A DNA stretch of 32,000 nt, taken from positions 1,230,001-1,262,000 of the forward strand of contig NZ_CP066019.1 of the NCBI RefSeq assembly GCF_016127575.1. Reading direction: 5' to 3'. This document shows positions 1 to 32,000 of the stretch, piece after piece. Numbering within the stretch: the first letter of the stretch is position 1; every line of letters starts with the position of its first letter. Origin of the DNA: Cupriavidus necator (GTDB taxonomy: Bacteria > Pseudomonadota > Gammaproteobacteria > Burkholderiales > Burkholderiaceae). Under the pieces are notes generated by a model, which searched no databases, was not told where the DNA came from, and saw only the letters and a program-made list of their open reading frames with translations. A program made the position numbers and the translations under genes.

Positions 1-137
1 CAGACCAGGCTGCGCGGATGGTCGGTGTGCTGCGGGATGGCATAGACACGCATGCCCTCGCGGAAGAGGGGATGCTTGGTGAGGCGCTCGTTCATCAGTT
101 CAACGAAGCGCTGGGGAGTGACGACCGGCTTATCCAT
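1..137 (-). CDS. Hypothetical protein, N-terminal part only (gene runs off the left edge)
   Basis: Not in the ORF track because there is no stop in the window. The reverse strand reads AGGAG-N6-ATG (ATG at 137), then MDKPVVTPQRFVELMNERLTKHPLFREGMRVYAIPQHTDHPRSLV, with GC-rich third codon positions. Confidence 0.4.
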   Translation of the reverse strand, partial: MDKPVVTPQRFVELMNERLTKHPLFREGMRVYAIPQHTDHPRSLV

Positions 138-376
138 TGCATGCTCCTGCGGCCTTGCCCACCGTGCCCGTTTCTAGGGGCGGCATGGCGACCAGGTCAG
201 TTAAGGCCAGGAATATGACAGGCAGGTGGCAGGAAGCGCCCCGGGCAGCATACGTTGCCCGGGCGTGGCCGGAACGGAAAACCGCAGGTAAATGCATACC
301 CTGCGTTGCCACTGCCACGCTTCCAGACTAGGACACGCGGCACGTAGTGCAAGTGTTGCGCGATGCCGTGGGGGCT

Positions 377-625
377 TCAGGTGGCGTGCAGCTCGCCTGC
401 GGCGCGCGGACCGTTCAGTATGCCGTTGCCGGCGGCCCAGCAGGCGGCCTCGGCCTCTGCGCGGGAACCGTAGGTGGATGGCGCTGCGACGGTGCAATCC
501 TCGTCGGCGGCGCCACAGCGTTCTTCCATGACGATGCGCCAGGTGAACTGGCCGGGTGCATCTTCAAGGACGTGAAGCACCAATGTGCGGTGATCGTCAG
601 TCAGCGTGAGGGGCAAAGTCGACAT
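377..625 (-). CDS. Small hypothetical protein (82 aa)
   Basis: This is the internal Met of track ORF 377..784. GGGAGA lies 6 nt upstream of the ATG at 625. Product begins MSTLPLTLTDDHRTLVLHVLEDAPGQFTW... I recognise no family. Confidence 0.5.
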   Translation of the reverse strand: MSTLPLTLTDDHRTLVLHVLEDAPGQFTWRIVMEERCGAADEDCTVAAPSTYGSRAEAEAACWAAGNGILNGPRAAGELHAT

Positions 626-761
626 GGCTGTCTCCCGTTCGCGGGTGGGCGCCATTGATGCTAGCAAGAGGTCGCCGCAAATGCCATGACTGTCTTGCGG
701 CCGCGGCATGGCAAGATACGGCCTTTGCGGCCTTCGCCGCGCCTGTACTTTCCGCCAGACC

Positions 762-1892
762 ATGCCCATCTCGCCTGAGCTCAACCAAGGGGTCGCCGCC
801 CTGACGGCACATTACGATGCCACCGTGCTGCCGCTGTGGACCGCCAGCGGCTGGAACGGCGACCTGCTGCTGCCCTACGAGGCACTCGACGGCGCCAGTG
901 CCGCGCCGTTGGCGCCGGCCCGCTATCGCGCCATGGCATGCGCCCGCCAGCTCTATGTGTTCTCGCTGGCCGGCAACCATGCGCATGCCGATACGCTGTT
1001 CGGCTCGCTGCAGGCCTACTTCGGCAATGGCGAGGGCGCGTGGCTCTACAGCGTCGACCCGGCCGGCACGCCGCTCGATGCCACGCGCGACCTCTATACG
1101 CATGCCTTCGTGATCTTCGCCTGCGCCAACTATCATGCGCGGCGCGGCAATCCCGATGCGCTCGACGTGCTCGATGAAACCGTCGATGTCGTCGAGGACC
1201 TCTTCGGCGACGAACAGGGCCTGTACCACGCCGCGCTTACCGAGCATTTCCGGCCCAAGGGCGCCGGCGTGCTGCAGAACCCCATCATGCACCTGACCGA
1301 GGCCTACCTGGCCGCGCTGGATGCGACCGGGGACGAATGGTATGCCGAACGCCTGCGCGAGATCGCGATGGCGGTGCATGAGCGCTTTGTCGATCCGGCC
1401 AGCGGCTGCATTGCCGAGCTGCCCCAAGGCAGCCCCGGCAACCGCATCGAGCCGGGCCACCAGTTCGAGTGGTTCTCGCTGGTGGCAGGCAGGCCGTCGC
1501 TGCTCGGCGACCTGCCGCTGGCCGATACGCTGCGCCAGGCCTTTGCCTTTGCGCAGCGGCACGGCGTGGTGCCGTCGACGCAGGGCGTCAGCGCGGCACT
1601 GAACGCCGATGGCTCCATGCTGGACGATACCCAGCGCATCTGGGCGCAGACCGAATATGCGCGCGCGCTCGCCGTGCATGGCGCGCCGGAGTCGCTGGCG
1701 GCGCTGGAAGCCTGGACGCAGCAGTTCCGCAGCCGCTTCCTGCACGATCACGGCTGGCATGAATGCCTGGCGCGCTCGGGCAGCGTGGTACGCGCCGAAA
1801 TGCCTTCGACCTCGCCGTACCACCTGGCGACGTCCTACTCGGCGCTCGCCGCGCTGGCCGGCGTGGCGTGGCCGGCATTGCCAGGGGCTTAG
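762..1892 (+). CDS. N-acylglucosamine 2-epimerase (AGE) superfamily epimerase/isomerase
   Basis: Track ORF 708..1892. It shows alpha/alpha-toroid AGE-like motifs (RQLYVFS, LYTHAFVIFA, QNPIMHLTEAYL, EPGHQFEW, RIWAQTEYARA). The start is ambiguous: ATG at 708 or at 762. Confidence 0.75.
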   Translation: MPISPELNQGVAALTAHYDATVLPLWTASGWNGDLLLPYEALDGASAAPLAPARYRAMACARQLYVFSLAGNHAHADTLFGSLQAYFGNGEGAWLYSVDPAGTPLDATRDLYTHAFVIFACANYHARRGNPDALDVLDETVDVVEDLFGDEQGLYHAALTEHFRPKGAGVLQNPIMHLTEAYLAALDATGDEWYAERLREIAMAVHERFVDPASGCIAELPQGSPGNRIEPGHQFEWFSLVAGRPSLLGDLPLADTLRQAFAFAQRHGVVPSTQGVSAALNADGSMLDDTQRIWAQTEYARALAVHGAPESLAALEAWTQQFRSRFLHDHGWHECLARSGSVVRAEMPSTSPYHLATSYSALAALAGVAWPALPGA

Positions 1893-2124
1893 GCCACCCT
1901 GCGCCAGGCGGTGCGGCAGCACGATGCGCTGCTGCGGGGCGTTTGTGGCGGCACAGGCCCTGCAGAGGCAGCCGCGTAGGCGGCTACCGCGCTCTTATCA
2001 ATTCTTTGCAGTCGTCGGTGGACACCGCGCCTACACTCAAGCCCGCGCTCCGGCACGTGCTGTTGTTCTTCTTAACCACTGGTCGTCGTTCTGAAGTTAC
2101 GGGCCGGGGCGCACCCGATGCGGC

Positions 2125-2358
2125 TCAGCGCCGCGCGCCCAGGGCCTGCGACAGCCGCTCCGGCTGTTGAGCGGCCGGGGACGCAGCGTGGGTCTGGATC
2201 AGGCCTGCGCCGGCGGGCTTCACCCGGACGGCCATTTGCTCGACCCTTTTGGCGGCCTGGGTCTCGGCGTGGTCATTCAGGATCAGGCACAGCAGTGTCA
2301 GCAAGGCTGCTGCGATCATGCTCAGCGCGATCCAGGCCAGGCAGTGCTTGCGTTCCAT
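2125..2358 (-). CDS. Small membrane-anchored hypothetical protein (77 aa)
   Basis: N-terminal hydrophobic helix CLAWIALSMIAAALLTLLCLIL followed by a polar tail. Third codon positions are GC-rich. There is no clear SD. Confidence 0.5.
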   Translation of the reverse strand: MERKHCLAWIALSMIAAALLTLLCLILNDHAETQAAKRVEQMAVRVKPAGAGLIQTHAASPAAQQPERLSQALGARR

Positions 2359-2455
2359 GGTAGGCGGGAGGGGGGCGTCATCAGTGCGCGAAGTTTACGC
2401 GCCCGCGCGCAATGCAATTGTCAATCTTTGCAAACGCCGGCCGCCGTCCGGCCCG

Positions 2456-2824
2456 CTATTCCGTCACGCCGTTTTCATGCAGCAGCCGCTCGCATTCTTC
2501 CAGCATGTCGTAGGCAAACGCAGACTGGTAGTTGGGATCGAGGGCTTCCATCATTTCGTGCGCGGCGTACAGGCCGGCCTCGCGTGACAGGGTCTCAGCC
2601 AGCTGGCGTGCAAACTGGTCGCTCAGTTCCGACAACAGGCGCCGCTCGGACAGCGGCAACTGCAGCTTCGAGCGCGACAGCCATTCGCCGGCCAGCGTCG
2701 CACCCTGGGCGTCGGTCATCCACTGGCGGTGTTCATAGTAGGCCGACAGCCGTTCGGCAGCGAGTGCGAACAGCAGTGCCTTGCGGGTATTGAAATCGAT
2801 CCTGGGGAGTGGGGCGAGGGTCAT
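2456..2824 (-). CDS. Hypothetical protein (122 aa)
   Basis: Clean ORF with codon usage typical of the window. I recognise no family. Confidence 0.55.
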   Translation of the reverse strand: MTLAPLPRIDFNTRKALLFALAAERLSAYYEHRQWMTDAQGATLAGEWLSRSKLQLPLSERRLLSELSDQFARQLAETLSREAGLYAAHEMMEALDPNYQSAFAYDMLEECERLLHENGVTE

Positions 2825-2884
2825 GCTTGCGGCGTGGTGCGATGCGCGGCGCAGCGGCCGGCAATCATCTTGTCGGGGAGCGGA

Positions 2885-3577
2885 TCAGGACTGCGCGGTG
2901 GCTGCCTGCGCAAAGCGCGCTGCCAGCCAGGCGCCGATGGCGGCGATCTCTTCCAGGCAGACCGAATGGCCCATCGGATAGGTGCTCCAGGTCACCGGGT
3001 GCTGCCGCGCCTGCACGAAATCGCGGGCGGCGACGCCCAGCTGCAGCGGCACCACGTCGTCCTGCGTGCCATGGGCGGCGAACACGGGCGTGGTGGCGTT
3101 GGCGGCGCTGACCTCGGCCGCCAGCGCTTTCGGCGCAGGGATGTAGGTGGACAGCGCGACGATGCCGGCCAGCGTCTCGGCATGGCTCAGCCCGGCGGTG
3201 TAGGCAATCGCGCCGCCCTGCGAGAAGCCTGCCAGCACGATGCGGTGCGTGGGGATGCCACGGGCGTTCTCGCGCGCAATCAGTGCGCGAATGGCTTCGC
3301 AAGAGGCACGGATGCCGGCTTCATCGGCGCGTCGCCCGGATTCATCGAGGGAATAAATGTCATACCAGGCCGGCATGACATACCCGCCGTTGCAGGTCAC
3401 GGGGATAGCCGGCGCGTGCGGGAAGATAAAGCGCACGCCGGGCGCTGCGGGCAGGCGCAGCTCAGGCACGACCGGGGCGAAATCGCTGCCGTCGGCGCCC
3501 AGCCCATGCATCCAGATGACGGCGCAGGCGGGATTGGGCGCGGTTTCGAATTCGATCGCGGGCAGCAGTTCGCTCAT
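2885..3577 (-). CDS. Phospholipase/carboxylesterase-family alpha/beta hydrolase (about 230 aa)
   Basis: Internal start MSELLPAIEFE of track ORF 2885..3946, with AGGAA upstream. It has the GFSQGG nucleophile elbow and the WMHGLGADG and HGTQDDVVP motifs typical of this family. Confidence 0.85.
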   Translation of the reverse strand: MSELLPAIEFETAPNPACAVIWMHGLGADGSDFAPVVPELRLPAAPGVRFIFPHAPAIPVTCNGGYVMPAWYDIYSLDESGRRADEAGIRASCEAIRALIARENARGIPTHRIVLAGFSQGGAIAYTAGLSHAETLAGIVALSTYIPAPKALAAEVSAANATTPVFAAHGTQDDVVPLQLGVAARDFVQARQHPVTWSTYPMGHSVCLEEIAAIGAWLAARFAQAATAQS

Positions 3578-3666
3578 GGGGCTGGTTCCTGTGGATATGC
3601 GCCTGCGCGCCGCACGGGCGCCAGGCAGCGCGAGTATCGCACAGGTCGGGGCCTGTCCCGGCTGCG

Positions 3667-3951
3667 TCAGGCCGCGGACGGAACGATAGGGACCGTGGTG
3701 AGGCCAGGCGTGCGTGCCGGCAGCTCCGGCATCGCAGGCGGCGTGGCGCGGCGCTTGTCGACCACGTCTTCCACGCCCTTGGCCGCGACGTCTTCCAGGA
3801 ACGCCACCATGTCGCGGTAGTAGGCCACCTGCATTTGCGCTTCGAGCAAGCGCCTTTCGGCCTGGAACAGCGTCAGCCTCATGTCTTGCAGTTCCCTCTC
3901 GGCGATTTTCTCCGGGGTCGGCGGACTGAACAGGTTTGCAAGCCAACGCAT
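3667..3951 (-). CDS. Hypothetical protein (94 aa)
   Basis: Internal Met (MRWLANLF) of track ORF 3667..4029, preceded by GGAGG. It has a predicted helical, charged middle region. Confidence 0.5.
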   Translation of the reverse strand: MRWLANLFSPPTPEKIAERELQDMRLTLFQAERRLLEAQMQVAYYRDMVAFLEDVAAKGVEDVVDKRRATPPAMPELPARTPGLTTVPIVPSAA

Positions 3952-4134
3952 GGCAGTACCTCCAGTGCTGTCAACGGCGAAATAGCGATGCTCGTGCCAT
4001 GGGGACCAATATAGACAAGAATTCGGCAAAAAGTCTCTCGGGCATCTCGCCGTGGCGCCTCGCCCACAAGGATGATTGCCGGTGGCGGACGTCTGCGGTA
4101 GATTGTTCGGCCATGGTCCGGCCGTCCCGCGACC

Positions 4135-5139
4135 CTACTGCCTGCGCTCGCCGCTTGCTGTCGCCAATGTGCCTGTGCGACTGGTCGATGTGCCTGCCTG
4201 ATCCGCGTTGCCAGGCGGATCGCCTTCATATTTCGCGTCGTTTCCTGCCAACAGTGCCTGCATGGCATCGCCGTCCTGCGCGCGCACAAAGCGCAGGATC
4301 GGCGGCCAGAATGCCTCGATATGTTCTGGCAGGATGGCTGCGTCATGCGGCATGGCGTCCAGCATCACCAGCGCATGCAGATGCCTGGCCGCACGGGCCA
4401 CGCGTTCCGCGTGGGGTGGGACGATCACCGCGTCGTCCCGGCTGTGCACCACCAGCAGCGGCCGCTCCAGCCGGCTGGCACGCGCAGCGTTGTTCCACGG
4501 ATCCGGCAGCAGCCACGCGGCCCATGCGGGTATGCGCCCGGTCTGCACTGCGGCCAGGCGCGCCGAACTGAAGCCCGCCGCAATGACATAGCCGTCGGGC
4601 TGCGGATCGAAGCGCTGCGCCACCTCCAGCAGGATGCCGGATCCCAGCGAATGCCCCAGCACCACGCGCCGTTTTGCCTGCGGCGTGGCTGCCAGGAATT
4701 GCCGGTAGGCGGCCAGCGCATCCTCGCGCAGGCGGCGCACGCTTGGCCGCCCGCTGCTGCGGCCGTAGCCGCTGTAGTCGAAGACGTAGGAGGCGATGCC
4801 CGCGCCCGCCAGCATGGCCTGGACCGGGGCCCAGTCGGGCAGGCTCTCATTGTCGCCGTGGCACACCATCAGCGCTGGCGCTTCGGGGTCCGCGGCCGGC
4901 ATGAAGGCGGCGTGCAGGATGCGATTGCCGCTGGCGAACGTGGCATGGCGCACCGTCAGGGCTGAAATGTCGGGTGCTGCCGCGTCCTTTGTTTCATCCG
5001 TCGGCGTGACAAAGGCTTTGCGTTCTACCGCACGAAACAGTAGATGCCGCGCAACACCCGCGGCCACGGCGAGTGCCGCGGCGGTGGCGAGCCAGCGGTG
5101 GCGGGATTCCGGCTGAGCGGGGCGGGGGCCTTCAGGCAT
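4135..5139 (-). CDS. Alpha/beta hydrolase with N-terminal membrane anchor
   Basis: GHSLGS nucleophile elbow. The HSRDD and MPHD motifs are consistent with Ser-Asp-His triad spacing. N-terminal hydrophobic segment WLATAAALAVAAGVA. Confidence 0.8.
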   Translation of the reverse strand: MPEGPRPAQPESRHRWLATAAALAVAAGVARHLLFRAVERKAFVTPTDETKDAAAPDISALTVRHATFASGNRILHAAFMPAADPEAPALMVCHGDNESLPDWAPVQAMLAGAGIASYVFDYSGYGRSSGRPSVRRLREDALAAYRQFLAATPQAKRRVVLGHSLGSGILLEVAQRFDPQPDGYVIAAGFSSARLAAVQTGRIPAWAAWLLPDPWNNAARASRLERPLLVVHSRDDAVIVPPHAERVARAARHLHALVMLDAMPHDAAILPEHIEAFWPPILRFVRAQDGDAMQALLAGNDAKYEGDPPGNADQAGTSTSRTGTLATASGERRQ

Positions 5140-5262
5140 GGCGAGTTTCGGGATGGCGTTCCCTTCAGGCTAGCAGGCCATCGGCGTCCGGGTGAAGAAA
5201 AGTTCATTCGCACGCATGCCTTAAGTGGATTCGCAGCCATATCGTGCAGCGTCGGCAGGCGG

Positions 5263-5277
5263 CTATCGGCCCGATAG
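5263..5277. promoter_or_regulatory. 15-bp palindrome CTATCGG-C-CCGATAG, 12 nt upstream of the -35 element (module copy 1)
   Basis: Read directly. The same palindrome sits at the same spacing in copy 2 (6907..6921), differing only at the central base. Confidence 0.4.
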
Positions 5278-5289
5278 AAAACTTTTGCC

Positions 5290-5318
5290 TTGACTATCTA
5301 CCTAGTAGTAGATAGCAT
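5290..5318 (+). promoter_or_regulatory. Sigma70-type promoter TTGACT-17nt-TAGCAT with embedded operator O1 (CTATCTAC-N6-GTAGATAG, 5294..5315)
   Basis: Near-consensus hexamers with a 17-nt spacer in an AT-rich island. The inverted repeat spans the spacer and overlaps the -10, which is classic repressor geometry. Confidence 0.6.
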
Positions 5319-5388
5319 TGAGTCCATGGCACCGCTGCACCGCCGGAAGCAAGCAAGAGCGGGCGGAAAAGTGGCGATCCCATCGCAA

Positions 5389-5409
5389 GACCGGCATGGT
5401 CATTTTTTT
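5389..5409 (+). terminator. Attenuator-like hairpin plus T7 tract inside the 5' leader (copy 1)
   Basis: GACCG-GCA-TGGTC followed by ATTTTTTT. The stem is short. The positional equivalent in copy 2 is stronger. Confidence 0.3.
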
Positions 5410-5423
5410 AGCACCTGTCATCT

Positions 5424-5437
5424 ATCTACTGGTAGAT
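5424..5437. promoter_or_regulatory. Operator-like palindrome O2, ATCTAC-TG-GTAGAT (copy 1 leader)
   Basis: It shares the ATCTAC/GTAGAT half-sites with O1. It is conserved in copy 2 as a perfect 14-bp palindrome. Confidence 0.5.
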
Positions 5438-5517
5438 GCGGCTCGAAAGAGTGACCCTGCCACAGCCACTGATACCGAATTGAAGCGATCCCGAAACATC
5501 GCACCCAGGAGCCCATC

Positions 5518-5913
5518 ATGAATGCCAAGTTCGCCAAGACCCTGATCACCGCCGCCACCCTTGCCGCCGCACTGGCAGGTGGCGTGGCGCAAGCCGCCAG
5601 CGTGCAAGACAACACCTCGGCTGGCGACAAGTACGGCTACAGCTACCGCGCCGGCAAGTTCGACACCTTCACGGAAGGTGCCCGCACCGGCAAGTTCGAC
5701 CCGTTCACGGAAGGCGCCCGCGTCGGCAAGTTTGATCCGTACACCGACGGCGCCCGCGTCGGCAAGACCGATCCCTACACGGACGGGTACCGCACCGTAG
5801 CTGGCCTGGACCGTAGTGGCGTGTCGGCCGGGCCGGCCCGCAGCTTCGACCCGTACACGGACGGCGCGCGCGTCGGCAAGGCTGACCCCTACACCGACGG
5901 CGCCCTGGCTTGA
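5518..5913 (+). CDS. Secreted tandem-repeat protein (131 aa) built of 12-aa GK-x-DP(Y/F)T(D/E)GAR units
   Basis: AGGAG RBS 7 nt upstream. Sec signal peptide MNAKFAKTLITAATLAAALAGGVAQA / ASVQ. It carries repeats FDTFTEGARTGK, FDPFTEGARVGK, FDPYTDGARVGK and so on. It is a paralog of 7164..7784. Confidence 0.85.
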   Translation: MNAKFAKTLITAATLAAALAGGVAQAASVQDNTSAGDKYGYSYRAGKFDTFTEGARTGKFDPFTEGARVGKFDPYTDGARVGKTDPYTDGYRTVAGLDRSGVSAGPARSFDPYTDGARVGKADPYTDGALA

Positions 5914-5988
5914 TTGCTGCCGGCTGAGGCCGGCGGCCAACAACTTTACGGCGGCGGTCACGCTGACTGCCGTCCGATGGAGTCCATC

Positions 5989-6090
5989 ATGAGTTTGCGT
6001 GACAGTGTCCTGCTGCTTGGCGGATGGCTGGTGCTTTGCGTGACGAGTGGCTCGATGATCACCTTCGCCGCGCAGGTCCTGCCTGGTTAA
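5989..6090 (+). CDS. 33-aa single-pass membrane micropeptide (not in ORF track)
   Basis: GGAG 6 nt upstream of the ATG. Product MSLRDSVLLLGGWLVLCVTSGSMITFAAQVLPG. The paralog at 7859..7960 has the same length and at least seven synonymous third-position differences. Confidence 0.7.
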   Translation: MSLRDSVLLLGGWLVLCVTSGSMITFAAQVLPG

Positions 6091-6104
6091 AGCACATGCC
6101 TCAG

Positions 6105-6150
6105 ATGCCCCGGGCTAGGGAATTACCCCAGCCCCGGGGCATTTCGGCTT
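6105..6150 (+). terminator. GC-rich hairpin after the micro-ORF (possible terminator/insulator, copy 1 only)
   Basis: ATGCCCCGGGCT ... AGCCCCGGGGCAT forms a stem of about 12 bp with one bulge, followed by TTCGGCTT (a weak U tract). Confidence 0.4.
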
Positions 6151-6177
6151 GAGCGCCTATCTTCGCGTAGATAAACT
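6149..6177 (+). promoter_or_regulatory. Putative autoregulated promoter TTGAGC-17nt-TAAACT with operator O3 (TATCT-t-CGCG-t-AGATA, 6158..6173). It predicts a leaderless tetR mRNA
   Basis: Same geometry as the promoter at 5290..5318. The -10 ends 6 nt before the A of the ATG at 6184, and there is no SD upstream of that ATG. Confidence 0.45.
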
Positions 6178-6183
6178 GCTTTC

Positions 6184-6750
6184 ATGAAAACGCAATCAGT
6201 ACGCGAGCAACTGCTCGAGCACACCCTCGTCCTGATCCGCCGCCGCGGCTTCAACGGCTTCAGCTACCGCGACCTGGCGGAACTGGTGGGGGTCAAGACC
6301 TCCAGCATCCACTATTACTTCCCGTCCAAAGAGGACCTGGTACTGGAGGCGGTGAAGGAATACAGCGCCCGCCTGGCCGAGCGCATCCGCTCCATCGACA
6401 CCAGTCTGCCGGTCGCCGAGCAGGCGGCCATCTACCTGGCGCCGTTCCGCGCCAGCTGCGGCTCGGACCAGATCTGCCTGTGCGGCATGTTGTCGACCGA
6501 GACGCTGTGCCTGCCGGAGTCCGTGCACAAGCTGCTGCAGGGCTTCTTCCTGATGAACGAACAATGGCTGGCCGGCCTGCTGGAGCGGGCTCAGCCGCAG
6601 CGCAGCACGCCGTTCCCGGTGCCGCCGGCGCGGCTGGCACAGGTGGTGTTTGGCTCGCTGCAGAGCGGGCTGATTGCGGCACGCCTGTTCGGGACCTCCG
6701 ACCGGGTGGAAGCCGCTGCGGATACGCTGATGGCCGCCGTCGCCGGCTAA
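6184..6750 (+). CDS. TetR/AcrR-family transcriptional regulator (copy 1)
   Basis: N-terminal HTH FSYRDLAELVGVKTSSIHYYFPSKEDLV. Size is 188 aa. Confidence 0.9.
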   Translation: MKTQSVREQLLEHTLVLIRRRGFNGFSYRDLAELVGVKTSSIHYYFPSKEDLVLEAVKEYSARLAERIRSIDTSLPVAEQAAIYLAPFRASCGSDQICLCGMLSTETLCLPESVHKLLQGFFLMNEQWLAGLLERAQPQRSTPFPVPPARLAQVVFGSLQSGLIAARLFGTSDRVEAAADTLMAAVAG

Positions 6751-6781
6751 GGTTTTCGCGCAATATCAGTGGCGCGTCTGA

Positions 6782-6820
6782 AGCCGTCATGTGGCGCAAG
6801 CTGCATGGCGGCTTTTTTAT
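6782..6820 (+). terminator. Rho-independent terminator after tetR copy 1
   Basis: AGCCGTCATG ... CATGGCGGCT forms a 10-bp stem with one G-U pair, followed by TTTTTTAT. Confidence 0.7.
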
Positions 6821-6906
6821 TTGCAGACAGCCGGTCGGCCGCCGGCGCTTCGGAATCGGTGATAAGCGCTTTTAAAACAACGAGATAGAGCCAGAAAAGG
6901 CATAGG

Positions 6907-6921
6907 CTATCGGGCCGATAG
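6907..6921. promoter_or_regulatory. 15-bp palindrome CTATCGG-G-CCGATAG, 12 nt upstream of the -35 element (module copy 2)
   Basis: Read directly. It is the counterpart of 5263..5277. Confidence 0.4.
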
Positions 6922-6933
6922 AAATGTTTTTCC

Positions 6934-6962
6934 TTGACTCTCTACCTAGTAGTAGATAGTAT
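6934..6962 (+). promoter_or_regulatory. Sigma70-type promoter TTGACT-17nt-TAGTAT with embedded operator O1' (CTCTCTAC-N6-GTAGATAG, 6938..6959)
   Basis: Hexamers and spacing are the same as in copy 1. The left operator arm has one mismatch. Confidence 0.6.
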
Positions 6963-7030
6963 TTGACTCATGGAAGCGCTGCACCGCCGGCAACAAGCAA
7001 GACAAGGCGAAAACGTGGCGGTCCCATTGC

Positions 7031-7053
7031 ATGACCGGAGGCGGTCATTTTTT
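7031..7053 (+). terminator. Attenuator-like intrinsic terminator in the 5' leader (copy 2)
   Basis: ATGACCG-GAGG-CGGTCAT forms a perfect 7-bp stem followed by TTTTTT. Confidence 0.45.
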
Positions 7054-7069
7054 CGAGGCCGAGTATCTA

Positions 7070-7083
7070 TCTACTAGTAGATG
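7070..7083. promoter_or_regulatory. Operator O2', perfect 14-bp palindrome ATCTACTAGTAGAT
   Basis: Read directly. It occupies the same leader position as 5424..5437. Confidence 0.55.
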
Positions 7084-7163
7084 CGGAATCGAAAAAAACG
7101 ATCTGCCACAGCCACTGATACCGAATTGACGCGATCCCGAAACATCGCACCCTGGAGCCCATC

Positions 7164-7784
7164 ATGACCAAGATCACCAAGACCCTGATTACCGCCGCCA
7201 CCCTTGCCGCCGCGCTCGCGGGCGGTGTTGCGCAAGCGGCCAGCGTGCAGGACAGCACCTTCACCGGCGACAAGTACGGCTACACCTTCCGCACCGGCAA
7301 GTTCGACACCTTCACGGAAGGCGCCCGCACCGGCAAGTTTGATCCGTTCACCGAAGGCGCGCGCGTTGGCAAGGCCGATCCCTACACCGATGGTGCCCGC
7401 GTTGGCAAGGCTGATCCCTACACCGACGGTGCCCGCACGGTAGCGGGCCTGGACCGCAGCGGTGTCTCGGCCCAACCGTCGCGCAGCTTCGACCCGTACA
7501 CCGATGGTGCCCGCGTTGGCAAGCCCGATCCCTACACCGACGGTGCCCGCACGGTAGCCGGCCTGGACCGCAGCGGTGTTTCGGCCCAACCGTCGCGCAG
7601 CTTCGACCCGTACACCGATGGTGCCCGCGTTGGCAAGCCTGATCCCTACACCGACGGTGCCCGCACGGTAGCCGGCCTGGACCGCAGCGGTGTTTCGGCC
7701 CAACCGTCGCGCAGCTTCGATCCGTACACCGACGGTGCGCGCGTGGGCAAGGCTGACCCTTATACCGACGGCGCCATCGCCTGA
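7164..7784 (+). CDS. Secreted tandem-repeat protein (206 aa), expanded paralog of 5518..5913
   Basis: Signal peptide MTKITKTLITAATLAAALAGGVAQA / ASVQ is nearly identical to copy 1. It has the same 12-aa DPYTDGAR units plus three 38-aa super-repeats. Confidence 0.85.
   Translation: MTKITKTLITAATLAAALAGGVAQAASVQDSTFTGDKYGYTFRTGKFDTFTEGARTGKFDPFTEGARVGKADPYTDGARVGKADPYTDGARTVAGLDRSGVSAQPSRSFDPYTDGARVGKPDPYTDGARTVAGLDRSGVSAQPSRSFDPYTDGARVGKPDPYTDGARTVAGLDRSGVSAQPSRSFDPYTDGARVGKADPYTDGAIA
7428..7769 (+). repeat. In-frame tandem repeat, 3 x 114 nt (38 aa: GARTVAGLDRSGVSAQPSRSFDPYTDGARVGKPDPYTD)
   Basis: Units start at 7428, 7542 and 7656. Units 1 and 2 differ at three positions by my reading, all synonymous third-codon positions. 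Unit 3 diverges in its 3' half. Confidence 0.9.
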
Positions 7785-7858
7785 GAGCCGGCCGGCGTAA
7801 TGCCGGCCATTGAAAACCGCCGGGCCGCCTGGGTGCGGCCCGTCTTCAGGAGTTGATC

Positions 7859-7960
7859 ATGCGTTGGCGTGACACTGCGCTGATCCTTGGCGGATGGGTA
7901 GGGCTTTGCTTCGCAAGCGGGTCCCTCATCACGCTGATCGCACAAACGCTGCCGGCCTGA
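7859..7960 (+). CDS. 33-aa single-pass membrane micropeptide (not in ORF track), paralog of 5989..6090
   Basis: AGGAG 7 nt upstream of the ATG. Product MRWRDTALILGGWVGLCFASGSLITLIAQTLPA. Confidence 0.7.
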   Translation: MRWRDTALILGGWVGLCFASGSLITLIAQTLPA

Positions 7961-7993
7961 ACGGCGCGGCAGCAAGACGATGGAGTTGATGCC

Positions 7994-8581
7994 ATGAACA
8001 CCCGATCCGTACGCGAGCAACTGGTCGAACATGCGCTGGTGCTGATCCGCCGCAGGGGGTTCAATGGCTTCAGCTACCGCGACCTGGCCGACCTGGTCGG
8101 GGTCAAGACCTCGAGCATCCACTATTACTTCCCGTCCAAGGACGACCTGGTGCTGGCAGCGGTGCGCGAATACGGCACCCGCAGGCGGGCGCGCCTGGAT
8201 GCGATCGACGCCAGCCTGCCGCCCGCGGAGCAGGCGCGGCAATACCTTGCGCCTTTGCGCGCGGGTGCCGGCACCGACCAGGCTTGCCTGGTGGGCATGC
8301 TGTCGGCCGACGTGCTGATGCTGCCGGACGCGGTGCGCGCCGCGATGCAGGACTTTATCCGGCTCAATGAGCAATGGCTGGCCAGCTTGTTCGAGCGCGC
8401 CGCGGCGCAGCGCAAGTCGCCCTATCCGATTCCGCCGCAGCAGCTGGCGCAGGTGGTGTTCGGGGCGTTGCAGAACGGCTTGATCAGTGCGCGGCTGTTT
8501 GGCACGCCGGACCGGCTCGATGCCGCGGCGGCGCTGCTGACCAGCGCCATGCCGGCGGAGCAGGCCTTAGCCGCCGCTTAG
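7994..8581 (+). CDS. TetR/AcrR-family transcriptional regulator (copy 2)
   Basis: GGAG RBS. The HTH FSYRDLADLVGVKTSSIHYYFPSKDDLV is almost identical to copy 1, while the C-terminal half is clearly diverged. Confidence 0.9.
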   Translation: MNTRSVREQLVEHALVLIRRRGFNGFSYRDLADLVGVKTSSIHYYFPSKDDLVLAAVREYGTRRRARLDAIDASLPPAEQARQYLAPLRAGAGTDQACLVGMLSADVLMLPDAVRAAMQDFIRLNEQWLASLFERAAAQRKSPYPIPPQQLAQVVFGALQNGLISARLFGTPDRLDAAAALLTSAMPAEQALAAA

Positions 8582-9328
8582 TGTCAGTATCACCGAGCCG
8601 GCGACGGCATTGCACAGCCACTGCGGGTCATCGTGGGGCAGGTCATGCCCGGCCCAGTGGTGCGTCAGCAACTGCGCGTCCCAGGCTTGCGCGATGCGCG
8701 CCGAGCACACCGGGTTGACCAGGCGGTCTGCCGCCGAGGCAAGCAGCAGCGCCGGGCAGCGCGGCGCACTGGCGGGAGCGCGATAGCGGGCAGCGGCCAG
8801 CAACTGTGCCAGCGCGGCTTGGCGGCTCACCGGCGCGTCGGCGGCAATGGCCTGCCAGGTCTCGAGATCGCGTGCCAGCGTATCGGTGCGGGCACAGGTG
8901 ATGGCATGGATGGTCCGCTCGCAGTACGCGCGGTCCTGCCAGCGCTGCGCCACGCGCAGCAGCTTGCCCCAGTTGCGCGGCCGCAGGCGCTGTGCGGGCG
9001 TGCAGAACGGCCGCATGCTGGTATTGACCAGCACCAGGCCGCCGACTTCCTCCGGATAGGCGCTGGCCCACTCGGTCGCGGCCATCGCACCCAGCGACAT
9101 CGCCAGCACGCGGTAGGGGCCGTGCGCGCCGGTGGCCGACAACTGGCGCCGCACCGCGGTGACCATCTCAGGCACGCTCCACGGCGCCGGCTGCGCCGAC
9201 AGCGCGCCGTTGCCGGGCAGGTCGGGCAGCAGCGGCCGGCCCAGCCCGGCCGCTTCCCAACGCGCCGGCAGGCTTCCCCAGTGGCGCGATTCCCGCGTCA
9301 GTCCCCGCAAGAATACCCATCGGCTCAT
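8567..9328 (-). CDS. Alpha/beta hydrolase
   Basis: AMSLGA nucleophile elbow and a C-terminal WAGHDLPHDDP (His) motif. Its start overlaps the upstream stop (ATGA). Confidence 0.8.
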   Translation of the reverse strand: MSRWVFLRGLTRESRHWGSLPARWEAAGLGRPLLPDLPGNGALSAQPAPWSVPEMVTAVRRQLSATGAHGPYRVLAMSLGAMAATEWASAYPEEVGGLVLVNTSMRPFCTPAQRLRPRNWGKLLRVAQRWQDRAYCERTIHAITCARTDTLARDLETWQAIAADAPVSRQAALAQLLAAARYRAPASAPRCPALLLASAADRLVNPVCSARIAQAWDAQLLTHHWAGHDLPHDDPQWLCNAVAGSVILTLSGG

Positions 9329-10347
9329 GGCGGCGGCTCCGTCTGCCAGTGTGCGCGTGCCTGCAGCAGCAGGTCGTCACGCTGCGCGCCGCGCGGCCGC
9401 CAGCGATCCGGCGCAAAGGCCACGCGGCCCAGGAAGTCGAACAGGCTCACGTGCCGGCGCAGCACGCGCGCGGTGCGGTGCGCCTTGATCGGGTTGAAGA
9501 TGCCCTCGCGCGAGAACAGCTGGCGCGGGTTCTTCTTGATCCACAGCCACGAGCCCAGTTCCAGCGTCATCGGCAGGAACAGGTTGCCGTGCGGCGTCAG
9601 GTCATAGGCATGGTCCCACAGGTCGCCGTGCAGCAGGTACTGGTGGCTTTGCGGCTCGAAGGTGTAGCCGTGGTGCGGGTGGGCCTGCTCGAACAGCGTC
9701 TTGAGCAGGTACATCTCGGGCAGGTGCGCCATCGGCCGGCGCGTGCCCGCGTACGGAAACCAGATACTGTCGCGCCAGCCGTAGCCTGAATGGCAGTCCA
9801 CCGCAAAGCTGAGCGGGCGCGGCAGCAGTTCTTCCTGCACCACGCGCAGCAGCGCGCGGCTTTCCGCTTCCATCGGCGCGCCCGCCGGGCCGCGGTACCA
9901 GGGCAGCCAGGCGCCGATGCGCTGGCCGCCGGCCAGGAAGGGCACACGCGCATCGGCGTCCTGCGGGCCATTGCGCATCAGGTCGACGCCGTTGGGGTTG
10001 GCGCGGGTGCCGGCCCACATGCCGCCGGGGTTGACGATCGGCATGAATACCAGCCGCACCGACTGCAGTTCGCGGTGCAGCAGCTCGTCCCACGCCAGCC
10101 GGCTCAGCACCGAGCGCAGGTAGTCCAGCACCAGCTGCGTGCCGATGCGTTCCAGCCCGTGGATGCCGCCGAAGATGCCGATCGCCGGCGCGCCCGGATC
10201 GCGGCTGCCGAGCGTGGCGACATGGACGCCGAAGCGATGGCCCTGCACCATGGTTTCGCAGACCACCCGCGTATCCAGCACGTGGCTGCCCGTATCCAGC
10301 AAGGCCAGCAGCTGGTCGTACTCGGGGAAGCCGGCGTGCGGATGCAT
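9325..10347 (-). CDS. M14-family zinc carboxypeptidase-like protein
   Basis: Internal start MHPHAGFPEYD of track ORF 9325..10461, lying 4 nt after the upstream stop. It has an HxxE zinc motif in GGIHGLERIG, plus NPNGVDLMRN and AVDCHSGYG motifs. Confidence 0.75.
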   Translation of the reverse strand: MHPHAGFPEYDQLLALLDTGSHVLDTRVVCETMVQGHRFGVHVATLGSRDPGAPAIGIFGGIHGLERIGTQLVLDYLRSVLSRLAWDELLHRELQSVRLVFMPIVNPGGMWAGTRANPNGVDLMRNGPQDADARVPFLAGGQRIGAWLPWYRGPAGAPMEAESRALLRVVQEELLPRPLSFAVDCHSGYGWRDSIWFPYAGTRRPMAHLPEMYLLKTLFEQAHPHHGYTFEPQSHQYLLHGDLWDHAYDLTPHGNLFLPMTLELGSWLWIKKNPRQLFSREGIFNPIKAHRTARVLRRHVSLFDFLGRVAFAPDRWRPRGAQRDDLLLQARAHWQTEPPP

Positions 10348-10351
10348 GGGC

Positions 10352-11053
10352 TCAGGCGGTCGGCACGCCGGCCGTGCCGAACAGGTGCAAGACCGGCCAG
10401 CCGCGTGCCTCGGCCGCGTCCCGCAGCGTCGAATCCGGATTGACGGCGACCGGGTGGCCAACGCTTTCTAGCAGCGGCAGATCGTTGCGGGAGTCGCTAT
10501 AGAAGGTGGCCTGTGCCAGCGCCGTGTGCGCAATGCCCAGCGTGTCGAGCCACGCCAGCACGCGCAGCACCTTGCCAGGCCCAAAGGCCGGCACGCCGGC
10601 CAGCGCGCCGGTGAACTCGCCGTGCGCATCGTGTTCCGCCTCCACCGCCAGCAGGTGCGGCACGCCCAGCTGGCGCGCGATCGGCTCGGTGACAAAACGG
10701 CAGGTGGCGGTGACGATGCAGCACAGGTCGCCGGCGGAGAGGTGGCGGGCCAGCAGGTCGCGCGCCGCCGGCTGGATGGCGGGCACGATCACTTTGCGCA
10801 TGAAGTCCGCGCGCCACTGCGTCAGTCGTTCACGCGGATGGCGCGCCAGCAGGCCCAGGGCAAAGCGCGCATGGGCGGCAAAGTCCAGCCGCCCCGCCTG
10901 GTAGGCCGCCAGCCAGCGCGTGTTGTGCGCATCGATTTCGGCAGCCTCGGCGCCGCCCACGGCAACGAGGTAGCGAGCCCATTCATACTCGCTGTCGAGC
11001 GGCAGCAGGGTGTGGTCGAGGTCAAACAGGGCGAGGCGGGGGGCAGCGGGCAT
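10352..11053 (-). CDS. HAD-IB family hydrolase (SerB-like phosphatase)
   Basis: Internal start MPAAPRLALFDLDHTLL (DxDxT motif I) of track ORF 10352..11284. It has the late motif YSDSRNDLPLL. Confidence 0.8.
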   Translation of the reverse strand: MPAAPRLALFDLDHTLLPLDSEYEWARYLVAVGGAEAAEIDAHNTRWLAAYQAGRLDFAAHARFALGLLARHPRERLTQWRADFMRKVIVPAIQPAARDLLARHLSAGDLCCIVTATCRFVTEPIARQLGVPHLLAVEAEHDAHGEFTGALAGVPAFGPGKVLRVLAWLDTLGIAHTALAQATFYSDSRNDLPLLESVGHPVAVNPDSTLRDAAEARGWPVLHLFGTAGVPTA

Positions 11054-11177
11054 GCGGGATAGCTCAGTTGGCGAAACCGGCAAGCTTGGCGCGGCGTGGT
11101 GACCGCGCGGTGATGAAGGACCCAAGTTTTCCGATACCGGCATTGGCGCTTTACCTTGCGCGGCAGGCATGCGGGTG

Positions 11178-12065
11178 TCAGGCGGCGTGAGTGGCGGCGG
11201 TCGGCTCGTCCAGCGCCACGCAGTCCAGGAAGGCGCCGACCAGCCGGGTCTCGCGCCGGCTCTGCAGGCAGTATAGGTATTCATGCAGCACCGGCGCGCC
11301 TTGTGCGAACGGCACCACGCGCAGCAGCGGGTCGCGTGGCACCTCGCCCAGCGGCACCACGCTGGCGCCCAGGCCCTGGCGGATGGCCTCGTAGATGGCC
11401 TCGCGGCTGCCGATCACGGTGTGCGGCGGCAGTTCCAGCCCGCACGCGGCCAGTGCCGTCTCGGTGGCCTTGCGCGTCATCGAGCCGTGCTCGCGCACCA
11501 GCAGGTGGCAGCCGCGCAGTTGCGGCAGCTCGACCTGCGCCAGCCGCGCCAGCGCATGGTCCGGATGGGCCACCAGCACCATCGGGTCCGTCGCCAGCCG
11601 GATGCAGGCAAGCCGGTCGTCGTCCACCGGGTGCGACGATACCGCGGCGTCGATGCGGTACTCGAACAGCGCCTCCAGCATCTGCTGCGAATTGCCGATG
11701 TCCAGGCTCACGTCGATCGCCGGGTAGCGCTGCCGGAACGCCGCCATCGTGCGCAGGATGTAGTAGGGGCCGGTGGCGCCGATGCGCAGGTTGCCGAAGC
11801 GCAGGTTGCCGGCGTTGCGCAGCAGGTAGTCGGCATTGCCTTCCTGCTGCATCAGCTGCTCGACCACCGGCATCAGCGCCACGCCCACGTCGCTCAGGTC
11901 GACGCGGCTGGCGCGGCGGTGGAACAGCTCAACGCCGTAGGTCTCTTCCAGCTGGCGGATGCGGCCGGTGACGGTGGGCTGGCTGATGCGCAGCTGCCTG
12001 GCCGCCATGGTGATGCTGCCCTGGCGCGCCACTTCGAAAAAGGTCATCAGCAGGTCGCCGAGCAT
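11178..12065 (-). CDS. LysR-family transcriptional regulator
   Basis: N-terminal wHTH FEVARQGSITMAARQLRISQPTVTGRIRQLEE. Length is 295 aa. Confidence 0.9.
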   Translation of the reverse strand: MLGDLLMTFFEVARQGSITMAARQLRISQPTVTGRIRQLEETYGVELFHRRASRVDLSDVGVALMPVVEQLMQQEGNADYLLRNAGNLRFGNLRIGATGPYYILRTMAAFRQRYPAIDVSLDIGNSQQMLEALFEYRIDAAVSSHPVDDDRLACIRLATDPMVLVAHPDHALARLAQVELPQLRGCHLLVREHGSMTRKATETALAACGLELPPHTVIGSREAIYEAIRQGLGASVVPLGEVPRDPLLRVVPFAQGAPVLHEYLYCLQSRRETRLVGAFLDCVALDEPTAATHAA

Positions 12066-12140
12066 GGTTATCCGCAGGAAAGTTGGGGGGCAGCCCGGAC
12101 AGGTCCCGGACGACCGCGCAGTCTAGCGGGCCAATATGAC

Positions 12141-12185
12141 AAAACGGCTACGCCCGCCCGCGGCCGGAGCGGCCGGGGGCGGGCG
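12141..12185 (-). terminator. Strong GC hairpin downstream of the phospholipase C gene (probable terminator)
   Basis: CGCCCGCCC ... GGGCGGGCG outer stem with an inner CGGCCG-GAG-CGGCCG. On the minus strand it is followed, 6 nt later, by TTTT. Confidence 0.5.
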
Positions 12186-12213
12186 CAGCGCTGCCCGTCA
12201 GGCGACTTGCGCG

Positions 12214-14370
12214 TCAGCCGTTGAGGCCCATCGCCGGATCGGACACGCTGTCCTTGCCGGTCTCGATGCGGCCGGCGAAGCGGCGCGTGAAGCCGCCTTG
12301 CGCGGTGGTGACGGTGAAGTCGTACCAGTTGCCCTGGCGGGCCACGGGCCAGTGCTGCTGCAGCTGCATGCCGGCCGGCACCTCGTAGGTCCATGGACCG
12401 TCGGTGCGGTAGGCGTTAGGCTGCACGGTGAAGGTGCAGGGGGCGCTGCCGGTGTTGATCATGTCCACGTACACCGCGGCATTGGCGATGTCATAGCAGA
12501 CCCGGATCTCCGGCGCGCTGGCACCCGCCGCAGTCACGGCCCCCACGTTGCCGCGGAAGGCGCGGTGGAAGCCGTTGGGGCCAAGCACCCACAGGTCGTA
12601 CTTGCCGTCGTCGCTGGCAAAGACGTCCCAGCTGCCATGCAGTTCCTTGCCCGGCTCGACCATGTAGCGGCGCGGCACGCGGTCCAGGTGCAGGCGGTCG
12701 TAGACGTGGAACACCGCCGCCGCGGTGCCGGTGTTGCTGAACAGCAGCCACACCGCGCGCTGGTCGCGGGCGTCTTCGCGGGCGCTTACGTGCAGCTCAT
12801 AGGGCAGGGCGCGCGACGGGCGCGTGCCGGTGTCCTGCTGCGGCATCTGCTGGCTGCTGGCCGAAGGCAGCGGCACTTGCGGCAGCACGCCTTGCGCGGT
12901 GCGGATGGCATCGGCGCTGGCCTTGTCGCGGTTGGGCAGCGTGGGCAGCGGGTTGGTGTTCGGGCTGACGAAGTTGAAGGCCGAGGTCAGGTCGCCCGCC
13001 ACCGCGCGGCGGAAGCTGCTGATATTGGTCTCGGCCACGCCAAAGCGGGCTTCCAGGAAGCGCAGCACCGAGGTGTGGTCGGACACCTGCGAGTTGACCC
13101 AGCCGCCGCGGCTCCATGGCGAGACCACGTACATCGGCACGCGCGGGCCGGGGCCGTAGGGGCGCTTGTCGACGTGGTACTCCGGCCTGACCTGTTGCGG
13201 GTCGAGCGTGGTGGCGCCGGCCAGCGTGTCGCCGTCGTAGGCGGGCGCGCACGGCGGCGGCACGTGGTCGAAGTAGCCGTCGTTCTCGTCGAAGTTGATC
13301 AGCAGCACGGTCTTGCTCCAGACCGCCGGGTTGGCGGTCAGGGCATTCAGCACCTCTTGCGTATACCACGCGCCCTGTACCGGGCTGGAAGGCCCGGGGT
13401 GCTCCGAGTACGTCGCCGGCGCCACGATCCACGACACCTGCGGCAGCTTGCCCGCGGCAACGTCGTCGCGCAGCGATTGCAGGAAGCCGCCGTCAGGCAT
13501 GGTGTTGGCCACGCCCTTGAGCAGCGGGCTGATGGCGTCGTCGGCGCTGGTGTATGCCGGGTAGGGGCTGCCGTTGGCCTGGTTGCCGCGCGCGGCGTTG
13601 GCGTCGCGGTATTGCTTGAAGCCCGCAAGCGGGTTGTCGGTGAAGTTGTCCGGCATGTTCTGGTAGACCTTCCAGCTCACGCCGGCGGCTTCCAGGCGCT
13701 CCGGGTAGGTCTTCCAGGTGTAGGCCGGGGCCGACCCCGTGAACGAGTCGCCGCTGTTGTCGATCACCGGCCCGCCGTTGGCGCCGCCGGGGTCGTTGGT
13801 GCCGGTCCAGTGGAACAGGCGGTTGGAGTTGGTGCCGCCGTGGAAGCTGCAATGGTAGGCGTCGCAGACGGTGAAGGCATTGGCCAGCGCCACCTGGAAG
13901 TCCAGCTCGGCCTCGGTGTAGTAGCCCATCGACTGGGTCTGCTTGTAGGTGGGCCACTTGTTCATGCGGCCCAGGTCCCAGGCGTTCTGCGCATCCGGGT
14001 ACGAGTGCGGCGTGCCGCTGACGCGCTGCGCGTTGCCGGCGCTGCTGTCGAGGTGGTAGGGCAGCACGGTGCGGGTGGTGCTGCCGTTGGTATAGGTCTG
14101 CTGCCAGACGTTCAGGCCGCCCGCCAGCGGGATCGGGAAGCGGTCGCCAAAGCCGCGCACGCCGCGCAGCGTGCCGAAGTAATTGTCGAACGAGCGGTTT
14201 TCCTGCATCAGGATGACCACGTGCTCGACGTCGCGTATGGTACCGGTGGCGTTGTTGGCCGGGATTGCCAGCGCGCGGCGGATGGACGGCGGGAAGGCCG
14301 CCAGCGCGGCGGTGGCGGCGGCGCTGCCGCCGGCGAGTTTGAGGAAGTTGCGTCTGCTTTGCGGGTTCAT
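12214..14370 (-). CDS. plcN: Phosphocholine-specific (non-hemolytic type) phospholipase C / phosphoesterase-family protein, Tat-exported
   Basis: Twin-arginine signal MNPQSRRNFLKLAGGSAAATAALAA. It has the phosphoesterase hallmark MQENRSFDNYFGTLRGVRGF. Length is about 718 aa with a duplicated C-terminal domain architecture. Confidence 0.85.
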   Translation of the reverse strand: MNPQSRRNFLKLAGGSAAATAALAAFPPSIRRALAIPANNATGTIRDVEHVVILMQENRSFDNYFGTLRGVRGFGDRFPIPLAGGLNVWQQTYTNGSTTRTVLPYHLDSSAGNAQRVSGTPHSYPDAQNAWDLGRMNKWPTYKQTQSMGYYTEAELDFQVALANAFTVCDAYHCSFHGGTNSNRLFHWTGTNDPGGANGGPVIDNSGDSFTGSAPAYTWKTYPERLEAAGVSWKVYQNMPDNFTDNPLAGFKQYRDANAARGNQANGSPYPAYTSADDAISPLLKGVANTMPDGGFLQSLRDDVAAGKLPQVSWIVAPATYSEHPGPSSPVQGAWYTQEVLNALTANPAVWSKTVLLINFDENDGYFDHVPPPCAPAYDGDTLAGATTLDPQQVRPEYHVDKRPYGPGPRVPMYVVSPWSRGGWVNSQVSDHTSVLRFLEARFGVAETNISSFRRAVAGDLTSAFNFVSPNTNPLPTLPNRDKASADAIRTAQGVLPQVPLPSASSQQMPQQDTGTRPSRALPYELHVSAREDARDQRAVWLLFSNTGTAAAVFHVYDRLHLDRVPRRYMVEPGKELHGSWDVFASDDGKYDLWVLGPNGFHRAFRGNVGAVTAAGASAPEIRVCYDIANAAVYVDMINTGSAPCTFTVQPNAYRTDGPWTYEVPAGMQLQQHWPVARQGNWYDFTVTTAQGGFTRRFAGRIETGKDSVSDPAMGLNG

Positions 14371-14419
14371 GGATTCTGTGCCGGGTGGTTTCTGGAGGGG
14401 AGACGGGCCAGGCCCGGCT

Positions 14420-14653
14420 TCAGGGTGCGCAGCGCAGCTGCGGCTTCACGGCGGGCGTCTCGCCAGGCTGGTCGCTGCCATTCCCCTGGCCGGGGTTGCC
14501 GCCGGTACCCGGGGCACCCGGCGTGATCGGTGCCGCGTTGGGCGAGCCGGTGGGGCTGTCGCCGGAGTCGCCGCCGCAGGCGGCGAGCGCTGCGCACATC
14601 AGCACGGCGGCGAGCCAGTGCGGCCGCGCCAGGGTGGAAGGTCGGAAAGTCAT
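14420..14653 (-). CDS. Small Gly/Pro-rich lipoprotein (77 aa)
   Basis: AGGAGA RBS. Lipobox LAAC-GGDSGDS follows a hydrophobic signal. The mature part is low-complexity. Confidence 0.55.
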   Translation of the reverse strand: MTFRPSTLARPHWLAAVLMCAALAACGGDSGDSPTGSPNAAPITPGAPGTGGNPGQGNGSDQPGETPAVKPQLRCAP

Positions 14654-14737
14654 GGTGTCAATCTCCTGCAGGGGATCGGGCGGGGGGGAAGGGTCGGTGA
14701 GGAACCCGTTCCGTGACGAAACGGGCTCCGGCCGGAT

Positions 14738-16792
14738 TTAAGGATTCAGCGTGGACAGCGGCTGGCGTGCGCCGGTGATGGCCTTCAGCTCGTCCAGCGA
14801 CAGCACGCGCGTCCACATCGCCAGGTCGTTGAAGCCCATCACGCCCTTGAGCGCGCCGGGGTTGTTGCCCACGTAGTTGTGCGTGGCATCGTCGTTCACG
14901 CCCCAGCCGGTGCCGAGCCCGGCCAGCTTGGTCACGTCGGTATTGGTGATCGCCTTGTTCTCGGTCCTCTGCAGGCCCAGCACCGGATCGATGACATAGG
15001 CGCTGAAGCGCCTGGCTGCCGCGTCGACCGACAGCGCCAGGTAGGCCCACTGGTTGGCCGACACCTTCATGCCGTTGATGTCGTCGCGCTTGCCGCTGCC
15101 GCTGCCCAGGTTGAAACGGATCTCGCAGCTGCCGAACAGCGCCACGGCAATGCCGGGGTTGCCGCCCGAGATGTAGTTCTTGTTGGACAGGATGGGCTCG
15201 CCGGTGCCGTTGCCCTGGGCGCAGTCGGTGCGGAACCAGAAGCCGATGGTGAACTGCGGGCTCTGCGTGATATCGGCGGCAGCGTTGTACGCCAGCTTGT
15301 AGCTGTCGACACGCGAGTCCAGCTGCAGCGACTGGCCGCTGAAGTTGTCGGCAGCCAGCGTGCCGCCGTCAAGGCTTGCCGCCCACGGGCCGAGCGTGGC
15401 GGCGTTCTTCGCATCGGCGAACGGCTTGCTGTCGAGGCTGAAGTACGTGGCCAGGCCATTGAGCAGCGTCGGCGCCAGCATGACCGGCTTGACGTAGTGG
15501 ATCTGCGCCAGGTACGACACCGGCACGTCATTGCGCACCAGCGTGTAGTTGAACTGGTACAGGCCCGTGGCCATGTTGAAGGCCTTGTCGGTGAACTGCC
15601 GCACCTCAGGTCCCAGCGAGGCGATCTGCACGCCGTCGCGCAGCACGCGGGTGACGCCGAAGGCTTCGGTCGGGTTCTGCCAGCTCAGCGTGATGGCGTC
15701 GTTGTACTGGCTGATGCTGGCGCCGATGGCTCGCACGCCTGCGTTGGCGGTGGTCAGCGCCGAACCGTCCAGCCGCGTGGTGGCCGGGTCAAGCGCCACG
15801 CCGGCGTGGGCCAGCACGGTCGGGACGAGATCGGCTTCGGTCGGCAGCGCCGACAGGTCCGCCGGGGTGTCCGGCGCTGCTGCGCCAGGTTTGGCCAGCG
15901 CGCCGTTGAGCGCCTTGTTGGTGGCGAGGAAGGCGGTGCGGTTCTCCACCGTCGGCACCGTGGTGGTGGCGCCGGTGGCATCCAGGCCGTGGCTGGTGGT
16001 GACCATCACCAGCCAGTCTTCACCCGGCTGCCCCTGGCTGCGCGCTGCGACGGCGCCGAGCAGCTCGCCCAGCGCCTTGTCGATGCCGGCCAGGGCCGTG
16101 GCATAGGCGCCGTTGCCGAAGCCGCCGGCTTCTGCCGCCTGTGCCGGCGCGCTGTATTGCGCAAACACTACGCCATAGCCGGACTGCACCTGCCGCACGG
16201 CGTTCTGCGTGACGCAGCTGTCGACCCCGGCGCAGTCAACCAGCGTATCGAGCATGCCCGCTTCCTGCTCGGCCTTGAGCAGGCCCGGCAGCACCCCCGA
16301 ACTGGTGGATGCGCCTTGCTGCAGGCCGGGTTTGCCGGCCGCGCGCAGGTAGCGGAATACGGTGGGGGCCTGCAGTGCGGTGCTGCCGGTATCGTCTTCG
16401 ATGCCGTGGCGGTTGGCCCAGGCGCCGGTCAGCACCGTGGCCCAGCTGGGCGCGTCCAGCGGCGGCTGCGCGGTGATGGTGCCGGGCATGCCGCCGGTGG
16501 CGGTGGGCACCAGGTTCAGCCGGGCCAGGTTGGGCAGCTCGCGCCGCAGCAGCGCGCCCTGCACCTGGGCATAGGTGGCACCGTCCACGCCGACCAGCAG
16601 CACGCGCGGGCCGCCGGCACCGGCAGGCGGCGGGGTCTTGATGGTGGTGTCGTTCGGTGCGGTTGTCGGCGCGGTGTCATCGCCGCCGCCGCAGCCGGCC
16701 AGTGTTGCCGCCAGTGCGGCGATCATGGTGGCGGCCAGCACACGGCCGCGCGACATCCCCGCCAGCCTGTCCGGTGCAAGGTTCCCTGCCAT
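14738..16792 (-). CDS. Lipoprotein: alkaline-phosphatase/nucleotide-pyrophosphatase-like domain fused to a C-terminal LamG (concanavalin-like) domain
   Basis: Lipobox LAGC-GGGDD. The N-terminal half has VLLVGVDGATY, APSWATVLTG..HGI and VTTSHG motifs. The C-terminal half has FTIGFWFR...NQWAYLALSVD, a Laminin_G_3-like pattern. The start may be 16792 or the Met at 16756. Confidence 0.7.
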   Translation of the reverse strand: MAGNLAPDRLAGMSRGRVLAATMIAALAATLAGCGGGDDTAPTTAPNDTTIKTPPPAGAGGPRVLLVGVDGATYAQVQGALLRRELPNLARLNLVPTATGGMPGTITAQPPLDAPSWATVLTGAWANRHGIEDDTGSTALQAPTVFRYLRAAGKPGLQQGASTSSGVLPGLLKAEQEAGMLDTLVDCAGVDSCVTQNAVRQVQSGYGVVFAQYSAPAQAAEAGGFGNGAYATALAGIDKALGELLGAVAARSQGQPGEDWLVMVTTSHGLDATGATTTVPTVENRTAFLATNKALNGALAKPGAAAPDTPADLSALPTEADLVPTVLAHAGVALDPATTRLDGSALTTANAGVRAIGASISQYNDAITLSWQNPTEAFGVTRVLRDGVQIASLGPEVRQFTDKAFNMATGLYQFNYTLVRNDVPVSYLAQIHYVKPVMLAPTLLNGLATYFSLDSKPFADAKNAATLGPWAASLDGGTLAADNFSGQSLQLDSRVDSYKLAYNAAADITQSPQFTIGFWFRTDCAQGNGTGEPILSNKNYISGGNPGIAVALFGSCEIRFNLGSGSGKRDDINGMKVSANQWAYLALSVDAAARRFSAYVIDPVLGLQRTENKAITNTDVTKLAGLGTGWGVNDDATHNYVGNNPGALKGVMGFNDLAMWTRVLSLDELKAITGARQPLSTLNP

Positions 16793-16891
16793 CTTTGATT
16801 CCCCTGTTCATCTGCGTTGTTGTGCGCTGCGGCAGGTGCCGCATGGCGGATTGCGTTTGCCGCAATGCGCTCGCAGAGTAAGAACCGGGGT

Positions 16892-16907
16892 TGTCACCGT
16901 GGTGACA
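16892..16907. promoter_or_regulatory. 16-bp palindrome TGTCACC-GT-GGTGACA upstream of the phosphodiesterase-LamG gene
   Basis: Read directly. It lies about 100 nt upstream of the ATG at 16792 and 62 nt downstream of the GntR gene stop. It has a GT-N-AC type core. Confidence 0.4.
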
Positions 16908-16968
16908 GCGGGGCAAAGAATGCTGATGGGGCTATTCGGATTCTTGGGGTGAGGGTGGCGCCAGCGTC

Positions 16969-17688
16969 CTATGCCTGGGGCGTGCCAACGGCATCGCCTG
17001 CCTGGATCAGCAGCACCGCGTCGCGCTTGTCCAGGAGGTGCTGGCGCAGGATGGCCGCAAGCCGCTTGCCGTCGCGTGCTTCAAGTGCCTGCAGCATCTC
17101 TTCGTGGTCGCGGATGGCGCTGTCCCACTTCGGCTTCTGATAGTTGGAGCGGAAGCGCAGTGCCTGCAGTCGCCGGTTCACAGACAGATAGGTCTGGCGC
17201 AGCGCCGAATTGCGGGCCGCCAGGTTGATGCGGTCATGGATCTGGTGGTTGATGCGGTAATAGCCGGGCAGGTCGTCATTTGCCCGGCAGGCCAGCATCG
17301 CATAGTGCAGGGCCTTGATCTCGGCCAGTTCCACGGTCGTGATGCGTTCACAGGCCAGTTCGCCGGAAAACGCTTCCAGCCCGCTCATCAGCTCAAACGT
17401 GTCCTGGATCTCCGCCCCGGACAGGCGCGAAACGGTTGCCCCGCGGTTGGGCGAGATATCGATCAGGCCCTCTGCCGCCAGCACCTTCAGGGCCTCGCGC
17501 AGCGGCGTGCGGGAGATGCCCAGGGTCTCGCACAGTTCGCGCTCATTGAGCTTCCTGCCCGGTTCCAGGGTGCCCTCGACGATGAACGTGCGCAGGTGGG
17601 CCACCACGGTGTCGTGCAAGCGTTGCCGTTCGAGCCTGGGCAGTACGGGGGCCGGCGAATCCGTGCCAGAAGTTGCGACAATTTGCAT
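16969..17688 (-). CDS. GntR-family (FadR/FCD subfamily) transcriptional regulator
   Basis: wHTH LNERELCETLGISRTPLREALKVLAAEGLI plus a helical C-terminal FCD-like domain. Confidence 0.9.
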   Translation of the reverse strand: MQIVATSGTDSPAPVLPRLERQRLHDTVVAHLRTFIVEGTLEPGRKLNERELCETLGISRTPLREALKVLAAEGLIDISPNRGATVSRLSGAEIQDTFELMSGLEAFSGELACERITTVELAEIKALHYAMLACRANDDLPGYYRINHQIHDRINLAARNSALRQTYLSVNRRLQALRFRSNYQKPKWDSAIRDHEEMLQALEARDGKRLAAILRQHLLDKRDAVLLIQAGDAVGTPQA

Positions 17689-17694
17689 TCAAAA
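17682..17694 (+). promoter_or_regulatory. 13-mer box TTTGCATTCAAAA (copy A, overlaps the gntR start codon)
   Basis: The exact 13-mer recurs at 17838..17850 within the same divergent intergenic region. Confidence 0.4.
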
Positions 17695-17837
17695 TTCCTA
17701 TCGCGTGATTGCGTTCAATTTTAGCAGACCCTTAACTGGAACTCAAAAACGCAAGTAAACCCTTGTATTGTGGGGTAAACGCTAGAGAATTTCGGCGCAA
17801 TCCCGGCTGTTTTCCCGTCACTCCTCTGATAAAGTAT

Positions 17838-17850
17838 TTTGCATTCAAAA
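17838..17850 (+). promoter_or_regulatory. 13-mer box TTTGCATTCAAAA (copy B, just upstream of the aminotransferase RBS)
   Basis: Exact repeat of 17682..17694, in the same orientation. Confidence 0.4.
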
Positions 17851-17868
17851 CTCAACAGGAGGAGTCAA

Positions 17869-19089
17869 ATGCTTAATCTCAACTTCCATCCCGCCGGCCG
17901 CCACTTCCTGCAGATCCCCGGGCCGAGCCCGGTTCCCGATCGCATCCTGCGCGCCATCAGCTATCCGACCATCGATCATCGCGGCCCGGAATTCGGCGCG
18001 CTGGGCCTCAAGGTGCTGGACGGCATCAAGAAGATCTTCAAGACCGAGCAGCCGGTGGTGATCTATCCGGCTTCGGGCACGGGGGCCTGGGAAGCGGCGC
18101 TGTCGAACACGCTGAGCCCTGGTGACACGGTGCTGATGTTCGAGACCGGCCACTTCGCCACGCTGTGGAAGAAGATGGCCGAGAACCTGGGTATCAAGCC
18201 CGAATTCCTCGGCCTGCCGGGCGTGGAGGGCTGGCGCCACGGGGTGCAGGCCGACATGATCGAGGCCCGCCTGCGTGCCGACAGCGCGCATGTGATCAAG
18301 GCGGTGTGCGTGGTGCACAACGAGACCTCGACTGGCGTGACCTCGGATATCGCCGCCGTGCGCCGCGCCATCGATGCGGCCGGACACCCGGCGCTGCTGC
18401 TGGTCGACACCATCTCGGGGCTGGCGTCCGCCGATTACCGGCATGACGAGTGGGGCGTGGATGTGACCGTGTCCGGCTCGCAGAAGGGCCTGATGCTGCC
18501 GCCTGGCATCAGCTTCAATGCGGTCTCGCCCAAGGCCATCGCAGCTTCCCGCACGGCCCGGCTGCCGCGCAGCTTCTGGGGCTGGGATGAAATCATCGAG
18601 ATGAACCGGACCGGCTACTGGCCCTATACCCCCAGCACGAACCTGCTTTATGGCCTGTCCGAAGCCCTCGACATGATCCTTGAGGAAGGGCTGGACAACG
18701 TCTTCACCCGCCACCAGCGCCTGGCCGAAGCCTGCCGCCGCGCGGTCAAGGCCTGGGGCCTGGAGATCCAGTGCGCGGACCCGGCCGTCTACAGCCCGGT
18801 GCTGACCGGCGTGATGATGCCCGAGGGGATCGACGCGGACGTGGTGCGCAGGAACATCTATGACCGCTTCAACATGTCGCTCGGCGCCGGCCTGGGCAAG
18901 GTCAAGGGCCGCATGTTCCGTATCGGCCATCTGGGCGACTGCAACGACCTCACGCTGATGGCCACGCTGGCCGGCTGCGAGATGGGCCTGAAGATCTCGG
19001 GCGTTTCGCTCGCGGGCAGCGGCACCGTTGCCGCCATGGACTATCTCGCCACGCACGCGACGCCGCTGCCGCTCAAGGCTGCCGCCTGA
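17869..19089 (+). CDS. Class V PLP aminotransferase (serine-glyoxylate / alanine-glyoxylate type)
   Basis: AGGAGGAG RBS. Product starts MLNLNFHPAGRHFLQIPGPSPVPDRIL. PLP-lysine motif SGSQKGLMLPPG. Confidence 0.85.
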   Translation: MLNLNFHPAGRHFLQIPGPSPVPDRILRAISYPTIDHRGPEFGALGLKVLDGIKKIFKTEQPVVIYPASGTGAWEAALSNTLSPGDTVLMFETGHFATLWKKMAENLGIKPEFLGLPGVEGWRHGVQADMIEARLRADSAHVIKAVCVVHNETSTGVTSDIAAVRRAIDAAGHPALLLVDTISGLASADYRHDEWGVDVTVSGSQKGLMLPPGISFNAVSPKAIAASRTARLPRSFWGWDEIIEMNRTGYWPYTPSTNLLYGLSEALDMILEEGLDNVFTRHQRLAEACRRAVKAWGLEIQCADPAVYSPVLTGVMMPEGIDADVVRRNIYDRFNMSLGAGLGKVKGRMFRIGHLGDCNDLTLMATLAGCEMGLKISGVSLAGSGTVAAMDYLATHATPLPLKAAA

Positions 19090-19207
19090 CGCAGTCACTG
19101 CCTTCCGAGACGGGGGCGGGCGCCGCGCGTGCGCAACGCCCCCGCCGGACTGGTCGCAACGGATCAGCGCAGCACTGCCGTACCTGACAAAAAACAGAGG
19201 AGACGCT

Positions 19208-20512
19208 GTGGATACAACCCTGCAGGCGGGAACAAAGATCAGGACGTTCGAGGATGCGACCTATCGCAAGGTGAGCTGGAGGCTGGTGCCATTCCTGATG
19301 GTCTGCTTCCTGATCGCTTATCTCGATCGCGTCAACGTAGGTTTTGCCAAGCTCCAGATGTCGCAGCAACTGGGCTTCAGCGAAACCGTCTACGGGCTGG
19401 GCGCCGGGATTTTCTTTATCGGCTACTTCCTGTTCGAGGTGCCTAGCAACCTGGCATTGCACAAGTTCGGCGCCAAGGTGTGGATCGGCCGGATCATGAT
19501 CACGTGGGGGATACTCTCTGCGTGCTTTGCGTTCGTGCAGACGCCAACCCAGTTCTACACGCTGCGCTTCCTGCTGGGCCTGGCCGAAGCCGGCTTCACG
19601 CCAGGCATCGTGTACTACCTGTCGTGCTGGTACCCGTCGCACCGGCGTGCCAAGATCATGGCCATCTACTGCATGGGCTCGCCGCTGTCCGGCATCATCG
19701 GCAACCCGCTGTCCGGCTTCCTGATGGGCAGCATGGCCGGCGTGTCTGGCCTGGGCGGCTGGCAATGGATGTTCGTCATCGAGGCGGTGCCGGCGGTGCT
19801 GCTGGGGTGCTTCTGCTTCTACTACCTGGACAACTCCATTGCCAAGGCCAATTGGCTGACCAGCGCGGAGAAGCAGGTCCTTGAACTGGCCAAGTCGGAA
19901 GACGTCAAGGCGGTGGACCCGCAGGCACGCGTCGGCAAGGTGTTTACCGATCCGCGCGTCTGGCTGATCAGCCTGATCTGCTTCTGCTATGTCACTGGCC
20001 AGTACGGCATCACGCTCTGGCTGCCCACGTTCATCAGGTCGACCGGTGTCAGCGACCCGCTCCATATCGGCATGCTGAGCGCGATACCGTATATGGCGGC
20101 CATTGTCTCGATGTACTTCTTCGGCCGCAGCGCCGACAAGCACCGCGAGCGGCGCTGGCATTTGATCATCCCGTGCATGATGGGCGCGATCGGTTTCCTG
20201 GCGTTGCCCTGGGTCATGCACAACACCGCGCTGTCCCTGGTGTTCCTGTCGATCGCCGCAGCCGGCATCCTGACCTGCACGCCGCTGTTCTGGTCCCTGC
20301 CGACGGCTTTCCTCAGCGGCGCGGCGTTGGCCACGGCCATCGCCATGAGCAACTCGATCGGCAACCTTGCCGGCTTTACCAGCGGCTACATGATCGGCTA
20401 CCTGCGCGACGTGACCCAGAGCGGCAACAGTGCTTACTACATGATTGCCGGGATGCTGATGCTGGGTGCGTTCTGCATCTGGACAATACCTGCCCGCCTG
20501 GTCAACCGATAG
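19208..20512 (+). CDS. MFS transporter, anion:cation symporter (ACS) type
   Basis: GTG start after AGAGGAGA, in frame with track ORF 19028..20512. It has the LDRVNVGFAKLQM signature and multiple TM segments. Confidence 0.8.
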   Translation: MDTTLQAGTKIRTFEDATYRKVSWRLVPFLMVCFLIAYLDRVNVGFAKLQMSQQLGFSETVYGLGAGIFFIGYFLFEVPSNLALHKFGAKVWIGRIMITWGILSACFAFVQTPTQFYTLRFLLGLAEAGFTPGIVYYLSCWYPSHRRAKIMAIYCMGSPLSGIIGNPLSGFLMGSMAGVSGLGGWQWMFVIEAVPAVLLGCFCFYYLDNSIAKANWLTSAEKQVLELAKSEDVKAVDPQARVGKVFTDPRVWLISLICFCYVTGQYGITLWLPTFIRSTGVSDPLHIGMLSAIPYMAAIVSMYFFGRSADKHRERRWHLIIPCMMGAIGFLALPWVMHNTALSLVFLSIAAAGILTCTPLFWSLPTAFLSGAALATAIAMSNSIGNLAGFTSGYMIGYLRDVTQSGNSAYYMIAGMLMLGAFCIWTIPARLVNR

Positions 20513-20605
20513 CGAGACAAGGCGGGGTGCGGCACCGTGCCGCTGCCCCGCCTGCCCATCATCTCGCAAACACTTCGCGCCCTTGCCGGCGCATGGAAGG
20601 CTCTC

Positions 20606-22132
20606 ATGACAAACTCGTACCAACCGGTGCCAGACGGCCCCGGCCATCACGCGCCGTTCAGCGTGGTGGAAGCCACCGTTGCCAGCGCGCATGCCGCGAT
20701 GCGCGACGGCAGGCTGACGGCGCGCCAACTGGCCAGCGCCTGCCTCGCGCGCATCTCGGCCTATGATCAGGACGGTCCCGCCCTGCGCAGCATCCTGCAG
20801 CGCAACCCGCAGGCGCTGGAAGAGGCCGGCCGCATCGACGCCGTGGCGGGCCGCAACCCCACACGGCCGCTGGCGCCGCTGCATGGCATCCCGGTGCTGG
20901 TCAAGGACAACATCGAATGCGGCGGCATGGAAACCACCGCCGGCGCCGCCTGCCTGCGCGGCAACCTGTCCGCCGACGATGCCTTCGTCATCCGCCGGCT
21001 GCGCGAGGCGGGTGCCATCGTCCTGGCCAAGACCAACCTGCACGAGCTTGCCTCCGGCGGCGAGACGGTCAGCACCTTGTCCGGCCAGACCCTCAATCCC
21101 TATGACCTGACCCGCACGCCCGGCGGTTCCAGCGGCGGCACCGGCGCCGGCATCGCAGCCAGCTTCGGCCTGCTCGGCATCGGCACCGACGGGGTCAATT
21201 CCATCCGCTCGCCGGCCTCGGCCAACAACCTGGTCGGCCTGCGTCCGACCATGGGCCTGGTCAGCCGGGCCGGGCTGGTCCCTTGCGGGCTGACGCAGGA
21301 CACCATCGGCCCGATCACCCGTACCGTCGCCGATACGGCGCTGCTGCTCGATGTCATCGCCGGCCATGACCCGGCCGACCCGGTCACCAGCCAGGGCGCG
21401 CCCCACATCCCGGCGAGCTATGCCGCCAGCCTCGACCGCGACGGACTCAGGGGGGCGCGCATCGGCGTGTTGCGCCATTTCTTCGGCGACCAGGATGTGC
21501 ATCGTCCCGTCAACGCCGTGATGCAGGCAGCGCTGGCCACCATCGCTGCACAAGGCGCCGAGCTGATCGCGATTGAAGACGCCATCAGCCCGGACGAGCT
21601 GCTCGCGTCCACGCTTGTGCACCACTACGAGATGGAGCGCGATCTCGATGCCTACCTGGCGGGGCTGCCCCCCGGCGTCCCGGTGCGATCGATGCAGGAC
21701 ATCATCGCTGCCGGTTCTGTCCATCCAAGCGTGGCGGGCACCCTTACCACCGCGGCAGCGCTGAGCGAGCGGGAGGGGGAGTACCGCGAACGCCTGCAGC
21801 GCCAGCAGGCATTGCGCCAGCGGCTGCAGGACCTGATGGCGCGGCATCGGCTTGACGCGCTGGCATTTCCGCACCAGCGGCGCCTGGTGGCGCCGGTCGG
21901 CGAGACCCAGGCGGAGCGCAATGGCGTGCTCGCGTCGGCCACCGGCTTTCCGGCCATCGTGATTCCGGCCGGATTCTCGGCGCCGGACGGCAATGCCCCC
22001 CAAGGCGTACCGGTCGGCCTGGAGTTCTTTGGCCTGCCTTTCACCGAACCCGTGCTGATACGGCTGGCCTATGCGGCCGAGCAGGCCTTGCGCGCGCGCC
22101 GGCCGCCGCATTCGACGCCGGCGCTGGAATAG
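20606..22132 (+). CDS. Amidase (amidase-signature family)
   Basis: Lys motif VLVKDNI and signature GGSSGGTGAGIAA. The ATG at 20606 is preceded by GGAAGG. Confidence 0.85.
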   Translation: MTNSYQPVPDGPGHHAPFSVVEATVASAHAAMRDGRLTARQLASACLARISAYDQDGPALRSILQRNPQALEEAGRIDAVAGRNPTRPLAPLHGIPVLVKDNIECGGMETTAGAACLRGNLSADDAFVIRRLREAGAIVLAKTNLHELASGGETVSTLSGQTLNPYDLTRTPGGSSGGTGAGIAASFGLLGIGTDGVNSIRSPASANNLVGLRPTMGLVSRAGLVPCGLTQDTIGPITRTVADTALLLDVIAGHDPADPVTSQGAPHIPASYAASLDRDGLRGARIGVLRHFFGDQDVHRPVNAVMQAALATIAAQGAELIAIEDAISPDELLASTLVHHYEMERDLDAYLAGLPPGVPVRSMQDIIAAGSVHPSVAGTLTTAAALSEREGEYRERLQRQQALRQRLQDLMARHRLDALAFPHQRRLVAPVGETQAERNGVLASATGFPAIVIPAGFSAPDGNAPQGVPVGLEFFGLPFTEPVLIRLAYAAEQALRARRPPHSTPALE

Positions 22133-22241
22133 GCGCGCGCCGGAACGACGTTTTATCGCTGCTCTACAAACGCCCGCCGGACACGGCGGCGACAAGGTCG
22201 CGGACATAGCGCGACAACCTCGAAACGAGGAGGAGACAAAG

Positions 22242-23690
22242 ATGGGCGCAGAAACAGTAGTTCAATCGCCGAATTCCCCACAGCAGCATGAGCTCGACCG
22301 GGCCATGGATGGCATCGGGGTGACGGCATCGCACAAGAAGATCATCCTCATGATCATGCTCGGGGTGATGTTCGATGTCTTCGAACAGAACGCCGTCGGC
22401 CTGATCGGCCCCATGCTGCGCGAGCAGTGGGGCATCTCGGTGGCGGAGATCGGCTTTCTCAATACGCTGACCTTCAGTGCCGCCGCGCTGGGACGCATCG
22501 GCTCCGGCTATATCGCGGACCGCTACGGCAGGCGCACGATGCTGAGCGCCAACCTGCTGCTGTTCACGCTGGGCGCCATCATCTGCGCGCTGGCACCGAA
22601 CTATGGCGTGCTGGCGGCGGGCCGCTTTATCGTCGGTATCGGCCTGGGCGGGGAGATCTCGATCGCCGTGACCATGCTGGCCGAGCTGTGCTCGACGCGC
22701 TTCCGCGGTACCGCGGTAGGCCTGGTCAGCGTAGGTAGCGGTGGCCTGGGCAATATGCTGGCGCCGGCCTTCGGCCTGGCGGTCTTCGCCATGTTCCCGG
22801 GTCCGGACAGCTGGCGCTGGCTCTTTGCCTGCCTGGTGCTGCCGGCATTCTTCGTCGTGTTCTACCGGCGCTTTATTCCGGAGACGCCGCGCTTCCTGCT
22901 GTCCAAGGGGCGCGTGGACGAGGCCAACCGGGTGCTGTCGGTGCTGGCATCCGGCCGCCTGGGCAAGCTCGACGGCGAGCCGACGCCCTATATCAAGGCC
23001 GCGATCCAGGACGACGCGCCGCGCACCAGGGTGCGCCTGAGCGATATCTTCAAGGGCCGCCTGGGACGGCGCACGATCGCGCTGGGGATTGCGGTGTCCA
23101 TGACGTACGGCGCGCAGATCTCGGTGCTGACGCTGATGCCGACCATCCTGATGTCGCAGGGCTACACCATCTCCAAGAGCTTTCTCTTCACCATGGTGAT
23201 GCAGAGCGGCAGCCTGTTCGGGGCGCTCGCGGCCTCATACTGCGGCTATCACTTTCCGCGCAAGCGGGTGCTGACGACAGGCGCGGGGCTGGCCTGCGCG
23301 GCCGGGTTGTGCTTCGGCTTCCTGACGTATAACGTGGGCCTGGTGCTGCTGTTTGGCGCGTGCTTCACGTTCTGCGTGGTGTTGCTGAACACGTCGATCT
23401 GGATCTTCGCGCCGGAGCAGTATCCCACTCACGTGCGCGCGTTCGGCACCTCGCTGATCCTGGCGCTGGGCACCCTGGCCGGCGCGCTGACGCCGCTGAT
23501 CAGCGGGCGGGTGTTCGAAACCTACGGCGTCGGCGGCATGTTCAGCATGCTCGCGGCGATGTACGCAGTGTTTGCGCTGGCCGTGCAGTTCGCGCCGGAA
23601 ACCTTCGGCCGCGCCATGGGCGAGACCGCCGCCGACGACGAAGCCGTGCCTGCCGTCAGTGGCACCGCGGCCAGCGCCAGCGGTTCCTGA
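22242..23690 (+). CDS. MFS transporter (sugar-porter/metabolite:H+ symporter-like)
   Basis: GAGGAGGAG RBS. It has the GYIADRYGRR motif and about 12 hydrophobic segments. Confidence 0.85.
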   Translation: MGAETVVQSPNSPQQHELDRAMDGIGVTASHKKIILMIMLGVMFDVFEQNAVGLIGPMLREQWGISVAEIGFLNTLTFSAAALGRIGSGYIADRYGRRTMLSANLLLFTLGAIICALAPNYGVLAAGRFIVGIGLGGEISIAVTMLAELCSTRFRGTAVGLVSVGSGGLGNMLAPAFGLAVFAMFPGPDSWRWLFACLVLPAFFVVFYRRFIPETPRFLLSKGRVDEANRVLSVLASGRLGKLDGEPTPYIKAAIQDDAPRTRVRLSDIFKGRLGRRTIALGIAVSMTYGAQISVLTLMPTILMSQGYTISKSFLFTMVMQSGSLFGALAASYCGYHFPRKRVLTTGAGLACAAGLCFGFLTYNVGLVLLFGACFTFCVVLLNTSIWIFAPEQYPTHVRAFGTSLILALGTLAGALTPLISGRVFETYGVGGMFSMLAAMYAVFALAVQFAPETFGRAMGETAADDEAVPAVSGTAASASGS

Positions 23691-23782
23691 GACCGGCCCG
23701 CTCCCGGCAGCGTGCTGCGCGCGCTTGCGGGGAGCGGGATACCGGGCGATATTCATCCCTCATTCAAGGAAATACCCAAGGC

Positions 23783-24547
23783 ATGACATCTTCCAATATC
23801 GATCGGGTCGCGCAGGCCCTGCTCAGCGCGCGTAGCGAACAGGGCTGCGCCGATGCAGAGCAATTCGCCACCGTGCTTGAGAATGCGGAACAGGCCTACG
23901 CCGTTCAGTCGGCCGTGGCCCACGCGCTTGGCTGGCAAGCGACAGGCGCCGGCTACTGGAAATCCGGCGGCGCCTCGCGCGAGGCGGTGCTGACGCATGC
24001 CCAACTGCCGCCGGCCGGGGTCTGGACCAGCCCCGCGCATGCCGGCGACTGGCCTTTCACATGGCGCGGCATCGAGGCAGAGATTGCGTTGCGGCTGGGG
24101 CAGGGCGTTGACGCCGCGCAGGCTGCCGCCCTCGACTACGCCGGCGCGGCCGGGCTGATCGATGTGATGGCGGTGTCGATTGAAGTCGTCGATTCGCGCT
24201 GGCGGCAGTACCTCGCCGCGCCCGCGCTGCTGAAGCTGGCCGACCTGCAGTCCCACGGCGCACTGGTGCTTGGCCAGTGGCGTGACTATGCGGCGCGGGA
24301 CTGGGCGGCACAGCATTGCCGGGTGCGGATCGGCACGCAAACCATCGAGCGCCGCGGCACCCACGCGCTGGGCGATCCGGCCTTTGGGCTGGCCGCCTGG
24401 CTGCGCCACGCCACGCGCGACGGGCGACGCGTAGAGGCCGGCACGGTCGTCACCACCGGCACCTGGGTCGGCATCCTGGACGCATCGGCAGGCGACCTGG
24501 TGACCGCGGAGTTCGATGGCATCGGCGAGGCCTCGGTCCAGCTCTGA
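23783..24547 (+). CDS. 2-keto-4-pentenoate hydratase-like (MhpD/HpcG, FAH-fold) hydratase/decarboxylase
   Basis: Internal Met of track ORF 23360..24547. It has family-like motifs IEAEIALRL, IEVVDSRW, LGDP..AWL and AGTVVTTGTW. Confidence 0.7.
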   Translation: MTSSNIDRVAQALLSARSEQGCADAEQFATVLENAEQAYAVQSAVAHALGWQATGAGYWKSGGASREAVLTHAQLPPAGVWTSPAHAGDWPFTWRGIEAEIALRLGQGVDAAQAAALDYAGAAGLIDVMAVSIEVVDSRWRQYLAAPALLKLADLQSHGALVLGQWRDYAARDWAAQHCRVRIGTQTIERRGTHALGDPAFGLAAWLRHATRDGRRVEAGTVVTTGTWVGILDASAGDLVTAEFDGIGEASVQL

Positions 24548-24572
24548 GGACGGCGTTGCCCTTGACGGGGCG

Positions 24573-24722
24573 TCAGCTGCGCAAGCCGACGCCCTGCATG
24601 ATGATCCGCAGCACCCACGCGGCCATGCCCAGTGCCGCCACGCTGGCGGCCCAGATCAGCACCAGCCAGCCGATGCGGCGCAGCCAGGTGCCGGTCCCCG
24701 GGCGCTGTGTATCCATATCCAT
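24573..24722 (-). CDS. DUF2474-like membrane micropeptide associated with cytochrome bd oxidase (49 aa)
   Basis: Internal Met MDMDTQRPG of track ORF 24573..24776. Its start overlaps the cydB stop by 1 nt (TGATG). TM segment WLRRIGWLVLIWAASVAALGMAAWVL. Confidence 0.65.
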   Translation of the reverse strand: MDMDTQRPGTGTWLRRIGWLVLIWAASVAALGMAAWVLRIIMQGVGLRS

Positions 24723-25729
24723 CAGTGATAGCCCTCGCCGTGGCGCACCTTGCCGCGGAACACGTAGTACGCCCACACCGTGTACATCAGGATGAAGGGG
24801 ATGATGAACAGCGCCCCAACCAGCGCAAAGCCCTGGCTTTGCGGCGGCGCGGCGGCGTCCCAGATCGAGATTCCCGGCGGGATGATATTGGGCCAGACGC
24901 TGATGGCCAGCCCGCTGTAGCCCAGGAACACCAGCCCCAGCGCGTACATGAACGGCGAGATATCCGGCTCATGCCGCAGCACGCGCATCAGCATGAACAT
25001 GCACAGCGCCACCAGGATCGGCACCGGCGAGAACCAGAACAGGTTGGGCAGGCTGAACCAGCGCTCGGCAATCTCGGGATGCGTCAGCGGCGTCCACAGG
25101 CTGATCACCGCGATCACCGCCAGCAGCAGCCACGCCAGCGAGCCGGTCAGCCTGATCATGCGCTGTTGCAAGGCGCCCTCGGTCTTCATGATCAGCCAGG
25201 TGCTGCCCAGCACCGTGTAGGCCACCATCAGCCCCACGCCGCAGAACAGCGGGAAGGGCGTGAGCCAGTCCAGCGGCCCGCCGGCAAAGCGGTGGCCCTC
25301 CAGCTTGATGCCGTCGATATAGGCGCCCAGCGCCACGCCCTGGAAGAAACTGGCCGTGCCCGAGCCCAGGATGAAGGCGGCGTCCCACACCGGGCGCTCG
25401 CGGTCGTTGGCCTTGAAGCGGAACTCGAACGCCACGCCGCGGAAGATCAGGCCCAGCAGCATCAGCATCAGCGGCAGGTAGAGCGCGCTCAGCACCACTG
25501 AATACGCCAGCGGGAACGCCGCCAGCAGTCCGGCGCCGCCCAGCACCAGCCAGGTCTCGTTGCCGTCCCAGACCGGTGCCACCGTGTTCATCATCACGTC
25601 GCGGTCATGCCGGTCCGGCACGAACGGATAGAGCATGCCGATGCCCAGGTCGAAGCCGTCCATCACCACGTACATCATCACGCCGAAGAAGATGATGAAG
25701 ATCCAGAGAAGCGAGAGGTCGATGCCCAT
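24722..25729 (-). CDS. cydB: Cytochrome bd ubiquinol oxidase subunit II
   Basis: Starts MGIDLSLLWIFIIFFGVMMYVVMDGFDLGIG, 4 nt after the cydA stop. Length is about 335 aa. Confidence 0.9.
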   Translation of the reverse strand: MGIDLSLLWIFIIFFGVMMYVVMDGFDLGIGMLYPFVPDRHDRDVMMNTVAPVWDGNETWLVLGGAGLLAAFPLAYSVVLSALYLPLMLMLLGLIFRGVAFEFRFKANDRERPVWDAAFILGSGTASFFQGVALGAYIDGIKLEGHRFAGGPLDWLTPFPLFCGVGLMVAYTVLGSTWLIMKTEGALQQRMIRLTGSLAWLLLAVIAVISLWTPLTHPEIAERWFSLPNLFWFSPVPILVALCMFMLMRVLRHEPDISPFMYALGLVFLGYSGLAISVWPNIIPPGISIWDAAAPPQSQGFALVGALFIIPFILMYTVWAYYVFRGKVRHGEGYH

Positions 25730-25733
25730 GGTG

Positions 25734-27167
25734 TCAGCTCCGGGTGCGTGCAGTGGTGGCGGGGGCGAGCGCTTCGTCGTCATCCACGGCCGACAATGGC
25801 CGTGCCGGCGTATGCCCGCGTCCGGGGCCGCCTTCCGGTTTGGCTTCTTCCAGCGCCGGACCCTTGCGCACCAGCCGCATCATGTAGGCGATGCCGACGC
25901 CGAACACGAAGAGGTAGGCCACCACGAAGATCGCCAGCGTCGTTGCCAGTTCGGGCACGCCGTGCGGCGACACCGCGTCGGCGGTGCGCTGCAGCCCGTA
26001 GACTACCCACGGCTGGCGTCCGACCTCGGTGGTGAACCAGCCGGCCAGGATGGCGATCAGGCCGGTGGGCCCCATCCACAACGCCATATGCAGGAAGCCG
26101 CGCGAGCGGTACATGCGCTCGCCCCGGCGCAGCAGCAGGCTCCACACGCCCAACAGGATCATCAGCAGCCCCAGCCCCACCATCACGCGGAACGACCAGA
26201 ACAGAATGGTGGAATTGGGCCGGTCCTGCGGCGCGAACTCCTTCAGGCCCTTGATCTGTCCGTCCCAGGAATGGGTCAGGATCAGGCTGCCCAGGCGCGG
26301 CACCTCGACCGCGAAGCGCGTCTCTTCGCGCGCCATGTCGGGCCAGCCGAACAGCAGCAGCGGCAGGCCTTCATTGCCTTTGTTCTCCCAGTGGCCTTCC
26401 AGCGCGGCGATCTTGGCGGGCTGGTGCTTGAGCGTGTTCAGGCCGTGCATGTCGCCGATCACGGCCTGGATCGGCGCGACGATCAGCAGCATCCACATCG
26501 CCATCGACAGCATCTTGCGGATGGCGGGGTTGTCGCGCCCGCGCAGCAGGTGCCAGGCGGCGGACGCGCCGACGAACAGCGCGGTGGCCAGGAATGCCGC
26601 CACGCTCATATGCACCAGGCGGTAGGGAAACGACGGGTTGAAGATGACTTCGAACCAGTTGGTCGGCACTACGCGGCCGTTGATGATCTCGAAGCCCGCC
26701 GGCGTCTGCATCCAGCTGTTGGAGGCCAGGATCCAGGTGGCGGAGATCAGCGTGCCGAGCGCCACCATCACCGTGGCAAAGAAATGCAGCCCCGGCCCGA
26801 CGCGGTTCCAGCCGAACAGCATCACGCCCAGGAAGCCCGCTTCCAGGAAGAAGGCGGTCAGCACCTCATAGGTCAGCAGCGGCCCGGTGATGCTGCCCGC
26901 GAACTCCGAGAAGAAGCTCCAGTTGGTGCCGAACTGATAGGCCATCACCAGCCCGGACACCACCCCCATGCCGAAATTGACGGCAAAGATCTTGGACCAG
27001 AAGTGGTAGAGGTCTCGGTAATGCGGGCGCTGCGTGCGCAGCCAGCAGCCTTCCAGCACCGCCAGGTAGGCGGCCAGGCCAATGGTGATCGCCGGAAAAA
27101 TGATGTGGAAGGAAATCGTGAACGCAAACTGCGTGCGGGCGAGGTCTAGCGCGGTCAAACCAAACAT
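25734..27167 (-). CDS. cydA: Cytochrome bd ubiquinol oxidase subunit I (short Q-loop, CioA-like length)
   Basis: Starts MFGLTALDLARTQFAFTISFH after GGAGA. It has the hallmark GWFTTEVGRQPWVVYG. At about 477 aa it falls in the short-Q-loop class. Confidence 0.9.
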   Translation of the reverse strand: MFGLTALDLARTQFAFTISFHIIFPAITIGLAAYLAVLEGCWLRTQRPHYRDLYHFWSKIFAVNFGMGVVSGLVMAYQFGTNWSFFSEFAGSITGPLLTYEVLTAFFLEAGFLGVMLFGWNRVGPGLHFFATVMVALGTLISATWILASNSWMQTPAGFEIINGRVVPTNWFEVIFNPSFPYRLVHMSVAAFLATALFVGASAAWHLLRGRDNPAIRKMLSMAMWMLLIVAPIQAVIGDMHGLNTLKHQPAKIAALEGHWENKGNEGLPLLLFGWPDMAREETRFAVEVPRLGSLILTHSWDGQIKGLKEFAPQDRPNSTILFWSFRVMVGLGLLMILLGVWSLLLRRGERMYRSRGFLHMALWMGPTGLIAILAGWFTTEVGRQPWVVYGLQRTADAVSPHGVPELATTLAIFVVAYLFVFGVGIAYMMRLVRKGPALEEAKPEGGPGRGHTPARPLSAVDDDEALAPATTARTRS

Positions 27168-27591
27168 TGTTGTTCTCCGTGGCGCTGGCCTGGCGCACGC
27201 CTGGGACGGGCGCGGCGCTGCCGTCTGGCAGGCCGGGGCTGGTCGGCAGGGAGCGCCGGGGCGCGGGCCGTAGGCGCGTGCGGTAAGAGTAGTGTACGCC
27301 GCGCGCGCAGCAAAGGGCACCGTTGCTGCCGGTGGCGTACGGGTGACATATCGCCGCACCCCGTGCCGCCGGCGCCGCTTCACGCGGCCCGTTGCCCTTG
27401 TCGATGGCGACCATGCTAACGGAGCCGAAATGAACCGAACAGCATCACCTCATTGAAAAAATACCGTATCAGTTTTGCGCGGCGCAGCAGAGGCAGCGGC
27501 TGACAAGCAAGGCAAAGAAGTGCATAGTCATGCGCTTCCCAGAAGCCTTTGAACATCGCGTCCGCCACTGCCTGACGCGGCCCCGCTTGCC

Positions 27592-28347
27592 ATGGATTCC
27601 ACCTTGCTGATCGTGATCGCCGGCGCCGCCGTGGCCGGCTTTGTCCAGGGGCTGTCGGGCTTTGCCTTCGGCATGGTGGCGATGTCGTTCTGGGCCTGGG
27701 CGATCGAGCCGCAGCTGGCGTCGGCCATGACCGTGTTCGGCGCGCTTACCGGCCAGCTGCTGGCGGCGGTGTCGGTGCGGCGCGGGCTGTCGTGGCGGAG
27801 GCTGTGGCCGTTCGTGGCCGGCGGCGTGGCCGGCATCCCCCTGGGCGTGGCGATCCTGCCGATGCTCGACGCACAGTGGTTCAAGGTCGTGCTCGGCGGC
27901 TTTCTGACCCTGTGGTGCCCGGTGATGCTGATGGTGCGCAAGTTGCCCCATATCGGCGTGGGCGGGCGCGTGGCCGATGGCGTTGCCGGTGCGGCCGGCG
28001 GCGTGATGGGCGGCATCGGTGGTTTTACCGGCGTGGTCCCCACGCTGTGGTGCACGCTGCGCGGCTTCGACAAGGACGAACAGCGCGCGGTGATCCAGAA
28101 CTTCAACCTCGCCACGCTGGCCATGACCATGGCCGCGTATGTGGGCAAGGGCATCGTCACGCGCGAGATGCTGCCGATGTTCCTGGTGGTGGCGCCCGCG
28201 ATGCTGGTGCCAACGCTGCTGGGCACGCGGCTCTATCTGGGGATCAGCGAGGCCACCTTCCGCAAGGTCGTGCTGACGTTGCTGACCGTATCCGGCGTGG
28301 CGCTGCTGGCCACGTCGGCGCCGGTGTTGATGGCGCGTGCGGGCTAG
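27592..28347 (+). CDS. TauE/SafE (DUF81) family anion exporter/permease
   Basis: Polytopic membrane protein with Gly-rich motifs GFVQGLSGFAFG and GGVMGGIGGFTG. Confidence 0.8.
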   Translation: MDSTLLIVIAGAAVAGFVQGLSGFAFGMVAMSFWAWAIEPQLASAMTVFGALTGQLLAAVSVRRGLSWRRLWPFVAGGVAGIPLGVAILPMLDAQWFKVVLGGFLTLWCPVMLMVRKLPHIGVGGRVADGVAGAAGGVMGGIGGFTGVVPTLWCTLRGFDKDEQRAVIQNFNLATLAMTMAAYVGKGIVTREMLPMFLVVAPAMLVPTLLGTRLYLGISEATFRKVVLTLLTVSGVALLATSAPVLMARAG

Positions 28348-28580
28348 ACGGCCCTGACCTGCGCCGCAGCCTCGCGCAGGCATTCCACCAGCTGGTCGGT
28401 GCCGAGCGACGGCGCCCGTTCGCGCAGCGTGATGATGCCGACCGGGGGCAGGTCGACCGGCACGGCCATCTTCAGCACGTGCAACCGGCCTTCCTCCTGC
28501 AACGACAGCGCCACCGACTCAGCCATGAAACCGGCCGCGCCGCGCTGGCCGACGAAGGTGGCCTGCGCCAGGTAGGACGA
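28344..28580 (-). pseudogene. 3' remnant of a LysR-family regulator (C-terminal ~78 codons only)
   Basis: The reverse frame reads [37 protein letters not shown]...AAQVRAV*, typical of a LysR effector-domain C-terminus. No wHTH or N-terminal part exists upstream, and an in-frame stop lies at 28590..28592. Confidence 0.7.
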
Positions 28581-28582
28581 GC

Positions 28583-29755
28583 AAGCCCCTCAAAGAGGCA
28601 CGCGGCGAGGTACAGTACGGCGCGTCCTATGTCGAGTGGTTTGCCGAAGAGGCCACCCGCATCTGCGGCGATATCGTCGCCGAAGCCGAGCCTGGCCGCA
28701 AACTGCTGGTGCTGAAGGAGCCGGTGGGCGTGGTCGCGGCAATCACGCCGTGGAACTTCCCGCTGGCGATGATTGCCCGCAAGATCGCCCCCGCGCTGGC
28801 CGCCGGTTGCACGGTGGTGGCCAAGCCCGCCGAGGACACCCCGCTGACCGCGCTGGCGCTGGTATGGCTGGCGCAGCAGGCCGGCATGCCCGCGGGCGTG
28901 CTCAACATCGTCACCGCATCGCGCGAGCACACGCCGGGCATGGTCGATGCCTGGCTGGCCGACAGCCGCGTGCGCAAGATCACCTTTACCGGTTCCACGC
29001 CCGTGGGCAAGCACCTCGCGCGCGAATCGGCGGCCACGCTGAAGAAGCTGTCGCTGGAGCTGGGCGGCAACGCGCCCTTCATCGTCTTCGAGGACGCCGA
29101 TCTCGATGCCGCCGTCGATGGCCTGATGGCGTTCAAGTTCCGCAACGGCGGCCAGACCTGCGTGTGCCCGAACCGGGTCTATGTGCACGACACCGTGCAC
29201 GACGCCTTTGTCGAGTGCCTGGCACAGCGCGTTGGCGCGCTCCACGTCGGCCCCGCCACGGAAGAGGCCGCGCAGATCGGTCCCATGATCAATGCCCGCG
29301 CCGTCCTCAAGATCGCACGCCATGTGGAAGACGCCGTCGCCCGGGGCGCGCGCGTGGTCACCGGCGGCAAGCGCGTGCGCACCGCCGACGGCCCGCACTA
29401 CTACGCACCGACGGTGCTGGCCGATGCGGCCCCCGCGATGGAGCTGTCGTGCGAAGAGACCTTCGGCCCGGTCGCGCCGATCTTTCGTTTCCGCGATGAA
29501 GCCGAGGTGATCCGCGACGCCAACGACACCCCGTTCGGCCTCGCTGCTTACTTCTACTCCAGCGACATCCGCCGCATCTGGCGCGTGGCGCAGGCGCTGG
29601 AGACCGGCATGGTCGGCATCAACGAGGGCGCGATCGCGGCCGAGGCGGCGCCGTTCGGCGGCGTCAAGGAATCCGGCTACGGGCGCGAAGGCTCGCGCCA
29701 CGGGCTGGACGACTACATGCATACCAAGTACCTTTGCCAGGGTCAGCTCGGCTGA
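28583..29755 (+). pseudogene. gabD: 5'-truncated succinate-semialdehyde (NAD(P)+) dehydrogenase gene, missing roughly the first 85 codons
   Basis: The in-frame translation from 28583, [27 protein letters not shown]...ITPWNFP...[11 protein letters not shown]...GQTCVCPNR...EETFGP, is collinear with GabD starting near its GKPL..A.GE segment. No upstream N-terminal coding sequence is present. Only an internal GTG (28709) could start translation. Confidence 0.7.
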
Positions 29756-29792
29756 AGCGCCGGGCCCATCGATCATCGAACCGGAACACACC

Positions 29793-30602
29793 ATGCCCGC
29801 AAACAATCCCTTCAAGACTGCGCTGGCCGCCCGCCAGGCGCAGATCGGCCTGTGGCTGTCGATGGCAACGCCATACCTGGCCGAAGTGTCCGCCACCGCA
29901 GGCTTTGACTGGCTGCTGATCGACGGCGAACACGCCCCCAACGACCTGCGCTCGACGCTGCACGCGCTGCAGGCGGTGGCGCCATACCCGGTCCAGCCCG
30001 TGGTGCGTGCCGTCGCCGGTGAAGTGCCGCTGATCAAGCAGTTGCTCGACATCGGCGTGCGCAGCCTGCTCGTGCCGATGGTGGATACCGCGGAACAGGC
30101 GCGCATGGTGGTCAGCGCTACGCGCTACCCCCCGCAAGGCATCCGCGGCGTGGGCAGCGCGATTGCGCGCGCCTCGCAGTGGAGCGCCCGCACCGACTAC
30201 CTCGATGTGGCCGACGATGAAGTCTGCCTGCTGGTGCAGGCCGAAACCGTCACCGCATTGCAGAACCTGGAAGCAATCTGCGCGGTGGATGGTATCGACG
30301 GCGTCTTTATCGGCCCGGCCGACCTGGCTGCGTCGATGGGCCACCGCGGCCGCCCCGGTCACCCGGAGGTGCAGGCCGCCATCGAAGGCGCGATGCGCAC
30401 CATCATTGCCAGCGGCAAGGCCGCCGGCACGCTGACGTCGGACCCGGCACTGGCACGCCGCTACCTGGACCTGGGCTGCACCTTCGTGGCCACGGGCGTG
30501 GACGTGATGCTGTATGCCAACGCCGCGCGCAAGCTTGCCGCATCGTTCCGCGAGCAGCCCTCTGACGCTCCCGCCGCAGACAAGCCTTCCGCCGCGTACT
30601 GA
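29793..30602 (+). CDS. HpcH/HpaI-family 2-keto-3-deoxy-acid aldolase
   Basis: Motifs [43 protein letters not shown] and [15 protein letters not shown]. Confidence 0.85.
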
Positions 30603-30627
30603 CCCGTATCTCCTTCGCCTTACACCC

Positions 30628-32000
30628 ATGCCAGCCGAAACCCCGACCCCAGACACCACCTTGCGCGCGATGCAGGCCATCGTTGGTGCAAGCGCCTGCC
30701 GCAGCGGCGACGCCGACACGCAGGCCTACGTCACCGACTACCGCGGCATCTACCGCGGCCAGGCCCAGGTAGTGGTGCTGCCGTCATCGACGGAAGAGGT
30801 CAGCCAGGTGCTGCAGTGGTGCCATGCCCGGCGTGTGCCGGTGGTGCCGCAGGGCGGCAATACCTCGCTGATGGGCGGCGCCGTGCCGGACGACAGCGGC
30901 ACCGCCGTGGTCGTCAACCTCAGCCGCATGAACCGCGTGCTGGACCTCGACACCATCAACGACACCATGACCGTGCAGTCCGGCGTCACGCTGAGCGCGG
31001 CGCGCAGCGCCGCCGAGGCCTGGCAACGCCTGTTCCCGCTGCGCATCGGCTCCGAAGGCTCATGCCAGATCGGCGGCAACCTGTCGACCAATGCCGGCGG
31101 CACCGCGGTGCTGCGCTACGGCAATATGCGCGACCTCGTGCTCGGCATCGAGGTGGTGCTGCCCGATGGCCGCATCTACTCATCGCTGCGCGGCCTGCGC
31201 AAGGACAACACCGGCTACGACCTCAAGCAGCTGTTCGTCGGCGCGGAAGGTACGCTCGGCATCATCACCGGCGCCGTGCTCAAGCTGATGCCGCAGCCGC
31301 GCAGCAGCGCCGTGGCCTTTGTCGCCGTACAGGACCCCGCCGCGGCCGTGGCCTTGCTGGGTGAAGCCAAGCGCCTGTCCGGCCAGGCCGTGACCGCGTT
31401 CGAGCTGATCTCGCGGCCCGCGCTGGAACTGGTGCTTGAATATCTTGGCAACGTGGCTTCGCCGCTGCAGGACAAGCACGAGTGGATGGTGCTGATCGAA
31501 CTCACCTCCGGGACCGATGCGGAAAGCCTCAACGCCACGCTGATGGAAATCCTCGAATCCGGCTTCAGCCAGGGCCTGGTGCAGGACGCCGCAGTGGCCG
31601 CCAGCCTGTCCGACGCCCAGACTTTCTGGCGCATCCGCGAAGAGATCTCCGACGCCCAGACCCGCACCGGCGGCAGCATCAAGTGCGATGTCTCGGTGCC
31701 GCTGTCGCGCATCGCTACGTTTGTGGAGGAAGCCTCGGCCAGGGTGCTGGAGCTGGTGCCGGACGCGCGCATGGTGATCTACGGCCATATGGGCGACGGC
31801 AATGTGCACTTCAACCCGCTGCGACCCAGGGATCAGCCAGGAAAAGAGTTCCTGGCGCAGTGGTATGAGCGGGTCTCGGCACTGGTCGACGGCATGGCCC
31901 ATGCGGAAAACGGCTCGATCTCGGCCGAGCACGGCATCGGCGTGGCCAAGCGCGACGACCTGACGCGCTACAAGTCCCAGGTGGAACTGGAGCTGATGTG
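30628..32000 (+). CDS. FAD-linked oxidase (GlcD / D-2-hydroxyacid dehydrogenase-like), 3' end beyond the window
   Basis: Not in the track because there is no stop in the window. The frame is open from the ATG at 30628 to the window end. Motifs VVPQGGNTSLMGGAVP, NAGGTAVLRYGNMRDLVLG, KDNTGYDL, GAEGTLGIIT and SAEHGIG. Confidence 0.85.
   Translation, partial: MPAETPTPDTTLRAMQAIVGASACRSGDADTQAYVTDYRGIYRGQAQVVVLPSSTEEVSQVLQWCHARRVPVVPQGGNTSLMGGAVPDDSGTAVVVNLSRMNRVLDLDTINDTMTVQSGVTLSAARSAAEAWQRLFPLRIGSEGSCQIGGNLSTNAGGTAVLRYGNMRDLVLGIEVVLPDGRIYSSLRGLRKDNTGYDLKQLFVGAEGTLGIITGAVLKLMPQPRSSAVAFVAVQDPAAAVALLGEAKRLSGQAVTAFELISRPALELVLEYLGNVASPLQDKHEWMVLIELTSGTDAESLNATLMEILESGFSQGLVQDAAVAASLSDAQTFWRIREEISDAQTRTGGSIKCDVSVPLSRIATFVEEASARVLELVPDARMVIYGHMGDGNVHFNPLRPRDQPGKEFLAQWYERVSALVDGMAHAENGSISAEHGIGVAKRDDLTRYKSQVELELM

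What the first reader, a model, noticed from the sequence alone, without database searches (positions are those of the whole stretch)
5263..8581. Tandemly duplicated TetR-gated module: secreted DPYTDGAR-repeat protein, 33-aa membrane micropeptide and TetR repressor
- Two adjacent paralogous units (about 5263-6750 and 6907-8581) share the same parts in the same order.
- Each unit has a 15-bp palindrome, a near-consensus promoter with an embedded inverted-repeat operator, and a conserved leader of about 190 nt with a second operator.
- Each unit then encodes a Sec-secreted protein made almost entirely of 12-aa GK-x-DP(Y/F)T(D/E)GAR units, a 33-aa transmembrane micro-ORF and a TetR regulator.
- No enzyme, pump or transporter is present in the module. 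That is unusual, because TetR regulators normally gate efflux pumps or catabolic enzymes.
- The cargo here appears to be a low-complexity periplasmic or secreted repeat protein plus a micropeptide.
- The Asp/Tyr/Thr-rich DPYTDG motif could plausibly bind cations, or act as a periplasmic stress or matrix protein. That is speculation.
- From memory, and unverified, small signal-peptide proteins with xFTDGAR-like repeats are among the strongly metal-induced orphan peptides of Cupriavidus/Ralstonia (CopQ/CzcJ/MmmQ-like).
- If that link is real, a dedicated TetR plus micropeptide partnership would still be new.
Basis: partly seen in the sequence, partly recalled or inferred. Interest (0 to 1): 0.85.

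Follow-up and report, generated by a model that had tools for sequence, protein, structure and literature searches.

The report
TetR-gated CopQ-like stress module, duplicated
Two tandem copies of a Cupriavidus-specific gene cassette, in which a cysteine-bearing TetR repressor controls a secreted disordered repeat protein of the poorly understood, metal-induced CopQ family plus a conserved 33-residue membrane peptide; this supplies a candidate regulator and control circuit for an orphan metal-stress protein family.

Summary
Window 5264-8581 holds two paralogous units: promoter, two operators, a ~192-nt leader, a secreted D-x-[YF]-T-[DE]-G repeat protein, a 33-codon membrane micro-ORF and a TetR gene.

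The repeat protein belongs to the known but functionally unexplained CopQ-like family (CopQ, CzcJ, MmtQ, MmsQ, PrsQ). The window is the duplicated ortholog of mmtQ-Rmet_4188 on the C. metallidurans CH34 chromid.

New here:
- A CopQ-like gene lies upstream of 41 of 42 assessable Cupriavidus/Ralstonia loci of this TetR clade.
- The micro-ORF is a real coding sequence: 33 codons, GGAG, dN/dS about 0.3.
- The operator is TATCTA-N4-TAGATA: 5 window hits against 0.02 expected.
- CH34 TSS data place a start site just downstream of O1 and −10, and another on the tetR ATG (leaderless).
- A weak hairpin with a T-run lies a fixed 12-14 nt before O2.
- The TetRs are NemR-like, with an invariant Cys aligned to NemR's sensing Cys106.
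- In Burkholderia and Paraburkholderia the same regulator and operator flank ohr. A same-order B. cenocepacia cluster is H2O2/NaOCl-induced.

Most likely this is a thiol-stress and soft-metal derepressed envelope module. What the repeat protein and the peptide do biochemically remains unknown. I rate it a new variant of known kinds, of moderate to good interest.

The parts
5264..5278 (.). 15-bp palindrome CTATCGGCCCGATAG upstream of promoter 1, followed by an A/T-rich stretch
   Evidence: Read directly. CTATC-N5-GATAG is kept at -36 from O1 only in the necator-type clade and is shifted ~20 nt in the metallidurans-type clade; it is absent elsewhere. Role unknown: an accessory site or UP-like element.
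5290..5318 (+). Promoter P1 of unit 1 (-35 TTGACT, 17-nt spacer, -10 TAGCAT)
   Evidence: Consensus scan. The orthologous CH34 promoter has a mapped TSS 27 nt after the O1 start (PMC9045368 supplement).
5299..5314 (.). Operator O1 (TACCTAGTAGTAGATA), between -35 and -10
   Evidence: Conserved in all Cupriavidus modules (alignment A6).
5326..5517 (+). Leader of unit 1 (192 nt). The predicted TSS is the A of the invariant CATGG.
   Evidence: CATGG is invariant in 17 of 17 aligned leaders. In CH34, TSS_770554 falls on that A. No Rfam match.
5389..5409 (+). Weak leader hairpin (GACC...GGTC) plus a T7 run: terminator-like attenuator
   Evidence: -5.2 kcal/mol. A hairpin abutting the T-run occurs in 24 of 37 distinct leaders against 3.4 expected, using at least four unrelated stems.
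5423..5438 (.). Operator O2 (TATCTACTGGTAGATG), 13 nt after the T-run
   Evidence: The T-run-to-O2 distance is 12-14 nt in all but two of the loci tabulated (L017: 38 nt; L012: no T-run), while TSS-to-T-run and O2-to-ATG distances vary.
5518..5913 (+). CopQ-like secreted repeat protein 1 (131 aa; signal peptide about 1-26; six D-x-[YF]-T-[DE]-G motifs)
   Evidence: AlphaFold2 mean pLDDT 54, with no secondary structure after the signal helix. No Pfam or NCBIfam family.
5989..6090 (+). Micro-ORF 1, a 33-aa single-pass membrane peptide (MSLRDSVLLLGGWLVLCVTSGSMITFAAQVLPG); GGAG at 5979-5982
   Evidence: 43 copies found, all 33 codons counted from their own ATG/GTG, with a GGAG/GGGAG-type SD upstream in all but the L011/L013-L016 sub-clade. 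dN/dS about 0.30, third codon position most variable, other frames closed. HMM hits occur only just upstream of tetR.
6098..6148 (+). Strong hairpin after micro-ORF 1 (terminator-like or stabiliser, weak U tail)
   Evidence: -35 kcal/mol, z = -5.1. The equivalent hairpin lies after mmtQ in CH34.
6158..6173 (.). Operator O3 (TATCTTCGCGTAGATA), 10 nt before the tetR1 ATG; overlaps the tetR1 promoter
   Evidence: A site sits 26-27 nt before the tetR start in many loci of the clade, in Cupriavidus and in the out-group genera. In CH34, TSS_771541 falls on the A of the tetR ATG, so the mRNA is leaderless.
6184..6750 (+). tetR1 (188 aa), NemR-like TetR repressor with Cys92, Cys98, Cys100 and Cys109
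   Evidence: TetR_N E = 1e-11. Cys98 is invariant in 83 of 83 clade members. hhalign against E. coli NemR gives probability 97.7%, with Cys98 aligned to Cys106.
6780..6821 (+). Intrinsic terminator ending unit 1
   Evidence: 16-bp stem plus T-run; -30.8 kcal/mol, z = -6.4.
6907..6921 (.). 15-bp palindrome of unit 2 (CTATCGGGCCGATAG)
6934..6962 (+). Promoter P1' of unit 2 (TTGACT, 17-nt spacer, TAGTAT)
6943..6958 (.). Operator O1' of unit 2
6970..7163 (+). Leader of unit 2 (predicted TSS 6970)
7031..7054 (+). Leader hairpin (ATGACCG...CGGTCAT) plus T-run of unit 2
   Evidence: -10.2 kcal/mol, z = -2.0.
7068..7083 (.). Operator O2' of unit 2, 14 nt after the T-run
7164..7784 (+). CopQ-like secreted repeat protein 2 (206 aa; ten motifs; a 114-bp DNA repeat of 3.5 copies at 7376-7775)
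7859..7960 (+). Micro-ORF 2, 33 aa (MRWRDTALILGGWVGLCFASGSLITLIAQTLPA)
7994..8581 (+). tetR2 (195 aa). It has a normal GGAG SD and no O3, lies 34 nt after micro-ORF 2, and keeps only Cys98.

Best explanation
Each unit is a self-contained, autoregulated stress cassette.

1. Repression. A NemR-like TetR dimer binds the 16-bp palindromes TATCTA-N4-TAGATA. O1 lies between -35 and -10 of a strong sigma-70 promoter and should block initiation. O2 lies in the transcribed leader, 12-14 nt beyond a weak hairpin and U-run. O3 (unit 1 only) overlaps the promoter of a leaderless tetR mRNA, giving autoregulation.
2. Induction. When the invariant Cys98, the counterpart of NemR Cys106, is oxidised, alkylated or bound by a thiophilic metal, the repressor leaves the DNA. 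Cys92, Cys100 and Cys109 of TetR1 may add to this.
3. Output. The operon then produces a Sec-exported, intrinsically disordered D-x-[YF]-T-[DE]-G repeat protein of the CopQ family for the periplasm or envelope. It also produces a 33-residue single-pass inner-membrane peptide and, in unit 2, more repressor, which is negative feedback.
4. Duplication. The tandem copy gives two repressors with near-identical DNA-reading heads but diverged sensor domains acting on the same operators, so two signals could be integrated.

Shown: the anatomy, the conservation, coding selection on the micro-ORF, operator specificity, and TSS positions in the CH34 ortholog.
Inferred: that TetR binds these sites, the thiol switch, the inducers, and the protective role of the cargo.
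For: - Anatomy and paralogy.
- Operator: 5 hits against 0.02 expected, all in the module. It is conserved at the same relative positions across the whole TetR clade.
- Linkage: a CopQ-like gene lies directly upstream of tetR in 41 of 42 assessable Cupriavidus/Ralstonia loci and in 0 of 35 out-group loci.
- Micro-ORF: present in 31 of 45 loci plus 10 second units, and only just upstream of tetR. dN/dS is about 0.3.
- CH34 experimental TSSs (PMC9045368 supplement): a strong TSS 232 nt upstream of mmtQ, with -35 TTGCTT and -10 TAGTAT flanking O1; a TSS on the tetR ATG; mmtQ NPKM 13 against tetR NPKM 87 without stress. mmsQ and mmsQ1 have the same promoter, and mmsQ has the full module.
- Inducers in CH34: mmtQ is reported highly induced by Cd, Hg and Pb, moderately by Zn, and not by Cu or Ni (PMC2864759).
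- Sensor: Cys98 is invariant in 83 of 83 and aligns with NemR Cys106 (hhalign probability 97.7%).
- Out-group: the same regulator and operator precede ohr plus a secreted esterase in Paraburkholderia and Burkholderia. The B. cenocepacia cluster of the same gene order, BCAS0084-0086, is induced up to about 1400-fold by H2O2 and also by NaOCl (PMC2830190).
- Cargo: disorder predicted; no Cys, His or Met.
- Family function: PrsQ1 and PrsQ2 are needed for silver resistance in strain NA4S (PMC7380067).
Against: - No binding, induction or phenotype data exist for this locus.
- NemR's partner residue Lys175 is Arg167 here, so the NemR sulfenamide chemistry cannot be copied exactly.
- TetR2 and CH34 Rmet_4188 keep only one and two cysteines respectively, so a multi-Cys metal site is not general.
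- The strong TSS signal in unstressed CH34 means O1 does not silence initiation.
- I inferred orthology between BCAS0084 and this clade from gene order in B. dolosa and B. diffusa, not from its sequence.
- I found no metal-response values for Rmet_4187 or Rmet_4188 in the held supplements. Janssen et al. give theirs as 'data not shown'.
- The biochemical role of the repeat protein and of the peptide remains unknown.
Confidence: 0.6

Rival explanations
1. This is a classical ligand-pocket TetR. The regulator binds an unknown small organic molecule in its C-terminal pocket, and the conserved cysteine is structural only. Metals and oxidants would induce only indirectly, or not at all.
For: Most TetR-family regulators work this way (established knowledge). 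TetR_C_13 is an ordinary ligand-binding domain. NemR's Lys175 partner is not conserved. The closest solved structures, 2g7s and 3on4, are uncharacterised.
Against: Cys98 is invariant in 83 of 83 sequences across seven genera, while neighbouring positions vary. It aligns with the proven sensing Cys of NemR. Relatives control ohr, and the B. cenocepacia cluster of that gene order is oxidant-induced. The CH34 ortholog responds to thiophilic metals.
Confidence: 0.25
2. The micro-ORF is only a translational device, either for coupling or as an upstream ORF that sets tetR translation. On this reading its peptide has no function of its own.
For: It always lies directly upstream of tetR. In unit 2 it ends 34 nt before tetR2. 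It has been lost in 13 loci and in the CH34 mmtQ locus without loss of the rest.
Against: It shows purifying selection on the amino-acid sequence (dN/dS about 0.3), a fixed length and a conserved R-D-S...GW..LC..SG...AQ motif. In unit 1 and its orthologs a -35 kcal/mol hairpin, an operator and a separate leaderless tetR start lie between it and tetR, so coupling is impossible there.
Confidence: 0.12
3. The leader hairpin with its T-run is not an attenuator. O1 and O2 simply cooperate by DNA looping, and the T-run is a DNA-bending or spacer element.
For: The hairpins are weak (-4 to -10 kcal/mol, z about -1). Two-operator looping is common for repressors (established knowledge). Some Paraburkholderia ohr leaders have a hairpin without a T-run.
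Against: The stems differ in sequence between clades yet keep their pairing. The T-run-to-O2 distance is fixed at 12-14 nt, while the O1-O2 distance varies from 99 to 150 bp and is not in helical phase. In unstressed CH34 the TSS signal is strong but the coding region weak, and the authors' 5'UTR segment starts right after the T-run.
Confidence: 0.4
4. The repeat protein is a multi-core precursor. After export it is cut at the basic residues between units into short DPYTDGAR-type peptides, which are the active species.
For: The 12-aa units are regular and bounded by Arg and Lys. The repeat number varies rapidly, with orthologs of 128-244 aa. An M14 carboxypeptidase and S33-type hydrolases are neighbours at this site.
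Against: Those peptidase and hydrolase neighbours are absent from the paralogous modules. The M14 protein has no evident signal peptide. The cassette encodes no modifying enzyme or dedicated exporter. No such processing is reported for CopQ-like proteins in the papers I read.
Confidence: 0.08

Closest known systems
CopQ-like small secreted proteins of Cupriavidus/Ralstonia (CopQ, CzcJ, MmrQ, MmmQ, MmtQ, MmsQ, PrsQ1/PrsQ2)
   Same: Signal peptide, repeated xDxxT(D/E)G motifs with regular spacers, and restriction to the two genera. Sequence homology is direct: the window is syntenic with CH34 mmtQ (Rmet_4187), and its best hit on the CH34 chromid is mmsQ at 69.5%.
   Different: The described members copQ, czcJ, mmrQ and mmmQ sit in metal-resistance clusters, and prsQ2 is activated by the response regulator AgrR. 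This sub-type has its own TetR, operators and a micro-ORF. None of that is mentioned in the papers I could read. The R. solanacearum member I examined has none of these parts.
E. coli NemR (TetR-family electrophile and reactive-chlorine sensor, nemRA-gloA operon)
   Same: Full-length homology at profile level (probability 97.7%). The sensing Cys106 aligns with the clade-invariant Cys98. Both are autoregulated. From my own memory, unverified, NemR also uses a 6-N4-6 palindromic operator.
   Different: Identity is only about 23%. NemR Lys175 is Arg here. The cargo is not a detoxifying enzyme but a secreted disordered protein plus a micropeptide. The operator sequence differs, and this module adds a leader operator and an attenuator-like hairpin.
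tetR-ohr-exported lipase cluster of Burkholderia (BCAS0084-BCAS0086 in B. cenocepacia J2315)
   Same: In my Burkholderia and Paraburkholderia loci the TetR belongs to the same clade (47-54% identity). They share the operator TATCTA-N4-TAGATA and the leaderless CTTGAC-operator-CATGG tetR promoter. In Burkholderia the target leader also shows operator, hairpin with T-run, 12-13 nt, then a second operator. The B. cenocepacia cluster is induced by H2O2 and NaOCl.
   Different: The gene order is reversed, with tetR first and the cargo downstream. The cargo is a thiol peroxidase and an esterase. There is no micro-ORF and no CopQ-like gene.
CydZ / DUF2474 small subunit of CIO-type cytochrome bd oxidases
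   Same: A short single-pass membrane peptide with Gly-Trp at the start of the helix. Some NCBI and UniRef records label the micropeptide 'DUF2474 domain-containing protein'.
   Different: There is no Pfam hit even at E = 10. Profile tests against genuine CydZ sequences, including two from C. necator, score no better than shuffled controls. It is not next to cydAB, and it is shorter, lacking the basic C-terminal half.
OhrR-Ohr (MarR-type organic peroxide sensor)
   Same: It shares the logic of a Cys-based repressor released by thiol oxidation to switch on a protective gene (established knowledge).
   Different: It is a different protein fold (MarR, not TetR), with a different operator and different cargo.

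Membership tests
CopQ-like secreted repeat proteins | N-terminal Sec signal sequence | tested here: met
   The sequence shows a Lys-containing n-region, the hydrophobic stretch TLITAATLAAALAGGV and an AQA-A cleavage motif. AlphaFold2 predicts a helix at residues 3-22 only. No dedicated signal-peptide predictor was available.
CopQ-like secreted repeat proteins | RDxxTDG-type motif repeated three or more times with regular spacers (Janssen 2010) | tested here: met
   D-x-[YF]-T-[DE]-G occurs 6 and 10 times, mostly at 12-residue spacing. The underlying DNA repeats are 36 bp and 114 bp.
CopQ-like secreted repeat proteins | Sequence homology to named family members | tested here: met
   569 hits, many named CopQ; CH34 MmtQ (P0073) at E = 4e-30. 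The locus is syntenic with Rmet_4187. The CH34 mmsQ hit is 69.5% identical.
CopQ-like secreted repeat proteins | Restriction to Cupriavidus and Ralstonia | tested here: met
   The named hits listed are almost all Cupriavidus. Plasmid and chromid hits are 139 Ralstonia and 21 Cupriavidus. There are only 291 representatives at 50% identity among 1.84 billion proteins.
CopQ-like secreted repeat proteins | Strong induction by heavy metals | not testable with these tools
   Reported for the ortholog mmtQ (Cd, Hg, Pb) as 'data not shown' in PMC2864759. No values were found in the held supplements.
TetR-family repressors | N-terminal TetR_N helix-turn-helix domain | tested here: met
   PF00440 at E = 1e-11 and 2e-11, both above the cut-off.
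TetR-family repressors | Helical C-terminal regulatory domain | tested here: met
   TetR_C_13 scores 29.1 bits for TetR2 (cut-off 27) and 21.1 bits for TetR1 (below cut-off). Both align over their full length to the solved TetRs 2g7s and 3on4 at E about 1e-22.
TetR-family repressors | Palindromic operator overlapping the regulated promoter, with autoregulation | tested here: met
   O1 lies between -35 and -10, and O3 lies at the tetR1 promoter. TSS positions are confirmed in CH34. Actual binding could not be tested.
NemR-type thiol-switch TetR regulators | Homology to NemR over the whole protein | tested here: met
   hhalign probability 97.7%, E = 2e-12, 179 columns. phmmer against 4yze gives E = 2e-7 from the Paraburkholderia member.
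NemR-type thiol-switch TetR regulators | Conserved sensing cysteine equivalent to Cys106 | tested here: met
   Cys98 is invariant in 83 of 83 and aligned to Cys106 in both MAFFT and hhalign.
NemR-type thiol-switch TetR regulators | Lys175 partner for the Cys-Lys sulfenamide | tested here: not met
   The aligned residue is Arg167, invariant in alignment A8.
NemR-type thiol-switch TetR regulators | Derepression by electrophiles or reactive chlorine | not testable with these tools
   The only evidence is indirect: the B. cenocepacia tetR-ohr-lipase cluster responds to H2O2 and NaOCl.
DUF2474 / CydZ (for the micropeptide) | Match to Pfam PF10617 | tested here: not met
   No family is reported for 7 variants even at E = 10.
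DUF2474 / CydZ (for the micropeptide) | Profile similarity to genuine CydZ proteins | tested here: not met
   Scores are 4.2 bits or less while shuffled controls reach 14.4 bits; hhalign probability is 2.5%.
DUF2474 / CydZ (for the micropeptide) | Encoded directly downstream of cydB | tested here: not met
   It always lies between a copQ-like gene and tetR.

The most novel reading that the evidence does not exclude
O2 may be a positioned roadblock. It always starts 12-14 nt past the U-run of a terminator too weak to work alone. A TetR bound there would stall RNA polymerase with the U-run in its active centre, turning the weak hairpin into an efficient, repressor-dependent terminator. Promoter escape past O1 would then yield only a ~80-100-nt leader RNA until the repressor is released. 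This repressor-assisted attenuation would be shared with the Burkholderia ohr leaders. The promoter that feeds it is itself a recycled copy of the leaderless tetR promoter, start codon included.
Probability: 0.3. Interest if true: 0.75.

Novelty: new variant of a known kind. Interest (0 to 1): 0.62.

Why it matters
CopQ-like proteins are among the genes most strongly induced by metals in the model metal-resistant bacterium C. metallidurans, which has 21 paralogs. Two of them are needed for an evolved silver resistance. Yet their function and, for the members outside metal-resistance clusters, their regulation have been open since 2007-2010.

This analysis gives those orphan members (the mmtQ, mmsQ and mmsQ1 type) four things:
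- a dedicated candidate regulator;
- a precise operator sequence;
- a testable sensing residue;
- a previously unremarked, conserved membrane micropeptide partner.

It also links them by descent to an oxidant-responsive tetR-ohr system in Burkholderia. That suggests thiol or oxidative stress, rather than metal ions as such, may be the proximate signal. All of this is directly testable in CH34, where genetics and TSS maps already exist. The compact promoter-operator-attenuator unit might also serve as a tight biosensor part.

Tried and rejected
- Rfam on 4500-9500 at E = 1 or less found nothing, so the conserved leader is not a known riboswitch or sRNA.
- Pfam and NCBIfam give no family for the repeat proteins or micropeptides. 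Longer or distant family members also have no Pfam domain.
- The AUG that starts the leader transcript opens an ORF of 6-71 codons with no conserved peptide, so I rejected it as a leader peptide. The invariant CATGG is better explained as a relic of the leaderless tetR promoter.
- I looked for a second promoter at O2. There is no conserved -35, and CH34 has no TSS there.
- I rejected the DUF2474/CydZ label found in some database records.
- I rejected the flanking alpha/beta hydrolases and the M14 peptidase as module parts.
- The 15-bp palindrome is not a core element.
- Supplements of three CH34 transcriptome papers gave no values for Rmet_4187 or Rmet_4188.
A 45-aa extended form returned only 5 close hits.
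- The long antisense ORFs across the repeats (5422-5961 and 7074-7703, minus strand) have no support and are what GC-rich repeats produce by chance.

Full report

Yes. The sequence and ORF list show two head-to-tail units on the + strand.
- Unit 1 has a 131-aa repeat protein (5518-5913), a 33-aa ORF (5989-6090) and a 188-aa TetR (6184-6750).
- Unit 2 has a 206-aa repeat protein (7164-7784), a 33-aa ORF (7859-7960) and a 195-aa TetR (7994-8581).

The ~266 nt upstream of the two repeat-protein genes are 90% identical. The repeat proteins are 88% identical over their shared part, the micro-ORFs 58% and the TetRs 66%. The consensus scan finds exactly two sigma-70-like promoters in 5100-8800: TTGACT-17-TAGCAT at 5290-5318 and TTGACT-17-TAGTAT at 6934-6962. 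It also finds a strong terminator (6780-6815) between the units.

Allowing two mismatches, it occurs five times in the 32-kb window, at 5299, 5423, 6158, 6943 and 7068. All five lie in the module, against 0.02 expected by chance.

**2. What the parts are**

*Repeat proteins.* They have no Pfam or NCBIfam family. They have 569 homologs, and the named ones among the listed hits are almost all from Cupriavidus, many labelled 'copper resistance protein CopQ'. The literature describes this family:
- Janssen et al. [quoted passage not shown] They are strongly and differentially metal-induced and restricted to Cupriavidus and Ralstonia.
- A later paper counts 21 paralogs in CH34 and calls the family 'still poorly characterized' (PMC7563307).
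- Two members, PrsQ1 and PrsQ2, are required for the silver resistance of mutant NA4S (PMC7380067).

A profile search of 1.84 billion representative proteins finds only 291 members, all small. A sample of ten of the longer or more distant members carries no recognisable domain. The mature window proteins have 6 and 10 D-x-[YF]-T-[DE]-G motifs. They contain no Cys, His, Met or Trp and have a near-neutral charge balance. AlphaFold2 predicts no structure beyond the signal helix (mean pLDDT 54). Unit 2 carries a recent 114-bp, 3.5-copy expansion, and orthologs range from 128 to 244 aa.

*Regulators.* They are TetR-family proteins (TetR_N at E about 1e-11).

*Micro-ORF.* It has no family. Some database records call it DUF2474, which is the CydZ subunit of CIO-type bd oxidases (PMC4325964 and PMC5322542). 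Neither hmmscan nor profile tests against genuine CydZ sequences support that label.

**3. Is the linkage conserved?**

I scanned one genome per GTDB species with the two TetRs and kept the best 80 loci. Of these, 45 are labelled Cupriavidus, Ralstonia or Burkholderiaceae, 5 are Collimonas, and 30 are Paraburkholderia, Burkholderia, Caballeronia, Trinickia or unclassified Burkholderiales.
- **CopQ-like gene.** It lies directly upstream of tetR in 41 of the 42 Cupriavidus-group loci that are not cut by a contig end. The exception is L024. None of the 35 out-group loci has one.
- **Micro-ORF.** An HMM of the micro-ORF hits only the + strand immediately upstream of tetR. It is present in 31 of the 45 loci, and again in the second tandem unit of ten close relatives of the window.
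- **Copy number.** Most genomes carry two or more modules at separate sites.
- **Neighbours.** The hydrolases and the M14 peptidase that flank the window module occur only at the orthologous site. The three-gene cassette is therefore the unit.

The micro-ORF is a real coding sequence. All 43 copies are 33 codons long counted from their own ATG/GTG start, and most have a GGAG/GGGAG-type Shine-Dalgarno sequence 5-7 nt upstream; the L011/L013-L016 sub-clade lacks a clear one. Median dN/dS is 0.30, the third codon position is the most variable, and the other frames are mostly closed.

The window is the duplicated ortholog of CH34 mmtQ (Rmet_4187) and Rmet_4188, with the same flanking genes. CH34 has lost the micro-ORF there but keeps the full cassette at mmsQ. 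A CopQ-like gene of R. solanacearum has no operator, micro-ORF or TetR.

**4. Regulatory anatomy, with experimental anchors from CH34**

The supplement of Grosse et al. 2022 (PMC9045368) gives three anchors.
- A strong TSS lies 232 nt upstream of mmtQ. Its -35 (TTGCTT) and -10 (TAGTAT) flank O1.
- mmsQ and mmsQ1 have the same promoter and a TSS 223 nt upstream. So all three CopQ-like genes that Janssen et al. called 'unlinked to any HMR locus' share this promoter layout. A downstream tetR is confirmed here for mmtQ and mmsQ.
- A second TSS (771541) falls on the A of the tetR ATG. That means a leaderless tetR mRNA starting 11 nt after O3.

The window's tetR1 has the same layout: O3 at 6158-6173, no Shine-Dalgarno sequence, and the ATG at 6184. 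tetR2 has a GGAG, no O3, and follows micro-ORF 2 by 34 nt. Both architectures therefore coexist here.

In 17 diverged leaders the invariant features are as follows.
- The -35 element, O1 and the -10 element.
- A CATGG whose A is the mapped TSS, always 27 nt from the O1 start.
- A short hairpin followed by T6-8.
- O2.

The hairpin stems differ between clades (ACCG/CGGT, AGCC/GGCT, CCCGG/CCGGG, CGGGG/CCCCG) but keep their pairing. A hairpin abutting the T-run is present in 24 of 37 distinct leaders, against 3.4 expected (relatedness inflates the P value). The T-run-to-O2 distance is 12-14 nt in all but two of the loci tabulated (L017 at 38 nt, L012 with no T-run), while the other distances vary.

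In unstressed CH34 the TSS signal is high (409) but the mmtQ coding region is weakly expressed (NPKM 13, against 87 for tetR). The authors' 5'UTR segment starts just after the T-run. This fits premature termination or a roadblock in the leader. It does not prove either.

**5. What the regulator is likely to sense**

Cys98 is invariant in all 83 TetRs of the clade. The clade is homologous to E. coli NemR over the whole length (hhalign probability 97.7%). Cys98 aligns with NemR Cys106. From established knowledge of NemR, that is the residue modified by electrophiles and reactive chlorine. The Lys175 partner is Arg here, so the chemistry cannot be identical.

In Paraburkholderia, Burkholderia and Trinickia the same regulator and operator precede ohr (OsmC family) and a secreted Abhydrolase_3 esterase. 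In B. cenocepacia the cluster of that gene order, BCAS0084-0086, is induced by H2O2 (ohr up to about 1400-fold by qPCR) and by NaOCl (PMC2830190). In Collimonas the operator region faces a secreted DUF4148 repeat protein.

The out-group tetR promoter reads CTTGAC-ATC-operator-(-10)-CATGG, with the ATG as tetR's own start codon. The Cupriavidus copQ-like promoter therefore looks like a copy of the leaderless tetR promoter, which explains the invariant CATGG. The reported inducers of mmtQ (Cd, Hg and Pb, but not Cu or Ni) are thiophilic. That fits a thiol-based sensor, acting directly or through thiol depletion.

**6. Most likely mechanism and how sure I am**

- TetR represses the operon through O1 and O2, and autoregulates through O3. 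I put this at about 0.9, on anatomy and conservation.
- Derepression comes from modification of Cys98 by oxidants, electrophiles or soft metals. About 0.5.
- The hairpin, U-run and O2 act as a repressor-assisted attenuator. About 0.3-0.35.
- The output is a periplasmic disordered protein and a membrane peptide that protect the envelope. That direction is supported only by family-level data (metal induction, the PrsQ phenotype). The chemistry is unknown. Oxygen-ligand binding of hard or Ca-like cations is possible but untested.

The two TetRs have 87% identical N-terminal domains and about 56% identical C-terminal domains (from alignment A2). They differ in cysteine content (four against one), so they probably share operators but differ in signal.

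**7. Evolutionary note**

Within a genome, the promoter, leader and 5' part of the copQ-like gene of the two units are more alike (0.84) than the same parts compared across genomes (0.77). The tetR genes do not show this (0.71 against 0.72, with orthologs at 0.82-0.86). The 5' half therefore undergoes gene conversion, while micro-ORF and tetR keep separate identities.

**8. Novelty and verdict**

The repeat protein family and TetR repression are both known kinds. I did not find the following in the searchable literature:
- the dedicated TetR;
- its operator;
- the conserved micropeptide;
- the leaderless promoter duplication;
- the terminator-operator coupling;
- the link to a tetR-ohr system.

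That library lacks many subscription papers, including Monsieurs 2011 and Mijnendonckx 2019, so prior mention cannot be excluded. I rate it a new variant of a known kind, with interest about 0.6. It is not astonishing, but it turns a long-standing orphan family into a directly testable system.

Noticed in passing
window 5274-5670 versus 6918-7310; loci L001, L006, L009, L022: The 5' half of the two units (promoter, leader, start of the copQ-like gene) evolves in concert. Within-genome u1-u2 identity is 0.84 against 0.77 across genomes. tetR shows no such effect (0.71 against 0.72). This points to gene conversion confined to the 5' half.
   Followed up: yes
window 7376-7775: A 114-bp tandem repeat of 3.5 copies (94% matches) encodes a 38-aa super-repeat in copQ-like 2. 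Orthologs range from 128 to 244 aa, so repeat number changes fast.
   Followed up: partly
window 5325-5329 and 6969-6973; L052, L058, L060 about 3990-4003: An invariant CATGG sits at the copQ-like TSS. In out-group genera the same CTTGAC-operator-CATGG unit is the tetR promoter, with the ATG as the tetR start codon. The copQ-like promoter therefore looks like a recycled leaderless tetR promoter. The resulting AUG-initiated leader ORF is not conserved (6-71 codons).
   Followed up: yes
L083 3719-3757 (CH34 chromid, Rmet_4188): The deposited 211-aa start of CH34 Rmet_4188 is probably too far upstream. The mapped TSS_771541 coincides with the downstream ATG (a 199-aa leaderless form), and the authors assigned it to a gene 6.5 kb away.
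   Followed up: partly
L083 3498-3755; L085 2978-3079: CH34 has lost the micro-ORF at the mmtQ locus. At mmsQ the micro-ORF is intact, but the otherwise conserved Cys in the helix is Ala there.
   Followed up: partly
L044 3029-3442 (- strand) and 3560-3990: In Collimonas the TetR of this clade has several operator-like sites facing a divergently transcribed secreted protein made of three DUF4148 repeats. This is another small exported repeat protein as cargo.
   Followed up: partly
L058 4620-4710, L071 4620-4705: Burkholderia ohr leaders show operator, hairpin with T-run, 12-13 nt, then a second operator, as in Cupriavidus. Some Paraburkholderia leaders (L060) have the hairpin but no T-run.
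   Followed up: partly
window 5264-5278 and 6907-6921: The palindrome CTATC-N5-GATAG followed by AAA..TTTT is conserved only in the necator-type clade. It is shifted about 20 nt in the metallidurans-type clade. Its outer bases match the outer bases of the extended O1 palindrome. Function unknown.
   Followed up: partly
micropeptide records P0121, P0138: NCBI and UniRef label some copies of the micropeptide 'DUF2474 domain-containing protein'. This does not hold up against genuine CydZ sequences and may be an annotation artefact spreading in databases.
   Followed up: yes
window 4135-5139 (-), 8567-9328 (-), 9325-10461 (-): Two S33-type alpha/beta hydrolases and an M14 carboxypeptidase without an evident signal peptide flank the module. 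They are syntenic in CH34. The 3' end of tetR2 overlaps the convergent hydrolase gene by 15 nt.
   Followed up: partly
window 6184-6750 versus 7994-8581: TetR1 has four cysteines within 18 residues (C92, C98, C100, C109), whereas TetR2 keeps only C98. The DNA-binding halves are 87% identical and the sensor halves about 56%. This suggests shared operators with different signals, and possibly heterodimers.
   Followed up: no

Follow-up and report, generated by a model that had tools for sequence, protein, structure and literature searches.

CydX, AcrZ, and KdpF are small single-pass accessory proteins encoded within operons, and it is with proteins of this kind that we compare the product described here. 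The setting in which it is encoded belongs to another group, the CopQ-like proteins (CopQ, CzcJ, MmsQ, PrsQ2, and others), whose genes count among those that metals induce most strongly in Cupriavidus. These proteins have been defined by the combination of a signal peptide with a repeated xDxxTDG motif and are confined to Cupriavidus and Ralstonia (PMC2864759). Strong metal induction has been reported for one of their genes, mmsQ (PMC2864759), and two members of the group, PrsQ1 and PrsQ2, are required for evolved silver resistance (PMC7380067). The window, by which we mean the whole 32,000-nucleotide stretch of Cupriavidus necator DNA analyzed in this work, carries two tandem copies of a cassette in which one branch of the CopQ-like proteins is linked to a conserved micro-protein, predicted to reside in the membrane, to a dedicated TetR regulator, and to putative operators. 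Such a three-gene module offers a small and genetically tractable entry to the question of what CopQ-like proteins do.

Two tandem cassettes and their putative regulatory sites

Cassettes A and B have the same gene order, and the genes, promoter-like sites, leader palindromes, and terminator-like hairpin described here are all given for the forward strand. In cassette A, a promoter-like site (TTGACT-17-TAGCAT; positions 5290..5318) precedes a gene for a secreted, mmsQ-like repeat protein of the CopQ family (5518..5913; 131 aa, including a signal peptide and six copies of the xDxxT[DE]G repeat), followed by micro-ORF A (5989..6090), a gene for a TetR-family regulator (6184..6750), and a terminator-like hairpin with a T-run that closes the cassette (6780..6815). 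The corresponding features of cassette B are a promoter-like site (TTGACT-17-TAGTAT; 6934..6962), a gene for a second mmsQ-like secreted repeat protein (7164..7784; 206 aa), micro-ORF B (7859..7960), and a second gene for a TetR-family regulator (7994..8581). The location of a micro-ORF 3' of each repeat-protein gene, as described in the initial annotation, thus holds for both copies.

The two repeat-protein genes contain nucleotide repeats of 36 and 114 nt, the 114-nt unit of copy B being repeated 3.5 times at 94% identity. Their products agree with the published definition of CopQ-like proteins in possessing a signal peptide, in repeating the xDxxTDG motif at least three to four times, and in their taxon range, and the orthologue of the gene in Cupriavidus metallidurans CH34 is mmsQ itself (Rmet_4908). 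In its mature form, the repeat protein is soluble and free of Cys. The CopQ-like family (CopQ, CzcJ, MmrQ, MmmQ, MmtQ, and MmsQ, together with PrsQ1 and PrsQ2) is, however, the family of the neighbor and not that of the micro-ORF, whose product, unlike the CopQ-like proteins, has neither a repeat nor a signal-peptide cleavage site. Strong GC-rich hairpins lie between the repeat-protein gene and the micro-ORF, and the expression of the two may therefore be uncoupled.

Both regulators contain the TetR_N helix-turn-helix domain (PF00440; E = 1e-11 and 2e-11); in addition, the TetR_C_13 model matches regulator A weakly and regulator B at 29.1 bits. Each promoter-like site encloses an operator-like palindrome, O1, which in cassette A reads TCTACCTAGTAGTAGA and is flanked by the -35 and -10 hexamers (5297-5312) and which in cassette B is found at 6941-6956. 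A second putative operator, O2, is located in each 5' leader, as TCTACTGGTAGA at 5425..5436 in cassette A and as TCTACTAGTAGA at 7070..7081 in cassette B. The 32-kb window holds four matches to the palindrome, all of them within the two leaders, whereas chance alone would give 0.03. The palindromes at the promoter sites are probably TetR operators. In CH34, the homologous promoter has a mapped transcription start (TSS_1570574+3), which was assigned to mmsQ and lies behind a like promoter and palindrome, and no separate transcription start is listed at CH34 positions 1,571,000-1,571,499, a span that includes the micro-ORF. We picture each cassette as a compact, tandemly duplicated, Cupriavidus-specific operon comprising a promoter with palindromic operators, a periplasmic MmsQ-type protein of the CopQ family, the micro-protein, and the TetR regulator. 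The operon's own TetR would repress it through the ATCTAC/GTAGAT palindromes, and, in keeping with what has been published on mmsQ in CH34, metal or envelope stress would induce it. Elsewhere in the window are genes for a GlcNAc 2-epimerase-like protein, alpha/beta hydrolases, an M14 peptidase, and a HAD protein, which gave no clue to function.

Conservation and coding signature of the micro-ORF

Micro-ORFs A and B each consist of 33 codons plus a stop and encode MSLRDSVLLLGGWLVLCVTSGSMITFAAQVLPG and MRWRDTALILGGWVGLCFASGSLITLIAQTLPA, respectively. Each is preceded by a Shine-Dalgarno sequence, GGAG at 5979..5982 in A and AGGAG at 7848..7852 in B (both on the forward strand), 6 nt before the ATG. 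Translation and reading of the sequence thus bear out the exact length of 33 codons and the proper Shine-Dalgarno spacing that had been claimed for both, and the same is true of the claimed common peptide pattern: in a pairwise alignment, 19 of the 33 residues are identical (M1, R4, D5, L8, L10, G11, G12, W13, L16, C17, S20, G21, S22, I24, T25, A28, Q29, L31, and P32). When compared codon by codon, the two ORFs show 12 identical codons, 14 nonsynonymous differences, and 7 synonymous pairs, the last being exactly the seven third-position differences listed originally (AGT/AGC, GGC/GGG, TCG/TCC, ACC/ACG, GCG/GCA, CAG/CAA, and CCT/CCG). The dN/dS of the pair is 0.32 (Nei-Gojobori), with a dS of ~0.97 that is near saturation. 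When the two cassettes are aligned, the micro-ORF is gap-free, and the spacers on both sides of it are poorly conserved, with indels.

Including those of the window, 89 copies of the micro-ORF were found, the others coming from 70 of the 82 public loci examined; nearly all of the loci carrying the cassette are from Cupriavidus. The ORF is exactly 33 codons long in 83 of the 89 copies and 32, 34, or 35 codons long in the rest, such that its length changes only in multiples of three. No copy contains an in-frame stop, and nearly all start with ATG, with a GGAG-like motif (mostly GGAG) 6 to 9 nt upstream. The ORF length stays fixed even though the spacer measures 37 to 212 nt on the 5' side and 29 to 177 nt on the 3' side, and because in-frame stops closely precede the ATG in some loci (e.g., L063 and L050), the start codon is fixed as well. 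The gene is dispensable in some lineages: it is missing from one TetR clade of cassettes (L055, L067, and L069 to L072) and from L030 and L076, and two further copies (L047 and L049) look degenerate. Apart from these two and the few clean losses, inspection of the orthologues for frameshifts and stops came out in favor of a gene in the cassettes examined.

A tblastn search of a plasmid/chromid collection, which excludes the CH34 chromosome with its other CopQ-like genes, recovered a single copy in CH34, on the chromid beside mmsQ, and none on the other CH34 records of that collection. Matches in Ralstonia (E about 5; 36% identity) were rejected as noise, and a megablast search of plasmids with the cassette gave only partial matches from Cupriavidus.

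We compared all six frames across 81 different versions, from related loci, of the 33-codon DNA. Frame +1 is without any stop and has the lowest dN/dS of the six (0.24), as against 0.45 in the antisense shadow frame and 1.4 to 2.4 in the other four. The ratio lies between 0.22 and 0.40 across divergence bins; one identical peptide is encoded by 12 distinct DNAs, with all 12 of the variable sites being synonymous; and column identity is highest at codon position 2, followed by positions 1 and 3, with zero gaps in the ORF and gaps in the flanks. The purifying selection is hence specific to the reading frame. At the level of RNA, no structure is conserved across the copies (consensus of -1.06 kcal/mol with 4 pairs), and no Rfam family matches the micro-ORF. 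The initial annotation had attributed the codon pattern to selection on the peptide rather than on the RNA, and this interpretation is sustained by the frame-specific dN/dS in the 89 syntenic copies, by the synonymous variation and fixed length, and by the outcome of the search for an overlapping RNA structure.

Antisense frame -2 is likewise open in all copies, but we rejected it as a gene, since its higher dN/dS and its lack of a conserved start or stop mark it as a GC-rich shadow frame. GC-rich genomes do hold many spurious open frames, and the open antisense frame could be taken as a hint that the micro-ORF itself is open by chance or is conserved as an RNA or DNA element. Set against frame-specific purifying selection, a fixed length, a conserved start and ribosome-binding site, and the absence of conserved RNA structure or an Rfam match, this idea is barely credible and, on sequence grounds, already refuted. 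On these comparative grounds, we regard the micro-ORF as almost certainly a real gene, and it provides a worked example of how a protein of under 35 aa can be established as real by comparative data alone.

Predicted topology and the DUF2474 label

Several properties of the peptide point to a membrane location. Its Kyte-Doolittle maximum in a 19-residue window is 1.85 to 1.97, and its GRAVY is about 0.9 to 1.3. A K or R occurs within the first 7 residues of all 65 distinct peptides, and the last 8 residues contain on average 0.09 K/R and 0 D/E. AlphaFold2 predicts a helix over residues 3-30 (mean pLDDT, 78.8). A single hydrophobic segment of membrane length, predicted to be helical, is thus combined with a positive-inside charge bias. 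The transmembrane character ascribed to the peptide at the outset finds support in this single predicted span, and by these models the micro-protein is very probably a membrane helix. Its short N terminus with a basic residue (MxLRD) would lie in the cytoplasm, a single helix would extend from about residue 6 to 28 and bear the conserved small or polar positions GGW ... C ... SG ... Q, and the C terminus would lie outside as a periplasmic tail of 4 to 5 residues. In some subfamilies, S, T, or A takes the place of the Cys in the membrane segment. We considered whether it might be a lipoprotein Cys and rejected this reading, as the Cys is not universal and is preceded by L in place of G, A, or S. 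A match of the peptide to Blr_divisome (E = 0.38) was dismissed as noise, and the sequence matches in the PDB, which were to helices of monocarboxylate transporters only (E of at least 0.16), were dismissed as hydrophobic noise.

The description of the micro-ORFs as unannotated fails for the public databases, where both exact peptides are deposited as proteins of C. necator genomes. In CH34, the 33-residue protein Rmet_6694 (ADC45277.1) is encoded between mmsQ and a TetR gene; this protein and the identical or near-identical "hypothetical" proteins of Cupriavidus are orthologues or paralogues, with no structural difference. For the search for homologous proteins, a natural 58-aa in-frame extension was aligned with the family. 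Peptide scans of Pfam and NCBIfam found no family model for the micro-protein, and neither a description nor an experiment came up for any of these deposited proteins. A full-text literature search for Rmet_6694 returned no paper, and the protein was not found in the searchable supplementary tables of the CH34 omics papers, the useful match there being the mmsQ transcription start; in the literature on Cupriavidus, a search for Ribo-seq or small-protein studies likewise returned nothing relevant.

The family name under which public databases already list the gene is unsupported: in NCBI and UniRef, several identical or near-identical peptides are called "DUF2474 domain-containing protein." This name would make the micro-protein a DUF2474/CydZ protein (PF10617), i.e., the small peptide, resembling a subunit, whose gene follows cydB/cioB in the operons of cyanide-insensitive cytochrome bd oxidases. 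The two do share a length of under about 60 aa, one helix, and a Trp near the helix start (PMC4325964). However, the PF10617 model (gathering score, 26.6 bits) was scanned against 12 distinct micro-ORF peptides and matched none of them, not even at E <= 10, whereas it scores genuine CydZ proteins, including two from Cupriavidus, at 19 to 64 bits. A profile-profile comparison with CydZ (hhalign) gave a probability of 2.6%, and reciprocal HMM searches between the two families with all filters off reached at most 2.9 and 8.2 bits. Gene context points the same way: the micro-ORF never occurs beside cydAB or cioAB; a CopQ-like repeat-protein gene lies directly upstream of it in 88 of the 89 copies, the one exception being at the edge of a locus; and the cio operons of Cupriavidus already contain a canonical CydZ. 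CydZ proteins are 35 to 64 aa long, contain a W-x4-W motif, are basic in their C-terminal half, and follow cydB/cioB; the micro-protein lacks the W-x4-W motif and differs from them in both context and profile. These comparisons largely refute the DUF2474 naming, and it is most improbable that the micro-protein is a CydZ. The record is thereby corrected with regard to a name that implies a cytochrome bd oxidase subunit, which is unsupported here, and the micro-protein family merits a model of its own.

Candidate functions and comparison with known accessory proteins

The explanation that fits the sequence data best, and to which we give moderate credence, is that each micro-ORF is a translated gene for a genuine 33-residue single-pass inner-membrane protein, encoded by the second cistron of a duplicated MmsQ operon and serving as an accessory of the MmsQ module. 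The micro-protein would insert in the inner membrane, and its most plausible mode of action would be helix-helix packing via its small-residue face, either with itself or with another membrane protein. Among the roles suggested for it earlier, that of a partner of the repeat protein gains the most support, because adjacency to the repeat-protein gene is the one invariant: the micro-ORF follows an MmsQ-like gene in all of the variant contexts examined, with TetR upstream or missing (L083 to L094). Sequence analysis does not tell apart a partner, an anchor, a sensor, and a regulatory or toxic peptide. That the micro-protein is functionally coupled to MmsQ is a tentative proposal, to which we assign a little less than an even chance, and a direct stable complex with the repeat protein is not obvious, because the mature repeat protein is soluble and lacks Cys and the micro-protein exposes only about 5 periplasmic residues.

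A different role is suggested by the position of the micro-ORF, which in most loci lies 29 to 177 nt 5' of tetR. It could be an upstream ORF or leader peptide, in which case it would be the act of translation and not the peptide product that controls tetR expression, by coupling or attenuation. The strong hairpin that follows the micro-ORF in cassette A (z = -5.1) is compatible with such control, as is the lack of a separate tetR transcription start at the CH34 positions searched. However, the amino acid sequence is under purifying selection and has conserved membrane-helix features, tetR lies at a variable distance that exceeds what tight coupling would allow, and the ORF is kept with like sequence features where no tetR follows (L083 to L094). 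We accordingly consider regulation by leader translation quite unlikely.

Co-inheritance is indicated by the way in which micro-protein subtypes track the clades of TetR. Peptides are also known that act as artificial inducers of TetR (the "Tip" peptides). Both of these points, together with the inheritance of the three genes as a unit and the conservation of the short N-terminal motif, would agree with a membrane signaling cofactor that relays periplasmic or membrane stress, or the status of MmsQ, to TetR, e.g., by sequestering or inducing it via the N-terminal MxLRD. Yet no more than about 5 residues would be exposed to the cytoplasm, pairing with this type of TetR is dispensable (L083 to L092 have a different one upstream, of the CecR_C type, and L086 has none), and no known natural precedent came to light; such a cofactor is thus unlikely. 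The shortness and strong hydrophobicity of the micro-protein would suit a small hydrophobic toxin of the type I kind or another membrane-perturbing peptide. However, the gene lies in sense orientation inside a stress operon, has a good ribosome-binding site, and has been tandemly duplicated and vertically inherited, and a promoter scan of the region found no antisense promoter, all of which makes a toxic role highly improbable.

Returning to an accessory of the MmsQ module, one could go further and propose that the membrane component missing from CopQ-like stress modules is the micro-protein. It would then be an oligomerizing helix whose GG..C..SG face either forms a thiol/Ser-lined site at the inner membrane that handles soft metal ions or links the release of TetR to the state of MmsQ or of the membrane. 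This proposal is a long shot, but if the coupling to TetR release were true, the periplasmic repeat protein, the 33-residue helix, and the cytoplasmic repressor would make up a three-part sensor.

As an accessory of the MmsQ module, the micro-protein can be set beside CydX, AcrZ, and KdpF. These bind a large membrane complex from the same operon, whereas in the operon described here the micro-protein is accompanied only by a secreted repeat protein and a cytoplasmic repressor. In other respects, as in that class, the protein falls in a range of about 30 to 50 residues, has one helix with an N-in/C-out orientation (here predicted), possesses its own ribosome-binding site, and is encoded beside the genes that it would serve, and, as with the members of that class, which are frequently missed or misnamed in annotation, some of its deposited copies bear an unsupported name.

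A selected 33-codon gene in a duplicated cassette

The two micro-ORFs of the window lie on the forward strand at 5989..6090 (micro-ORF A) and 7859..7960 (micro-ORF B) and translate to MSLRDSVLLLGGWLVLCVTSGSMITFAAQVLPG and MRWRDTALILGGWVGLCFASGSLITLIAQTLPA, respectively. Translation and inspection of the DNA agree with the initial annotation that both are 33-codon frames with a properly spaced Shine-Dalgarno motif (GGAG at 5979-5982 and AGGAG at 7848-7852, each 6 nt before the ATG). They are parts of a tandemly duplicated three-gene cassette encoding a secreted repeat protein, the micro-protein, and a TetR regulator. The alignment of the two cassettes is gapless across the micro-ORF, and the spacers flanking it are weakly conserved, with indels and a 60-nt insertion 3' of copy A. 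The aligned peptides are identical at 19 of 33 residues; at the DNA level there are 12 identical codons, 14 replacements, and 7 synonymous pairs, the last being, codon by codon, exactly those named earlier from the sequence. The dN/dS of this pair is 0.32, with dS near saturation.

A tblastn search with the 33-mer, a kind of check suggested earlier, was run against plasmids and chromids and found relatives on five Cupriavidus replicons. A GGAG-preceded 33-codon ORF stands between the repeat-protein gene and the TetR gene in all four loci fetched (L001 to L004, one of them from C. metallidurans CH34). Because selecting on the micro-ORF itself was to be avoided, TetR proteins were used as bait in one-genome-per-species contigs, which yielded 78 loci, nearly all from Cupriavidus. 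A profile of six known peptides, run over all six-frame translations of the loci, recovered 89 copies, every one on the cassette strand. Their length is 33 codons in 83 cases (the remainder being 32, 34, 34, 34, 34, and 35) and stays constant while the neighboring spacers range over 37-212 nt and 29-177 nt; almost all begin with ATG and are preceded, at 6-9 nt, by a GGAG-like motif. The longer starts picked by some annotation pipelines are excluded in several loci by a stop that lies in frame, one to a few codons 5' of the ATG, and the products of 37-75 aa that such starts give in some records are unsupported.

Frame +1 is stop-free in all 81 distinct 33-codon DNA versions (59 distinct peptides), so the orthologous stops that the initial annotation had named as evidence against the ORF are absent. 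By the Nei-Gojobori method, aggregated dN/dS rises from 0.22 in close pairs to 0.34-0.40 in distant pairs; when all six frames are scored on the same pairs, frame +1 has the lowest value (0.24), the antisense shadow frame comes next (0.45), and the remaining four lie at 1.4-2.4. Thirteen loci share one peptide, MSLRDSILLLGGWLVLCVTSGSMITFAAQVLPG, and have 12 different DNA sequences for it, whose 12 variable nucleotides are without exception synonymous. Column identity inside orthologue groups ranks the codon positions 2 > 1 > 3, with zero gaps, gaps being found in the flanks. We give low weight to the alternative that the stretch is a non-coding element: consensus RNA structure is essentially absent across 20 diverse copies (RNAalifold, -1.06 kcal/mol, four pairs), and Rfam has no match anywhere in the window. 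The frame-specific selection, together with the lack of RNA structure and of an Rfam match, indicates that conservation is due to the reading frame, which bears out the earlier proposal that the peptide rather than the RNA is selected. Thus, the micro-ORF is a gene of 33 codons that is under selection and has a ribosome-binding site of its own.

Long antisense ORFs at 7760-8374 (-) and 5958-6062 (-) overlap the micro-ORFs and tetR-B, the TetR gene of cassette B. The antisense frame is open in 81/81 versions, yet its dN/dS is higher and its start and stop are not conserved; we rejected it as a gene, open shadow frames of this kind being usual in GC-rich DNA.

Public records and the predicted product

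Both window peptides, described in the initial annotation as unannotated, in fact have exact matches in the public protein collection, as do the other peptides tested, under the names "hypothetical protein" or "DUF2474 domain-containing protein" (e.g., XYI47702.1 of C. necator and Rmet_6694/ADC45277.1 of CH34). The DUF2474 name, which several deposited copies bear in NCBI and UniRef, would make the product CydZ, since DUF2474 (PF10617) is the small peptide encoded 3' of cydB/cioB in operons for cyanide-insensitive bd oxidase (PMC4325964, PMC5322542). Four lines of evidence speak against this identity, which is unsupported and to which we attach little weight. The current Pfam PF10617 model scores genuine CydZ proteins, including those of Cupriavidus, at 19-64 bits and has no match to the 12 distinct micro-ORF peptides scanned, even at E <= 10; hhalign of the family against CydZ alignments gives a probability of 2.6%; HMM searches between the two with filters off reach at most 2.9 and 8.2 bits; and the genomic context differs. 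No Pfam or NCBIfam model matches the peptides, and a PDB sequence search gave only non-significant matches to transporter helices. Among 5.8 billion proteins, a word-indexed search recovered 60 clusters; these lack Pfam domains, and those with a name all come from Cupriavidus. When 1.84 billion cluster representatives were scanned exhaustively with HMMER, just 18 reached E <= 1e-3. The family is real, narrow, and without prior characterization.

All 65 distinct peptides have a K or R among the first seven residues, and in almost all of them the last eight are uncharged. The Kyte-Doolittle maximum over a 19-residue window is 1.85-1.97, and AlphaFold2 with the family alignment gives a single helix over residues 3-30 (mean pLDDT 78.8); the micro-protein is accordingly modeled as a predicted single helix, N-in/C-out. 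L8, G12, W13 (Tyr in one subfamily), S20, G21, and L31 are conserved, and so, usually, are C17 and Q29; we infer that the small and polar residues among them form a face of the helix-helix packing kind. Some subfamilies have S, T, or A in place of C17, and a lipobox at this Cys was rejected because the residue directly before it is Leu. That such a hydrophobic peptide might be a toxin is a reading we weigh low.

Obligate adjacency to MmsQ-type genes

The upstream genes encode signal-peptide proteins made up of xDxxT[DE]GA repeats, with tandem units of 36 nt and 114 nt. They belong to the CopQ-like family first met here in descriptions from C. metallidurans, which is characterized by a signal sequence, a repeated RDXXTDG motif, strong metal induction, and restriction to Cupriavidus and Ralstonia (PMC2864759), and which includes PrsQ1 and PrsQ2 (PMC7380067). 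In the CH34 cassette, the repeat-protein gene is mmsQ (Rmet_4908) and the micro-ORF is deposited as Rmet_6694. The cassette B gene contains 3.5 copies of the 114-nt unit at 94% identity (7376-7775), and this recent expansion within the gene accounts for the length of protein B, 206 aa compared with 131 aa for protein A.

A repeat-protein gene lies directly upstream of 88 of the 89 copies, the sole exception being at a locus edge. Alternative layouts come from divergent metagenome loci (L083-L085, L089-L094, and L086). In one, a CecR_C-type TetR gene, which adjoins a divergent MFS/RND-adaptor pair, is followed by the MmsQ-like gene and the micro-ORF, facing a large hybrid histidine kinase; in the other, a gene for a 152-aa membrane protein with several helices and then the MipA gene come after the MmsQ-like gene and the micro-ORF. 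The MmsQ-like gene-to-micro-ORF adjacency is retained in every divergent layout examined; hence, the micro-ORF obligatorily adjoins MmsQ-type CopQ-like genes, and it is this invariant neighbor that says most about function. The alternative of a translation-only upstream ORF for tetR receives little of our confidence.

MmsQ-like/TetR cassettes without the micro-ORF form a monophyletic TetR clade (L055, L067, and L069-L072), with FDVFT[EQ]GANA at the C-terminus of its repeat proteins; L030 and L076 are further cases. The copies in L047 (3830-3931) and L049 (3749-3931) contain substitutions that are charged or break the helix (W to R, S to G, and prolines) and may be decaying, and L023, L078, and L082 have neither a micro-ORF nor a repeat-protein gene upstream of TetR. 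As adjacency is kept and cassettes lacking the micro-ORF exist, the dependence seems to run from the micro-protein, an accessory that has been lost a few times, to the MmsQ-type protein and not the reverse. Its subtypes follow the clades of the TetR tree, indicating that the cassette was inherited and duplicated as one unit. In the window the duplicated cassette is flanked by two opposite-strand alpha/beta-hydrolase genes, 4135-5139 (-) and 8567-9328 (-). The wider window encodes a GlcNAc 2-epimerase-like protein, an M14 carboxypeptidase, and a HAD hydrolase, with no recognizable metal-resistance determinant.

Putative regulation and role

Both cassettes have promoter-like sites, TTGACT-17-TAGCAT at 5290-5318 (A) and TTGACT-17-TAGTAT at 6934-6962 (B), that enclose the palindrome TCTACCTAGTAGTAGA between the -35 and -10 hexamers (5297-5312 and 6941-6956). 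Another palindrome, TCTACTGGTAGA/TCTACTAGTAGA, follows after about 105-110 nt (5425-5436 and 7070-7081). The pattern TCTAC-N(0-10)-GTAGA (ATCTAC/GTAGAT half-sites) occurs four times in the 32 kb, only in the two cassette leaders, against 0.03 expected, and the palindromes are probably operators of the cassette's own TetR. A weaker look-alike, TATCTTCGCGTAGATA, is found just 5' of tetR-A at about 6148-6163. The mapped CH34 mmsQ promoter has the same arrangement: the published TSS_1570574+3 (Rmet_4908 mmsQ, 223-nt leader) is position 2210 of the CH34 locus L001, 224 nt 5' of the repeat-protein ATG, and no further start is listed for CH34 positions 1,571,000-1,571,499, which include the micro-ORF. 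Sequence comparison shows co-inheritance of the micro-ORF with TetR and palindrome-bearing promoters, for which a TetR-repressed, autoregulated operon with putative operators would be the natural reading.

The CH34 start coincides with the A of an ATG that has counterparts at 5326 and 6970 in the two leaders of the window, which points to a possible leaderless short ORF, MDDAMQQSSPQHQADPRNTKSFVSTGRRSFF* in CH34 (L001 2210-2305) and MAPLHRRKQARAGG... and MEALHRRQQARQGE... in the window (5326-5410 and 6970-7060). It runs into a small hairpin with a T7-8 run (5389-5401 then ATTTTTTT; 7031-7048 then TTTTTT) that resembles an attenuator within the 5' UTR, which is roughly 195-224 nt long. Between the repeat-protein stop and the micro-ORF are strong GC-rich hairpins without a T-run (5908-5988, 7780-7858, and L001 2929-3000; z = -4.8, -3.0, and -2.7), conserved in presence and not in sequence; another follows micro-ORF A (6088-6183, z = -5.1), and a terminator-like hairpin lies downstream of tetR-A. 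These GC-rich hairpins may serve in processing or stability, or may act as partial terminators that give the genes of the operon different expression levels.

We propose that the micro-ORF would be co-transcribed with the mmsQ-like gene in an operon autoregulated by TetR and induced together with mmsQ under metal or envelope stress, its product acting as a membrane accessory by helix packing. With only about five residues facing the periplasm, it is not obvious how the product would form a stable complex with the repeat protein, which is soluble once mature. A signaling link to TetR or a metal-handling oligomer seems improbable. The relevance is mainly for work on Cupriavidus metal resistance and for small-protein annotation. 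The micro-protein's place among the small single-pass membrane proteins encoded in operons is well supported; it differs from CydZ in being encoded after an MmsQ-like gene rather than after cydB/cioB.
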